From: Takakia lepidozioides
Taxonomy: Eukaryota > Plantae > Bryophyta
NCBI GenBank assembly: GCA_030704615.1
Contig: CM060732.1
Location: 9,858,001 to 9,922,000, forward strand
Direction: 5' to 3'
Length of the DNA stretch: 64,000 nt
Position numbers and translations under genes: made by a program. Positions 1 through 64,000 of this stretch are shown here, piece after piece (position 1 is the stretch's first letter; each line of letters starts with the position of its first letter). A model generated the notes under the pieces. It did not search any database and was not told where the DNA came from. It worked only from the letters and a program-made list of their open reading frames with translations.

Positions 1-750
1 CAAAATTAGAAACAAACCAGAAATAAAATGAAAGGCAAATAAAAGAAAAAAAATGTGAAGGAAAGAGGCTCACCTTTGCGTCCATGACCTCAATGTTGCC
101 CTCGGTCCCCGCTTGTGGTGCACCCCCCAATGAGGATCGGGTTGAAGACTCTGGAGAGAATGATATCACCGCTGCTGAAGAGGCACTAGCAAGAAATCCT
201 CCGGAGGCTTTTGAGAGAACCCCAGTCAGAGAGAAAGGTTTGTACCTATTGATCACCTTGCTCTCCTTACAATTGAATTTAGGCTGCTTTTGTTCCCTAC
301 CTTCGATCCTCATGTATTTGTTTCAAATCAATTGTAGGAGCGCGTGGCGCGGCGTCGAAGAATCTTGCGGAGATGTGCTCTATCATTACACTTTCTCACT
401 TTACACCGATTGACATCGTCTTGCTGCCTCTAACGAGACGTCGTTCTGTTTCAGCGACGAAGAAGAGACGTAGGAATCAGAGCCCGAGGAAGTATCCGGA
501 GAGAATCACTCGACAGACAAAGCAATGAGGTAGCAATGGAGAATTCCACCGAGGTGTGCGTTACCATTCCACTTAGTCATTCCAGTCTGTGTTTGCATTT
601 GGAAGTCAATTGTATATCATTCTTGATTTCATTCAGTTGAGACCTAACTAATCGTCCTTGTCTGTCAGCAGAGAGAAGGTGGAAGACGAAACCAAGCCCA
701 AAGATCATTCGGGGATGTGTCAGCCGCCGAAATTGACAAAGAGGTATTTG

Positions 751-3065
751 GACGGGAGTCCTCCCGTCCCTTCCTTCCCACTTACAACATTTTGACTTAT
801 ATCCCGAAGCACAGACTGAGGACTCGGTTTTGTTTAAGTTGCCATAAATTCTAGATTCATCTCCTACTTTACTACACATCAGTAATATAGCTGCCGATGG
901 TCACATCCAAAGCTAACCGTCGAATCTTGACAGATGGGTCATGACCATTTTCGAGCGAGCGCGGCAGCAAATCTCATGCGCCGGAAGACATGAACTTGAC
1001 GGCCTCCTCTGGAGGTCAAAGAAAGATTCTGAGTGTTGTTGGTTTATTGTGCTATAAACCTAAGCCTGTTGGATCACAGAGGTTCCTCGAACATTTCCCT
1101 CGTGCCACAATTCCCTACGATTGGGACAATGTTGTTCCTCGTCTGGGTCTTCTTGAATTTCTTGAACTTGCGTTCAACCATTACCATGTGGGTATATGGT
1201 CCTGTGGAGTTCAGCATATGGTTGAGGCTCTTCTTGCATATCTTCTCCCGAAGGATATGGTCAGGAAATTTTGCTTTATCTGGTGTCGGGATACTTGCAC
1301 CAAGCTTCCTGCCTACATTGCCTCCACACGGCCGTTCTACATTAAAGACATTGTTGGTCTTTGGGAAGACTTCGGGAGAAGTTGTAAGCCCTATGGCCTA
1401 AAAGGCCAAATGCTTTTGATTGATGATGAGCCCACCAAAGCCCTGAGGAACCCTTTGAACACTGGTTCTTACCCGAGATCCTTTGATGGCACTCTAACGC
1501 CGATCGTCAAGGAGGGACGAGATTCTTTTGTTGAGGATCTTGTTGAGGCTTTATGGCCATTCCTTTCTGGCATGATGTCATCTCCGACAGTTCAAGAGTA
1601 CATGGAGGAGAATTACTAGAAGTGTGCAAATGTTCAGATGAACTTGTCGATAGCTCTCACCCTGATTGGATTTGGCTAGCGATATGCAAATCCCCTAGGG
1701 ATTACTGACCCTTGTGTGTTTTTAGGTATGTTCCCACCTCTTTGCTTTCAACGTCTTCTTTTTATATCAACCGATGTGTCTTGGAGTAGTAGGTTAAGAG
1801 GTTAGAATGGGTCAGTAAGCACGGGAGGTCTCCCGTCCCTGCTGCGCACCATGAATCTAAAAAGTATACTGATTTGTCTCATGGATTGGTTTATTTGTTC
1901 CAGTCAAGGCCAAGCGTCGTATGAAGTCAACATCCGACAAGAAGAAGGATGGACATACCACACCAACAGGCCAGGAGGGTCTCTGGAGGTATATGAGTAT
2001 TTCTGAGGAGGAGATCTGCTGGCGAGCACAACGCCCTCAAACAGATGCAGGGCAACGGAATGTCCATCTGGGGAGATCTGGGATGAGAGTAGAATCCGCT
2101 ACCCATTCTTACTAGTCGGGTGACAGTCTTCCACCAGTTGGGATATTGTAAATAATGTACATTGACAATGACGCTATTCTCTAAGCGCAAATTATGAATA
2201 CAAATGGTTCATTGTTTTTTATTCATTTCATGTTAGAGCGATGGATATCATGGCTGTGCTCTGTGTTCTCTGTGTACTCTTTGTTCGGTTTTGGAATTCA
2301 TTACTCATGTCGATACGAGAGGTATCATGATCTCCCCTACCTGACTATGTGCATGTTTCGTCATCACATCCGTCAGACTCTTTTAGACTAGAGAGCATGA
2401 GTAAGGACGGGAGAGCTCCCGTCCTCTTTGCCTTTCTATTTGTGCTTGTTCCTGTCAGACCCCTCATTCTCTTATTGGGTTGTTGTAACTTGTGCATGTT
2501 TACCCCTCAATTTAATTTGACTATTCCTTATGTGTATCGCTAATTGGGAGGGGAGACCTCCCGTCTGTCCTGGTCCGCATGTGTTTTGTGCGTGGAGCTA
2601 TGACTTACATGAATGAAGAATAATCGGTTCACGGCCTTGCCTGTGACCTTGGAATCCGCTAGGTGGTTCTTATTTTATGGATGACATTGGAGCCGAACTG
2701 TTCGAATGAATTGGCTTCTATAGAGACTATGTTCAGGATTGGTTTGCGTCGAAGACTATGGTTTAGGGTCCTATGGGATGGTGATGGTTGATTAGTGCCC
2801 ATAGCCAGGGACCTCAATGGTTGTACAAATTTGGTTTGGTGATGCTCTAATAAATTACTCTGGACATTTTGGGACGTATCTCGACGGGATGTCTTTCTAT
2901 CTTACTATGTTCTAATCATAGATCGGGAGATCTCCTTTGCCTCAGTGGAGATGTCGAACTTGGGAGAGCAGTAATAATTCTCCTGTACTTCTGGAGTGAC
3001 AATGTTTGGCATTTTTTTGTAGGCTAATATTAAAAAAATGAAGCAACTGTGAGAGGTCTCCCGTG
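751..3065. repeat. Dispersed 18-bp palindrome GACGGGAG-NN-CTCCCGTC
   Basis: Copies at 751-768, 1820-1837, 2406-2423 and 2548-2565, with degenerate copies near 2923 and 3050-3065. Confidence 0.8.
990..1619 (+). CDS. FCP1/NIF-like HAD phosphatase-domain ORF, probably degenerate and TE-borne
   Basis: Motifs VPRLGLLEFLE, VGIWS, FIWCRDTC, YIKD and LLIDDEPTKALRNPLNT fit the NIF/FCP1-homology domain. The N-terminal DxDx(T/V)-type catalytic motif reads KILSVVGLL, with no Asp. Confidence 0.65.
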   Translation: MNLTASSGGQRKILSVVGLLCYKPKPVGSQRFLEHFPRATIPYDWDNVVPRLGLLEFLELAFNHYHVGIWSCGVQHMVEALLAYLLPKDMVRKFCFIWCRDTCTKLPAYIASTRPFYIKDIVGLWEDFGRSCKPYGLKGQMLLIDDEPTKALRNPLNTGSYPRSFDGTLTPIVKEGRDSFVEDLVEALWPFLSGMMSSPTVQEYMEENY

Positions 3066-3379
3066 CTGCCCGTGAAACTGTAGAAAACTAGGATTTCAAC
3101 TCATATTAGGGATGTGATCAGGGTATGGATTCTCTGGGAACAGCAATATTTACTAAACATCTATAAATAGCTACTACAATATACTTAATAAAATCATTTA
3201 AATTTGTTTTTATATTGAATTTTTGTTTAATTTAAATAAATCAATAAATCAATATATATGTTATTCCTAGACTTTGGAAGGTCTAGATTTACTTAAAATC
3301 CAGTTAATTGTGAAATTATCAACAAGGGTTTGAGGTATGAGCATAATATCTAGCTAAAATTGAATATGAAGGGCGTGAA

Positions 3380-3803
3380 TACGAAGGACCTCTTTGGTGG
3401 TTATGTATACATGCACACAGAGGGGACCCTTAGTGTTGACGCAGACAAAGCCTTCGAAGATGTAAAGCTGGACTGTGCTTCGTTCCTTGCCAAAGGTCAG
3501 GTGGTTCTATTGGGTGACTTCAATGCCCGGGTGGGTAAAGGTCTCCATCAAGACGATATCATTGGGCCTTTTGGTGAGGACGAGTTGAATTCTAATGGCA
3601 GACGGTTAATTAACTGTCTGGAAGAGCTTCAGCTTTTGACCTTGAATAACAGGTAAAGAGGTGACCAAGTGCAGTGGACTCGTGAGAAATCCCAAACTGG
3701 GGAACATTCCATTGTGGACTATATCATAATGGACAAAAATTTGTTTCCCCAGTGTGCCAATGTGTTGATCGACAGAACTGATATTGGTACCTCTGACCAC
3801 TTC
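3380..3803 (+). mobile_element. LINE AP-endonuclease fragment
   Basis: VVLLGDFNARVG, NSNGRRL, SIVDYII and IGTSDHF motifs of non-LTR APE domains. It has an internal stop and is cut at 3804 by a TIR element. Confidence 0.85.
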
Positions 3804-6800
3804 CTGGTTTTGAAAATGCATGAGCGATGAGCGGTGAGCGGTGAGCATGAGCGGAGCTATGTTATAGTCGGTGCAGACTATAATCCACAATAGTGGCATT
3901 CCAACCAAGGCCGGCGTTTGGAGGAATAATTTGCTACATGTTATGTTATAGTCGGTGCAGACTATAAGCTGTGGACAGTAGTGCCCTCCGCTACGCTATC
4001 TTCGGTGTAGACTATAGAACGAATGTTCTGCTGCAGTGAGCCAAACCTCATGTGATTAGAGAAAATGTATTCACATTAAGGATCAATGTTAAAATCTAAT
4101 GTCATAGTCGATGCAGACTATAAGGTAAAACAATGCCATTGCAACGCTATAGTCGGTGCAGACTACAGTGGAATAAGGTCTCCTTATATGTGCTGTGCTT
4201 CATGTCACCGGAGCGACTATGAAAGCAAGGTTTCGCTCATGTGAGCGGATATACATCCGCTCACGGATTCTTTTGCAAATAGAATAAACAATGTTCTCGA
4301 TGGAACCGTAATGGGTGAATGCAGGGTTGACTGGACCAAAATGGACTTTATCAGCACAGTTTTAGATGACTGCAATTGATGGTGTCATCAATTGAAATTG
4401 AATTAACTCATTAAAACCAGCAACTATATATGTCATTGGATTCCTAGCTTCAATACGCACCCATAGCAACTCTCCAATCATGAATTCGATAAGAAATGAC
4501 TCCGCTATGGAGTTTTGAACACCGTCATTGTGGACTGTAACTGCAATGAATGGAATTACAATGGACTCAAGTTCTTCTATGTGCCATTAGTGAATTCCAT
4601 TGAAATTTGGACATAAGGTGGCCATTTTGGTCCACATCATAGGTATGGATTTGAAGTGGCAAAATCATTTGTCATTTGACTCATATAGACTGATATATGT
4701 AAAAAAAATAGGCGTTTTTTGAAAAGTCCATAGCTCATCTTGTTTTTTGGATTTTGGGTGTCATTTTTTTTCTAGAAGTATAAAAACCTATAATCTTCAA
4801 TGGCTAGGTGTCATATTGAATTTCTTTTGTAAACTTTAATTTTTAGTTTTTCATAATTTCTCTAAATAATATACTAAAATAGTTAATGAATTATATCTTT
4901 AATATTTGGGGTAGGACTCTTTACTAAATATGTTCAGTATACCATTACCTATCACTAAAAAAATATTTTGGGATAGTATCCGCAACTTTTGTTTTTTGGT
5001 CATGGACTTTCATGGAGCAGGATCTGCCGTTTTTGGTCCACTCAACCCTGCAACTGCCCTAATAGTCGGTACAGACTATAAAAGTTTGCGTTTTTCTCGC
5101 GTGAGCATAACCCGAAATAACTGGGCGTACGAAGATATTGCATGCAACAATTGAATGCTTACATTGCGGACATCAGGGCAAGACAGCGAATCCGATCGTT
5201 GTTACATTTTTAAAATGTCGACGTGTGGGCCTGGGAGTGGAGTCGACTTGGTCACTCGCATGACAACTGGAAACTTGTCGAATGCTTGGGTGATGTTTGA
5301 TCACATCAAGCGAATTACAAACCATCAGTGGGTGACTATGGGTGTGTCTGTTTATGATTATCACTCCAAGAGGTTCATGACGATTGCAATCTGTGAGATG
5401 AAAGGGGAGGACACACAGTCGGAGATGCATCTGTGGGAGGACATAAACGAGCAGATGGCAAGGGCGGGATTGGCAGAGCCCAATTTCAGGGGATTCATGG
5501 CAGACAATGCTCAGGCCAACTGGGCAGCGGTGCGGCGTGTGTACGGTGAGGACCCCAATGTTCCAATGGAGGGGAAAGAGAGATCCTGTGGATTCCATTG
5601 GATGCAGAGTCTATCTCACTACACTATAAAATTTGTTGCTAGCTCATTCCAGGCTGAACACCGTGTCCTTTGTACGGCGTGGAAGGATGCACCCACATTT
5701 GATGACGCAGAGGTTAAGTTTGCTATCATTAAGGCTTGGTGGAACACGTCAAGTGCAGTGGAGACAACCAATCTGGGAGCCTTGCACAGCTGGTTGGGGT
5801 GGTGGCATTTCCGATATCGACAGTTCGGACAGTACATGCGGGAGGTATGATGCCAGACTTTTCGTGCAATTGTCGTTCTATTACGGACCTTTGCATTGGT
5901 CCCTCACCATTGTTTCTGACCTTGTAGGAGCGGTGCTTGGATTCCGACACGGACATGCCGAACACGAATATGGCAGAATCAGTCCACTCCTCCTGGCAAG
6001 CGTCTTCTGCCGCACATCTGGTGGACGTGGTGACGGCCACAACGGAGGACATCGACAGAGCAATCATGCAACAAGCCATGTACTACAAGTTCTTGAGCGG
6101 GAAACAATGGGGCTTTGGGTCGGACAGGGAGAAATTGTTGGTACGAACAGCTTCGAGGTCAAAGAATCCACTGAAATGGGCGACAACATTGCGAGAGAAG
6201 ATAAAAAGGATGCCTCTGCACCGTAGAGGTGAACACCTAGAGGGGGACGTCCGTACTCGCCCTGTGAGGCGGAGGATTGAAGAGGAACCTGGGTGCAAAG
6301 AGGAATCCTGGAGATCCGACAGGAACATTCGGACAACACCTCGAGGTCCTGTCATATTGCCGCACAATGTGTCTTCCAGCAGTGGAAGCCCAAGAAATTC
6401 CAGATCGCCATCGCCTTCAAGCGGGGATTCCGTGCGAGAAATTCCCACCGCTCGCTTGCCCCAGATTCCGCCCACTGTTATGCAGTATGGCCAAGCCATT
6501 GTGGAGACGACTGTGTCTGCGTCACAGTGGAGAATTGCTAGCACAAAGCCGTCGTTTCGAGGCAGGTGTTCCGCAATTCGAGTGGATACACGGCAACGTT
6601 GTTTAGAGATGATAAGGAGGAATCCAGATGGGGCTGTCCCTGCTCCTACTTTTACAGGAAGATTTGTCCATGCAAAGTTTGCAGAGGCGACAACCACCCA
6701 GTTCTGGTTCTGCAGGCACGACATTATGACTTGCGTGTATGGAAAGCCCAAGTACGGCATACAAACAATGCCAGAGGCTCCCCCGGTGTGGCCGGTGGAA

Positions 6801-8223
6801 CCAGGCTGCGATCTGAGTCAGGTTGAGGCCAACACCTTTAGTGCCGCAGGATTTCGGATGGTGCAGCGCACTGACGTCCCCAGACAACCATTTCTGCTTC
6901 CACAGCCTCCACCACCGACCCCTGTGAGAGCAAGAACAATGGGACACGACAGCTCTAGGCATCCTACACACCGTTGGGGGAAACCGAAGAGGCGGCGACC
7001 TCCCTCAAAAGTGAACGAGACAAGGATGGGGAATGCACTTCGGATGAATTGTACAATCCAGAGCTCGACAGAAGTGCCCCCACCAGGCTTCGGGCGTGTG
7101 TATCAGATGGCCATGGCAGGCTCAGCTGTTTGCAATGAGGTGTACACCATCACCATTTCAGAATTACCCACCTGCAATTGCACCAACTTCCAGATCATGG
7201 CGAACAAGGGGGCATCATACTGCCATTGCAAGCATCTGTACTACGTGTACCTAAAGAGACTCCGGTGTAATTCCACAACTCATCACTTCATACATGCACC
7301 AGGGTTGAGCCCCCAAGAGGTGCACACTCTTCTGAATATGGATCCAGGGGACCAGTGAGCTTGGCTTGCGGTCCCCACACAATGGTACGCCCATCCTTTT
7401 CGGAGTTTCAGTTATAGTAGAACTGTACTGCTGCAAGTACCTCTGACTCTGGCCAAAGAAAGGTCCGACTTATGTCTTGCCTACCAGTAACCTGTTTTGC
7501 TCGAACTAAGATAATACCATGTCATTCACTTCTGTTTCCACGTGCTTGTATTTTTGTTTGCTGGAGGGTTCCTGTTTTTCTGCTCTCCCAAACTTTGTTT
7601 TCCTCATTCGACCTCCGGCAAGGAAATGCGGCGCCGCATTTCCAAGTAACGTCATAGGTACTGGTAGATGCGGCCTTTGCCAACACCAAACCGCCCATAA
7701 ATTTTGCACGTGCGAACCCTAATGCGGCACCGCATTTCCCAGTTGAATCGCAAACCTTTCCCGCCGAATACCCGAAGATGACAGAATTGTGAAGTACTGC
7801 AGACTCTATTGGTGCAGACTCTATTGGTTCAATCGCGGCAAAAGGGTCACCTTCATTCCAATGTTAAGGCATGTAAAACCGCGGAATACTCTATACAGGC
7901 CAGTATGTGACGTCCGTTTGCCGTGGTATACTGGATTTCTCGTTGCACGGTCACTCATTTCCATGAGCGGATCTAAAAAACCATGAGCGGACTTGTTACT
8001 GATGACATATCTTCGCCGCATTACAGGATGTGGAACTTCCAAAAACGGCAAGGTCAAATAAAAAAACTATTATTTTAATACTTGTTTAATCTGCCGCATT
8101 TCCAAATTTGGAGGAGTCCGCTCATGAAATCCGCGTGTCTTAGACTTCGGCTCACCGCTCATGCGGCTCATGCCGCTCATGGCTCATGGCTCATGGTTTC
8201 TGCTCATGAAATAGTAAACCTCC
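3804..8223 (+). mobile_element. MULE-like TIR DNA transposon, copy 1, with SWIM transposase
   Basis: Left end CTGGTTTTGAAAATGCATGAGC followed by TGAGC repeats. Inverted GCTCAT-repeat end at 8150-8223. Internal transposase gene. No concordant TSD. Confidence 0.7.
5155..7358 (+). CDS. MULE-family transposase with C-terminal SWIM zinc finger; two exons, intron 5845-5927; 5' exons possibly missing
   Basis: FRGFMADNAQANWAAVRRVY...SCGFHW (D..CxxH), NTNMAESVHS (catalytic E region) and SWIM CNCTNF...CHCKHLYYV. A phase-0 GT-AG intron joins the two ORFs. Confidence 0.75.
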
Positions 8224-8835
8224 TCTTGTGTCCACCAACAACGACACGTTAGTTCCGGAAATTATCCCACTCACAAACATTAACTGACTCCTTTTATGCA
8301 AGGGGCCAGTCTCCTGATACAACTCACAAGAGTAGTTGCCTACCTTGCAAGTCTTGGCAACCACTGCTTCCACCAAGCGGCTGATGGAATCTTCGGACAG
8401 CTCCGTGGTTGCCCCAGTCATATTCAATTGTCGGGGTTTCACGCACTTCTTGGCCATGTGCCCAGGCTCCCCGCAATTAAAGCACACTCCATCAAAGGTC
8501 ACCTTCTGTCCGCCATAAGCCGCCGCACCTGATTTTCGTTTCAAAGCACCGGGTGTCGCCTTGACGTGTGAAGGCCCTCCCTTCAATTTCCATGTGCCAT
8601 TGTCGCCGCGTGGCCTATCCCACTTCTTTTCCGGTCGGAATGAGTCACCCTCCCACCGAGTCTTCTTGTGGTTAGGTGAGAACCATCCAATACTCCTGGT
8701 GGCTTCATGTTTGAGTTATTGTTGCAATCTATCATCTCTAACAATTGACGTGGACTCGCAGCAAAAGGAGGAAGCAGAGCGGCAGTTGGCCATGCTAGTT
8801 CAAAAAGGGTTCTTGCAGCTGCCAACCGCGGAAGA
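8224..8835 (-). mobile_element. Ty3/Gypsy gag-protease fragment
   Basis: CFNCGEPGHMAKKC zinc knuckle followed by a protease start (SLLVDT), cut at the active site by the TIR end. Confidence 0.8.
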
Positions 8836-11800
8836 GGGGGCGTGCTAGATTGTGAGCAGCTCACGTGAGCAGAAAAAACTGTGAGCATGATTTTGCTCAC
8901 AGTTTTCGCCCTATTGCCGCAGACCTGTACCTGTTGGAAGCCCTATTACCGTGGGCTTCAAGCATCGAAAAAAGAGCATTTTTTTAAAAGAGTGAGCCTG
9001 CGGGTTAGCAGCAACATTGTCGAGTGGTTGATTGATGTTTGAGTGTGTTTTGAAAAGGAGTTGGATGAAAGAAGTGGATGAACGATGGATGAATGTGCGA
9101 TGAGAAAAGATGGATGAGAAAGAGAGTGGATGAATGAAAACGACGAATTCAGACCGGGGACCATTAAATGAAGCCCGAAAACACATCTTCAAACATGCAA
9201 GGCAGGGAAACTAGTGCTTCATAAATGTCTGTCTTAAAACAAATGATTCATTCCAAAAAGGCACTTCCACTGCTATCTGATTTTGAGCCCAAAACTGATG
9301 TAGAACTGTCTATAAAGATACTAGCCCGGCTCTGCACAAAACCACCTCTGTCGCGGACCACAGGAGGGGGAGATGAGAGGAGACGAATGTGCCAGATTGA
9401 GGTGGCGTTGACGCCACCTTGACGCCACCTTAATGCCGAGCCTGTTTCCCTCTACAAACATGGCTACTCGCCAAGGCTTTTATTTAGTTTTTATTGTTTT
9501 TATTGTTTTTGGGGTGAATTGTCATGGTCTTCTGGGCTGGAATTAAGCTCTAACAGGGGATGAGAATTAAGGTGTCATTGACAACACCTTAATCTGGCAC
9601 ATTCGGGGGGGGGGAACCAAAAAAAAACAGATTTTTATTTTTATTTTTTATTTTTTGTTTTTGTGACGTTAATTCACCTTAAGTGGCGTCAACGTCACCT
9701 GTCATGTTGAATTGTCACACAACAAATGGCACGTAGGCACTAGCGGGCGAACTAATATGTGTAGCAATGCATGTTATAGTCGATAGACATTCCAATAGTC
9801 GGCAATCTTGTTCTTTAGACAAGTGGTCGGCGCCGACTATTGCCCTCTGGAAGGTGCCATCAGACATGGTAGTCATAGTCGGCAACGACTATAGGGTGCA
9901 CGTTATAGTTGGCATACATTCCAGTAGTCGGCAGTCTTCTTCATTAGTCAAATGGTCGGCGCCGACTACAGGGCTCAGACAAGGTAGTCATAGTCGGCAA
10001 TGACTATAGGGTGGGGCTGGGGTAGCCATGCGGTATAGTCGACAACGACTTCCGGAAAGGGCCCCGGTCGGAGCCAGGTTGACCCACAGTTGGGAGTTGT
10101 AGTCGCCACCGACTATGACACAGACTTTGGCCTATTGGGTGTCATAGTCGCTGCCGACTATTCCATCTGGGAAGGGAGTACGGCCCGGACATTTGATAGT
10201 TTTCTCCATGTCATTGCAATCAAGGCAATTGTCCGTCCTCACGTCGAGTTTTGGTGCAGTGGAATAGGTACATAAACTTTTCCTTGCTTGCCAACAAACA
10301 TATCAGGTATATGCCAGCCAGTGTCACACAGTGGGCTAGCCTCCGTTCAGACTGCACAATATAGAACGGGAGGCAGTTAGGCGAGTACGTGAAAGTCACG
10401 CATCTGCCCTGCTACAGGTGGCTGGACTTGCCACCCGATGTCATTCCTGACAAAGAAGTGGATTTGTACAAGAAGTACACGAAGAACGAGCTACCCGCAC
10501 CCACACACATGGAGCCATTGATAGAGGAAGGTGTCGAGGAGGCTGCAGTCATTGTTGCCGCACACCTTGAGCAAGCCAATACAGCTCTGCAAGAAGCGGT
10601 GGGCAAGAAGAAACCCAGGAAAATGAAACAGAAACAGAAGAAGACAGCCACCACAGGACAGGAAACCCCCCCCCCCCCACCGGCACAAGGCCTGCAGGCA
10701 ACACAGGTGTGGAGGGTGTGGATGAGACAGATGGTGCTCACACGAATGACAACCCATTGGCATTTACTAAAGCCCTACAGAACTTCCAGTTTGAGCGAAG
10801 GAATCGATCTACTCAAAACCCATGGGCAAACACAAGTGACGGGAGGGGCATGCAGCTGGCAACCGTCCTGCTTTACGAGGCGCTCTCTTTGCGAGAAGGG
10901 GTACCAAACACAGACGTAGCTTGCCTCAAGTGCGATTGATTCCAGCTTGTCATCCGCAGGTTGGCATCCAAAGGAACAACGAGTACGTGGCCAGAGCCGA
11001 GAGGAGAAATCAACGCGTTTCTGGAGAGGCACCGCTCCCCCGAGCCTTTCCACTCTATGCGTAGGGGTGGCACGGTCTCTAAAGCGGGGGAAGACCTTGT
11101 TATGGTGGATCTCCCTGATGGACAGTCTATGAGAGGATATGGCAGAGAAGACATTGTACCGGCTTGGAATGCAAATACAAAGGATTCGGTCCCGCATGCA
11201 CTTGCACTGGCATCATCCTTGCTTAAGGACGATGGCTGCCTTGTGATTTTCTGCAAGGGCGATGCAAAGATAGAGGTTGAAATTCAAAGATGTGTGGGCC
11301 CAGCGGGGCCCTTCAAAGTTATCAAGAGAAAGTGGACTTGCCTCAATCAGCTACCACTTCAATATGGAGAAGCAGGGCAGCCACAAGTAAGTTCAAACTT
11401 CTTAAACTACTTAAATTGATTGCTCCCCACCTTGAATTATTCCTCACCGCCCACTGTACCTTCCTTGACATTTTCTTGAAAATGCATCTAATAGTCGTCA
11501 AATATCCTTGTAGTCGGTATGGATTGTCTACAGAGATATAGTCGGTGCCGACTATGTTTCGGGGTTGCCTACTGTCGTTTCATAGTCGGAACAGACTATG
11601 TCTCAGTGGGGCCCACCTTTCGATTCATAGTCGGCACCGACTATGAGGAGGGTATGTCATGTTGGTTAGTCATTGTAGGCCGGGATTGTGGGATTGATAG
11701 TCAGTGCCAACTATACCAAAGGTGGGGGGTTTGACAGTTGTAGTCGGTAACGATTATTACAACGCATTTTAGAAGTGGGGAGCTGGAAAGTGCATTGTGT

Positions 11801-13844
11801 GTCTTGAAATATAGCCTGTACAGAATATTGCAGGTCTTCTCTTGTAGAATATCGATCTCACGGGGTTCCTGCTGTAATCTGAACTGGCGGACTGTAATTT
11901 TCTATGCATTTTGCCTACTGAGAAGCATGGACGCCAATTTCAATTTGCGGGAGATAGCTGCAAAGCTTGACACCGACCACAACTGCGTCACTGAGGATGT
12001 GGTGAGGAACATGGTCAGAGAGGATAGACTCCACAAACGACAAGATGGCACCTTCTTCCGCTGGGCTCGTGAGAAAAGCCCAAGGTTCATGCAAACCTTC
12101 ATGGAGATGTGTTCACCAAAAGGGGGATCAATAGTCGATCTGACAGCGAGATGCGGGTCCTCCATGGTGGCTGCAACAATTTGCGAAAGACATCTGCTCA
12201 CGTTGGAAGGGGACGACGAGCTACTGCGAGAGAGGTTAGGAGAATTGCAGCGGCAGGCACCTGCGGCCAACGTTGTCACTAACACACCTGCCAACACCGA
12301 CTGGTTGAACGACGACAAGGATGACATTCAGATTCACGTACAATTGCTGGAGTGAGTAAGTTCAACTTCTATGTAAGTGTATTCATTTTTAGCATGTTCT
12401 GCATGTTCCCATTTCCCCAAATCATCCTTCTTGCAAAATATGATATAATATGTTCTGTCGTAATTGCAGTTACGAGCCGCCCTTGCAAATTGCGAAGCGT
12501 CCCGCTGAGGCCATCATGGGGATTCCAGGGTCTTCCATGGATTTCGGGAGGGAGGACGTTGGTAGGGAGAAGAGGTTCAAAGTGGAGGAATGGGTTGTTG
12601 CACTAACGACTCTGGAAAAATGGTACGACCTGCCTCCCTATGCGGCAGCAACAGCCCTGGCTCAGGCGGAGCAACCGTGGACAGGAATGTCTTAGCAGGC
12701 ACAATGGCCAACACAGGTGAGGGCTGCTACACAATTTGCAACGGTACAGAACTATTTTGACAATTCTGCAGAAGAGGGCTCTGAAAGCGAGGATCCAACC
12801 ACCGAGGAAGGCTTCGAGGAAGAGTGTGTTGACGAGGGCGTTGGTGAGGAGAGGACTCTTGGCCCAAAGATTTGTTTAAGACTTGGCCTTGACTTGCTCT
12901 CGGGTCCTTCTCCCGTAACAATAGTTTCTGGGGTGTTGCAGGACATAGCGTCAGAGTATGGTGAGGACCCTGGTAGTCCGAATGTTAGCATTTGCTTTTC
13001 TTGGAATGCAGACACAAAGGGGATTATCTGATGAGCTGAATCATGTGGAATATATCGTCCAGTGATATGGGTGTAATTGAATGTTGCGCATAATTTTATT
13101 CCAATGTGGTTGTTCAGACTTTTTAAATGATCTTCACATCCTCTCCATCCTCCAACCCTTCACATTCCCCTGGTTTGGAATTGCTGGAGTGCTGAGCCTG
13201 GTCTGCTGAAGCCATAAAGTACCTCGGACAAATATCCAAATGAATCAAGTCACTAGTCTGCTCATTGATGTCATGACCGTTGATGACATGACAGCAGCAA
13301 TGCCCAAATATTTTACTTTCCATGTGCACACTCCTTCCCTCACAGACAATCACTCTTCATCTATGTCCATTTCAAGAACAAGTAGCTTTGAACTATGTAG
13401 TTATAAGCACAACAGTTCAATAGACTGTTGTGCTTGTCACAAATTAAGGCAATACAAAAATGTGGTCCAGAAAGAGGCAATGCATACACCGTTTCCTTCA
13501 ACCTCCCCCATCTTCCTGGGTTATGTGACAATTTTATACAGGTCTAGTTTTGACTGGGGATGATATAGTCGGTGGCGACCATAACACCCAACATTGCCGT
13601 ACGGACTTGCCAATTATGAAAGTGGTGCTATAGTCGGTGGCGACTACAACAACTCATCTGCATGCCACGGTCATAGGCGTTCCACCTCCTATTTCCGTGG
13701 ACTGTTACCAAGATGCATTAAGTCGGCAATTTTGATTGCCGACCTCCACCTTCGATTATGTTCGGTGTAGGTTCGGGCGAGGGTGGGGAACCTCTGCTCA
13801 TGCTCATGCGCTCACCGCTCATGCTCATGGATTTGCAACCCCCG
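8836..13844 (+). mobile_element. TIR element of the same terminal family carrying a DNA methyltransferase-like gene
   Basis: Left end GGGGGCGTGCTAGATTGTGAGC. Right end 13792-13844 reads CGGGGGTTGCAAATCCATGAGCATGAGCGGTGAGC on the reverse strand and closely matches 3804-3856. Shares TAGTCG-N5-CGACTA palindromes with copy 1. Confidence 0.6.
10780..12355 (+). pseudogene. Beta-class N6-adenine/N4-cytosine DNA methyltransferase-like gene, degenerate and intron-split
   Basis: DLVMVDLPDG (motif IV, DPPY-like), ASSLLKDDGCLVIFC, GT donor at 11387, then EKSPRFMQTFMEMCSPKGGSIVDLTARCGSSMVAATICERHLLTLEGD (motifs X-I-II of N6_N4_Mtase). In-frame stop at 10937. Confidence 0.7.
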
Positions 13845-13935
13845 ACTTCGGCTTCAAAATCCAACATAGGCCAGGTATGAAGCACGGTAATGTAGATGCA
13901 TTGAGCAGATTTCCAGTACACAGCAAATATGACGA
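13845..13935 (+). mobile_element. Ty3/Gypsy RNase H C-terminal remnant
   Basis: DFGFKIQHRPGMKHGNVDALSRF. Confidence 0.7.
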
Positions 13936-15182
13936 GTGATCTTGAAATCTTCACCACTAATTGTAGCAAGGCAGATGAAGAGGGAAGGATAATAATTGAC
14001 ACTCATCTGGAATTGGAGTAGTCGTTTTGTGGTTGCTCATTCGCCCCTCTCGCACCCTTTCCATCTCCACTCTTCGCCCCATCTCTGTTTTTCTTATGCT
14101 GCAACCTGAGAGCTGTGAGGAAGTTCCTGCACCAGAGAAGAGACGTTGTCGCAAGCTCCGCAAGTTGTACTTCGGACCTAGACCAATGCCAAAGGGGAAG
14201 AAGCAAATGCATCTTCAGGAGGAGATGGTCATCGCGCAGCAGCAGGCACCAAGTTTCGGCAACTTAGGGACATGTATTTGTGTGACTAGAACAGGTTCTT
14301 CAATTTCTGTAATGTGGTTTTTCTTTTCATTTGTTATTATGGTACATCTCGTGAGCCATTGGATGTAGATCAAACGATTCAGTTGAGTGAACTGTCTTTT
14401 AGGCAAAACCTTCTCTTCGATGTACTTATCCAGGCATGGACACCTACTCCAACATTCTGTACGTGAAGGAGTGTTTTGCGGCACTTAGCCACCTGGCACA
14501 CAAATCTGTACTCACAGACAACTACAGACCTAAAACCTGTTGCATCATTGGAAACTACTACAGAAAGCGCAGCATGAGAAGGCCGTCCTCTACTTCCAAG
14601 CGTGCTCTGAGACTCAACCGCAAATATCTCCCTACATGGACGATTATGGGCCATGAATATGTAGAGATGAAAAACACGCCAGCTGCAATTGACGCGTATC
14701 GACGGGCTGTGGATATTAACCCCGGGGAGTATCGAGCCTGGTATGGGCTTGGGCAGACATATGAAATATTATTGATGCCCTATTATGCTCTCTACTATTA
14801 TCGGCAAGCAACCTAGTTAAATGATGCCCGGATGTGGTGTGCTATGGGACAATGCCATGAAAATGAGCAACTGCAGATGCATGATTCTGCAATTCGATGT
14901 TACAGACGGGCAGTAAGTAACAATGACAGAGAGGGTATTGCTCTCCATAAGCTGGCAAAATTGCACGAGAGCTTAGGACAGGCTGAGCAGGCTGCATTCT
15001 ACTACAGGAAAAACTTGGAGAGGATGGAAGCTGATCAGAATGAAGGCCAAGATATTGTAGACGCACTGCTTTTCTTGGGAAATTATTGCAAGAACAAGGG
15101 CTCCCTGGATGAGGCTGAGATCTTCTGCACACGATCTGGATTATGGTGGCCCTGTAAGCTCTCTCTCTCTCTCTCTCCCTCT

Positions 15183-17275
15183 CTGGAAGACTGAAATGAT
15201 CCCCTTTCGCTGGCGACAGGGGGTCATTGTCAATCTATACAAGAAGGGTGACAAAGAAGAATCGGGGAACTACCGTGGCATCACGCTCCTCAATGCTGTT
15301 GGCAAGACATTCTGCAGAGTTATAAGTACTCGTCTCAAGGTTGATCTGGAGTCTAGAGGTTGTTTCCATGAAGGCCAAGCTGGCTTTCGGCAAAACAGGG
15401 GCTGTGTGGATCATATCTTCACTCTAAGCCAGATTATCCAGGGAAGGAAAAAAGAAGGGAAACCCACTTATGTCTTTTTCCTGGATGTCAAAAAGGCTTA
15501 TGACACAGTGTGGAGAGATGGTTCTGCCTCTGGTCTTGTGGGATCAAGGGAAAGATGTGGAGAGTTGTCCACAACTTGTATGCTCACACCAAAAGCTGTG
15601 TCACTGTTAACGGACAGAAGTCCAACTTCTTTGACATAGACCAAGGTGTAGCTCAAGGATGTACTCTCTCCCCTCTGCTCTTCAATGTTTTCATCAATCA
15701 ACTCCTCGAGGATGTGGAGAGTGAGGGATTTGGGTTAAGGGTTGGTGATACCACCATACCAGCCCTTATGTTTGCGGATGACTTCGCAGGCATAGGGGAG
15801 ACTCCAACCAATCTCCAGGAGTTGATTGATTGCGCGAAGAGATACTTTGATCTTTGGGGGCTAGAGGCTAATGTCAGCAAATGTGCAGTGGTAGCATTCA
15901 ACGACAGAGGAGAGGGAGGAAGTAATCTTAAGTGGCAGTGGGGTAGCCAAGAGATCCCGGTCCTCCCTTCCTACACTTACCTGGGCGTTGAGTTCTCCTC
16001 CAATTGTAATTGGGATGCACATATCCGGAAAGTTGTTCAAACTGGCAAGGGCAAAGCTCTGGGGCTCACTAAATTTTTCCACTGCAGAGGGGTCAACTCT
16101 GAGGTTAAGAAAACCATGCTTTGTCGCGTTATTAGACCTGCCTTGGAGTACGGATCTGCTATATGGGTTGATAACTCCAACCAGGCTAAGTTTCTAGAAT
16201 CCATTCAAGTGGGGGTGCTTAAGGAGTATATGTCAGCATGCTCCAAAACAGCCAATGTGGCTGTTTGGGGTGAGTTTGGCATTCCATCCTTAAGCTCCCG
16301 ACGAGATGAATTCAAGGTCAGATGGTGGGGTCAGCTGCAACATATGCCCAACACCAGATATCCTAAGTTAATCGACTCTATATCTTGGAAACAGGACCGC
16401 CCTGTCAAACAGGCTGAGTCCTGGCAGAAGAGAGTAGAAGAGATCCTCAAGGACCTAGACCTGGATCCGCAAGTCTTGACCCTGCTGGATAAATTTGACT
16501 TAGAGGCTGTAGTGTCCTCAGCCATGTTTGTTGCCATGAGATTCTCTGATGAAAATGAAGTTAGGCAGAAAACTTCCCTGAACTTGTTTCCAGTCTGTGA
16601 CACGGGGGAGGACATCTTGGATGACCTCAAGGGTCTAACCACTCTCGGCACTAGACTGAAATTTAAACTTGGGGCAGGAAGCCTACCTTTGAACAGCAAA
16701 CAGAAGCAGAGAGGAAAGGGAGAGTGCAATTGCCCGTTGTGTGGGCAATCTGAAGACAGTATTCATTTTCTGATACACTGTCCGGGGTTCTCTCACCAAA
16801 AAGACGCTCTCTTCAAATCTATTAAGGGAATTGTGCTTGTACCCCTGTTTACCAACTTTGAAAGTCTCGAGGCTGAGCCAAAAGCCCAGGCCCTCTTGAG
16901 GCCTAGTTTTTGGGCAAATCACACACATCAGATTGATGCTTGTGTGAAGGGATTTCTAGAGGATATCTGGAGAACCCGGATTAATTCTATATATGGAGGT
17001 AAGTCTTACTACCAACGTCAGCCCCTGACAGAGATAGGTTATGTCCCTTTTGTTCCCGCTCAAACTGGTCATCAACCCAGCCTCACCATAAGAGAAACAA
17101 CGATAATTTATTGGTCATCACCCCAGCCTCACCACCAACAGCACGCTATAGAGTTGGCCGGCCACAATATTTCCGAACCAACCACCTATAAAAGCAAGCG
17201 CTCAAACCAAACTAGCATGGCGCATAGTCAATGGCCACAAGGCTACGGCAAACAACGTCTTATGAGTACAATCTC
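15183..17275 (+). mobile_element. 5'-truncated LINE (RT plus C-terminal CCHC; RTE-X/L2-like), copy 1
   Basis: GNYRGITLL, EGQAGFR, FLDVKKAYDTV, GVAQGCTLSPLLF, MFADD, YTYLGV and CPLCG..EDSIHFLIHC. Frameshift near 15510. Confidence 0.9.
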
Positions 17276-17589
17276 TCCCTCCCCAGAGTGACGGGCATGC
17301 CATTTCTGTGGTTAGCATAGGGCTGTAAAATAAAACCAGTAAGCCTGCAACCAGGCTGTCAAGTTTGCATGGGAACAACAAATGCCTCTGTGAGCACCTT
17401 AATGGCAGTTGTGAGAAAATAAGTTCTAAATGTAGTTGAGCTGTGGGGATAAACTAAACCCTGGTGGGTGCAAACCCCACAGAAGGCTACGGGAGTGTTA
17501 GTTTCCTGTGGGGTCAATGGCTGTAAGGCTTTGACAAGCCACAGGGAAAGGCAAGAGTACATTCTCTCTCTCTCTTTCTTCTTAAACTC

Positions 17590-20062
17590 AAGATAGCTGA
17601 GAGACGAGTCCTCTATACAGAGTGCTGCAACTTGAAAACCAACAAAGAATTGTGGGCTAGGTACTGCCAGATCCGCAAAGATATCAATCAGCTTGTAAGG
17701 TCCCAGAAGAAATTATACTGGGACAAGCTATACAGTGAAGAAACTCAAACCACCATGGTAGTAATGACAAGAGATTCTGGTTGGCCCTTCAATGTTTGTA
17801 CAAGCCGAAAAACTGTCAGCAAGTACAAGTGCTGAGGACTACTAAGGGTGCAGTGGTGACTTCAACGGTTGACATTGTCAAACCTTGGAAACCCACTACC
17901 GTATCCTTGGCAGAACTTCTAGGTCTAACAGTGAGGGGTCCTCTGAAGAATGGAAGGACACAGTTGGAAAAACTGTTCCTACGATTCAAGACAGCCCTGA
18001 CTGGAGTATATTTCAAAGGCTTACAACGCTCCCATTAGTTCTTCTGAGATTGTGGAAGCAATTGAGCATGTAAACGGATATAAAGCTGGTGGACCTGATG
18101 GCATAGTCAACGAGCTTATCAAGCACGGTGGCGATCCCATGATAGAGGCCCTAGTTCTTCTCTTTAACCTTATCTGGAAGATTGAAACGATCCCCTTTCG
18201 CTGGCGACAGGGGGTCACTGTTAATCTATACAAGAAGGGTGACAGAGAAGAACCGGGGAACTACCGAGGCATCACGCTCCTCAATGCTGTTTTGCAGAGT
18301 TATAAGTACTCGTCTCGAGGTTGATCTGGAATCTAGAGGTTGTTTCCACGAAGGCCAAGCTGCCTGTCGGCAAAACAAGGGCTGTGTGGATCATATCTTC
18401 ACTCTAAGCCAGATTGTCCAAGGAAGGAAAAAAGAAAGGAACCCCACTTTTGTTTTTTTCTTGGATGTCAAAAAGGCTTATGACAGTGTGGAGAGACGGT
18501 CTATGGCTCCGACTCTGGTTATGTGGGATCCAGGGAAAGATGTGGAGAGTTTAACTTGTATCCTCACACCAAAAGTTGTGTGACTGTTAATGGACAAAAG
18601 TCTAACTTCTTTGACATAGACCAAGGTGTAGCTCAAGGATGTACCCTCTCCCCTCTGCTCTTCAATGTTTTCATCCATCAACTCCTCGAGGATGTGGAAA
18701 GTGAGGGATTTGGGTTAAGGGTGGGTGATGCCACCATACCAGCCCGTATCTTTGTGGATGACTTCGCAGGCATAGGGGAGACTCCTTCCAACCTCCGGAG
18801 TTGATTGATTGCGCGAAGAGATATTTTGACCTTTGGGGGCTAGAGGCTAACGTCAGTAATGTGCAGTGGTGGCATTCAACGACTAAGGAGAGGGAGGAAG
18901 TGATCTGAAGTGGCAGTGGGGTAGCCAAGAGAGTCCTCCATTCCTACACATACCTGGGCGTTGAATTTTCCTCCAACTGTAATTGGGATGCTCAGAAAGT
19001 TGTTCAAACTGGCAAGCGCAAAGCGCTGGGTCTCACTAAATTTTTCCACTGCAGAGGGATCAACTCTGAGGTCAAGAAAACCATGCTTTGTCGCGTTATT
19101 AGACCTGCCTTGGAGTACGCATCTGCAATATGGGTTGATAACTCCAACCAGGCTAAGTCTCTAGAATCCATTCAAGTGGGGGTGCTTAAGGAGTGCATAT
19201 GAGCATGCTCCAATACAGCCAATGTGGCTGTTCGGGGTGAATTTGGCATCCCTTCCTTCAGCTCCCGACGAGATGAATTCAAGGTCAGATGGTGGGGTCA
19301 GCTGCAACCTATGCCCAACATCAGATATCCTAAGTTAATCGACTCTATATCTTGGAAAAGGATCGCCCTGTCAAATAGGCCAAGTCCTGGCAGAAGAGAG
19401 TAGAAGAGATTCTCAAGGATCTGAATCTTAATCCGCAAGTCTTGACCCTGCTGGATAAATGTGACTTAGAGGCTGTAGTGTCCAAAGCCACGTCTGTTAC
19501 CAGGAAATTGTCTGATGAAAATGAGGTTAGGCAGAAAACTTCCCTGAACTTGTTTCCACTCTGTGACATGGGTCTACCCACTCTCGGCACTAGACTGAAA
19601 TTTAAACTCAGGGCAGGAAGCCTACCTTTGAACAACAAACAGAAGCAGAGAGGAAAAGGAGAGTGCAATTGCTCGTTGTGTGGGCAACCTAAAGACAATA
19701 TTCATTTTCTGATTCACTGTCCGGGGTTCTCTCACCAGAGAGACGCTCTCCTCAAATCTATCAAGGGAATTGTGCATGTACCTCTATTTACCAACTTTGA
19801 AAGTCTCGAGGCTGAGCCAAAAGCCCAGGCCCTTTTGGGGCCTAGTTATTGGGCAAACCACACACAGCAGATTGATGCTTGTGTGAAGGGATTTCTAGAG
19901 GATATATGGAAAACCCAGATCAATGTTTTATTTCAAGGTAAGTCTTACTATCGACGTCAGCCCCTGACAAAGGTAGGTTCTGTCCCTTTGTGTTCCGCTC
20001 AAACTGGGTGCGGGGTCAATGGCCACAAGGCTACCGCAAACAGCGTCTTATCAGTACATTCT
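17590..20062 (+). mobile_element. LINE copy 2, more degenerate, same family, tandem to copy 1
   Basis: Highly similar to 15183-17275 and extends further 5' (AGGPDGIVNELIK). Many frameshifts. Same 3' end GTCAATGGCCACAAGGCTA...GTACA. Confidence 0.9.
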
Positions 20063-21183
20063 GTGTCTTCTACTTGGCATTGTGAGACCATTCATCCTGA
20101 AACTCCTCAAGCATTTGCATATTTCAAACTTAGAAAGATCAATGTTTGGTGAAGAGATTTAAACAGTGGTTGCACCACTTCTTGTGGATGTTGAATATTC
20201 ATTTGTCATTTGGTTGTGGATGATGATAGTATCTGCCAGTATTCTCAAGCATTAGATTCTGAACTTTAATCTTGGATTCTTGGCTGAAAGTTTTGTTGGT
20301 GCAGGCCAATACTTTGAGAGATTCGGAGTGTGCAGCAACACGCATTAAATCCACCATCCATGGATCTTGAACTATTTACCCCCTGACCCTTCTTCCTCTT
20401 GATCCAATTTTAATCCAAAAGAGGGTAACAAGCCCTGAGGACTTGAGGCCGTTAAGTGGTAAGCTTTAGTAAGCTTTGCATTCTGTCAACTAGTTGTCCT
20501 CTCTATCATCCGGATGGGCTCTTCAAGAGCATATAGCAAGTCATTGTTACTGCAAGGAAAATAAAATTTTCCTCATTTCAGTCTTTTTGGTTACAAGTTA
20601 CAACCAATACTGATGGATCCTGTTGGTCAGCAGTGGTGCTCAAGTGGAGAAATCTAGATCCCAGCTACTACTATGCATACCCCTATGAGTTACCCTGTAC
20701 TCTCTTCGATTGTGTGGCAACCATTGGCCTGTTGAGTGGACTTGTCATTGAATATTAAGAATGCTAGAAATCCTTCTATCTAAGCTTCTGAGGTTGGACT
20801 CTCTAAAGCTGCACCCAAAGCTTTCTCCATTAAGAGCCCTGCCTTCCTGTCTCTCTCTTTTCCGAGGTTCATGACACTATCTTGGGATGGATGGATCTTG
20901 GGGTGGGTCTTTGCAACCCTGATTGCAGTAGTGGCCCCGTCCTCCTGCCCTCTTATTGTACCATCTTTGCATGCGCCCAGTGTGGGTGCTACAGAAGCCT
21001 AACGCCCCATTACAGTGCAGCATGAAGAGCTGATAAGGCCCTGATCACACTGGTCTAAATTAATTTAGGTGAGTGCACCGCCGGCATTTAAGGAGCCTGT
21101 GGAATCTGAATCTGCAAACTGAGCTCTCAACACCCAGTGTCTAGCTAACTGCAGTAAGTATGGCAAGAGTTCTGTGTGCATAC

Positions 21184-21688
21184 CAGTGTTGGTCTGGTAT
21201 ATAGGTGAAGGACTGGTATAAAATATTGGTATATGCAGGGTATTAGATACCAGACCAGTCTGGTATCATTTGGGAGAATACTGGGTCATATACCAGACCA
21301 GGCTGGTATCAGTTTTTTCATACCAGCCTCAATACCAGTACTTCCCCGCCGTCTTCCTCATTTACTCTGGTATGTATACTATATTAATTTATGTGTATAT
21401 ATGCCTACATACTTGTACTTATGTATATTTATTTCTTTGTTTATATTGTATTTTTTTTCACTTGATACTTGCTAGTGATAAACTTGTAATTCAAGATGGC
21501 TTTGGAATGATACCAGAATTGATATCTCGTACCAGCTGATATTGTGGTCATGATACTCATACTCATACCAGTATGTAGAGAATTATACATCCACCATTAT
21601 ATAGACCAGACTGGTATAAATTTTTTGTGATACGTCTGGTACCAGGACCAGTCTGGTATGTCCTAACACTGATACCAGAACAACACTG
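21184..21688. mobile_element. Non-autonomous hAT MITE, 505 bp
   Basis: TIR CAGTGTTG...CAACACTG, 8-bp TSD GTGCATAC (21176-21183 and 21689-21696), internal ATACCAG/CTGGTAT repeats. Confidence 0.9.
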
Positions 21689-21944
21689 GTGCATACCAGT
21701 GTTGGGCGGTTACCCGCCTGGGCCCCGGGTAACCGCCGGTTCCGGTTTCGGTTATGTGGAACCGGACCGGAACCGGACCCGCCTGTGCAGAACCGGAACC
21801 GGAAATTGGGGATTGTGTGGGAACCGGAACCGGCGGTTCCAGCTACGACCACATGTGTGGGAACCGGGTTTGGGGTATAGGGTTCCGGTTCCGGTTCCGG
21901 TTCCACCCGTGGGCTGTAGCCCTAAGTGTCTCTAGTCTCTACGT

Positions 21945-24455
21945 GCGCGGTTCATGATGCGGCGATGCGGAAGGTAATCGGCCACGCCGTAGTGCTGCAA
22001 TATGTGGTTGTCCCAGAAGGCCACATCATTGGCTTGCCATCTCCATCTCACTGTGAATTCGGGCTTTGTAGCATGCGCAAACAGAAATCCCAGCAATGCA
22101 TCGCTCTCGTCCTTTTGCAGATCCCCAATGCGGGTCAGGAATCCTTGGCTCAGGAAGAGAGCCTTGCGCCCACTGTCAGGATGAGTGCGGATGAGAGGGT
22201 GCACCACTGGCGGGTGCTCTTTCACAGCTTCCTCCCACAGCGCCTTGGGGTCCCCTCGACCTTCGTAGTGGTACCGGGGCTGCGAGAATGACTTGACGAA
22301 GCTATGCTCTGCTTTTAGCCCAAGAAGAAATTGTTGCAATGGCTTTGAGAGCGCCTCGAAGGCTGCAATGCCGATTGCATCGCAGGAAGGTGATCTCTTG
22401 TTCGCTTCGTAGTGCTGCAACACTCTGTCAAGCACAGTTTTGTGGAAGTCCGTTGTCTTCTAATCTGTCTGCTTCTTTATGCCGTCTTCATGGGCTCCCT
22501 TTGTGCCCTCTCCTTTACTGGTCTGCCTCTCGTTCTCTCTTCTGTTTGTCTTCTTCTCTTTTACCTTTGCGCGGATCTGCTGGGGAACGAGCTGGGAACA
22601 GCTCGATGTATAACTCATTAGAGTTATGTTGTCAAACTCATGGCAACTGCCTTCTTGAATTGTGACGCTGATCGCGCGCCCTGAAGCCAAACATGAACTA
22701 CCAATGTGGCTCAGAGATAGCAATTTCCGCCTTTGCCCCTACGATTGTAATATCTTGGGTGAGACGAGTGCTTTGGAGTTTTAGAATGCCCTCTCCTTCC
22801 AGCTTATTTTGTTACTCAGTATAGTTATATGCAGAAGTGAAAGACATTGCAATTACATTTTTGAATTCCTACGTTGATCAAGCGCCCTGAAGCGCCCTGA
22901 AGTTCGATACAGCCAATTCCCCTCGTGTCCCTACGATTGTAGCATCTTCGGCGAGCTTTGTATTTCCAGGTAGTTCTGTAATATATTTGTATGCAGCCAA
23001 GAAGTAATACACTTTGCAAATACCTTCTCAAATTTTTACCGTTTGATCAAGTGCCTGAAGCCAAACATGAACTGCACATAGTGGCTCAGATATAGTGAAG
23101 TCTCCCTCTGTCCGATTGGAACAACTTGGGTGTGACAGGAAATGTGCCTCCTTGTTCCGAGCTCTGGATTTTCCTGTGCCCTCTCCTTTCTAGATATATG
23201 TTTTCTTCTCTTTCTCTTCTGTGATCTATTGTGTATTCCAAGATAGCCAATATTTCATAGAGGTCTTCCATTACGAGGATCAGAAATGCTTGGCAGCATA
23301 TCTACAAAAGTCCTTGACTCTTAGACAATCCCTTGATTATCAGTTGTTTTTCAGCTGCTTGTTGAGGGCCCCACTCCCTTTCTTGTTTCATTCTTTCTCT
23401 AGGCCCTTCAGTTCTTTGGGATTTCAATAGAAAGTATCATTTCATTTCTCTTTCTTTCAAATATATCTCGCCTCAGGAAGCTTTTACATCTTTGTCAATC
23501 AGTCTTTCAGCAGCCTTGGCTTCTATTTGGGGGATTCTACAAAGAAGCAGCTGGCATCTGTAAATCTTAAGTTGGCCTTCCTTGTCTATTGTATGAGCTC
23601 TTTACCTGCACATGATTGTGTATACGTGAGAGCTAGAAAGAAAATGAGCAGGTGAAAGGGATGATGCATGCTCGTCCCCATCCTTATAACTGGTAGCGTT
23701 TAAGCTTGTAGTGATGTGTGGCAAGCATGTGTTGTTTCTTGCACAGAGAACCTGTCTTTCTCACCTCCTATGTAGTTTCCTGGATGGCCTAGACCACAAT
23801 GTCAACCTCTTAATTAGTGGAATTCTGGTGCTTATCAGGGCAAGAAATTCTCACATCAGTATGCTCAGATCTGAAACAGTTGCAAAGATGGTATGGCTGC
23901 AGAGATCGGGATAGGGTCGACAACAGCACCTAAGAGGAGGCTCTGTCTGCAAGTTTGAACAGAACCCAGGACTGGAGTTGAATGTGCAAAGTGTCACAGG
24001 TGAAATGGGAATTGCCGGGGATCACTGAAATTGCTCTTTAAGTTCATCCATCTGCACTTCAAGAACGAGGGAAACAGGGTATCACCACCCACGGGAGGTA
24101 TGAGCTTGCCGCTCAGGATTGTGCCCAAGGGCAGTGTCTCAATGAAAGTGACGTCGGTGTGCCACTTATCATTGTCTGGGGGGTGATCACCGTCAGAATC
24201 CAGTACCATGATTTCCTCTAACTCGGGGCCTAAGTTTGGGTAGATTGGATGTATGTGCAAATCACCGAAACGCTTGGCGAAGGCGTGCTGTTGGTGTGGA
24301 GTGATCGGCTGGTTGCGGAAGAAGAGCACCTGATACTGAAGTAAGGCGTCGTTGATGGCTGCCTGCTCTGCATCCTGCAACGGTTCCGCCAGAGAAATGC
24401 CTTCGACCACGGCGCCGATGGCCCTCGTGAGTGGAGTGATTTGCAGAGTACTCAT
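21945..24455 (-). pseudogene. tauD: Bacterial-type taurine/alpha-ketoglutarate dioxygenase TauD, split by a ~1.7-kb insert (parts 24074-24455 and ~21945-22380)
   Basis: Colinear with E. coli TauD as recalled: RFGDLHIHPIYP, PPDNDKWHTDVTF (HxD), GGDTL / GIAAFEALS, HPLIRTHPDSGRKALF, KPEFTVRWRWQANDVAFWDNHILQHY..DYLPHRRIM. The C-terminal few residues are lost. Confidence 0.9.
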
Positions 24456-25336
24456 GGATCCAGTAAACTTGTTGTTACTGAAGCTCTGACAGTAAGGTGT
24501 AAGCCTTCAAGGCTGTAGTGTCCAACTGCTCTTGGGCACCTGCATCATAACACCAAAAGATCAATGCGCTTACCCATGTGCTGTTCAGAACGAGGGCCCT
24601 AGGAGTAATTTGCTTATCTAGAGCGAGCAGCAAGACAAGTCTATTGACTCAGACAGCGCAAGTGCAGAATGGCCCACATCGAGTCACCTGGACAATATAT
24701 TGGAGCAGCGAAGAAATAGACCAACAACTGCTGCTGCTCCCCGAAGATCAAATCGGTTGTACAGTGAGATAGATTCTGCAGGTTTGCACCTCGCGCTGTA
24801 GTTGGTCAACAAATTTGCCACTTTGAAAATTGTGGGGCTAAAATCTCTCCAAGGGAAGGTCAACGCGTACACCATACTTCTACCTCAATTGCAGCGCCAT
24901 CATCAGCATTTTCCATAGCGGAAATCAAAACTTGCTCTCTTGGTACCACTCGAACATCATTCTCGTATAGCTGAATATCAAACATGCAATTAGACCCTGG
25001 CAGTCCCACGACCATCGACTGAGACTATTCGCTTCTGTGCTAGCTACATAATCTAGATGAATTCAGACCAACTGAGAAGAATTAACCCAGAAAGAGGTCA
25101 GCTCTCTGCCCCTCTCTTGTACGGTGCTTAGTTGTACAATCTGGATGACAGCCAGGCTAGCTTTGGATGACCAATTTGTACTTTTGCAACACATAATGGA
25201 TAGCAAGTTGGTTGGGGCGTAATGACAGTAGGTTGCTTCCTTGCCTCAGTGTCTATTGCCATGATCAATGTTGTTCATCGTGCAACAGAGATTTATACAG
25301 AACCTCGGCGCCTGACTGTTCCTGTATATGTGGCAG

Positions 25337-26172
25337 GTGCACACATACTTTCGGGAAATGTGTTTGAACCACGGGCACTCAGTGAGCTCCTTCTAGATTG
25401 GAAGGATCAAGGCGTATGTCCTCAGTCCATACTTATGAAAACTGGATGATGCAAGAGAGGTAGATGGCTTGGGGAGTGACTGTCTTCCGTTCATGATGTT
25501 ATTCAGCTGGAAATGGAGTGATTGCTGATGAGTGCTAATCAATTGAGACACATCCGTTCATGATAATTTGATAATAGCAGATTATCGGTGATGAGGATTG
25601 GTTGAAGGATATCAATTGGATCTTTTGACACAGGCTCCACTGCGTGTGCCAGTTGTGGAAGACAAGTTTTGGATGTTATTTGAGAAACGTGCACTGCCAC
25701 TCCCATCTCCCTTCAACAACAATAGTAACTTTGTTATTAGGTCAGCTTCTACTCTCCTACTCCGGCTTGAGTGCAATATTTTTGTTTTCTCCACATATTC
25801 AACTTTGTGGAAATTATGCTGCTACTTTCCTATGTAGAACAGGTATTGAAGTGTACAGAGAGACGGGGAAGAGACAGTTGCATGCATGAAACTAGCATAC
25901 TAAAGTCTTCCACCATGATTCAGTGGGCCACCAAATCCCAGGAAGCTTGGTAAATCCTAAACCCTCGATTGGAACAAACACTTGTGCTTAACCACAGAGA
26001 CAAAGGCAAGGGGTATTATTCTATGTGAGAGCCAGCTATTTGGCAATGCTTGTTGAAGCCTTCCATAACCATGTGCTATGCTTTGAATAGCTTGAGTGAG
26101 CTGGTGCGGTGGCTAGGAGGGAAAGCAGAGAAACTTGGGGTTGAAATTCACCTAGGTTTTGCAGCGAGTGAG
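25337..26172 (+). pseudogene. ETFQO: Captured ETF-ubiquinone oxidoreductase exons (25337-25413, 25634-25740, 26091-26172)
   Basis: GAHILSGNVFEPRALSELL, APLRVPVVEDKFW..LPSPF.N..NFVIS and LSELVRWLGGKAEKLGVEIHLGFAASE, each bounded by AG/GT. Confidence 0.85.
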
Positions 26173-27241
26173 GTAACCCCCTTTTCTTTTGTTCACCATT
26201 CTGTGGGTTATTGTATTGGCAGAATTGATTTGCACCAAATTAGAGGGGTCTCCGCACTGTTCATTTCCAAGAAGTTCTATTGTGGGATGGTAGGATAGCT
26301 GCAGGTGGAGCTGAATAAGGTGCTTATGCAGGTTTTGTACAAAGGTGTTCCTCTTTTCGCTGTATGTCAGGGAATCTTGAACAATGTTGACTGGCGAGAG
26401 GAGGTATGTGAGCAGCCATCCCCCCGTCTCTTCCATCCTCTCCTTCAGGGGCTCTCTCGTTCATAGTTTCTGGCTACTCCACGTGGCACTGCATTCTGGC
26501 TGTCTTCACTTGAAAGTCAACCTGGTCTTGGTTGTCAGTGATTTAGTCATCCAGTCGTCTCCAAGTGCTGTTCAGCTACTGAAGAGGGTTTTTCAAAAGA
26601 GAATGATCTAAGCAATCGAGTGGATATCAATGCTGTAGCAAGTAGAGTTAGTGACGTTGGTAAGCATCCACCACTTTTGGTTATTTTACTGTTTTTAGCT
26701 TTAGTTCACCATGAAGCTAATCAGCTTCCTCCTTTTCTGCTATGGCATGTGGTGCAAGAGGTAAGGAGGACGAGTAAGGAGGGCCCACCTGCAACCAGGC
26801 CCCTTGGTCCATGGTAATCATTGATCATCATTTTTTATTTTTTTTCCTGTTTTCTTTGATGATATACCAAGGGGCTGATAGCCCTTGCTCCACTATGGTA
26901 GATTTTACATTGGAGGGAGCACAAGCAAAAAGGGGCCCGCCAACCAGCCCACATTGATCATCACTGGTAAGAATCTTCCCTTTCTTTAAATTTTTTTAAT
27001 TCTTGATACAATTGGGGGTTGATGAGATAGCCCCTTTGGCTTCTGTTATAGCAGATTCTGCATGAGAGGGAGGGAGCCCAAAGTAGGGAGGGACCTGCCA
27101 ACCAGCCACCATTACCCGCTTGTAACTCCATTTCATTGAGCTTTATTTTTTTAGTTGTTTACATTTTTAGTTGTAAATATATGAGTTGTGCACAATTATT
27201 AAATGCCTTTTGGATTCTTTGTTTGCATTGTTTTTACACAG

Positions 27242-29612
27242 GAGTTGTTCCACAAGCTTTTTATGTCATGGAGCCCAATATTTTCGATGAACTAGAAAGG
27301 GAAGTTGTTCCTGACATCAATGTTGATAATGAGAGAGCTTTGGTGGAGTGCCATGTTGCGGAGGATGCTCATCATGAAGCCTCATTTACATCAGCTCATC
27401 AAGCCTCGGCTGCAATGTCATCTTCCACAGTTTCGCCATCACACACGGTGTTGGATGTGGAGGCGCAGCTCCCAGTACTTGACAAACAACGGGATTTTTG
27501 GAAGCCCCACAATCGCACTGCTTCGACATGGGCATTCTATGCAACAAAAGACTCTGCTCCAGTGGACATAATAAATCCACAACAAATGAGGTGTGTTCTA
27601 TGTCATCCTGTTGGTGTCACTCCTGCAAGCAAGAAGGGCATTGTGACCTATAATAAAACCAATGGTATCTCTGCACTTCGAAAGCATGTGGATCAAGAAC
27701 ATGACATTGTTTTGCGTAGGTGGATTGAGAGGGAAAATGAAGGACCTGAGAAGGCCCGTAGGCCAGCCAAAAAGAGGCCCGGCCCCACTCCTGGAAACAT
27801 AGCTTTTTTTTTTACGAGCTCCACTCCATACAACCAAAATGATGATCAACAGAAGCAGTTCAATGAGGATTTAGTCTTATTCATTGCAAAGGAGTTGGTT
27901 CCACTGTCTTTGGTAGAATCCCCTTGGCTAAGAAGGATGGTGTTGAGGCAAAATCCTCGGATTGTTTTCCCTTCTCGACGGACATTTGTGAATGAGGCCA
28001 TTCCAATCTTGGCAGAGAAGACGAAAGAGCGCTACATGTCCCCATCTCTTCAGAGTTGTGCTACTTGCTCCGTGAGTTTTGATTTGTGGATGTCAAGAGG
28101 GGGAACTGACACTTTTGTCATCATAGCGCACTTTATTAATGAACAGTGGGAGCAATGTCATGTGACTCTTGGCATGTTTGAGACACCTGACACATCTGGG
28201 GCTGCCATGGCACATCAAGTCAACAATCTTCTTGTGAAGTATGGCCTCAATACTCGCATTATTGCTTACGTCAAAGATGAGGGAGGTAACTTGGCCACTT
28301 TGACCAATGCTTTGAATTCGGTGGTCTCATGTGCGTGTTTGGGGTTGGATTCTCCATTTGTGGGTAGCTGTTTTGGGCATGCAATGTCCAAGTGTTGCCA
28401 GTATGCAACAAATGATGCAAAAGTATGCGCAGATATGAGATCGGTTTCTATAAAAAATGCCCAATCAGAGTTGCAAAAAACCATTACTTGGACAAAAAAA
28501 AGTGACAAAGGGAGACAAGAATGGGCAAAGGCATGTGTGGACAGCGGCATTCATCCCCGCAAACTGAAGACTCCGGTGAAGACACGGTTTGCTTCCAATG
28601 TGATCCTCTTCCAAGAGACTTTGGAGTTTAGGCAAGCCATAATCACTTGTTACTCTAAGCAAACCTCATTGGCACTACAGTCTCGCATACCAAGTCCACA
28701 AGTGTGGGCCATTGCCCAATCAATTTCTACAGTTCTAGGGCCTGTGGTTCATGAGTGCATTATGAATCAATCTGGGGGATTTTGGTTGTTGTCCGATGCT
28801 CTTAATGCAGCCATTGCAACAACAATTCGCATGCGAGGAAGTAGTGTTGGGGGGGCTGCAAGTGTGGATCATTGTATGGGGGATTTCTCAACAGAGTTGA
28901 CATTGTTGGAATGGCGGATGGCTCGAGAGGTGGTATATGTCTTGGAACCATTTCTTTCTTTTTTGGAAGGGTTTCAATCGCGCAAAGCTCACAATATGCT
29001 TGCGCTTATGCTTGACCCACGTTACAAGGGGTTGTCATTGGTATCACAATATGTGGGCAAAGAGCGTGCTTTGCATATTGTGTCCCAATATGATAGTATG
29101 GTGTTAGAGCATCTTTTGGTAAAGTGTTTCAAGGTCTTACATACGGATACTCCGAATCACAGCCCACTTCCACAATGGACGAGATGTCCTTATTTGGTGT
29201 GCATGACCACAATGAAGACATGACATTCACAGTGGTGAGAGAACAACTATCACATTTCAGAAGGACGAAGATAAATGAGGGTGAGTGCGTGGCTCCTTTG
29301 AAATGGTGGAAAGAACACGAGTCTCTCTTTCCGTATGTGGGATTTTTGGCACGGCTAATTTTGGGCATAGTTGGATCTCAGATTGAAGCTGAGAGGGTTT
29401 TTAGTATTGCAGGTGTCATAACAAACTTGAGACGGTGCAGGTTAAATATTGAAAACCTTGATATGCTTGTGAGTGTAGTCAAGAATTGGCCAAATGATGC
29501 TAGAGTTGGTTGCTTTAGTACTTCCATGAAAGAGTTTTTGGATAGGGAAGAAGTCCTCTTAGATGAGAATGAGGACTTGATTGCAGAGGCAAACCTCTTT
29601 GAAGTAGACTGA
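27242..29612 (+). CDS. hAT transposase (BED finger, DDE core, dimerisation domain), one frameshift near 29150
   Basis: WAFY..RCVLCH..ALRKHVDQEH (BED), SFDLWMS, KDEGGN, CFGH, VKTRF, LDPRYK and LKWWK..FPY..LARLILGIVGSQIEAERVFS. Confidence 0.92.
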
Positions 29613-30513
29613 TTTGGCTTAGAGACAAATTATTGTTCAACATATTACACTATATTCTTTTGATTGGAGTTTGTTTATTTATCATTTTTATTGAAAATTT
29701 CAGTGACATCCCGTGTACTCAGTTTGTTGTATGCTATATTGACAAAGCATCATCCAAAAAACACAAATTTATGTAGTTTTTTTTAGTTGTGCTTTTGCTG
29801 CACCATAAAAGGTAACCATAAAATTACACATGTTTAATTTGTTTTGTATTTTGAATTAAGATCCTTATGTAGTTAGTTTGTTTTAGTTGTTCTTTGCTAC
29901 ACCGTACGACAACTTATAAAATCTCTGGTTTTCCGTTTTTAATGGAGACCATGCGTATATAACTAGTTATATATACCATAAAAGACAATCACAAAAAACA
30001 TATAAGTTTATTTACTTCTGTTTTACTAATAAATTCCCTGGTTTTAGTTGAAAATTCTCAGTATGACCAATCAGATCAGTTCATCTAATTTTCCAGAAGA
30101 ATAAAAAATTAAAAGAATTTAATATATTTTTAAAAAAGAACCGGAACCTAACCGGAACCGGTGTTTTTTTTCCAGCAACTAACCGGTAACCGGAACCGCC
30201 CCCATGTTAAAAAGTCAGAACCTGAACCGGACCGGAACCGCCTTAATAAAAAATAACCGGATCCGGATCCGGAACCGTCTCTTCAAAAATTTGTGGAACC
30301 GGAACCGAAGGTTCCTTCACAAAGGCAAGAACTGCCCAACACTGGTGCATACCCTCACCTTCTTGTCTCCCTGCAGCCTGTGACCAGAAGGCAAGGGCAG
30401 CGGACGGACAGAAACAGTGTTATCATCCGGTCGGGCCCCACTGACAAGCTTCGGAGGTGCCAGAGCCTCGAAGGCGCCTCAGCGAGGCAAGCAAGCAGGC
30501 AGCGGGGCAGGCG

Positions 30514-32118
30514 ATGGCGCCCAAGGCAACCCGCCCGTCTCCGCGCTCTCCAGGGACCCCACTGCCATCGCTGTCGACGTTGCAGGGAGCCCAGGGATCG
30601 TCGACAGGCACTGGTGGGGCGTTGAGACGGGCGCATGGAGGCCGTCGCACTCCGAGCAACAACAATCATCTGTCGAACGGTACTGGTGTTGCGGGGCACA
30701 GCAATGTGCATGGATATGGAGGATTTGGCAACGGGGATGCTGCGAGCGCAGGGAACGGGAGGAGGCAGCACATGGCGGGGGCTCCCGCCCCCGATGGCTC
30801 CTTCTCCAACCCTAGTGCATATGGCGGGGCCACTGTGCCGTCTCTCTACTCGCCGATCCACCAAGGAGCGGCCATGGTACCCGTGTTCTTCCAGCATCCC
30901 ATGCATACAATGCAACAGGCGATGCTTGCATGCTCTGATGGGGGCCGGGGACTCACTCACGGCCTCGTTTGCCCGGGAAACCAGCCGTTGATGCAGCCTG
31001 CCTTTACTCCAGCTGGCGATTATCGGTTTGGAGCTCCCGGGCTTGTACTCCCCCCTGCAATTGAGTCGGATTCTCCCTTAACTAATGAGACCAATAGTGA
31101 CTCAGCGGCTCGAGACGGCACTGCAGCAGCGGGTTCGAAATCCAAGGAGGTAGCTGTGGCAGGTCCCGGTGCAGAAAACGAGCATCAGAATCTTTGGAAT
31201 GAGGAAATGGTGAGGTTTTTGTTTGAGACTTATGATATCGTTAATCATAAGCTATGGCTTGTTTTTAAGGACAAGGTCAAGAATCAGAAGAAATGGGAGA
31301 CAATTCTGAACATGATGCGCGAGAAGTTTGGGCGAGTTTTCACCAAGAAACAGTGTGAATGCAAGTATGGGAGTGTGAAGCGAGATTGTATGCGATATTT
31401 CAACCTCTTCAACAGGGCTGGGCAAACTGTGCCTCCAACCGATCCTGCCAATGGCAGGGAGCTCATACAGCCGAGATGCTATGAAATCTGGATGGAATTT
31501 TGTGGCAAGACCGCAGCGGCCACAGCAAATTCTGAGGACGAGGGCTCATCGGCTTCAGGTTCTTCACACGGTCGAGCATTTGCCAATGTTGAAGAAATGA
31601 GCGAGGGAGAAGACGAAGATTACGAGGATGGGCAGGGACCTCGTCAGTGGGGTATGGCTGAAGAGCTGCCAGGTCCTCCGAGGGGTGTGCCCCGTAGCCC
31701 CTCCCACAGACTGCATCAGAGAGAGAGACACATGGACTCCTTCCAGCGGCCACCACCTTCAGAGTTGATGCTAGCGGGGGACGAACTCTTCATGGATCCT
31801 CAGCGCAAGGGGAAAAGAAAGAACAACACAGAGCTTGTGAAGGATCTGAAGCAACTCGTGGCCAGGTTAATAGAATCTTCCGAACGAAGAGAGCAAATGG
31901 CTCACAGGCGATCCCGCAATATGTTAGAGCAGTTGAGAAGTCAGCACATGGCGTGGATGGATCGGCGGGCCACTGAAATGTTAGAGCTTAATAAGTTTCA
32001 AGTAGAAATGCTGCAGAATCATGATCACAAATTTGAGAATCTTATGGGGGGACTGTCGGTTCTAACGCACAGCATCACTTTATTGGCTGATAGGCTGAAA
32101 CCTGTACTGGAAAGGTAG
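30514..32118 (+). CDS. Myb/SANT-like (trihelix-type) DNA-binding protein with C-terminal coiled coil, 534 aa
   Basis: WNEEMVRFLF...KKWETILNMMREKFGRVFTKKQCECKYGSVKR. Uninterrupted ORF; first ATG at 30514; upstream acceptor at 30376. Confidence 0.75.
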   Translation: MAPKATRPSPRSPGTPLPSLSTLQGAQGSSTGTGGALRRAHGGRRTPSNNNHLSNGTGVAGHSNVHGYGGFGNGDAASAGNGRRQHMAGAPAPDGSFSNPSAYGGATVPSLYSPIHQGAAMVPVFFQHPMHTMQQAMLACSDGGRGLTHGLVCPGNQPLMQPAFTPAGDYRFGAPGLVLPPAIESDSPLTNETNSDSAARDGTAAAGSKSKEVAVAGPGAENEHQNLWNEEMVRFLFETYDIVNHKLWLVFKDKVKNQKKWETILNMMREKFGRVFTKKQCECKYGSVKRDCMRYFNLFNRAGQTVPPTDPANGRELIQPRCYEIWMEFCGKTAAATANSEDEGSSASGSSHGRAFANVEEMSEGEDEDYEDGQGPRQWGMAEELPGPPRGVPRSPSHRLHQRERHMDSFQRPPPSELMLAGDELFMDPQRKGKRKNNTELVKDLKQLVARLIESSERREQMAHRRSRNMLEQLRSQHMAWMDRRATEMLELNKFQVEMLQNHDHKFENLMGGLSVLTHSITLLADRLKPVLER

Positions 32119-34229
32119 GATTTGGATTTACTGATTGGGGTCCACCTGTGTATATTTCGGTAATTACATCAGTACTGTGTGTTCATAGTTCATACCTCCA
32201 AATAACATGAGTGTCATTATTAACTATGGCGGGGATGGTGCCATCGGGCCCCAAGTGTGTCCCGGGGAAACGTAGTGGAATTCTGATGGATCAACTCTCA
32301 TGTCACAGAGGAAGGTCTGCAAATTTTGTACACTGACAGCAAATACACACGCGATGCTTTATGTCGTTGATGCAGAGAATGAGTTCAATCTTTTGAGAGA
32401 ATGTTATTGCATGTCTTCTAACCCTTGCGGCTCCCCAAAATCAAATCACAGAATTTTAACTGGTATAACAGAGTTGCCAGGTGCTGGATGTGTGAAGTCA
32501 TCTGCAGAGGTTGTGAAATGACTTCCATATGAGGCAGCTCTGCAGGGCTTGAATATGTACGGTAACTACACTGGTGTTCACTTGGATGCTTGGACAAGGA
32601 GGTAAGCTATACCCTCTGATGACGTTTGAGTACATGAAGCTATGCTGCCGACCTTCCCATAAAATCTTTTGGTTCGCAACTGCTGATAAGTGTCCTTTCA
32701 GTAACAAAATTTTCTCAGCAAGAGCTTGAGGGCATTAATGCTCTCTCAGTCTGTGTTGTGTGATATGCTGACTGAATATCTCTGATTAGTGGCTTTGAGG
32801 TTCTTGTTCTGGTTCATTGTTCCAAAAACCCTGAATTTTCCTCACGTCGCATCCCTCCTACTCACTGTCGCAAATTTCATGGATTTACTCTGTAGCAAAA
32901 GTGCAAGTGAATTTTTGGGCTGCCCATCCTTGACTCACCGGCAGCGACCCGTCTAATGGCACTACAAAGGAGCTACAAGCAAACAGTCTCTGAAACCTTT
33001 GAAAGTTTGTGGGAAGGTGGGTTATCTAGTGAACAATGTGCTCCCAAAAAGGAACTGCAAACAACCTCGTCTGTTAGGAATTTCCACGAGAAAACCAGAG
33101 TTTTGTCCCCTAACAAACTGCTGGGGTTTTTGTCCTCCCAATGTGCCCGGTGGATTTCTCTGGAAGTTTGTCTTTGTGGTGGGGCTTGTTCTGGTGTTAG
33201 CCAGCCCTCAAGGCCACAATGTAGCCTTTGTGTAGCCTTTATGGCCTTCTGTCATCGTTATAGAAACTTTCCATTATTTTCTCCATGACCTTTTTTCTTA
33301 CTTAGGGGAAACCTGGGAACCACAGCTCACAATTCAGACCCTTAACAGAGGATAAGGAAAAATTAAACCTCTTTCATATAAGCCATAGGAGACTCTGGTG
33401 ATGGGATTCCACCCACATGACTTTTCGACTTATGGATGAACGGAGGTGGATGAACCAAAGATGATGCAAGGCATGAAGTGGTGACGATGAGCTGGAATTA
33501 CTTAGCTATAAATAAAGACTTGTCTTATTCTAACAGCTAGTTTAGGATGAGATTAGGATAGCACTAGATGATTTGGCATCTTTCTATGGCTTTGCTGGAT
33601 CAGCATCTGGCTATCCTATGTGTGCACGCCATGTGGCTTATGGATTGGATTGCATCCTAATACTACTGAAACCGGGAGACAGAGGCAAACCGGGACGGAG
33701 TTGTTTTGGTGTTCAAAAGTGTGTACGGTGGATGGATGAAATCGTGAATGTGAGTGTAAGTTGGAGTGCGAGTGTGAGTTTGGGTGTAAGTTGTAGTTTG
33801 AACTAAGGTGGTTAGTACACTTCCTCTACGGTCCCCGGCACATAATGTGGGATAGCAGTTGGGACCTCCACCACCACAGTGGGGACCTCCGGGAGGGTCA
33901 TGGCAATGGCAACCGAACCAAGGCAATGCACAGTGGGGAGGGTCCAGCGGCTCATATGCCCCTCCCCCCCAATGACAAGGTACAGTCAATGTAGGCACTG
34001 ACGAGCCTGTGGAGTCATAAGATAATCCAGGTGCTCGTGCTACACATTTGAAGCGACAACGACGTGCGTCCAATCGAAATTGGGAAGCTACTGCTGTGGC
34101 GAGAGTGGCAGAAGGGAAGAAGCGACATAAGGTATATAGGGTTTTTTGTATGTAGGGTTTGAGTATGTAGGGTTGCTCCATGTAGGGTTTTTTTGTATGG
34201 GCTGCTTCACACTGTTGTTGGTTTTTTAC

Positions 34230-34612
34230 AGATGCAAATGAATGCTCAAGGAGAGATTGATGCATTCTGCGAAGGTAAGGACCATTTGGCAACATGATTT
34301 GCGTGGTTCGAGTATCCGGTACTTGGATCCAAGTATCCAAGATATGGAGGGACAAGATGCATCTGCCATCACGATCATTCTGGATGCCATGGACTCTTTG
34401 TATGAGTACAGTCCAATGCCTGTTAGCAAAGATTTTCTTTTGAAGGTATCTAACAAAATACTGATAACCGAGCGCGTACGTTTGAAAAACATTTGGAAGA
34501 ATAAAGGTAACAAGCCCTTCAATTGTGAAAAGGATCTGTGGGACCGACTTCTGCTTTACTGGAACTCCCCTGCACAAGTCACAAAGACTGAGACCATGAA
34601 ACAGACCCGTGC
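34230..34612 (+). mobile_element. Probable CACTA (En/Spm TnpA / Transposase_24-like) fragment
   Basis: ERVRLKNIWK..KPFNCEKDLWDRLLLYWNSP...TETMKQTR pattern, cut by a TIR at 34613. Confidence 0.45.
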
Positions 34613-34695
34613 CGGGGGCTGCTATTTCATGAGCCATGAGCCATGAGCAGTCGTAAGTGTCGAAAAAACCATGAGCAAGATTTTTTTTCGGAAAT
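34613..34695 (+). mobile_element. Orphan terminus of the CGGGGG-TGAGC TIR family
   Basis: CGGGGGCTGCTATTTCATGAGCCATGAGCCATGAGC. Confidence 0.7.
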
Positions 34696-34699
34696 GATT

Positions 34700-36702
34700 G
34701 TCCACGAGGTGTTGGTCCTCCTGTTGGTGTTGGTCCTTGAGGAGCTACTGTTGTAGTGGTGGAACTCCCACCAGGTGTTGGCCCCTGAGCACTCCCTGCT
34801 ACTGGCCCCTTTGTACTTGCAGTATTCCCAGCTCCCGTTGCACTACTTCCCACACTCCCTGTCCCCCCAGAGCCAGATCCAAGCTGCCTGCCTAATCCCC
34901 CTGAGCCGACACCTTCGTTGGCCCGTGATTCAAGTGCTCCACTTGATCCAGATCCAACAGGTTGGGATGCCTTGGTCGTAGTCTCAACCTCAACTGTTGG
35001 GTCTACTTCTTCATACTCTTCATCTTCCAAATTCTTCTCTCTGTTTTCATCTTCCAAGTTCTTCTCTTGGTTTCCCTCCTCCTCACTCATATAACTCAAC
35101 TGGAGTGGTGTTGGAGAGTCTGAACTCTCTGTTGGCTCTGCCACATCTTCCTCTCCTTCTTTATCTTACGATTCAGAAACTGGAGTTCCTGCTTTTGGTG
35201 TCCCATGCCAACTCTGATCAAAGATTTATGTCAAATCTTTAATCCAAGGATGTACCTCAGATCTCTCCCCTCGTGGCTGATCTTCTTCCTCTATCAAATC
35301 CCTTAATCTTTCTTGTAAAGAATAAGAAGGAGTGGCATCCAACTCCGATTCCTCTGGTATGGGTGATGTACTCTCTGGTCTTAATGGTGTGAGAGGTCCA
35401 GATGATTCCCCTATGTCTATTCCTCTCTCCCAAAGATATGGATAATTAGCTTTCAAATCAGGATCAACATCATGCACTCTCTTAAGAATGTTTTTTTTGC
35501 AACCGTCTGGCAATTCCTAGAACCACTGAAAGAATTGTTTGGACAATCTTTCTTTCTCAGTTCCACAAGGAATTTGATTCACATCAATTTTTTTGATTCT
35601 CCCACCAGATGCATGTCACATCTGGTTGTTTTTTACCCAGTTCCCCAGTATGGTCGCCAAATGTCGAGTGGCTTTTACTCACCCATCCCTTCGCTATCCG
35701 AGGTGGAAACTCCAAGATAGAAGAGTTGGATATCTCTAAGAACTCAGCCCGCTCAGAACAATCAGTCATGACCTACAACCAGTGTATCATGGAAGTGCTT
35801 CTTGTTTGTATCCTTCCTTGCCTTCATGTCAGTGAATTACCTTACTGTTTATATTTAAGCATCAGATTGCTTCAGCAATCTACCATGTTCCAATCACTCA
35901 TCCCTTCATTCCACAGCTTCACTCAAGTCTCTCTACACAGTGTGAGTATGGAATATGTATCTGATTATGATCTATCAAATAACAGGCCGAAGCCACGGTG
36001 TCCCTAGTCTGCTCTACAATATAACTCTACAGCTTGCATGAATCAAGCATCAACAGTTCATGACTCCTCCTTCACTGCGCTCTCCATTCCTCAGCTCCAG
36101 ATCGTCCTCCCCTTCCCGATGGCCAAGTCGTGATGCAAGAAGTCCCCTCCTTCACTGCTACCCTGCTTTTTCTACCTGCAAGCTATTCTAACTGCCTAAC
36201 TAACTAACTGTCATCCAGATAGAATACACTTCCCGCTGCCGATGTCGTTCCCACACAGTCATTCCCTGCCATGGTAACCGTTCCCTGCGAAAGCTCTGAC
36301 GGGCTATGCCCAACTGTGTCGGCTGTGACTGGCTGTGTTGGACTGTACCGGGCTGTGACTGGCTGTAATGAGCTGTGTCGAGCTGTGTCGGGCTGTGACT
36401 GGCTGTGTTGAGCTGTGTCAGGCTGTGTCAGGCTGTGATAGACTGTGATAGACTGTGATAGACTGTGATAGGCTGTGTAAGGTTGTGTCAAACTGTGACA
36501 AGCTGTATAAGGATGTGTCAGACTGTGACTAGCTCTGTCAAGTTGTGTCTAACTGTGTAAGTCTATGACTGACTGTGTAAGCCTGTCTACCACCCCTAAG
36601 GCCTGTGTTGGTCTAAGTCTACCATCCGTAAGTCTGTGCAAAAATTAAGGGTACCCCACAGAACCCGTAAAAACTATCTAAGTCCTAGACAGCCCTCTAA
36701 CA
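34700..36702 (-). mobile_element. Truncated relative of the 50600-62665 element: 5' LTR (35662-36702), PBS and start of the internal region
   Basis: TGTTAGAGG start on the minus strand, PBS TGGCGACCATACTGGGG, GGCTGT array. Colinear with 60200-62665 apart from an internal deletion. Confidence 0.85.
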
Positions 36703-37699
36703 GCAGTATGTATTAAGTGATGACGCATCACACATCAAATTTTCCACATGAAAGCGACCAAAGCGACCAAAGCGTGGCATTTTCTCAATAATGGAACATC
36801 TGAGTTAGATATCAATTTTCTCTTTCAGAATTGATAAGATAAGTTTGCGGGTAAGTGGTTGGAGACCGGTTACTTTCTTTCCGTTTCTCACACCTAAATT
36901 CTATTTGTTTCCTCCACTGTGACTACCAATGAGCCACATGTGTGTTGAATTGGGGGCAAGGAAGCTATTTTTTTTTTAATATGATGGCAGCACCAGCCTA
37001 TACATCATCCATGTGACCAAATTGTTGTCAACTGTACATGACTACTCTGGAAACTCAAAATTAGCCAGTTGAATTCCCAGTCGGAGCACCAACATAATTG
37101 CTATTGTCGTCGTCAATATAATTGTTGGGATAGTAGCAACTTTACAATGTATCACATGTCATGTTCTACTTTCAAACTTTTCCATTTCACATGTCTACCT
37201 GCATCTTTCTACCCCCAATAGAACTCTTGTCTAGCACCACCTCCACCAACAATGGTTGATTGAATCCAAGTTGTGTACCTCAGGTCAAATCCCTGCCAAC
37301 TTCCTGAGTAGATGTAGTATTCACTCCCAAATGTACTGTCTTTTGACCATGACCCCCCTCTCTAGCACAGTCACCAAGGAGATATGCATTTTACACGATT
37401 TGATGAGGAGTTCATGAGGTCAAAAGCCTGGAATTACAAAAATTCAGCAGCACAGGTAGATTACAAGTGTACAAACAAATGCTATACAAAATGCCTTGTG
37501 GGGATAATTGAGAGACAGAGGGAAGATGATGGCGATAAACCCATTGCAAAGACATCTGCCACGCAACTCAGGTATACCATCCTCAATTGGCGGCTTGCGA
37601 TGAAGCAGGAGATATTCATGTGACATTACCACAGGAATAACAACAATTCTGGACCAAAAAGAGATGGAGAGAGATAGAGAGAGGAGAAGCTAGGCTTAT

Positions 37700-37981
37700 T
37701 GGTGTTCAGATGGATTAGGTATAGCCTCGTATACAATGCTCGCCACCACATCCCTTTTCAGCTGTGGACCCCACAGCCCCAATGTGGTGGATGCTCCTTT
37801 GTCAGACCAATAGATACATATCTATCCTACACCAGAACAACTTACAAGAATATCTAAGTGAAAGTTTCTTACATTGGTGGCTTCTCCCCGCAATCCAACG
37901 TAGTGAATACGTGTTTTGGTAGCTCCAAAGTTATCTGGAAAATGTATGGTAAGGCTGGAAACACCCTGAAACCGAGGGTAT
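37700..37981 (-). pseudogene. PITH-domain protein 3' exons (37873-37981 and 37700-37761)
   Basis: YPRFQGVSSLTIHFPDNFGATKTRIHYVGLRGEATN / LKRDVVASIVYEAIPNPSEH, separated by a GT-AG intron. The 5' part is absent, replaced by TIR elements. Confidence 0.8.
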
Positions 37982-38539
37982 CTGGCAGTCAACCAGAGAG
38001 GGTCAATGCATGACAGGCAGCACAACCTGCTCCTTGATCTAGAGAGAAGCTACGGCGTGAGCCGCTCACTTGAGCAGGCTCACGCTTTGCACACAAAGCG
38101 TGAGCACAATGTAAATTGTGAGCTAAAATAAGAAGTGGAGCCTATAACCGTGGGAGGACTTGGACCCTATTACCGTGGAAGCAAAGTGAAATGAACTACT
38201 TGCAGAAAAGTGGAGAAATGCAGCACCCTGAGGGCAACCAAATTAAGCTTGCTTCAAAGCAAGCTTACTTCAGAGATGAGATATGGTGGTATTGCAAGTG
38301 CCCCAAACAGAGAAGTGCAAAAGTGGGAGGTGCCCGTTTTCTTTGAAGCAAGCATAATTCCGAGCAAACCAATGTGCAACTTGATAGTGGTCTAAATGAC
38401 GCTTGCTTGAAAGCGGGGGGTGCTATTCCGTGAGCCCGGAGGCGTGAGCCTGTGAGCCCAAGAGCCCGTGAGCCCAGCACAGGCTCACGCCACGTCAGCA
38501 TGCATACAGGGCCTATTTCCGTGGGTGTCACCTATTACC

Positions 38540-38935
38540 ATGGGTTGATCAGCCATTTCCAGGGAATGCAAACTGGATGTGTTACATCCATTGTATCCAT
38601 CATTTCTATCCATTGCATCCATTTAGACGTTATTAACATACCAAGGCCTTGCATTGGAATGTGGCTACGTCGTGAGCAGGTGCACACTCCCATCATCCAA
38701 AGCGGATCCCTGCGAAATGTTTTCTTACTCACCACCCTTGCAAACATGTATGGTATGTGCAGGAGCATCATGGATGCTCACCAGAAGAATGCCTGAACGA
38801 TCTTTGATCACATGGACTTTAACATGATGGATTTATCAAGCATTCTTCTGGCAGGAATGGTTTGGAGACCAACGAGCAAATGATGCGAGAATGCACTGCC
38901 CAAACCAAAGACGTTTGTTTGTTTATGCAATGCAC
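38540..38935 (+). pseudogene. Degenerate PLS-type PPR fragment captured inside the TIR element
   Basis: EQVHTPIIQSG..NVFLLTTLANMYGMCRSIMDA, then across frameshifts RMPERSLITWT and QMMREC..TFVCLCNA. Confidence 0.55.
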
Positions 38936-39759
38936 ACAACCTTGTGAGCTCCAGAAAACACCAAAGAGATTGAAGGAACAATCCGGGCAGTCCATGCAAC
39001 CCCCATCTCCAACGATAGTTTGTTCCCAGGAATTTGCATCCCACGCACACATTGCAAACATGACAACAAGGACACACAACCATCCCATTTCAAAATTGGC
39101 CCCGAATAAAAGTAAAAGAAAACTTGATATCAAGTGTCACAGTCATCATAATCAGAATCGACCTCCTGTGCTATGTCATCCACAAAGATTCCGGCCCCAA
39201 CACCACATCTTCTACCACGGCCGTCGATGGTTGGACTGCGAGTGCCATGAACGGACATGCTTGCTGCGAGTGCCTCCGCATAGACGGGTAGCATGTAAGA
39301 CTGAGGAGGACTTGAAAGAAGTCCAAAAAGGTATGATAGCCTTGGAGGGTCAGTGGAAGCACACAGACTCTTGCACAAGTCGACAAAAGAGCGCCGTAAA
39401 AATCGAACGCGAGTCGAATTTTTAACAGTACTTGCACATTGGCAATAATTGTGATGCTTCACATATGCATCCACGTATGTTGTACTGCCTATCCTGTGAT
39501 TTACATTTCGCCGTCGCCGGCGCAATGTAGTCATTTCGGCAAAAAGCTTGATGTCGGCAATCGTAATGTGCGGAGTGTCCCCCTAAGTGTCAGTGTTTGT
39601 GCTGTGCTCTGGCACAGCACAGACAAATTAAACTTGGGGTATCCTGTTTATTGGACTCGTGGGGCCGTTGCCATCTTTCCATAATGGATGGCTTCATATC
39701 CTTTGCAAGGTTTGCTTTCCACATGATAAGCTGGAAACCAGCAAGGGAAGTGGGCATCT

Positions 39760-40900
39760 GCAGAAGAGTGATGACTTCTCCATAGCCTAGTGTGGCTTGG
39801 TGAATGAATTGGTCTCTCTTACCGTCGCAGCACCTAATAAGGTATATGTAATATTGATGCTTGCAGGGGACCCACTTCCCTCTCATGCCGAGAGCGCCCT
39901 CACGCATCGTTACAAAATCTGGACAAGTGCACGCAGGGAAATTCCCCACGGTAACCTGATATTCTTTGCCATGAAGAACTGAGCCAGTAGACAACACTGT
40001 GTAAATCCGTCCATATCCCGGGGCCGGGACTTCGGTGATACGAGTCACCCGAGCCTGCAAAATTCTAGCCGATTCCATCTTGCAGTCGTGATCTGTACCC
40101 GAAGCGACACGGCGCACTGTTTTTCCATCTCTTTTTGTTGGGTGGGAGTCGGCACCGGGTGGAGGCATTGCCGGAGCATGTGGCACATCTGTGCCTAGAG
40201 TGCATGAGGGCACCACCCGGGACCGTGCAAGACGGAACCCTCCCTCCTCCAGCATGCTTATCTTGGTTGATGACAGCGACGTCCCAAGTTTCACAGGCCA
40301 AATTGCGGGCGGAGGGGGCTTCATTATCACCGAAGGACGAACTGTTCCCTTGACACATCGTGCCATATCATCTGGGTGTTACCAGAATTTGTGGTCCTTT
40401 GACTCCCCACTATGATAAGGTCGGAACAACCCTGTGAATGTTGGAGCTGGAGTCCCCCTGGAGCCTTTGCATATTTTTTATTTGCATTTCTTGAAAGAGG
40501 GGGTCCGAATTGCCATGCGAGTCACTCTAGATCCTGGTGGGGTGCGTTCTATATGCCACTCACTGTCAATGCAATCAGATTCATGCACCAAGGACACCAC
40601 CTCTTCCAATGGGATTCCTGCTGCTGTGCTTGCATGATTTGCACTTGCTCCACAAGAGGACCCACCTCGGAAGGGGCGGGCACATGACTTAGTTTGCACC
40701 GGAGACACCTTTGGTACAAAGAAATTGACCCTGTCCGGCCGATGGGAATCTCCATCCGACCTTGGAGGAGTGTTCAATTTCATTTTGCATGATCCAAATG
40801 TTTCCTCGCCTTCCAAATGGGGGACCCTGGATTGCAAAGGGGAGCCTTCAGTGCACCCGTTCACAGCTCTCGCCATCTTGAATGCTTTTCACGGACTTCT
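39760..40900 (-). pseudogene. SWIM-finger MULE transposase C-terminal half, with stops
   Basis: HLEG, SHRPDRVNF, PAPTFTG, IWPVKLGT, PGYGRIY and PACTCPDF...VPCKHQYYIY, parallel to 5937-7358. Confidence 0.75.
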
Positions 40901-40954
40901 TTGCATCACATGTCAGTCACAATTGTTCTTGAGTATCTGGGGATCAACCGTCCC

Positions 40955-42325
40955 GACCCCCTGCCCTCAAGGCAAAGGGCCGCGACACACACCCCTACCA
41001 ACAGGGAGTCGATGTCCTCATCGACTTGTCCATTTTGTAGAAACAAACATCCAGGTTGTGGCGTCCCACATCAAGGAGTTTGTTTCCGTACCATGGCGTC
41101 CCATGGCAAAGAACCAAACCCCACACTTGACTCTACTCTCCACTAGCTAGTTCGGCCGACTTCCTCCAAGTCCCGGCCAGGGGTGGAGCCTCTCAAGCTC
41201 CTCCCAGTGCACTCTTCTTGGCCTTCTTCAAGGTCAAGGAACGATCCTCCCCGAGGATCGAATCGCCTTACTGCAACAACATTGCTTGCGATCGCTGCTG
41301 ATGCTGCACCCCAATCACTACAATTGGGTCCGTCTTGGAATGCTGGCCTGAGGTACGAGAACACGTCGAAGCCGCATTACGACTTCGTCCCGAGGCTACA
41401 CGATTATAGTACGTGAACGGAAGCACATAGCTTCCGCGTTAGCCCGCACTACAAGGCAACCACCTCGGTAGCGCAGTTATAGTACGCCCACGCGCCAGGT
41501 GCGCACTAGCACGTGAACTCCCAAAGAAGGCGCATGTTTCCTTGCCCCTTGGATGGGAGTCACCCGATTTCGGCACTGCGCAAACACACGATTAACCCAA
41601 TTTACCTCTCCCACTTTTGTAAGCTAGCATGCATTCTACACACTAGCCAACCACACCGTGCATCACCATTCCAAACAAAATAGGACACACAACATTTGGA
41701 ACCCATTTCCTTTATAACAAATTTTTGTACAATACAAGTTTTTGCAATCGGATTCCTGAGCTAGCTAAGCCGGGCTAAGCATGCATTTCCTCCCCCACGC
41801 TCCAAGGTTGATGTCCCCATCAACGCTTCTTCCGCTTTTGAGGTCGCCCTTCGAAAACTGCAACCGCCTCGGATGCGTTTCCCATTTTTGAGGCACGCAC
41901 CCAAGATGCCTCCACATGATGATAGCCCTTCCATTTGACGAGATACTCCGTTTCTTGGTTCTTGAACCTCCTCGACTTAAGTACTGCCTCCACCTCGTAC
42001 TCAGGTTCATTTTCATGATCCAACAGCACAGGTGGCGGACGCAACACTTGATGCCGATTCGGACGCGCTTCATCTTTGAAGTAAGGTTTCAAAAGGGAGA
42101 CGTGAAATACTGGATGCACCTTGCTGTTTGCCGGCAGCTCCAATTCATACACATCCTCATTCATAACCTTCCGGATGCGAAAGGGTCCCGCATACGGAGG
42201 TACGAACTTTGGACTCACTTCCGGAGGTAGTCGGAAATTCTTGATGTTCAACCAGACCTCCGTGCCTGCCTCAAACTTCACTTCCCTCCGCTTCCGATTC
42301 GCCTGCCTTTCATACCGTTTCCTAG
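40955..42325 (-). mobile_element. Chromovirus 3' end (GPF motif, chromodomain, PPT, LTR); inverted duplicate of 49010-50425
   Basis: PPYAGPF, VHPVFHVSLLKPY and EYEVEAVLKSR...EYLVKWKGY...ASW. Reverse-complement match to 49010-50425. Confidence 0.88.
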
Positions 42326-42329
42326 CTTT

Positions 42330-42792
42330 GGCAATGTTTTTTTTTTTTTTTCGGCGCCTTTTTTCCAGTTCGGGGCCGAAAATGGCTAAGTCCCAGATCT
42401 GACTGGGCCCAGAACTGGAAAAACGGCGCCGAATTTCCGATTTTGGGTGCTAGTCAGATCTGGGACTTAGCCGTTTTCGGCCCTGAACTGGAAAAATGAC
42501 GTTTTTTTTTTTTTTTTTTTTTTTTTTTTTCCGGCGACATTTTTCCAGTTCGGGGCCGAAAATGGCTAAGTCCCAGATCTGACTGGGCCCAGAACTGGAA
42601 AAACGGCGCCGAATTTTCGATTTTGGGTGCCAGTCAGATCTGGGACTTAGCCGTTTTCCAAACTGGAAAAATGGCGTTTTTTTTTGTTTTTTTTTTTTTT
42701 TCGTCGACATTTTTCCAGTTCGGGGCCGAAAATGGCTAAGTCCCTGATCTGACTGGCACCAAAATCGGAAATTCGGCGCCATTTTTCCAGTC
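42330..42792. repeat. Tandem ~180-bp foldback (palindromic) units separated by poly-T
   Basis: TTTTCCAGTTCGGGGCCGAAAATGGCTAAGTCCCAGATCTGACT...AGTCAGATCTGGGACTTAGCCGTTTTCGGCCCTGAACTGGAAAA, about 2.5 copies. Confidence 0.85.
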
Positions 42793-42827
42793 ATGCAGGT
42801 AATTCGAAGAACGGATGCACCGGATTT

Positions 42828-43301
42828 CAAGTCCGGTCGTGGCTTGGGTCAGCAGTGTTGCTAGATGCAGCTACAGTGGGGTCACGGGCTCATCGTCCAC
42901 AGCTATGGTGGACTAACATGATGCCACCCGCACTGCTCAAGCGTGCATTTGATGGGGTGCAGCGGCCAGCACATCTCACATTGGATAATATTCTGGACAC
43001 AGGGAGGCAGTCTCAACGTGTGAGACACGATGACCGTTCGCCTTTGGCAGTGGTCAACAAGGTGGGTCAACCACGAGCAGCATTACCTACACTGCTCAGC
43101 TTCCCAGGATCGCATGCTTTCCGGGATAGTGGACCTGGCCTCCTGTGGGATGCTCAGTTGCAGCAGTTAGTGGAGCCTAATGCTGACGAGCGTGAGCGGG
43201 CAATGGGTTTTACCACTGGTACCACGGCGGTGTCGTCTCTTTCTGAGGCATCACGTCGTCAAGTGTTGGGGCAAGCAATGGATCTCAATTGCTTGACCTA
43301 G
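42828..43301 (+). pseudogene. DNMT3-like C5 cytosine methyltransferase C-terminal half (motifs VIII-X) within pol
   Basis: VLLDAATVGSRAHRPQLWWTN resembles DNMT3 IDAxxVSAAHRARYFWGN. ERERAMGFTTGTT..SLSEASRRQVLGQAMD resembles DNMT3 ELERIFGFP..YT..RQKLLGRSW. Confidence 0.75.
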
Positions 43302-43772
43302 ATTATCAGCTTGGCTCTAGCTGAGCAATGCAGAGTGCGGAATACACTTCCCTCAATGGTCTCTCTGCCTACCGAGACGGTACAGGCAGTGAGTGGGGGC
43401 GAGCATATGAGGACCACGGGGTGCATGCATCCATGGCACACGTGGGAGGTGCTCGAGGTTCAGAGGGAGTTGGCAGCCAAGGCGGCTGTGATGGATGAGG
43501 TTGGGGATTCTTCTCGAGTTGAGGAGGTCCTCAAGGATGAGATGATGGGGCAGGATGATGCCTTGTCATTGACTGAGCAGGTAGGGAGTACTGCTCAAGA
43601 GGTTGCAACATAGCAACCACGGGACGCGTCCTCTACCTCTAAGCCCACTGGACTTAAGGTTGTAGTTACGGAGGACAATTGGGAGACGGACATTGGACCC
43701 ATTGTCACCGGAGGAGAGAGACGACGTATACGGCGGTTCCTGAGGGCTTACAAGAATTGCTTTGCCTTCAGT

Positions 43773-46748
43773 TTGAAGGACTTGGGAGCACTGAAGGGTC
43801 AAGAGATCCGTATTGAGTTGGCCACTGACACGCCAATCTTTCGGAGACCCTATAGATACAGTGACATGGAGAGGTCTTTGATTCAGATGAGGACTCAAGA
43901 TCTCTGGGAGGCAGGTTTGGTGGAGCTCTCTGGTGGAGAGTATGCTTCAGCCACAGTGATGCCAGCCAAGAAGGATGTCTATGGCAATTGGACGGAGAGA
44001 CGTATGTGCGGTGATTACCGGCCTGTAAATCGTCAGACCAAGTCCGATAAGTATGCCATGCCAACACCAGAGGAGATCTTTGATGCCATCGGGCATGCTA
44101 AGGCCTTTAGCACTTTGGATTTACGATCCGGATATCATCAGTTGCCAATCAAGGAGGCGGACAAGCAGAAGACGGCATTCTGGGGGATCAATGAGCACGG
44201 CAAGGATTGCCTATATCAGTGGCGGTTCTTACCATTTGGGCTTAAGAATGCTCCTGCAGAGTTTCAGAGAGTCATGGATAGGATTCTAGCAGGGGTGGAC
44301 TTTGCTCGGTGCTACATAGATGACATCATCATCTTTAGTGTTACGATGGAGGAGCATGAGAGACACCTTCAGGTGGTATTGGAGCGCTTGAGAGCGCACG
44401 GATTGAAGTTGCATCCGGGGAAGTGCAAGTTTTTCCACAACCAGATTGAGTATCTGGGTCACATGATATATCCTGGAGGATTGGGGGTACAGCAGACTAA
44501 GGTAGAGGCCATTGCACAAATTCCACGCCCCACGGATGTGAGCCGAGTTCGAGCTTTCATGGGGTTGGCAAACTATTATAGACGGTTTGTCAAGGGATTT
44601 AGTACCATTGCAAAGGCTCTAACCAAGCTGACCAAGGTGGACCAGGAGTGGCAGTGGGAAGATGAGCAGGAACGAGCTTTTCAAGAGCTCAAGGCGAGGT
44701 TGACCTCGGCGCCTATCTTGAGACGACCTATCAGGGGACGTCCCTTTCAGCTGCATACGGATTGGAGCATGCTGGGGCTTGGAGCGGTGCTCACACAGGT
44801 GGATGATGAGGGAAGAGAGTTCGTAGTGGCTTGCGCTAGCCGCTCGAACAACGCTGCAGAGGCTAAGTACAGCTCATATGAGGGAGAGTGCTTAGCTGCA
44901 GTGTGGGCCGTGGCACACTTCAGGTGCTATCTATACGGCAATCTTTTCACCCTTGTCACGGATCACCAGCCACTCAAGTGGTTGATGGAGTCAGACAAGC
45001 TTACGGGGAAGCTTGCACGGTGGGCACTTATACTCCAGGAGTATGACTTTCAGGTTGTGCATCGACCGGGTTTGGTCAATCGGGATGCGGATGGATTGAG
45101 TCGCAATCCATGCATGAGCCAGCAGGATGACACTGGAGCTCGGTGGCATTGTGAGACGGACGAGGAGATGGTGCCGGGATGGCACGCATCTCCATTTTTG
45201 TGTATCTTGGCATCGGGAGGTCAGATTGGACCTACAACAGGGATGACTGTAGACGGAGTGTCTGAGGACCCTGAGGCTAGTGATGAGCTAGGTGGTGCCA
45301 GAGATATACATGAGGATTTGGCTGTGTTGGACTACCTCCGCACGGGAGACACGGCAGCCATTGTGACTGCCAGGGAGAGGGATCGGATCCTGCAACGAGC
45401 CAAGAGGTTCAAGTGGGAGGGGATACACCTACTTCGAGTGTGGGAGGATGGTCGGGTGAGGATTGTGCCTCACCCCACACAGCGTGCACGGTTAGTGCGG
45501 CATGCCCATGAGGAGTTGGGGCATTTTGGAGTGCGACGCACTCATAGTTTACTGCAGGGGCAGTATTGGTGGCGTGGTATGCATACAGAGGTGCAACAGT
45601 TTGTGGCTAGGTGCATGGTGTGTGACAAGGTGCGTGCTTCATTCAACGCCCCTACACCATAGTTGCATCCTTTACCTATCATGGGATTGGGCTACAGGTG
45701 GAGTCTTGACTTCGCAGGACCGTTGCCACTGACTATGCGCCACCACAGATATGTGTTGGTGATGGTGGAGCACTTCTCCAAGTGGATTGAGTTGGTTCCA
45801 TTGCCTGACAAGGCTTGTGAGGGGGCTGCGTATGCATTCTTGGATCGTGTGCTTAGCCAATTTGGTGCTCCAGCTGAGGTACTCACGGACCAAGGGAGAC
45901 AGTTCTTGGGGGAGTTTCAGGCTTTGTGTGATAAAGCCTTAATAGACCACCGCACCACTTCTCGGGATCATCCTGAGGCCGATGGCTTAGCAGAGAGAGT
46001 TGTTTAGACGGTGAAGAGGGGTTTGCACAAGTATGGCTTGCAGAAGGGACACCTAGGAGATTGGGATCTTCAGGTTCCTTGGTTAGCCATGGGCTACAGG
46101 TTCAGCAAACAAGCATCACTTGCCTCCTTCTCACCATATTTCCTTCTCTTTGGCCGAGAGCCGGATTTGCCTGCAGCCATTCGTAGGGACACTACTCAAG
46201 TCCTTAATCTTGACGATCCGGACGTGTGGGTACGTGCATGTGATCAGCGTGCAGAGTTGTTCAAGAAAGTCATGCCCATGGCTTTTGAGAACCTTGCCAT
46301 TGCACAGCACCGTGATACATTGAGGTATGCCACTATACGTGGTGGAGGATATCATCCTGGGGTTCGGAGGTTTAGCCCTGGTGACTATGTTTATTTGCAG
46401 CAGACTGCTCCTACGACTCTGGATGTTACTGCAGGGCGTGTTATTCTGAGGGTTCGAGAGGTGTTGCCCTCAGGGGTCCTGATCTTAGAGGGTCGGGATG
46501 GCATGACTTGGAAAGACCATGTGCGTAATTGTGCGCCATGTCACCTTCCCAATGTCGATGGCAGAGTTGACCCAAACTTGGCAGTGGTACCTGCAGGTTT
46601 GAGGTGCATGCTCTGTGGGTCTGCCAAAGGGGCAGCCACCATGCTGGTGTGTGATCGGTGCTCAAGGGGTTGGCATATGGGATGCTTGACACCACCTCTT
46701 GAGAAGGTTCCTGACGGAGATTGGTTGTGTCCACACTGCTTGGGATAG
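43773..46748 (+). pseudogene. Gypsy RT, RNase H, integrase and C-terminal PHD finger
   Basis: [61 protein letters not shown]...CDRC...HMGC...WLCPHC at ~46605-46740. Confidence 0.92.
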
Positions 46749-47525
46749 TGGCAGTGGACATGACTGGAGGCAGCTAACAAGACATGGGAGGCCAAGCTCA
46801 TAGGAGTCAATACATGAGATCCCAAGCTCAAGTTCACAGGTTGCAAGACGGCGACTAACGATGGGGCAACTCTTGCACCCGGCCTCTTGATCTATCGAGT
46901 TTGAGTGTAGTAGGGATAGTGGTGGAGGACTTAGTGAGGCTATGGTCACTATCATATCTTGTGGCTACCTGGACTTAGAGGGACCTAAGCACCAGCTAGG
47001 GGGGCGATTGTGTGGACTAGTGACTGCCATAGTGGGCAGCGTAGTGGCAGCCTAGTGACTGACTAGTTGTAGCCTAGTGGTTGGACTAGTGGCTGGACTA
47101 GTGGTAGACTAGTGGTATACTAGTGTGTGGTGTGCACATGTGTTGTGTGGTTTTGGACAGCGATGTAGTTGTGTAGCGATATGTATGCGCACGATAGCTG
47201 TCAAGTTATTTTACCACTAGTGTGAAACTAGCTAGGAAATAGCTAGCTTTTACATATTGACATTTGGGATGGCCCAAGTGTCAATCCAGGGGTCAAGGCA
47301 GATTTAGGCCCTGGAGTGGTTATCTTCACGGCAAGCGCGGGAGGCTCATCTTTCTCGAGTTGAGCCTCACCGCGCCTAGCTATGGCGCCGTAGTGTGGAT
47401 TCCCCATGGCGTGGGGTGCACTTGGCTTGAATTGTATTTGAGTGATGAGGTTATATATGCATGAGTTTATGCTTCAGCTTTGTGAGCTTGCATGAGCTTG
47501 TGCTTGTATTCTTCTTCTTTATCAT

Positions 47526-47712
47526 TGTGTGGACTAGTGACTGCCATAGTGGGCAGCGTAGTGGCAGCCTAGTGATTGACTAGTTGTAGCCTAGTGGTTG
47601 GACTAGTGGCTGGACTAGTGGTAGACTAGTGGTATACTAGTGTGTGGTGTGCACATGTGTTGTGTGGTTTTGGACAGCGATGTAGTTGTGTAGCGATATG
47701 TATGCGCACGAC
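47526..47712 (+). repeat. Partial tandem second copy of the 47009 LTR
   Basis: Near-identical to 47009-47193 and starts one base after the first LTR's CA end. Confidence 0.85.
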
Positions 47713-50243
47713 AGAGGATTTACCAAGTGGCTTGCCACCGCGAAGAGGAGTTGACCACAAGATTGAGGTGATACCGGGATCGGAGCCGCCTGCCAAGGCG
47801 CCCTACCGATCGAACCATAGAGAGTTGGTCGAGCTGAAGGCTCAGCTCAAGGATCTAATATCAAAGGGGTACATCCGGCCAAGTAAGTCACCCTACGGAG
47901 CCCTGGTGATATTCACAGACAAGAAGGATGGGACGCTGCAGATGTGTGTCGATTATAGGGCTCTAAATAAGGTGACTATAAAAAATTGGTACCCTTTGCC
48001 AAGGATCGACGACCTCTTCGATCGATTTGCAGGAGCGAAGTATTTCAGCCGGATTGATTTGCGCTCCGGCTACCATCAAATCTGAGTGGCGGAAGGAGAT
48101 GAGGAGAAGACAGCGTGCAGAACAAGATATGGTTCATATGAGTTCTTAGTGATGCCTTTTGGGCTCACCAATGCACCCGCGACCTTTAGCACGCTAATGA
48201 ATAGCCTTTTCTAGGAGTGGTTGGATGACTTTGTGATCATGTACATCGACGACATCTTGGTGTACGAAAACAAAGGGAGAACACTTGGAGCACCTCAAAA
48301 AGGTGTTCCAAAAATTGCGGGAAGGGAAGCTGTATGCCAAAGCTTCAAAGTGCGAATTCGGGGTCACAAAAGTGGAGTTCCTAGGGCATGTGATTACACA
48401 GGATGGGATCAAAATGGATGACAGAAAGGTGAGGACGATCTTGGACTGGGAGCCTCTGACTTCGGTCCCGGGAGTGCGATCCTTCCTAGGACTCGCCTCC
48501 TATTACCGAAAGTATGTGAGAAATTTCACCAAGATCACGGGGCCACTATCGGACCTTCTGTGTAAGTCCAAGGTATAGGTATGGAATACCTTTTGTGGCC
48601 AAGCTTTTGCCGAGTTGAAGCAGCGGATGGCCGAAGCTCCAGTCCTGAAAATCCCGGAGTTCGACCGTTCATTTGAGATTCATACAGATGCGTCGGACTT
48701 CGCAATTGGGGGTGTATTCATGCAGGACGGATGTCCAGTGGCTTACGAAAGTAAGAAACTGAATGAAGTGGAGCAACGGTGGCCTATGCACGAAAAAGAA
48801 ATGAAGGCGGTGGTGCATTGCCTTGAGCTTTGGCGCCACTATGTTGGTTCCAATCTGGTGAAGCTGTTCAAGGACAATGTCACGGTGAAGTATTTTGCCA
48901 CGCAGCCTAAGTTGTCCCCAAAACAACTTAGGTGGCAAAACACTTTGGCAGTGTTCGATGTGGATATCCAGTACAAACCGGGACGGGACAATGTGGTGGC
49001 TGATGCTAACGGCAGGCGAATCGGAAACGGAGGAAAGTTAAGTTTGAGGCAGGCACGAAGGTCTGGTTGAACATCAAGAATTAATTTTGACTACCTCCGG
49101 AAGTGAGTCCGAAATTTGTACCTCCGTATGCGGGGCCCTTTCGCATCCGGAAGGTTATGAATGAGGATGTGTATGAATTGGAGCTGCCGGCAAACAGCAA
49201 GGTGCATCCGGTATTCCATGTCTCACTTTTGAAGCCTTACTTCAAAGATGAAGCGCGTCCGAATCGGCATCAAGTGTTGCGTCCGCCACCTGTGCTGTTG
49301 GATCATGAAAATGAACTTGAATACGAGGTGGAGGCAGTGCTTAAGTCGAGGAGGTTCAAGAATTGAGAAACGGAGTATCTCGTGGAAGGGCTATCATCAA
49401 GTAGAGGCAACTTGGGTGTGTGCCTCAGAAATGGGAAACGAATCGGAGGCGGTTGCAGCTTTCGAAGGGCGACCTCAAAAGTAGAAGAAGCGTTGATGGG
49501 GACATCAACACTGGAGCATGGGGGAGGAAATGCATGCTTAGTCCGGCTTAGCTAGCTCAGGAATCCAATTGCAAAAACTTGTGTTGTACAAATTTTGTTA
49601 TAAATGAAATGGTTTCCAATGTTGTACTTCCTATTTTGTTTGGAATGGTGATGCATGGTATGGTTGGCTAGTGTGTAGATTGCATACTAGCTTACAAAAG
49701 TGGGAGAGGTAAATTGGATTAATTGTGTGTTTACGCAGTGCCGAAATCGGGTGACTCCCATCCAAGGGGCAAGAAAACTTGCGCCTTCTTTAGGAGTTCA
49801 CATGCTAGTGCGCACCTGGCGTATGCACGTACTATAACTGCGTTACCAAGGGGGTTGCCTTGTAGTGCGGGCTAACACGGAAGTAACGTGCTTCCGTTCA
49901 CGTACTATAATCATGTAACCTTGGGACGAAGTCGTAGTGCGGCTTCGGCATGTTCCCGTACCTCAGGCCAGCATTTCAAGGCGGACCCAATTGTAGTGAT
50001 TGGGGCGCACGGTTGGTTCAAGGTTATCTTCCTAGTCAAAAAGGGTTCAAGGTGAACCCTTTCTCAAGCTGATGCCAAAAGCGGCATCATGAGCGGTCGC
50101 AAGCAATGTTGTTGCAGTAAGGCGATTCGATCCTCGGGGAGGATCATTCCTTCGCCTTGAAGTGGGCCAAGAAGAGTGCACTGGGAGGAGCTTGAGAGCC
50201 TCCACCCTTGGCCGCGACTTGGAGGAAGTCGGCCGAACTAGCT
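47713..50243 (+). mobile_element. Chromovirus-type Ty3/Gypsy (RT, RH, integrase core deleted, chromodomain, 3' LTR from 49531)
   Basis: [47 protein letters not shown] and NVVADA joined directly to the GPF/chromodomain tail. PPT GGGGAGGAAA. Confidence 0.85.
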
Positions 50244-51219
50244 AGTAGAGAGTAGAGTGGAGGTTTGGTTTTTTGCCATGGGACGCCATGGTACGGAAAC
50301 AAACTCCTTGAGGTGGGACGCCACAACTTGGATGTTAGTTTCTACAAAATGGACAAGTCGATGAGGACATTGACTCCCTGTTGGTAGGGGTGTGTGTCGC
50401 GGCCCTTTGCCTTGAGGGCAGGGGTTGGCACACAAGAGGGGTTGCCCCTGTGGTGGGGGCAGTGAAAACAATAGGAACGGGGGCTGTAGCACCCTTGAGT
50501 GCCCAAGGCACGGTAGCTTAGTGGGTCTTAGTGGGGGTGGCATAGGACTAACCATGGGGCGGAGACCTTGTGGTGGGAGTCGTGGGGAGTCTTGGGACTT
50601 GTCGCGCGGCTTTTACTCATCCATCCCTTCGCTATCTGAGGCGGAAACTCCAAGATAGAAGAGTTGGAAATCTCTAAGTACTCAGCCCGCGCAGAACAAT
50701 CAGTCATGACCTACAGCTAGTGTATCATGGGGGTGTTTCCTATTTGTTTCCCTTTTCGCATTCATCTTAGCTACCTTACCATTGATAATTAAGTATTAGT
50801 TTGCTTCATCAATCTATCGGTTTTCTTCACTCATCCATTCAATCCGCAGCTTCACTCAGATCTCTCTACACAGTGTGATTGTATCGTGTAAGTATCAGAT
50901 TATGATTTATCAGGTATCAGGCCGAAGCCATTATGTCTCTAATCTGCTCTACAATATCACTACAGCTTTGCATATAACAAGCATCTACTAATCCTCTTTT
51001 CTCCTTCACCGTGCTCTCCATCTCTTGCCTCCGATCTCCGCTCCAGCCTGACTCAGAAGTCCTCCCCGAATAATGATGATCATCCTTCATTCCCCGTTTC
51101 TCCCTTTATCCTCCTATCCGCGGTTCTAACCGTTTCCCTCTCTAACCGTCGTCTGTGAACTAACATGTTCCCTTCACAGGTGTTGTTCCCCACAGTCGTT
51201 CCCTATTATCGTGACAGCT

Positions 51220-51520
51220 GTGTCAAGCGGTGACTGGCTGTGTTTGGCTGTGTCGGGCTGTGACTGGCTGTGTGGCTGTGCCGGGCTGTGACTGGCTGTG
51301 TGGGCTGTGTCTGCTGTGACGACTGTGACGGCTGTGTGGGCTGTGTCGCTGTGACGACTGTGTGGGCTGTGTGGGCTGTGTCGGCTGTGACGGGCTGTGT
51401 TGGCTGTGTCGGCTGTGTCGGCTGTGACGGGCTGTGTTGGCTGTGTGGGCTGTGACGACTGTGACGGGCTGTGTTGGCTGTGTGGGCTGTGACGACTGTG
51501 ACGGGCTGTGTTGACTGTGT
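51220..51520. repeat. GGCTGT(G/C) minisatellite in LTRs; also at 36310-36590, 55920-56220 and 62250-62545
   Basis: Tandem ~10-bp units seen directly. Confidence 0.9.
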
Positions 51521-51680
51521 AACCCCCCTCTACAGTGCGCTGCTGTCACCCCTAAGGCTCCTGTTGGTCTCAGTCTGTGCAAAAATTAAGGGTACCCTAC
51601 AGATCCCGTATAAGTGTCTAAGTCCCCTACAGTCCTCTAACATTACCCCTTCCCCCCTCAAAAAACCGTGTCCTCACGGT

Positions 51681-54600
51681 TTACTGTTTCCGAGTAGCAA
51701 ACCTTTGTGAGTGAGCACCTTGTTGACGTTGAGAGTTTCGTGGTGGACTGTGTGTACGAGCCCGAGGTCTGTCTCTGGTTGATGGAGATGGTTGATCACT
51801 ACCTGGATAAGTGAGGCCTTCTGGAGGCTGATATTGAGGTAATATTTCCGGCATAGGAGATCCCCTTTGTTTCTTCTCTTCCATCTGAATTGCATAGTCT
51901 TCTCCCATGTCAAAAGAATTCTGTGAAGAAACAGTTGTATCAGAATCCTCATCGCCTCTCAGGTGTTTTAATTTTCGAACTTTTTGTGGAATCATCTGGG
52001 GCATACAATGCTGTCCTACCATGTCTGGAAGTTTGTATTTTACAAGTTGGTGTAACCGCTGAACAACAAAATTGGTGTAGGCACTGAGCTCCTTGTCTGT
52101 CCAGATGAGTGGGGTACCAATTACTGGTGCAGCGTGCAAGTACTTCCATGCCACATGTCCCTTATAGAAAATGTCATCAAGTCCGAATTTCTGTGTTGAC
52201 AAATGGTTGCAGGCTGCTTGAAACCATGAACGAATTTGAGAATCCTTCTGCATCATAACTTTTGGGTCATATAGGTACATATGAGGTGGCACGGAAGGTA
52301 ATACCCAATGATCTCCACTGGAGTAACTTTGAAAGCGTGTTTGCATCTTTTGTTGCTCAAAGTGGTAACGTACCAGAAAACAAGCAGCGTAGTATAGCCC
52401 GCACCCCATGACAATACTTGCTATCTCCTTGGTCTTGGTATAAATGAGTCCATGTACAACCTGGAAAGCAACCAATTCCCTCAACATGGTACCTGCCTCG
52501 TGCCAGTATTGTGCAAAGTGATGATCTTCAATATGTCGATTGTTTGGAAGAACTTTAGTCCTAGTTGCCACTGGCAGCCAAATACGCATGATTTGGTAGT
52601 AATGTGCGAATGACTGCGGAGGACTAAATTCTTTCCAAGCCAAATCCAACATGATGGGAATTTGGTTGAAGGGCATAAGCATAGCCCTGCTGTACTCCCT
52701 GCAGCTGGAGTTTTAGGTGGGTTAAAAGCGGCATTGCCCCATACCTCCGGCTGTGTGTGGTTTGTAGTAACCACAGGTTCAGCTACTGGTACACTGACCT
52801 GTTGTGGTGGTGGTGGTACTGGCTCCTGTATCATTGGCATCTCCTGCACCTCCTGTGAAGACTGAAAAGCCAAAGTTCTGGCTTGTAAATAAGAAGCCAT
52901 TAGCTGTTCCTGAGGGATATAGACTCTTTGGTCGATGTTTGAAGTGAGGTCTTCCACTTGAGTCTGGAGTCCGTCTACATCCTCTTGTAACTCTGCTATC
53001 CTACTATAGACATTGTCTATAGTAGTTGTGGCAATGTTCTGCACCTGCAGTCTGAGCTCATTCATCTCGCTTTGGGTGAGCTTCCGTGGGCTTTTGCCCT
53101 CTACTGGCCCTTGTGCTAACCAGACCTGCATAAGGCTGTTATCCACCAAGCTGCTTGTGGTTCCCCTGAGAGTTTGCTCCTCTCTTAGCTTGTACAATTC
53201 CAACTGCTGTTGTAAAGCCTCCATGCGCTTCGCCTGTGGCTCAACCAATTGGCGCATAGGCAGCAAGTAGATTATTGGCTTCCTTCGAAGCCTTGTTACT
53301 GACCGCGATTTCATTTCTATTGGCCACGATGGTTTGTTGCAACTCCACGATGTGTTTCTCTTGATCAGCTTCCCTCTGCCTGTATTGCTTGAAAGTATCT
53401 TCATGGCGACAGATTGTATTCTTCATATCGACAATGAGCTTCATTTGCTCAACATTCTCTTCTTCTGCCTTTCGTACATTTTTCCGCTTGACTGTTTATT
53501 TCTTTTGTTGATTGGTCAAGCATAGTTGTAAATGTAGCACATTGTATCGCCATCCTGTTATGCACTGTCTGCAACTCCGTATGTAGTGCATTCAGTTCTT
53601 GCAACTTGCTTTCATGCTGCACCTGCATTTGTATAGCTGTTGCTTATGTGCTTCGTGCAACTGGTCTTGCGCGAGGCCTGCCTCAATCAATTGTTGCTTG
53701 GCCAACTGCAAAGCCATTTCTGTATTGCCCAAGTCCTGCTTCATCTTGAGAGTGACCTCTTCATCGACCTTGTTTGCACACTCAGTGGCAAGTCGAGCCT
53801 CAAACTCCTTCCTGAGTTCCTCTTTCAAGGCTGTCAATTGGGTAATTGGAACATGGGATTTGACATAAGTCCCCAACAAATTAAGTGTCCTGCCTATGGA
53901 ACTCATCAGCATTGCCTGTTGAGGGTCATCATGGTGAGGTTGCTGCTGTTCCTCCTGATCTTCAACAGTATGATGTCTCACTAACCATTCAGGCCATTGT
54001 CCCACCGGATTTTCTTCCTGAACTACTTCATCTATGACTGGTGCTACAGTGTCATGACCTTCCGCCTGTGGTACCTCCGACACAGGTGTGTGTATTATAT
54101 GCACCTCAGGATTTCCCTTGGGCAACTGTTGCACCTCTGGATTTCTGTCTCCTTGACCAGACCAGAATATTCATAGAGAAGGTCCCCTTTCTCTATTTCT
54201 GCCACTATTTGTTCTGTAGTTGGAATATCTATCCCTTCACTTTCCAAATCAATTATTTCGGGTTGAGCTGCATGGATAACTTGTTGACCTTGTGACAAGT
54301 CGTTCAAGTGGCTGTGTTGGCTGTGATGCAGAAGTAACTTTCCTGCTCCCTCTCTGAAGGTCCTGCTTCCAGTAATAGCATTTGTCTGTGCTGCTGTGCC
54401 CCTTCCTGGCCATGAGCTTGGGAAACATTATCATGCGGAATCCGTGAAGCCAGTGGATCCGCCACTACAGTCTTTCCCCTTCTCTGCCTCTTAGTCTCGG
54501 GTTGTGCTGCTAGTCCACCCTCACTGTGTGAAGAGCCTTGCTCTTCCATTGCAGTTGTTTCTGGCTCAAACACTCCCATTTCCTTCCTTTCTTGTGCATT

Positions 54601-55400
54601 AAGTATGCCAGAATTAAGGATTATTTGAGCAATGATTGGGCCAGACACTATGATAGGAGACTTTGCGGTAGTACCTTGTAATCTTTTCATCTCCTCTACT
54701 AGTGCGTTGTACATTATGTCCGCCCATTGTACCTCTTGTCCCTTCAGGCCTTTGAGTATTTCCTCTGTGAAGGATCTGCTCAAATATTGTTGGTTCTGTT
54801 TCAGGGCAATCAGAACGTTCAATACCTGGCCTATCTCTTTTAACCCTGGGTACACAGCTTTGGTACAAGCATAACCCTGAGTTTTAAAGAAACTCCCTTC
54901 TTGGAATAAGTCCCCTATTTGCAGTCTTGCCCTGTGTTCCCCCACATGCACCTGACCTGCTGGCAATCGAAACAATTGCTGGAGGTATAGGGGAGTAATC
55001 ATTAATTCAACTCTCCCTTCACCGTTGTTGTTCCTGTCCTTGGCTCAAAGTTCTGCAAAAATTGTAACATGTACTGTCTATGGTGTAGTGTCCAATCTAG
55101 GCTTTGCAATCCTTCCAATCTCAGCTCCTCCAGTATCTTTATCGCCTGTGGGGTAGCCATCGTTTGTTTCTCTGCAGAATTGTGGTGCTCTTCACCCTGA
55201 TTTCCTCCATTCCTCTCACTCTCTTCATCTTAGACTCACAGAACTGCTTTGGCTGTAACAACTGCAGGAATGCCTGTAGTGCACAAAGCATAAACGTATG
55301 GTTGCCGCAGAAAGCTATGGGTAATCTCTTGTAAGCCTGCGGGGCTTGCAAGCATTGCTCAAGAGAAAAGCTCTGCTCTGTTTTCGTGTCTATGCCACTG
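51681..55400 (-). other. Extra ORF(s) between pol and the 3' LTR (env-like/accessory, coiled-coil rich)
   Basis: Sense-strand ORF pieces 54304-55002, 53592-54134, 52481-53404 and 51681-52682, probably one or two frameshifted long ORFs. Confidence 0.6.
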
Positions 55401-56349
55401 CGTAAGTAATATTGCGAGCGTATAGTCTGTTAGTTCCTCCATAGTTTCCAAGTTATAGCATTTATGGCCTGTCCTGTCGAGACGCCCGTTACTCAGAACG
55501 ACGCCGCCTCTTGCGCTCAATTTCCCTCCATTTTCTTGATCATTTCTCTGGTTTTCTATTGGCTGTATCTGCTGTGACTGGATTTTAACTTTTATCTTCT
55601 TTAGTGGACTTTCCCTGTTGGATAGTCCACTAGGATCACACATGCGACATGAATTCGGCTTTTCTGTACTTGCCGTTCGTTCCGTTTCCCTTTTCCCGTA
55701 TTCATTAATGGGCCCGCCTTCATCCATTTGACGGCCGTTCTTGTCTTCTTTCTTTTTGACACCTGTCCTTGCACTTCATTCTCTGCTGTGTGTCGCGCCC
55801 TGACCTCCACGTGTCTATTTTTAAAGTAATTTCCGTTTCCTCTTCCTCTTCCGTCATCCATTTCCCTGAAGTTATTATGTGTCCACTTGTCACTGATTCT
55901 ATGGATGGTGTAACTTTAGTAGGCTGTGTTGAGCTGTGACAGGCTGTGTCATACTGTGTTACCCTGTGATAGGCTGTGATGCACTGTGGTAAGCTGTGAT
56001 AGGCTGTGACACGCTGTGGTAGTTGTTATAGGCTGTGTTGCGCCGTGCTGGGCTGTGATAGGCTGTGTTGCGCCTTGCTGGGCTGTGGTTGGCTGTGTCA
56101 CGTCGTGATGGGCTGTGGTTGGCTGTGTCACTCGTGATGGGCTGTGGTTGGCTGTGTTTGGCTCGTGATGGCTGTGATAGGCTGTGTTGCGCCTTTGCGG
56201 GCTGTGATAGGCTGTGTCACGTTTGTTTTGCCCACCCTGGTCGTATATGCTGGGCCTAGCACAAGTGTTCCATACTCCGTTCGTAACACTGGTGCAGCCC
56301 GTGACTGTTCTTGCGGTTTCTATATGCAAATCATGCTGCAGGGGTTTGT

Positions 56350-59200
56350 CATGGATACCACTGTAACCCTTCAACTTATTTGCATTGACTCTTCCCAGCA
56401 TTTCTTTGTTAATGGTTTGTAACATGGCGGTGTTGTTATCATACATCTTTTGTATGACATAAGGTCCTTTCCACGGTGATTTAAGCTTAGAAGCTTGAAT
56501 CTTTCCTTTCTTCTGCAACCATAGAACCAAATCCCCCGTCTTAAAAGTCTTTAACTTGCCTTCATCAAACTGTTCCTTTCGCTTCATCTGAATTCTGGTC
56601 ATATTATCAGCTGCATCAGCACGTACTTCTTCCACATGGTATAATTCATGTTTCCTGACCTTGATGGAGTCTTGCAATTCCATTCTTTTCCCCCTCCGTT
56701 CTCATGGTAGGTAACAGGAATTCCACTGGAAGTAAGGCTTCCATACCATAAACTAATTGGAATGGTGTATACTTAGTGGTGACTTTATATGAAGTCCTGT
56801 ATGACCACAAAGCTGTCAGCAGCTTTGTATCCCAATCCGTTCTGTTTGCATTGACTATCTTAGCCAAGATAGTACATAGTATTTTGTTGGTAGCCTCTGC
56901 CTGCCCATTACCCTGTGGGTAATATGTTGTACTCTTTCTATGCACAATCATAAACTCTTTAGTCAACATCTCAATGGTCTCATTCATGAAGTGACTTCCT
57001 TGATCACTGATAAATTCTAAGGGACAGCCAAATCGTGTAAGTATGTTTCTCGTACAGGAACCTTGCTGTGGACTTGGCTGTGTTGTCCCTCAAAGCTTTA
57101 GCTTCCACCCACTTTGTAGTATAATCAGTGGCTGTAATTATGTACCTGTTTCGTGTATTCTTGGATGGTGGATTAATTGGTCCAACAAAGTCTAGTCCCC
57201 ATTTCTGAAATGGTTCCGTAGGCATTGTAGGATGCAAGGCCATCCTTCCAGATCTCTGCAAAGGTCCTAGCCTCTGACATTCATCACACTTCTGACAATA
57301 CTCATGTACATCTTTGAACAAAGTAGGCCACCAGTATCCTGCGAGTAGTATCTTTCTACTGGTAGTCTCTTCTCCCAAATGACCTCCAGCCACTCCTTTA
57401 TGAACTTCCTCCAAGACTTTATTTACTTCATGGTGGTACAAGCATCGTTTTAGTACTCCATCAGGTCCTAACTTATACATTCTGCTTCCTACCATAGTAT
57501 AAGGTAAAGCTTTGATAGCAATTCTCTTCCTCTGCTCCTTACCATAACTAGGTGGGCACTGACCATGAGCAAGGTAGTATCTGATTGGCCACTGCCAATC
57601 TAACCATTCATCTGCACTTCCTTGCACCTCCATTACAAATAAACTCGCATCAGGTAACTGATCGTCCACTCCTGTGGCGGCCTCTCCTGTTGTTAGTCGT
57701 GACAAATGATCTGCCACAAGATGCAAACGGCCAGGCTTGTAAATAACCTCGAACTCAAACTCATGCAAGATTATTAACCACCTCGCTATCCTTCCACTTA
57801 TCAAAGGTTTGTTCACCAGATATATCAGAGCCTGGTGATCCACATAAACATAAACTTTTCTCCCAATAGGTAATGCCTGAATTTCTTGACTGCATAATCA
57901 TTGCCAATGCTTCTCTTTCCGTTGTGCTATAGTTCCTCTCAGCACTGTTCATCAACCGCTAGCATAGTACACAGGTGAATCTATATTCCCTGTAACATTC
58001 TGGGCTAACACCGCACCCAACGCTTCTCCTGATGCATCGCAGTGAACATGAAATACTACATGCCAGTGGGGTTAATCAGCACAGGTGTAGTTGTTACTGA
58101 CAGTGTAAGTTCCTCAAACGCCTGTTGACATTCAGCTGTCCAGGCAAACACTGCATCTTTCTTCAGAAGCTTGCTCAATGGTGCTGCTATTTGTGCATAC
58201 CTTTTGACAAATCTTCTGTAATAACTGGTTTGCCCAAGGAATCTCCTTAAACTCTTAACATTCACTGGTGGTGGAGAGACTTTAATGGACTCTGTCTTCC
58301 TTGGATCCACAAGAAGTCCTTCTTACACACAATGTGTCCCAGAAGCACCCCTGAGTTCACACAGAAAGTACACTTCTCTGGATTCAAGCCCAGACCTCTC
58401 ATCCTGCATCTGGCCAGGCATAACTCCAATTTATGCAAGTGCTCATTCTTAGAGCTGTACACACTGAAATCATCCAAAAATACCTGCATGAAATCATCCA
58501 GATACTCATGAAAAGATTCACTTATCACTCTCTCTGAAAGGTCGCTGGTGCATTACAAAGTCCAAAGGGCATGACTTTGTATGCATAAGCCCCCCAGTCT
58601 GTGATGAAAGCTGTTTTCCCTTGGTCTTCTTCTGCCACTTGCACTTGATTATAACCACTGAAGCCATCCATGAATGAGTACATCTCATGGCCTGCCACAG
58701 TGTCTAATACTGCTTCTGTGAATGGCAAAGGGAAGGATCTTTCTTCGTACAAGCATTCAGCTTCTTATAGTTCACACATACTCTTAGTTTGCCATTCTTC
58801 TTGGGAACTATAACAATGGGTGACAACCAAGTTGTATACTCTATTGGGTATATAAACTTAGCCTCAGCCAACTTCTTTATCTCTTCTCCACCTTCTGTGC
58901 GTAGTTGGGATTCATTCTATACCTCGCCTGCTTGATTGGTACTGACCCTGGTTCCAGTTCAATCTTATGCTGACAGACTTCAGGTGGTATCCTTTTAGAT
59001 CCTCATAGCTCCAAGCAAATACATCTCTGTATTTGATGAACAAGCTTTTAGCTTCTTCGAAGAATTCCGGCTCCAAATCAGCTCCTACTTTCACCATCCT
59101 CGGTTCCTCCTGAGTTCCCACATTTACTTCTCTCACCTGCTCATCAGCTGTGATTGTCCAACCAGTCACCTTCATCCTGTAAGCTCACAGTGGCTGGTTC
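56350..59200 (-). pseudogene. pol (RT, RNase H, integrase) of the Tat/Athila-like element, frameshifted
   Basis: [64 protein letters not shown] and WKGPY. Confidence 0.9.
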
Positions 59201-59593
59201 TTCTAGGATTTCTATTTCTCCTTCTCTCTCTTTCTTCATAAAATGTGGTGGGTAAATGCTGGTTTCCTCTCTTCAGTTGGTGTTGCTGACACTACCCACA
59301 GCAGATACCTCTCAAACAACTTAGGCTTTCAGCCGCATCTTCTCCGCAACCTGCTCCCACTCGGTGTGCAGCCATAGGGTAAAAAGCCTTTTTTTTTTCT
59401 GCTCCTCATCCAGTCCTCCTCTCCAGTCATACTCTCTGACTCCTCGAGGTCTTCTGTAGCAGGTAATCTACTAGATTTCTTTGTGGTAATTTGTATCTCG
59501 TGCATCCATTATGCACAGTTAGTAATGAGAATTTCCAGTCATGGAATACCCTGGCCTGTTTTCAGCCCGGACGTCCCATAATAAGGGTAAGCC

Positions 59594-60093
59594 NNNNNNN
59601 NNNNNNNNNNNNNNNNNNNNNNNNNNNNNNNNNNNNNNNNNNNNNNNNNNNNNNNNNNNNNNNNNNNNNNNNNNNNNNNNNNNNNNNNNNNNNNNNNNNN
59701 NNNNNNNNNNNNNNNNNNNNNNNNNNNNNNNNNNNNNNNNNNNNNNNNNNNNNNNNNNNNNNNNNNNNNNNNNNNNNNNNNNNNNNNNNNNNNNNNNNNN
59801 NNNNNNNNNNNNNNNNNNNNNNNNNNNNNNNNNNNNNNNNNNNNNNNNNNNNNNNNNNNNNNNNNNNNNNNNNNNNNNNNNNNNNNNNNNNNNNNNNNNN
59901 NNNNNNNNNNNNNNNNNNNNNNNNNNNNNNNNNNNNNNNNNNNNNNNNNNNNNNNNNNNNNNNNNNNNNNNNNNNNNNNNNNNNNNNNNNNNNNNNNNNN
60001 NNNNNNNNNNNNNNNNNNNNNNNNNNNNNNNNNNNNNNNNNNNNNNNNNNNNNNNNNNNNNNNNNNNNNNNNNNNNNNNNNNNNNNNNNNNNN
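59594..60093. other. Assembly gap (500 N)
   Basis: Run of N. Confidence 1.
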
Positions 60094-62670
60094 TATACAC
60101 ATGAGCTCAAATTGGCTAATGTGTACATCGGGATCCCCTTTCCTGAATATATTGGAAAGGGTGGTTTTGCCCGTGTTGGTTGTAACGCCATCTGTGGCCC
60201 TACCTTCTGCCCACTGACAGGTGTTGGCACCCTTGCTGGTGCTGGTCCTTCTGGACCTGTTGTTTTTGTGGTGGATCTTCCACCAAGTGGTGGCCCTTGA
60301 GCACTCCTTGCCTTCTGGTCCCACGATATTCACAGTATTCCCAGCTTCAGTGCACACTACTTCCCACACTCCCTGTCCCCCCAGAGCCAGATCCAGGCAG
60401 CCCGCCTGATCCCCCTGAGCCGACACCTTCGTTGGCCTGTGATCCAAGTGCTCCACTTGATCCAGGTCCAACGGGTTGGGATGTCCTGGTTGTAGTCTCA
60501 ACCTCAGCTGTTGGGTCTACTTCTTCATATTCTTCCTCTTCTAATTTCTTCTCTCTGTTTTCATCCTCAAGTTCTGCCCTTGGGTTTCTTCTTCACTCAT
60601 GTAACTCAACTGTAATGGTGTTGGAGAGTCTGAACTCTCCGTTGGCTCTGCCAACAATCCTCTTCTCCTTCTTTCATCTTCTGCTTCAGAAACTGGAGTT
60701 CCTGCTTTTGGTGTTCCATGCCAACTCTTATCAAAGATTTCTGTCAAGTCTTTTATCCAAGGATGGACCTCAGATCTTTCACCTCGTGATTGATCTTCTT
60801 CCTGTACCAATTCCCTTAATCTTTCTTGCAAAGAAACAGAAGGAGTGGCATCCAACTTTAGTTCTTCCCGGTATAGGTGATGCACTCTTTGATCTTGATG
60901 GTGTGAGAGGTCCAGATGATTCTCCTATGTCTATTCCTCTCTCCCAAAGATATGGATAATTAGCTTTCAGATAGCTTTCTCTTTTGCTGAATATCTCTGT
61001 CGTCTAGCTTCTCTTTCATCACTCATGTCCCATGTCTTTCATTTCTTTTAATGTGGCAATAACCAAAACTCTCTTCTGTAATATCTCTCGTATATGCCTG
61101 GATTTCTTTCAAGCTTCAATGCACCTTGGCTATACTTGAAGTCTCCGTTACCATATAACCATATGGCAAACAAGTCTGAAAAGCTGTTCTTGGTGTGAGT
61201 TTGATCCACAAAATATCCTTTGGAATCCAATTCTTTACCAGTACAAGCTCTTCATGCATATGAGTATAAACATTCACCTTTCTTTCTTCCCAGCCTTCAA
61301 ACTCTACTCGTTTAATGGATAGCAATGCTATCACATAAACCAATGTTGGTAACCAACGTGCTCTTCCTCTACAGGCTACCTGATAAATCTTTATCACTCC
61401 TTTCTCCAGACCCCATTCTGGATCAGCATCATGCACTCGTTTAAGAATATTTTCTTTACAACCGTCTGGCAATTCCAAGAACCTTTGAAAGAATCGTTTG
61501 GACAATCTTTCTTCCTTCGTTCCACAGGGAATTGATTCACTTCAAATTCTTTAATGGTCCCAACCACCATGATCCCACCAGATGCTGTCACATCTGGTTG
61601 TTCATGTCCCAGGTCCCCAGTATGGTCGCCAATGTCGCGCGGCGTTTACTCACCCATCCCTGCGCTATCCGAGGCGGAAACTCCAAGATAGAAGAGTTGG
61701 AAATCTCTAAGTACTCAGCCCGCGCAGAACAATCAGTCATGACCTACAGCTAGTGTATCATGGGGTGTTTCCTATTTGTTTCCCTTTTCGCATTCATCTT
61801 AGCTACCTTACCATTGATAATTAAGTATTAGTTTGCTTCATCAATCTATCGGTTTTCTTCACTCATCCATTCAATCCACAGCTTCACTCAGATCTCTCTA
61901 CACAGTGTGATTGTATCGTGTAAGTATCAGATTATGATTTATCAGGAATCAGGCCGAAGCCATTATGTCTCTAATCTGCTCTACAATATCACTACAGCTT
62001 TGCATATAACAAGCATCTACTAATCCTCTTTTCTCCTTCACCGTGCTCTCCATCTCTTGCCTCCGATCTCCGCTCCAGCCTGACTCAGAAGTCCTCCCCG
62101 AATAATGATGATCATCCTTCATTCCCCGTTTCTCCCTTTATCCTCCTATCCGTGGTTCTAACCGTTTCCCTCTCTAACCGTCGTCTGTGAACTAACATGT
62201 TCCCTTCACAGGTGTTGTTCCCACAGTCGTTCCCTATTATCGTGACAGCTGTGTCAAGCGGTGACTGGCTGTGTTTGGCTGTGTCGGGCTGTGACTGGCT
62301 GTGTGGCTATGACTGGCTGTGTGGGCTGTGTCTGCTGTGACGACTGTGACGGGCTATGTGGGCTGTGTCTGCTGTGATGACTGTGTGGGCTGTGTGGGCT
62401 GTGTCGGCTGTGACGGGCTGTGTTGGCTGTGTGAGCTGTGTCGGCTGTGACGGGCTGTGTTGGCTGTGTGGGTTGTGACGACTGTGACGGGCTGTGTTGG
62501 CTGTGTGGGCTGTGACGACTGTGACGGGCTGTGTTGACTGTGTAACCCCCCTCTACAGTGCGCTGCTGTCACCCCTAAGGCTCCTGTTGGTCTCAGTCTG
62601 TGCAAAAATTAAGGGTACCCTACAGATCCCGTATAAGTGTCTAAGTCCCCTACAGTCCTCTAACAGGACT

Positions 62671-64000
62671 CATCACGGTCCAATGGGGCCGTGGTGGGTG
62701 GGCCAAGACTCACCACGACTCATCACCGGGAATCGAGGGTTTTCGTGGTGGTTCGCCATAAAAAGATGGTGTTGTTTGTGAAACCCCCGCGGACAGTAAT
62801 AGAAGTATATATAGGGAGTAGTAAACCCGAAAACGGTGCAAGCCCGATGGTGACCAAAAACTAGTGAGTAAGCGTACGAGCCGGAAAGCGACCAAGGTGT
62901 GGGGAGCTGTTCCGGACTGCCAACAACCAAAGGGAATTTCCACTAGGCCCAAATTGAGAGAGGGTCTTGTGGAGGAGCAAAAGGGGACCGTTATGTCCCG
63001 GTGAGCAGCCGAAGCTCCAAGTTGGCTGGCGGCCAGTTTGGGAGTTAGGCGTGCGCATCAAAGCGAGTAACTATGACTTGAAGGGGAGATTACCGAAGTG
63101 AGGTGCGCAACACGGCCACGTTAGCATCGGCTTTTACTAATAGAGGAAGTAGTGGACCGTTTACCACTGTAGCACACGACCACTACAACGAGCCACTTTT
63201 TTAGCAAACCCTTTAGGTTGCGTAGGCAATTAGGCAAACGGTCATTAACGACTGTAGGCTGTAACGGCTCTTTCGAGCATAGTATAAAAAGGTTGCATGC
63301 AAGTTAGAAGGTATCAGTGATCAGTGTGTATTCAGTAGACTCAGAGTGATTTGATGTGTACTGCTGCATGTGATGAACTCTGAAGTAAAGCCATGCTATT
63401 CGAAGTATCTCTGTGTAGAGTGAACGTGAGATGGAGAGAAATGTGCATTATGAGAGAACGTGAGATGGTGAGAATGTGTATCATCTCAAAATAGTTCTTG
63501 TTTTGTCTTTACTACCATCTGATTGTATGAACAAAGAGGCTTCAGTCTTTTCGACTAAGATCTTTTAGGCCAAAGAGACTGTAGGTTGGGCTTAATCAAT
63601 AGGATTAAGCAACCTGTAGAGATATTGATTCATACGACGTCCATGGTTTAGCTATCATTAAAACGATTACTTTGTAATCGTTTGGGAAAGCATACCGTCG
63701 GACAACCTCTGTTGCATGTCTTGGGAAATGGGCAATAGTGCTGATAGCCTGTTTTGTCTAAGTCATAAACCAGCAGTTAACATTTGGCGACCATACTGGG
63801 GACTAACGGTATGTTGAGCTCAAGTGAACTCAAGGAATGATGGTTACTCATGATTTCTTGAAATCTCAAAAGAACGAGTCAACGGAAGCAGAGGAATCGA
63901 GAGCATTCCTGAAAAAATTTCATGGCTTACCAATAGCAATACACCAGAAGATCTTTCTTTCAATTGCGAAAGAAGATGACAAATGGGGATTAAAGGGAGG
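62671..64000 (+). mobile_element. Host LTR element interrupted by the 12-kb insertion: LTR ending at 63782, PBS 63785-63802, internal region running out of the window
   Basis: ...TTAACA followed by TT and TGGCGACCATACTGGGGAC, the same PBS as the nested family. The left part of this LTR probably lies at ~50245-50599. Confidence 0.7.

Follow-up and report, generated by a model that had tools for sequence, protein, structure and literature searches.

The Pack-hAT elements known from maize and rice are hAT TIR transposons with host coding DNA between their ends, and Pack-TYPE elements of these plants carry partly truncated fragments that derive from two or more genes and differ in orientation (PMC8903248). 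Pack-TYPE elements are non-autonomous by definition (Gisby & Catoni 2022, PMC8903248), and the packFinder pipeline files elements with a transposase match as autonomous (PMC8903248). Template switching or filler-DNA repair is a mechanism proposed for Pack-TYPE elements. In Pseudocercospora fijiensis and other Dothideomycetes, complete hAT elements bear a transduplicated histone H3 gene (Dhillon et al. 2019, PMC6710886). The host gene was captured beside the transposase, the captured copies were amplified and inactivated, and the original gene persists (PMC6710886).

Here we describe a hAT element from a non-seed plant, found in a stretch of 64,000 nucleotides of DNA (“the window”). As in the maize and rice elements, host coding DNA lies between the TIRs, in the form of a TauD coding sequence and exons of a second gene, ETF-ubiquinone oxidoreductase (ETFQO), the two in opposite orientation and both incomplete. 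Unlike those elements, this one holds a nearly whole coding sequence and not only exon scraps, and it keeps a transposase gene that is full-length, although frameshifted. “Pack-hAT”, the term used in the original prediction, thus suits the presence of host coding DNA between hAT TIRs but is a loose label for an element that keeps its transposase gene, Pack-TYPE elements being non-autonomous (PMC8903248). The arrangement also resembles that of the hAT-histone H3 elements, in which a complete hAT holds its own transposase next to a captured host gene. However, the fungal copies number in the hundreds and were inactivated by RIP, whereas the plant copy in the window was damaged by an insertion and a truncation. 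The case is one of transposon gene capture, and not of a fresh bacterial gene arriving on a transposon.

Structure of the hAT element

Coordinates of all features are listed in Table 1. The TSD is a perfect 8-bp repeat that agrees with nTnnnnAn, the hAT target consensus. TIRs were judged by the hAT criterion of short repeats with a YARNG start; those of the element are 15 bp long, begin with CAGTG and match at 14 of 15 positions. Subterminal repeats are clustered at both ends, as in the hAT superfamily: 20 of the 25 AACCGG/CCGGTT motifs in the window fall within ∼200 bp of the two element ends (12 at 21736-21897 and 8 at 30139-30297), and 5 are scattered over the rest, which includes 55 kb beyond the element. 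These motifs are presumed to be transposase binding sites. Counting its complement as well, CAGTGTTGG has only three occurrences in the 64 kb, all of them at transposon ends.

Table 1. Features of the hAT element and its cargo (window positions).
Feature	Position	Strand	Size or number	Remarks
hAT element	21697-30344		8,648 bp	TIR- and TSD-bounded
Left TSD, GTGCATAC	21689-21696		8 bp	8-mer identical at 30345-30352
Right TSD, GTGCATAC	30345-30352		8 bp	perfect direct repeat of left copy
Left TIR, CAGTGTTGGGCGGTT	21697-21711	+	15 bp	14/15 complementary to 30330-30344
Right TIR, AACTGCCCAACACTG	30330-30344	-	15 bp	14/15 versus left TIR
Left subterminal AACCGG/CCGGTT array	21736-21903		12 motifs	tandem-repeat rows (TRF)
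Right subterminal AACCGG array	30139-30313		8 motifs	tandem-repeat rows (TRF)
TauD, C-terminal half	22378-21932	-	148 codons + stop	Pfam TauD (PF02668) 133-266, E 4e-34
Insertion inside TauD	22380-24071		1,692 bp	unclassified; three degenerate ∼190-bp internal repeats
TauD, N-terminal half	24455-24072	-	128 codons from ATG	Pfam TauD 1-132, E 3.5e-26
ETFQO gene fragment	25333-26178	+		three exon-like pieces, two intron-like gaps
ETFQO exon-like pieces	25333-25416, 25634-25747, 26092-26178	+
hAT transposase gene	27268-29612	+		one frameshift near 29165; start codon 27268 inferred

Homology to full-length hAT transposases spans positions 27466-29603, with no stop codons and one frameshift. When two full-length homologues (P0122 and P0125) were used in tblastn, the reading frame of 27466-29169 differed from that of 29121-29603; the homologues themselves are read in a single frame across the site. 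The C-terminal piece matches the Pfam domain Dimer_Tnp_hAT (PF05699, E 2.9e-12), so that both dimerisation domain and homology identify a hAT/BED transposase. Identity to hAT transposases of 530-764 amino acids is 47-62%, the nearest relatives being those of Diphasiastrum (56-62%) and Ceratodon (47-49%). Since the transposase is frameshifted, the element can no longer act as an autonomous transposon; with its TIRs intact, it could still be moved in trans. The ends given in the original prediction (near-perfect TIRs and an exact TSD) and its description of the transposase as near-intact agree with these results.

A member of the same hAT family was found in Diphasiastrum. This complete element (L008, 8199-12380) is 4,182 bp long, has a transposase gene 62% identical to that of the window element, and is flanked by a perfect 8-bp TSD, GTCGAAAC. 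It shares the AACCGG motifs, and the TIR tip CAGTGTTGGGCGG is common to the window element and the Diphasiastrum elements L007 and L008. Unlike the window element, L008 carries neither TauD nor ETFQO cargo. Its left end lies 1.5 kb from the transposase gene versus 5.9 kb in the window element, which has ∼4.4 kb extra.

An open reading frame at 30514-32115 adjoins the element. It has no Pfam match, no record of it was found in assemblies, and no relative of it was found beside the Diphasiastrum or Ceratodon hATs.

The cargo genes

The two halves of TauD were searched, and later placed on trees, as separate pieces. Against the NCBIfam taurine dioxygenase equivalog (NF007104), the halves scored 176.9 bits (N-terminal, profile positions 3-131) and 210.1 bits (C-terminal, 130-271), and the total, a rough sum of the two half scores, exceeds the cut-off of 313. 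Alignment to E. coli TauD (1GQW, 1OS7) covers residues 4-128 (E 1e-40) and 131-271 (E 5e-56). On the 1GQW alignment, the Fe-site residues H99, D101 and H255 are retained, as are the 2-oxoglutarate ligands T126 and R266 and, in addition, H70, Y73, N95, S158, F159, F206 and R270; every Fe, 2-oxoglutarate and taurine-contact residue is thus present. The gene therefore scores as a true taurine dioxygenase and not as one of the distant clavaminate-synthase-like proteins, and it has the HxD, distal His and Arg positions, both as originally proposed. It differs from the E. coli enzyme in being interrupted and C-terminally truncated, and in substitutions fixed in the plant clade described below (e.g. 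GGDTLW to GGDTLF).

The disruption noted in the original prediction can now be specified. Placed on the Ceratodon gene, which is intronless, the halves abut at a single nucleotide (nt 10381), which means that the window copy was interrupted, after codon 128, by the 1,692 bp of the insertion. No GT-AG was found at the borders of this insertion, and a canonical intron was rejected on that ground. A Helitron was rejected as well, the insertion having no TC...CTRR ends with A/T flanks. ORFs within the insertion gave no Pfam matches. At the other end of the gene, homology stops at 21944, and RRD-stop takes the place of the final 8 native codons; correspondingly, tblastn with the Ceratodon protein ends at amino acid 272 of 280. 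The conserved motif WDNRVTQH reads WDNHILQH, with three residues altered. Note that the end of homology, 8 codons before the native end, is separated from the last subterminal motif by 41 bp, and by its position it looks like a capture breakpoint.

Marked degradation of the remaining sequence was considered and rejected. Of the bacterially conserved columns, 13/104 are changed in the window copy versus 10-13/108 in intact plant genes. For the comparison with Ceratodon, dN/dS is 0.10 at a dS of 0.90. Given this low ratio and the few altered conserved columns, the copy resembles a recently functional plant gene. Because of the 1.7-kb split and the C-terminal truncation it is dead as an enzyme gene, a pseudogene with no probable physiological role.

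The three ETFQO pieces each match pig ETF-QO (2GMH) only, with E-values from 9e-4 to 3e-3 each, at the consecutive residues 76-103, 103-144 and 143-171. Three collinear exon pieces separated by intron-like gaps indicate that the cargo contains host genomic DNA. The idea that ETFQO and TauD are neighbors in relatives was dropped: none of the loci compared has a match to the cargo that separates TauD from the transposase.

Plant relatives of TauD

On the trees, the window TauD falls in a plant-only clade with Ceratodon purpureus, Diphasiastrum complanatum and further contigs (support 100/99). This clade is nested inside a 45-row group of beta/gamma-proteobacterial TauD sequences, separated from the outgroups with support of 100/100. 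By this topology, the ultimate origin of TauD is proteobacterial, and the transfer from bacterium to plant is old. Within the plant clade, substitutions such as P87E, W135F and A269G are shared. The clade divides into one branch on the lycophyte side and one on the bryophyte side, as expected from vertical descent after an old transfer. The window protein is 83% identical to that of Ceratodon (81-83% at the DNA level) and 71% identical to that of Diphasiastrum, versus 60-66% for the TauD proteins of Chitinimonas, Burkholderiales and Pseudomonas.

Both named plants have two TauD genes (KC19_6G140200/M758_6G134800 and KC19_6G140400/M758_6G135000 in Ceratodon, O6H91_11G000700 and O6H91_11G001000 in Diphasiastrum), whose annotations say no more than hypothetical or TauD/TfdA-like protein. 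Unlike the window copy, these genes are intact, and they are stand-alone, intronless genes of 280 amino acids amid ordinary plant genes, none of them within a transposon. TauD is conserved in both sequenced Ceratodon strains. It is integrated in plant chromosomes in both Ceratodon assemblies and in Diphasiastrum, as well as, in the window, inside a eukaryotic transposon. The TauD loci of both Ceratodon strains and of Diphasiastrum are free of hAT ends, motif arrays and transposases within 10 kb. The Ceratodon TauD locus shares no repeats with the window, and its GC content is 37% versus ∼46% for the window; on these grounds and the DNA identity of only 81-83%, Ceratodon was rejected as the host. 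The affinities of the transposable elements point to a liverwort host, the nearest relative of TauD being a moss gene. A literature search on horizontal transfer of plant TauD gave nothing relevant, and no assay of any plant member of the clade was found in the literature.

The original prediction of a horizontally acquired gene mobilized by a transposon therefore holds for the proteobacterial origin, which the trees support, but not for the transposon as the agent that brought in or spread the gene. Nesting in a plant clade, which the prediction had itself set against this picture, is what was found, with both a moss and a lycophyte in the clade.

Alternative explanations

The hAT element could have been the vehicle on which TauD entered or spread among plants, the stand-alone genes then being leftovers after erosion of their transposons. 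The distribution of TauD is patchy, Ceratodon and Diphasiastrum being the only named plants among the best 120 matches listed, and the same two plants hold the nearest transposases, a coincidence of nearest relatives that might reflect a history in common. The TIR tip is also identical in the window and lycophyte elements. We nevertheless regard a role as vehicle as improbable. TauD is absent from the related hAT elements of Diphasiastrum and Ceratodon, and the TauD genes of these plants are ordinary chromosomal ones, without hAT remnants in the 10 kb around them. TauD is nearest to a moss and the transposase to a lycophyte, which points to separate histories. Nothing recent is seen either, since the transposase DNA is only ∼70% identical to that of Diphasiastrum and the dS of the window TauD is at least 0.9 against every relative compared; with the shared clade and the hAT-free loci, this speaks against recent or transposon-mediated acquisition. 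Furthermore, intron-bearing host ETFQO exons share the cargo. That the hAT family ferried TauD, a gene derived from bacteria, between distantly related lineages of non-seed plants (the liverwort-like host, the moss and the lycophyte) is quite improbable. Such ferrying would explain why TauD is patchy and why the nearest transposases occur in the same plants, and a DNA transposon would then have been a plant-to-plant carrier of a metabolic gene of bacterial origin.

Continued expression of the element-borne TauD as a working enzyme, with the 1.7-kb interruption spliced out as an intron, is very unlikely. Both halves are stop-free and barely degraded, all catalytic residues are retained, and in-frame GT..AG pairs exist a few codons off the borders (e.g. 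donor 24075 and acceptor 22394, net +12 nt). However, the GT-AG dinucleotides are absent from the true homology borders, the donors of these pairs are weak, and a stretch of 1.7 kb should contain such pairs by chance alone. All relatives are intronless, and the window copy has lost its eight C-terminal residues and differs at three residues of the conserved WDNRVTQH motif. Bacterial contamination, or a chimeric assembly of a bacterial gene and plant repeats, is barely conceivable. The gene is intron-free, and its identity to bacterial TauD proteins is considerable, yet its closest relatives are plant chromosomal genes and not bacterial ones. The 1.7 kb interrupting it are not bacterial, and the element that encloses it, together with neighboring intron-bearing ETFQO exons, is a eukaryotic transposon flanked by a TSD. 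The GC content at TauD is uniform with that of the surroundings.

Probable capture of host DNA by the element

We consider it likely that a hAT element of the autonomous type, now dead, transduplicated DNA resident in its host, the bacterial transfer of TauD having taken place much earlier. Capture of a resident plant gene is indicated by the plant clade, the hAT-free loci of the relatives, the TauD-free Diphasiastrum hATs and the intron-bearing ETFQO fragment. The TauD family would have come to land plants from a beta- or gamma-proteobacterium and become an ordinary gene in the moss and the lycophyte. Much later, ∼4.4 kb of genomic DNA from the host would have been added to the hAT, in the part that separates its left subterminal region from the transposase gene. 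We infer that the source locus of the captured TauD was the host's own gene. The acquired DNA would comprise a nearly complete, intronless copy of this gene and, on the opposite strand, 5' exons and introns of ETFQO. Capture would likely have occurred while an excision double-strand break was being repaired, through template switching or the synthesis of filler DNA.

To our knowledge, there are hardly any descriptions of DNA transposons capturing genes in non-seed plants. The element is a fully delimited case in such a plant, in which a transposase-bearing hAT holds almost the whole of one host gene and part of another. It also provides evidence for a proteobacterial-type taurine dioxygenase family, on which no paper was found in our literature search, among the resident genes of this host and of at least one moss and one lycophyte. 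Should the intact plant TauD genes prove active, the scavenging of sulfonates for sulfur, a trait of soil bacteria, may extend to some early-diverging land plants.

Structure of the transposon

The hAT transposon is genuine, bears a transposase, contains transduplicated host DNA and died recently; its TauD, as judged from sequence, is a pseudogene copy from a family of plant genes whose proteobacterial origin is old. The original prediction, that a bacterial-type TauD gene had been horizontally acquired and mobilised by a Pack-hAT, holds as observation but only in part as interpretation.

Both limits of the element were fixed to a single base (see the table), and the near-perfect terminal inverted repeats (TIRs) and exact target-site duplication (TSD) noted at first were borne out. 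Across the whole 64 kb window, the 9-mer CAGTGTTGG occurs at ends of transposons only, and 20 of the 25 AACCGG/CCGGTT hexamers fall in two arrays just within the ends of this element. In the hAT superfamily, TIRs start with YARNG and TSDs follow nTnnnnAn; the element agrees with both, its TIR starting CAGTG.

Features of the window
Feature	Coordinates	Strand	Description
hAT transposon	21697-30344		
Terminal inverted repeats			CAGTGTTGGGCGGTT and near-perfect inverse at other end; 14/15 matching
Target-site duplication			GTGCATAC adjoining both element ends
TauD		-	two open pieces; Pfam TauD positions 1-132 and 133-266
Insertion in TauD	22380-24071		1,692 bp
ETF-ubiquinone oxidoreductase fragment	25333-26178	+	three collinear exon-like pieces, two intron-like gaps
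Transposase, first frame	27466-29169	+	aligned to full-length relatives
Transposase, other frame	29121-29603	+	aligned to full-length relatives
MITE	21184-21688		505 bp
Open frame	30457-32118	+	553 codons
Gypsy RT-RNaseH-integrase ORF	43773-45662	+	

Full-length transposase relatives (763-764 aa) align to the window copy in two frames. Because the same relatives keep a single frame across the corresponding place, the copy must contain a single frameshift, near 29165. It has no stop codons, and the hAT dimerisation domain is found in its C-terminal piece, so that it is near-intact, as proposed. Pack-TYPE elements, including the Pack-hATs of maize and rice, are non-autonomous (PMC8903248), whereas this element bears a transposase. 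A complete fungal hAT bearing transduplicated histone H3 (PMC6710886) resembles it in carrying transduplicated host DNA.

Immediately ahead of the element lies a MITE with TIRs CAGTGTTGGTCTGGTAT and CAGTGTTGTTCTGGTAT and subterminal repeats CTGGTAT/ATACCAG; the first 8-9 TIR bases are common to both transposons. In the region 21176-21696 and at the right side of the element, GTGCATAC is found at 21176, 21689 and 30345, so that a single 8-bp target, present three times, flanks two elements in tandem. Exact insertion of one element into the target duplication of the other would explain this, as would joint movement of the two as a composite.

The 553-codon frame starts 113 bp past the right TSD. 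It has no Pfam match and is not on record in assemblies; by eye only, its centre resembles a Myb/SANT-like (trihelix) domain. The nearest relatives of the Gypsy frame are elements of liverworts (Calypogeia, 75%; Marchantia, 77%; Riccia, 75%), which hints weakly at a liverwort host; Ceratodon was rejected as the host. Among its matches, Marchantia Mp_2g26090 and two JGI proteins also contain a C5 DNA methylase domain.

Capture of host DNA

A complete hAT of the same family, 4,182 bp long, was found on chromosome 11 of the lycophyte Diphasiastrum complanatum (L008:8199-12380). It has the same TIR tip and AACCGG motifs, a transposase 62% identical and a perfect 8-bp TSD, GTCGAAAC, and contains no TauD. 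Another family member begins at L007:8422 on chromosome 6, and the 13-nt TIR tip and AACCGG motif of both are identical to those of the window element. From the left end to a conserved transposase point the distance is 1.5 kb in the chromosome 11 element versus 5.9 kb here, giving ∼4.4 kb of extra DNA.

This cargo includes a second captured host gene that the original prediction had missed. ETF-ubiquinone oxidoreductase is the sole match of each of the three pieces, which cover consecutive residues 76-103, 103-144 and 143-171. The presence of intron-bearing host DNA suggests that the cargo was taken up as DNA out of the plant genome. Together with the Diphasiastrum relative lacking TauD, it argues against a horizontally acquired gene having been brought in or spread by the transposon.

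State of the TauD copy

The two TauD halves were searched apart and entered as separate tree rows, with no joined sequence. Against the NCBI taurine dioxygenase equivalog (cut-off 313 bits) they score 177 and 210 bits. Alignment to E. coli TauD showed that the iron ligands (H99, D101, H255), the 2-oxoglutarate ligands (T126, R266) and the taurine-contact residues H70, Y73, N95, S158, F159, F206 and R270 are all present, and the HxD, distal His and 2-oxoglutarate-binding Arg noted at first were thus confirmed.

The copy is nevertheless disrupted, as had been recognised. Both pieces stop at one identical nucleotide of the intronless gene of the moss Ceratodon purpureus, which places the insertion after codon 128. 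Removal of this 1.7-kb interruption by splicing is improbable and nothing supports it: GT-AG is absent at its borders, and the displaced in-frame GT..AG pairs present around it are as chance would give. Homology ends at residue 272 of 280; RRD-stop takes the place of the native tail, at a distance of 41 bp from the nearest end-array motif. With one more N-terminal residue than Ceratodon, an untruncated copy would have 281 codons. Against Ceratodon, dN/dS is 0.10 (dS 0.90), and changes at bacterially conserved columns number 13/104, versus 10-13/108 in intact plant genes; on this basis the captured gene looks like one functional until recently.

Origin of the TauD gene

Among the matches listed, the closest proteins are two Ceratodon genes (80-83%), each found in both sequenced strains, followed by two Diphasiastrum genes (71%), a few Logan and JGI contigs and then, after these plant-like sequences, TauD of Burkholderiales, Chitinimonas and Pseudomonas (60-66%). 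A literature search on plant TauD of proteobacterial type found no paper. The maximum-likelihood tree unites the plant-like sequences in a single clade (ultrafast bootstrap 100, SH-aLRT 99), nested within the beta/gamma-proteobacterial TauD group and divided into a Diphasiastrum side and one holding the window copy, Ceratodon and other contigs (100/96). A quick tree with wider sampling gave the same result. P87E, W135F, A269G and other substitutions are common to the plant clade at positions almost invariant in bacteria. This nesting and these shared substitutions indicate that the bacterial origin is real but old. Proteobacterial ancestry therefore stands, and recent acquisition is not supported, since the window copy shares its clade with moss and lycophyte genes.

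The moss and lycophyte genes are intronless and lie among ordinary genes; within 10 kb of them there is neither a transposase nor any hAT end or motif array. Further intact, intronless TauD of the plant clade (280-287 aa) were seen on metagenome/Logan contigs (L005:794-1639, L003:972-1814, L004:75-917 and L012:1673-2536). Lineages of plants with TauD are probably more than the two named. The tree is of the shape expected from a single transfer into early land plants with subsequent descent and loss.
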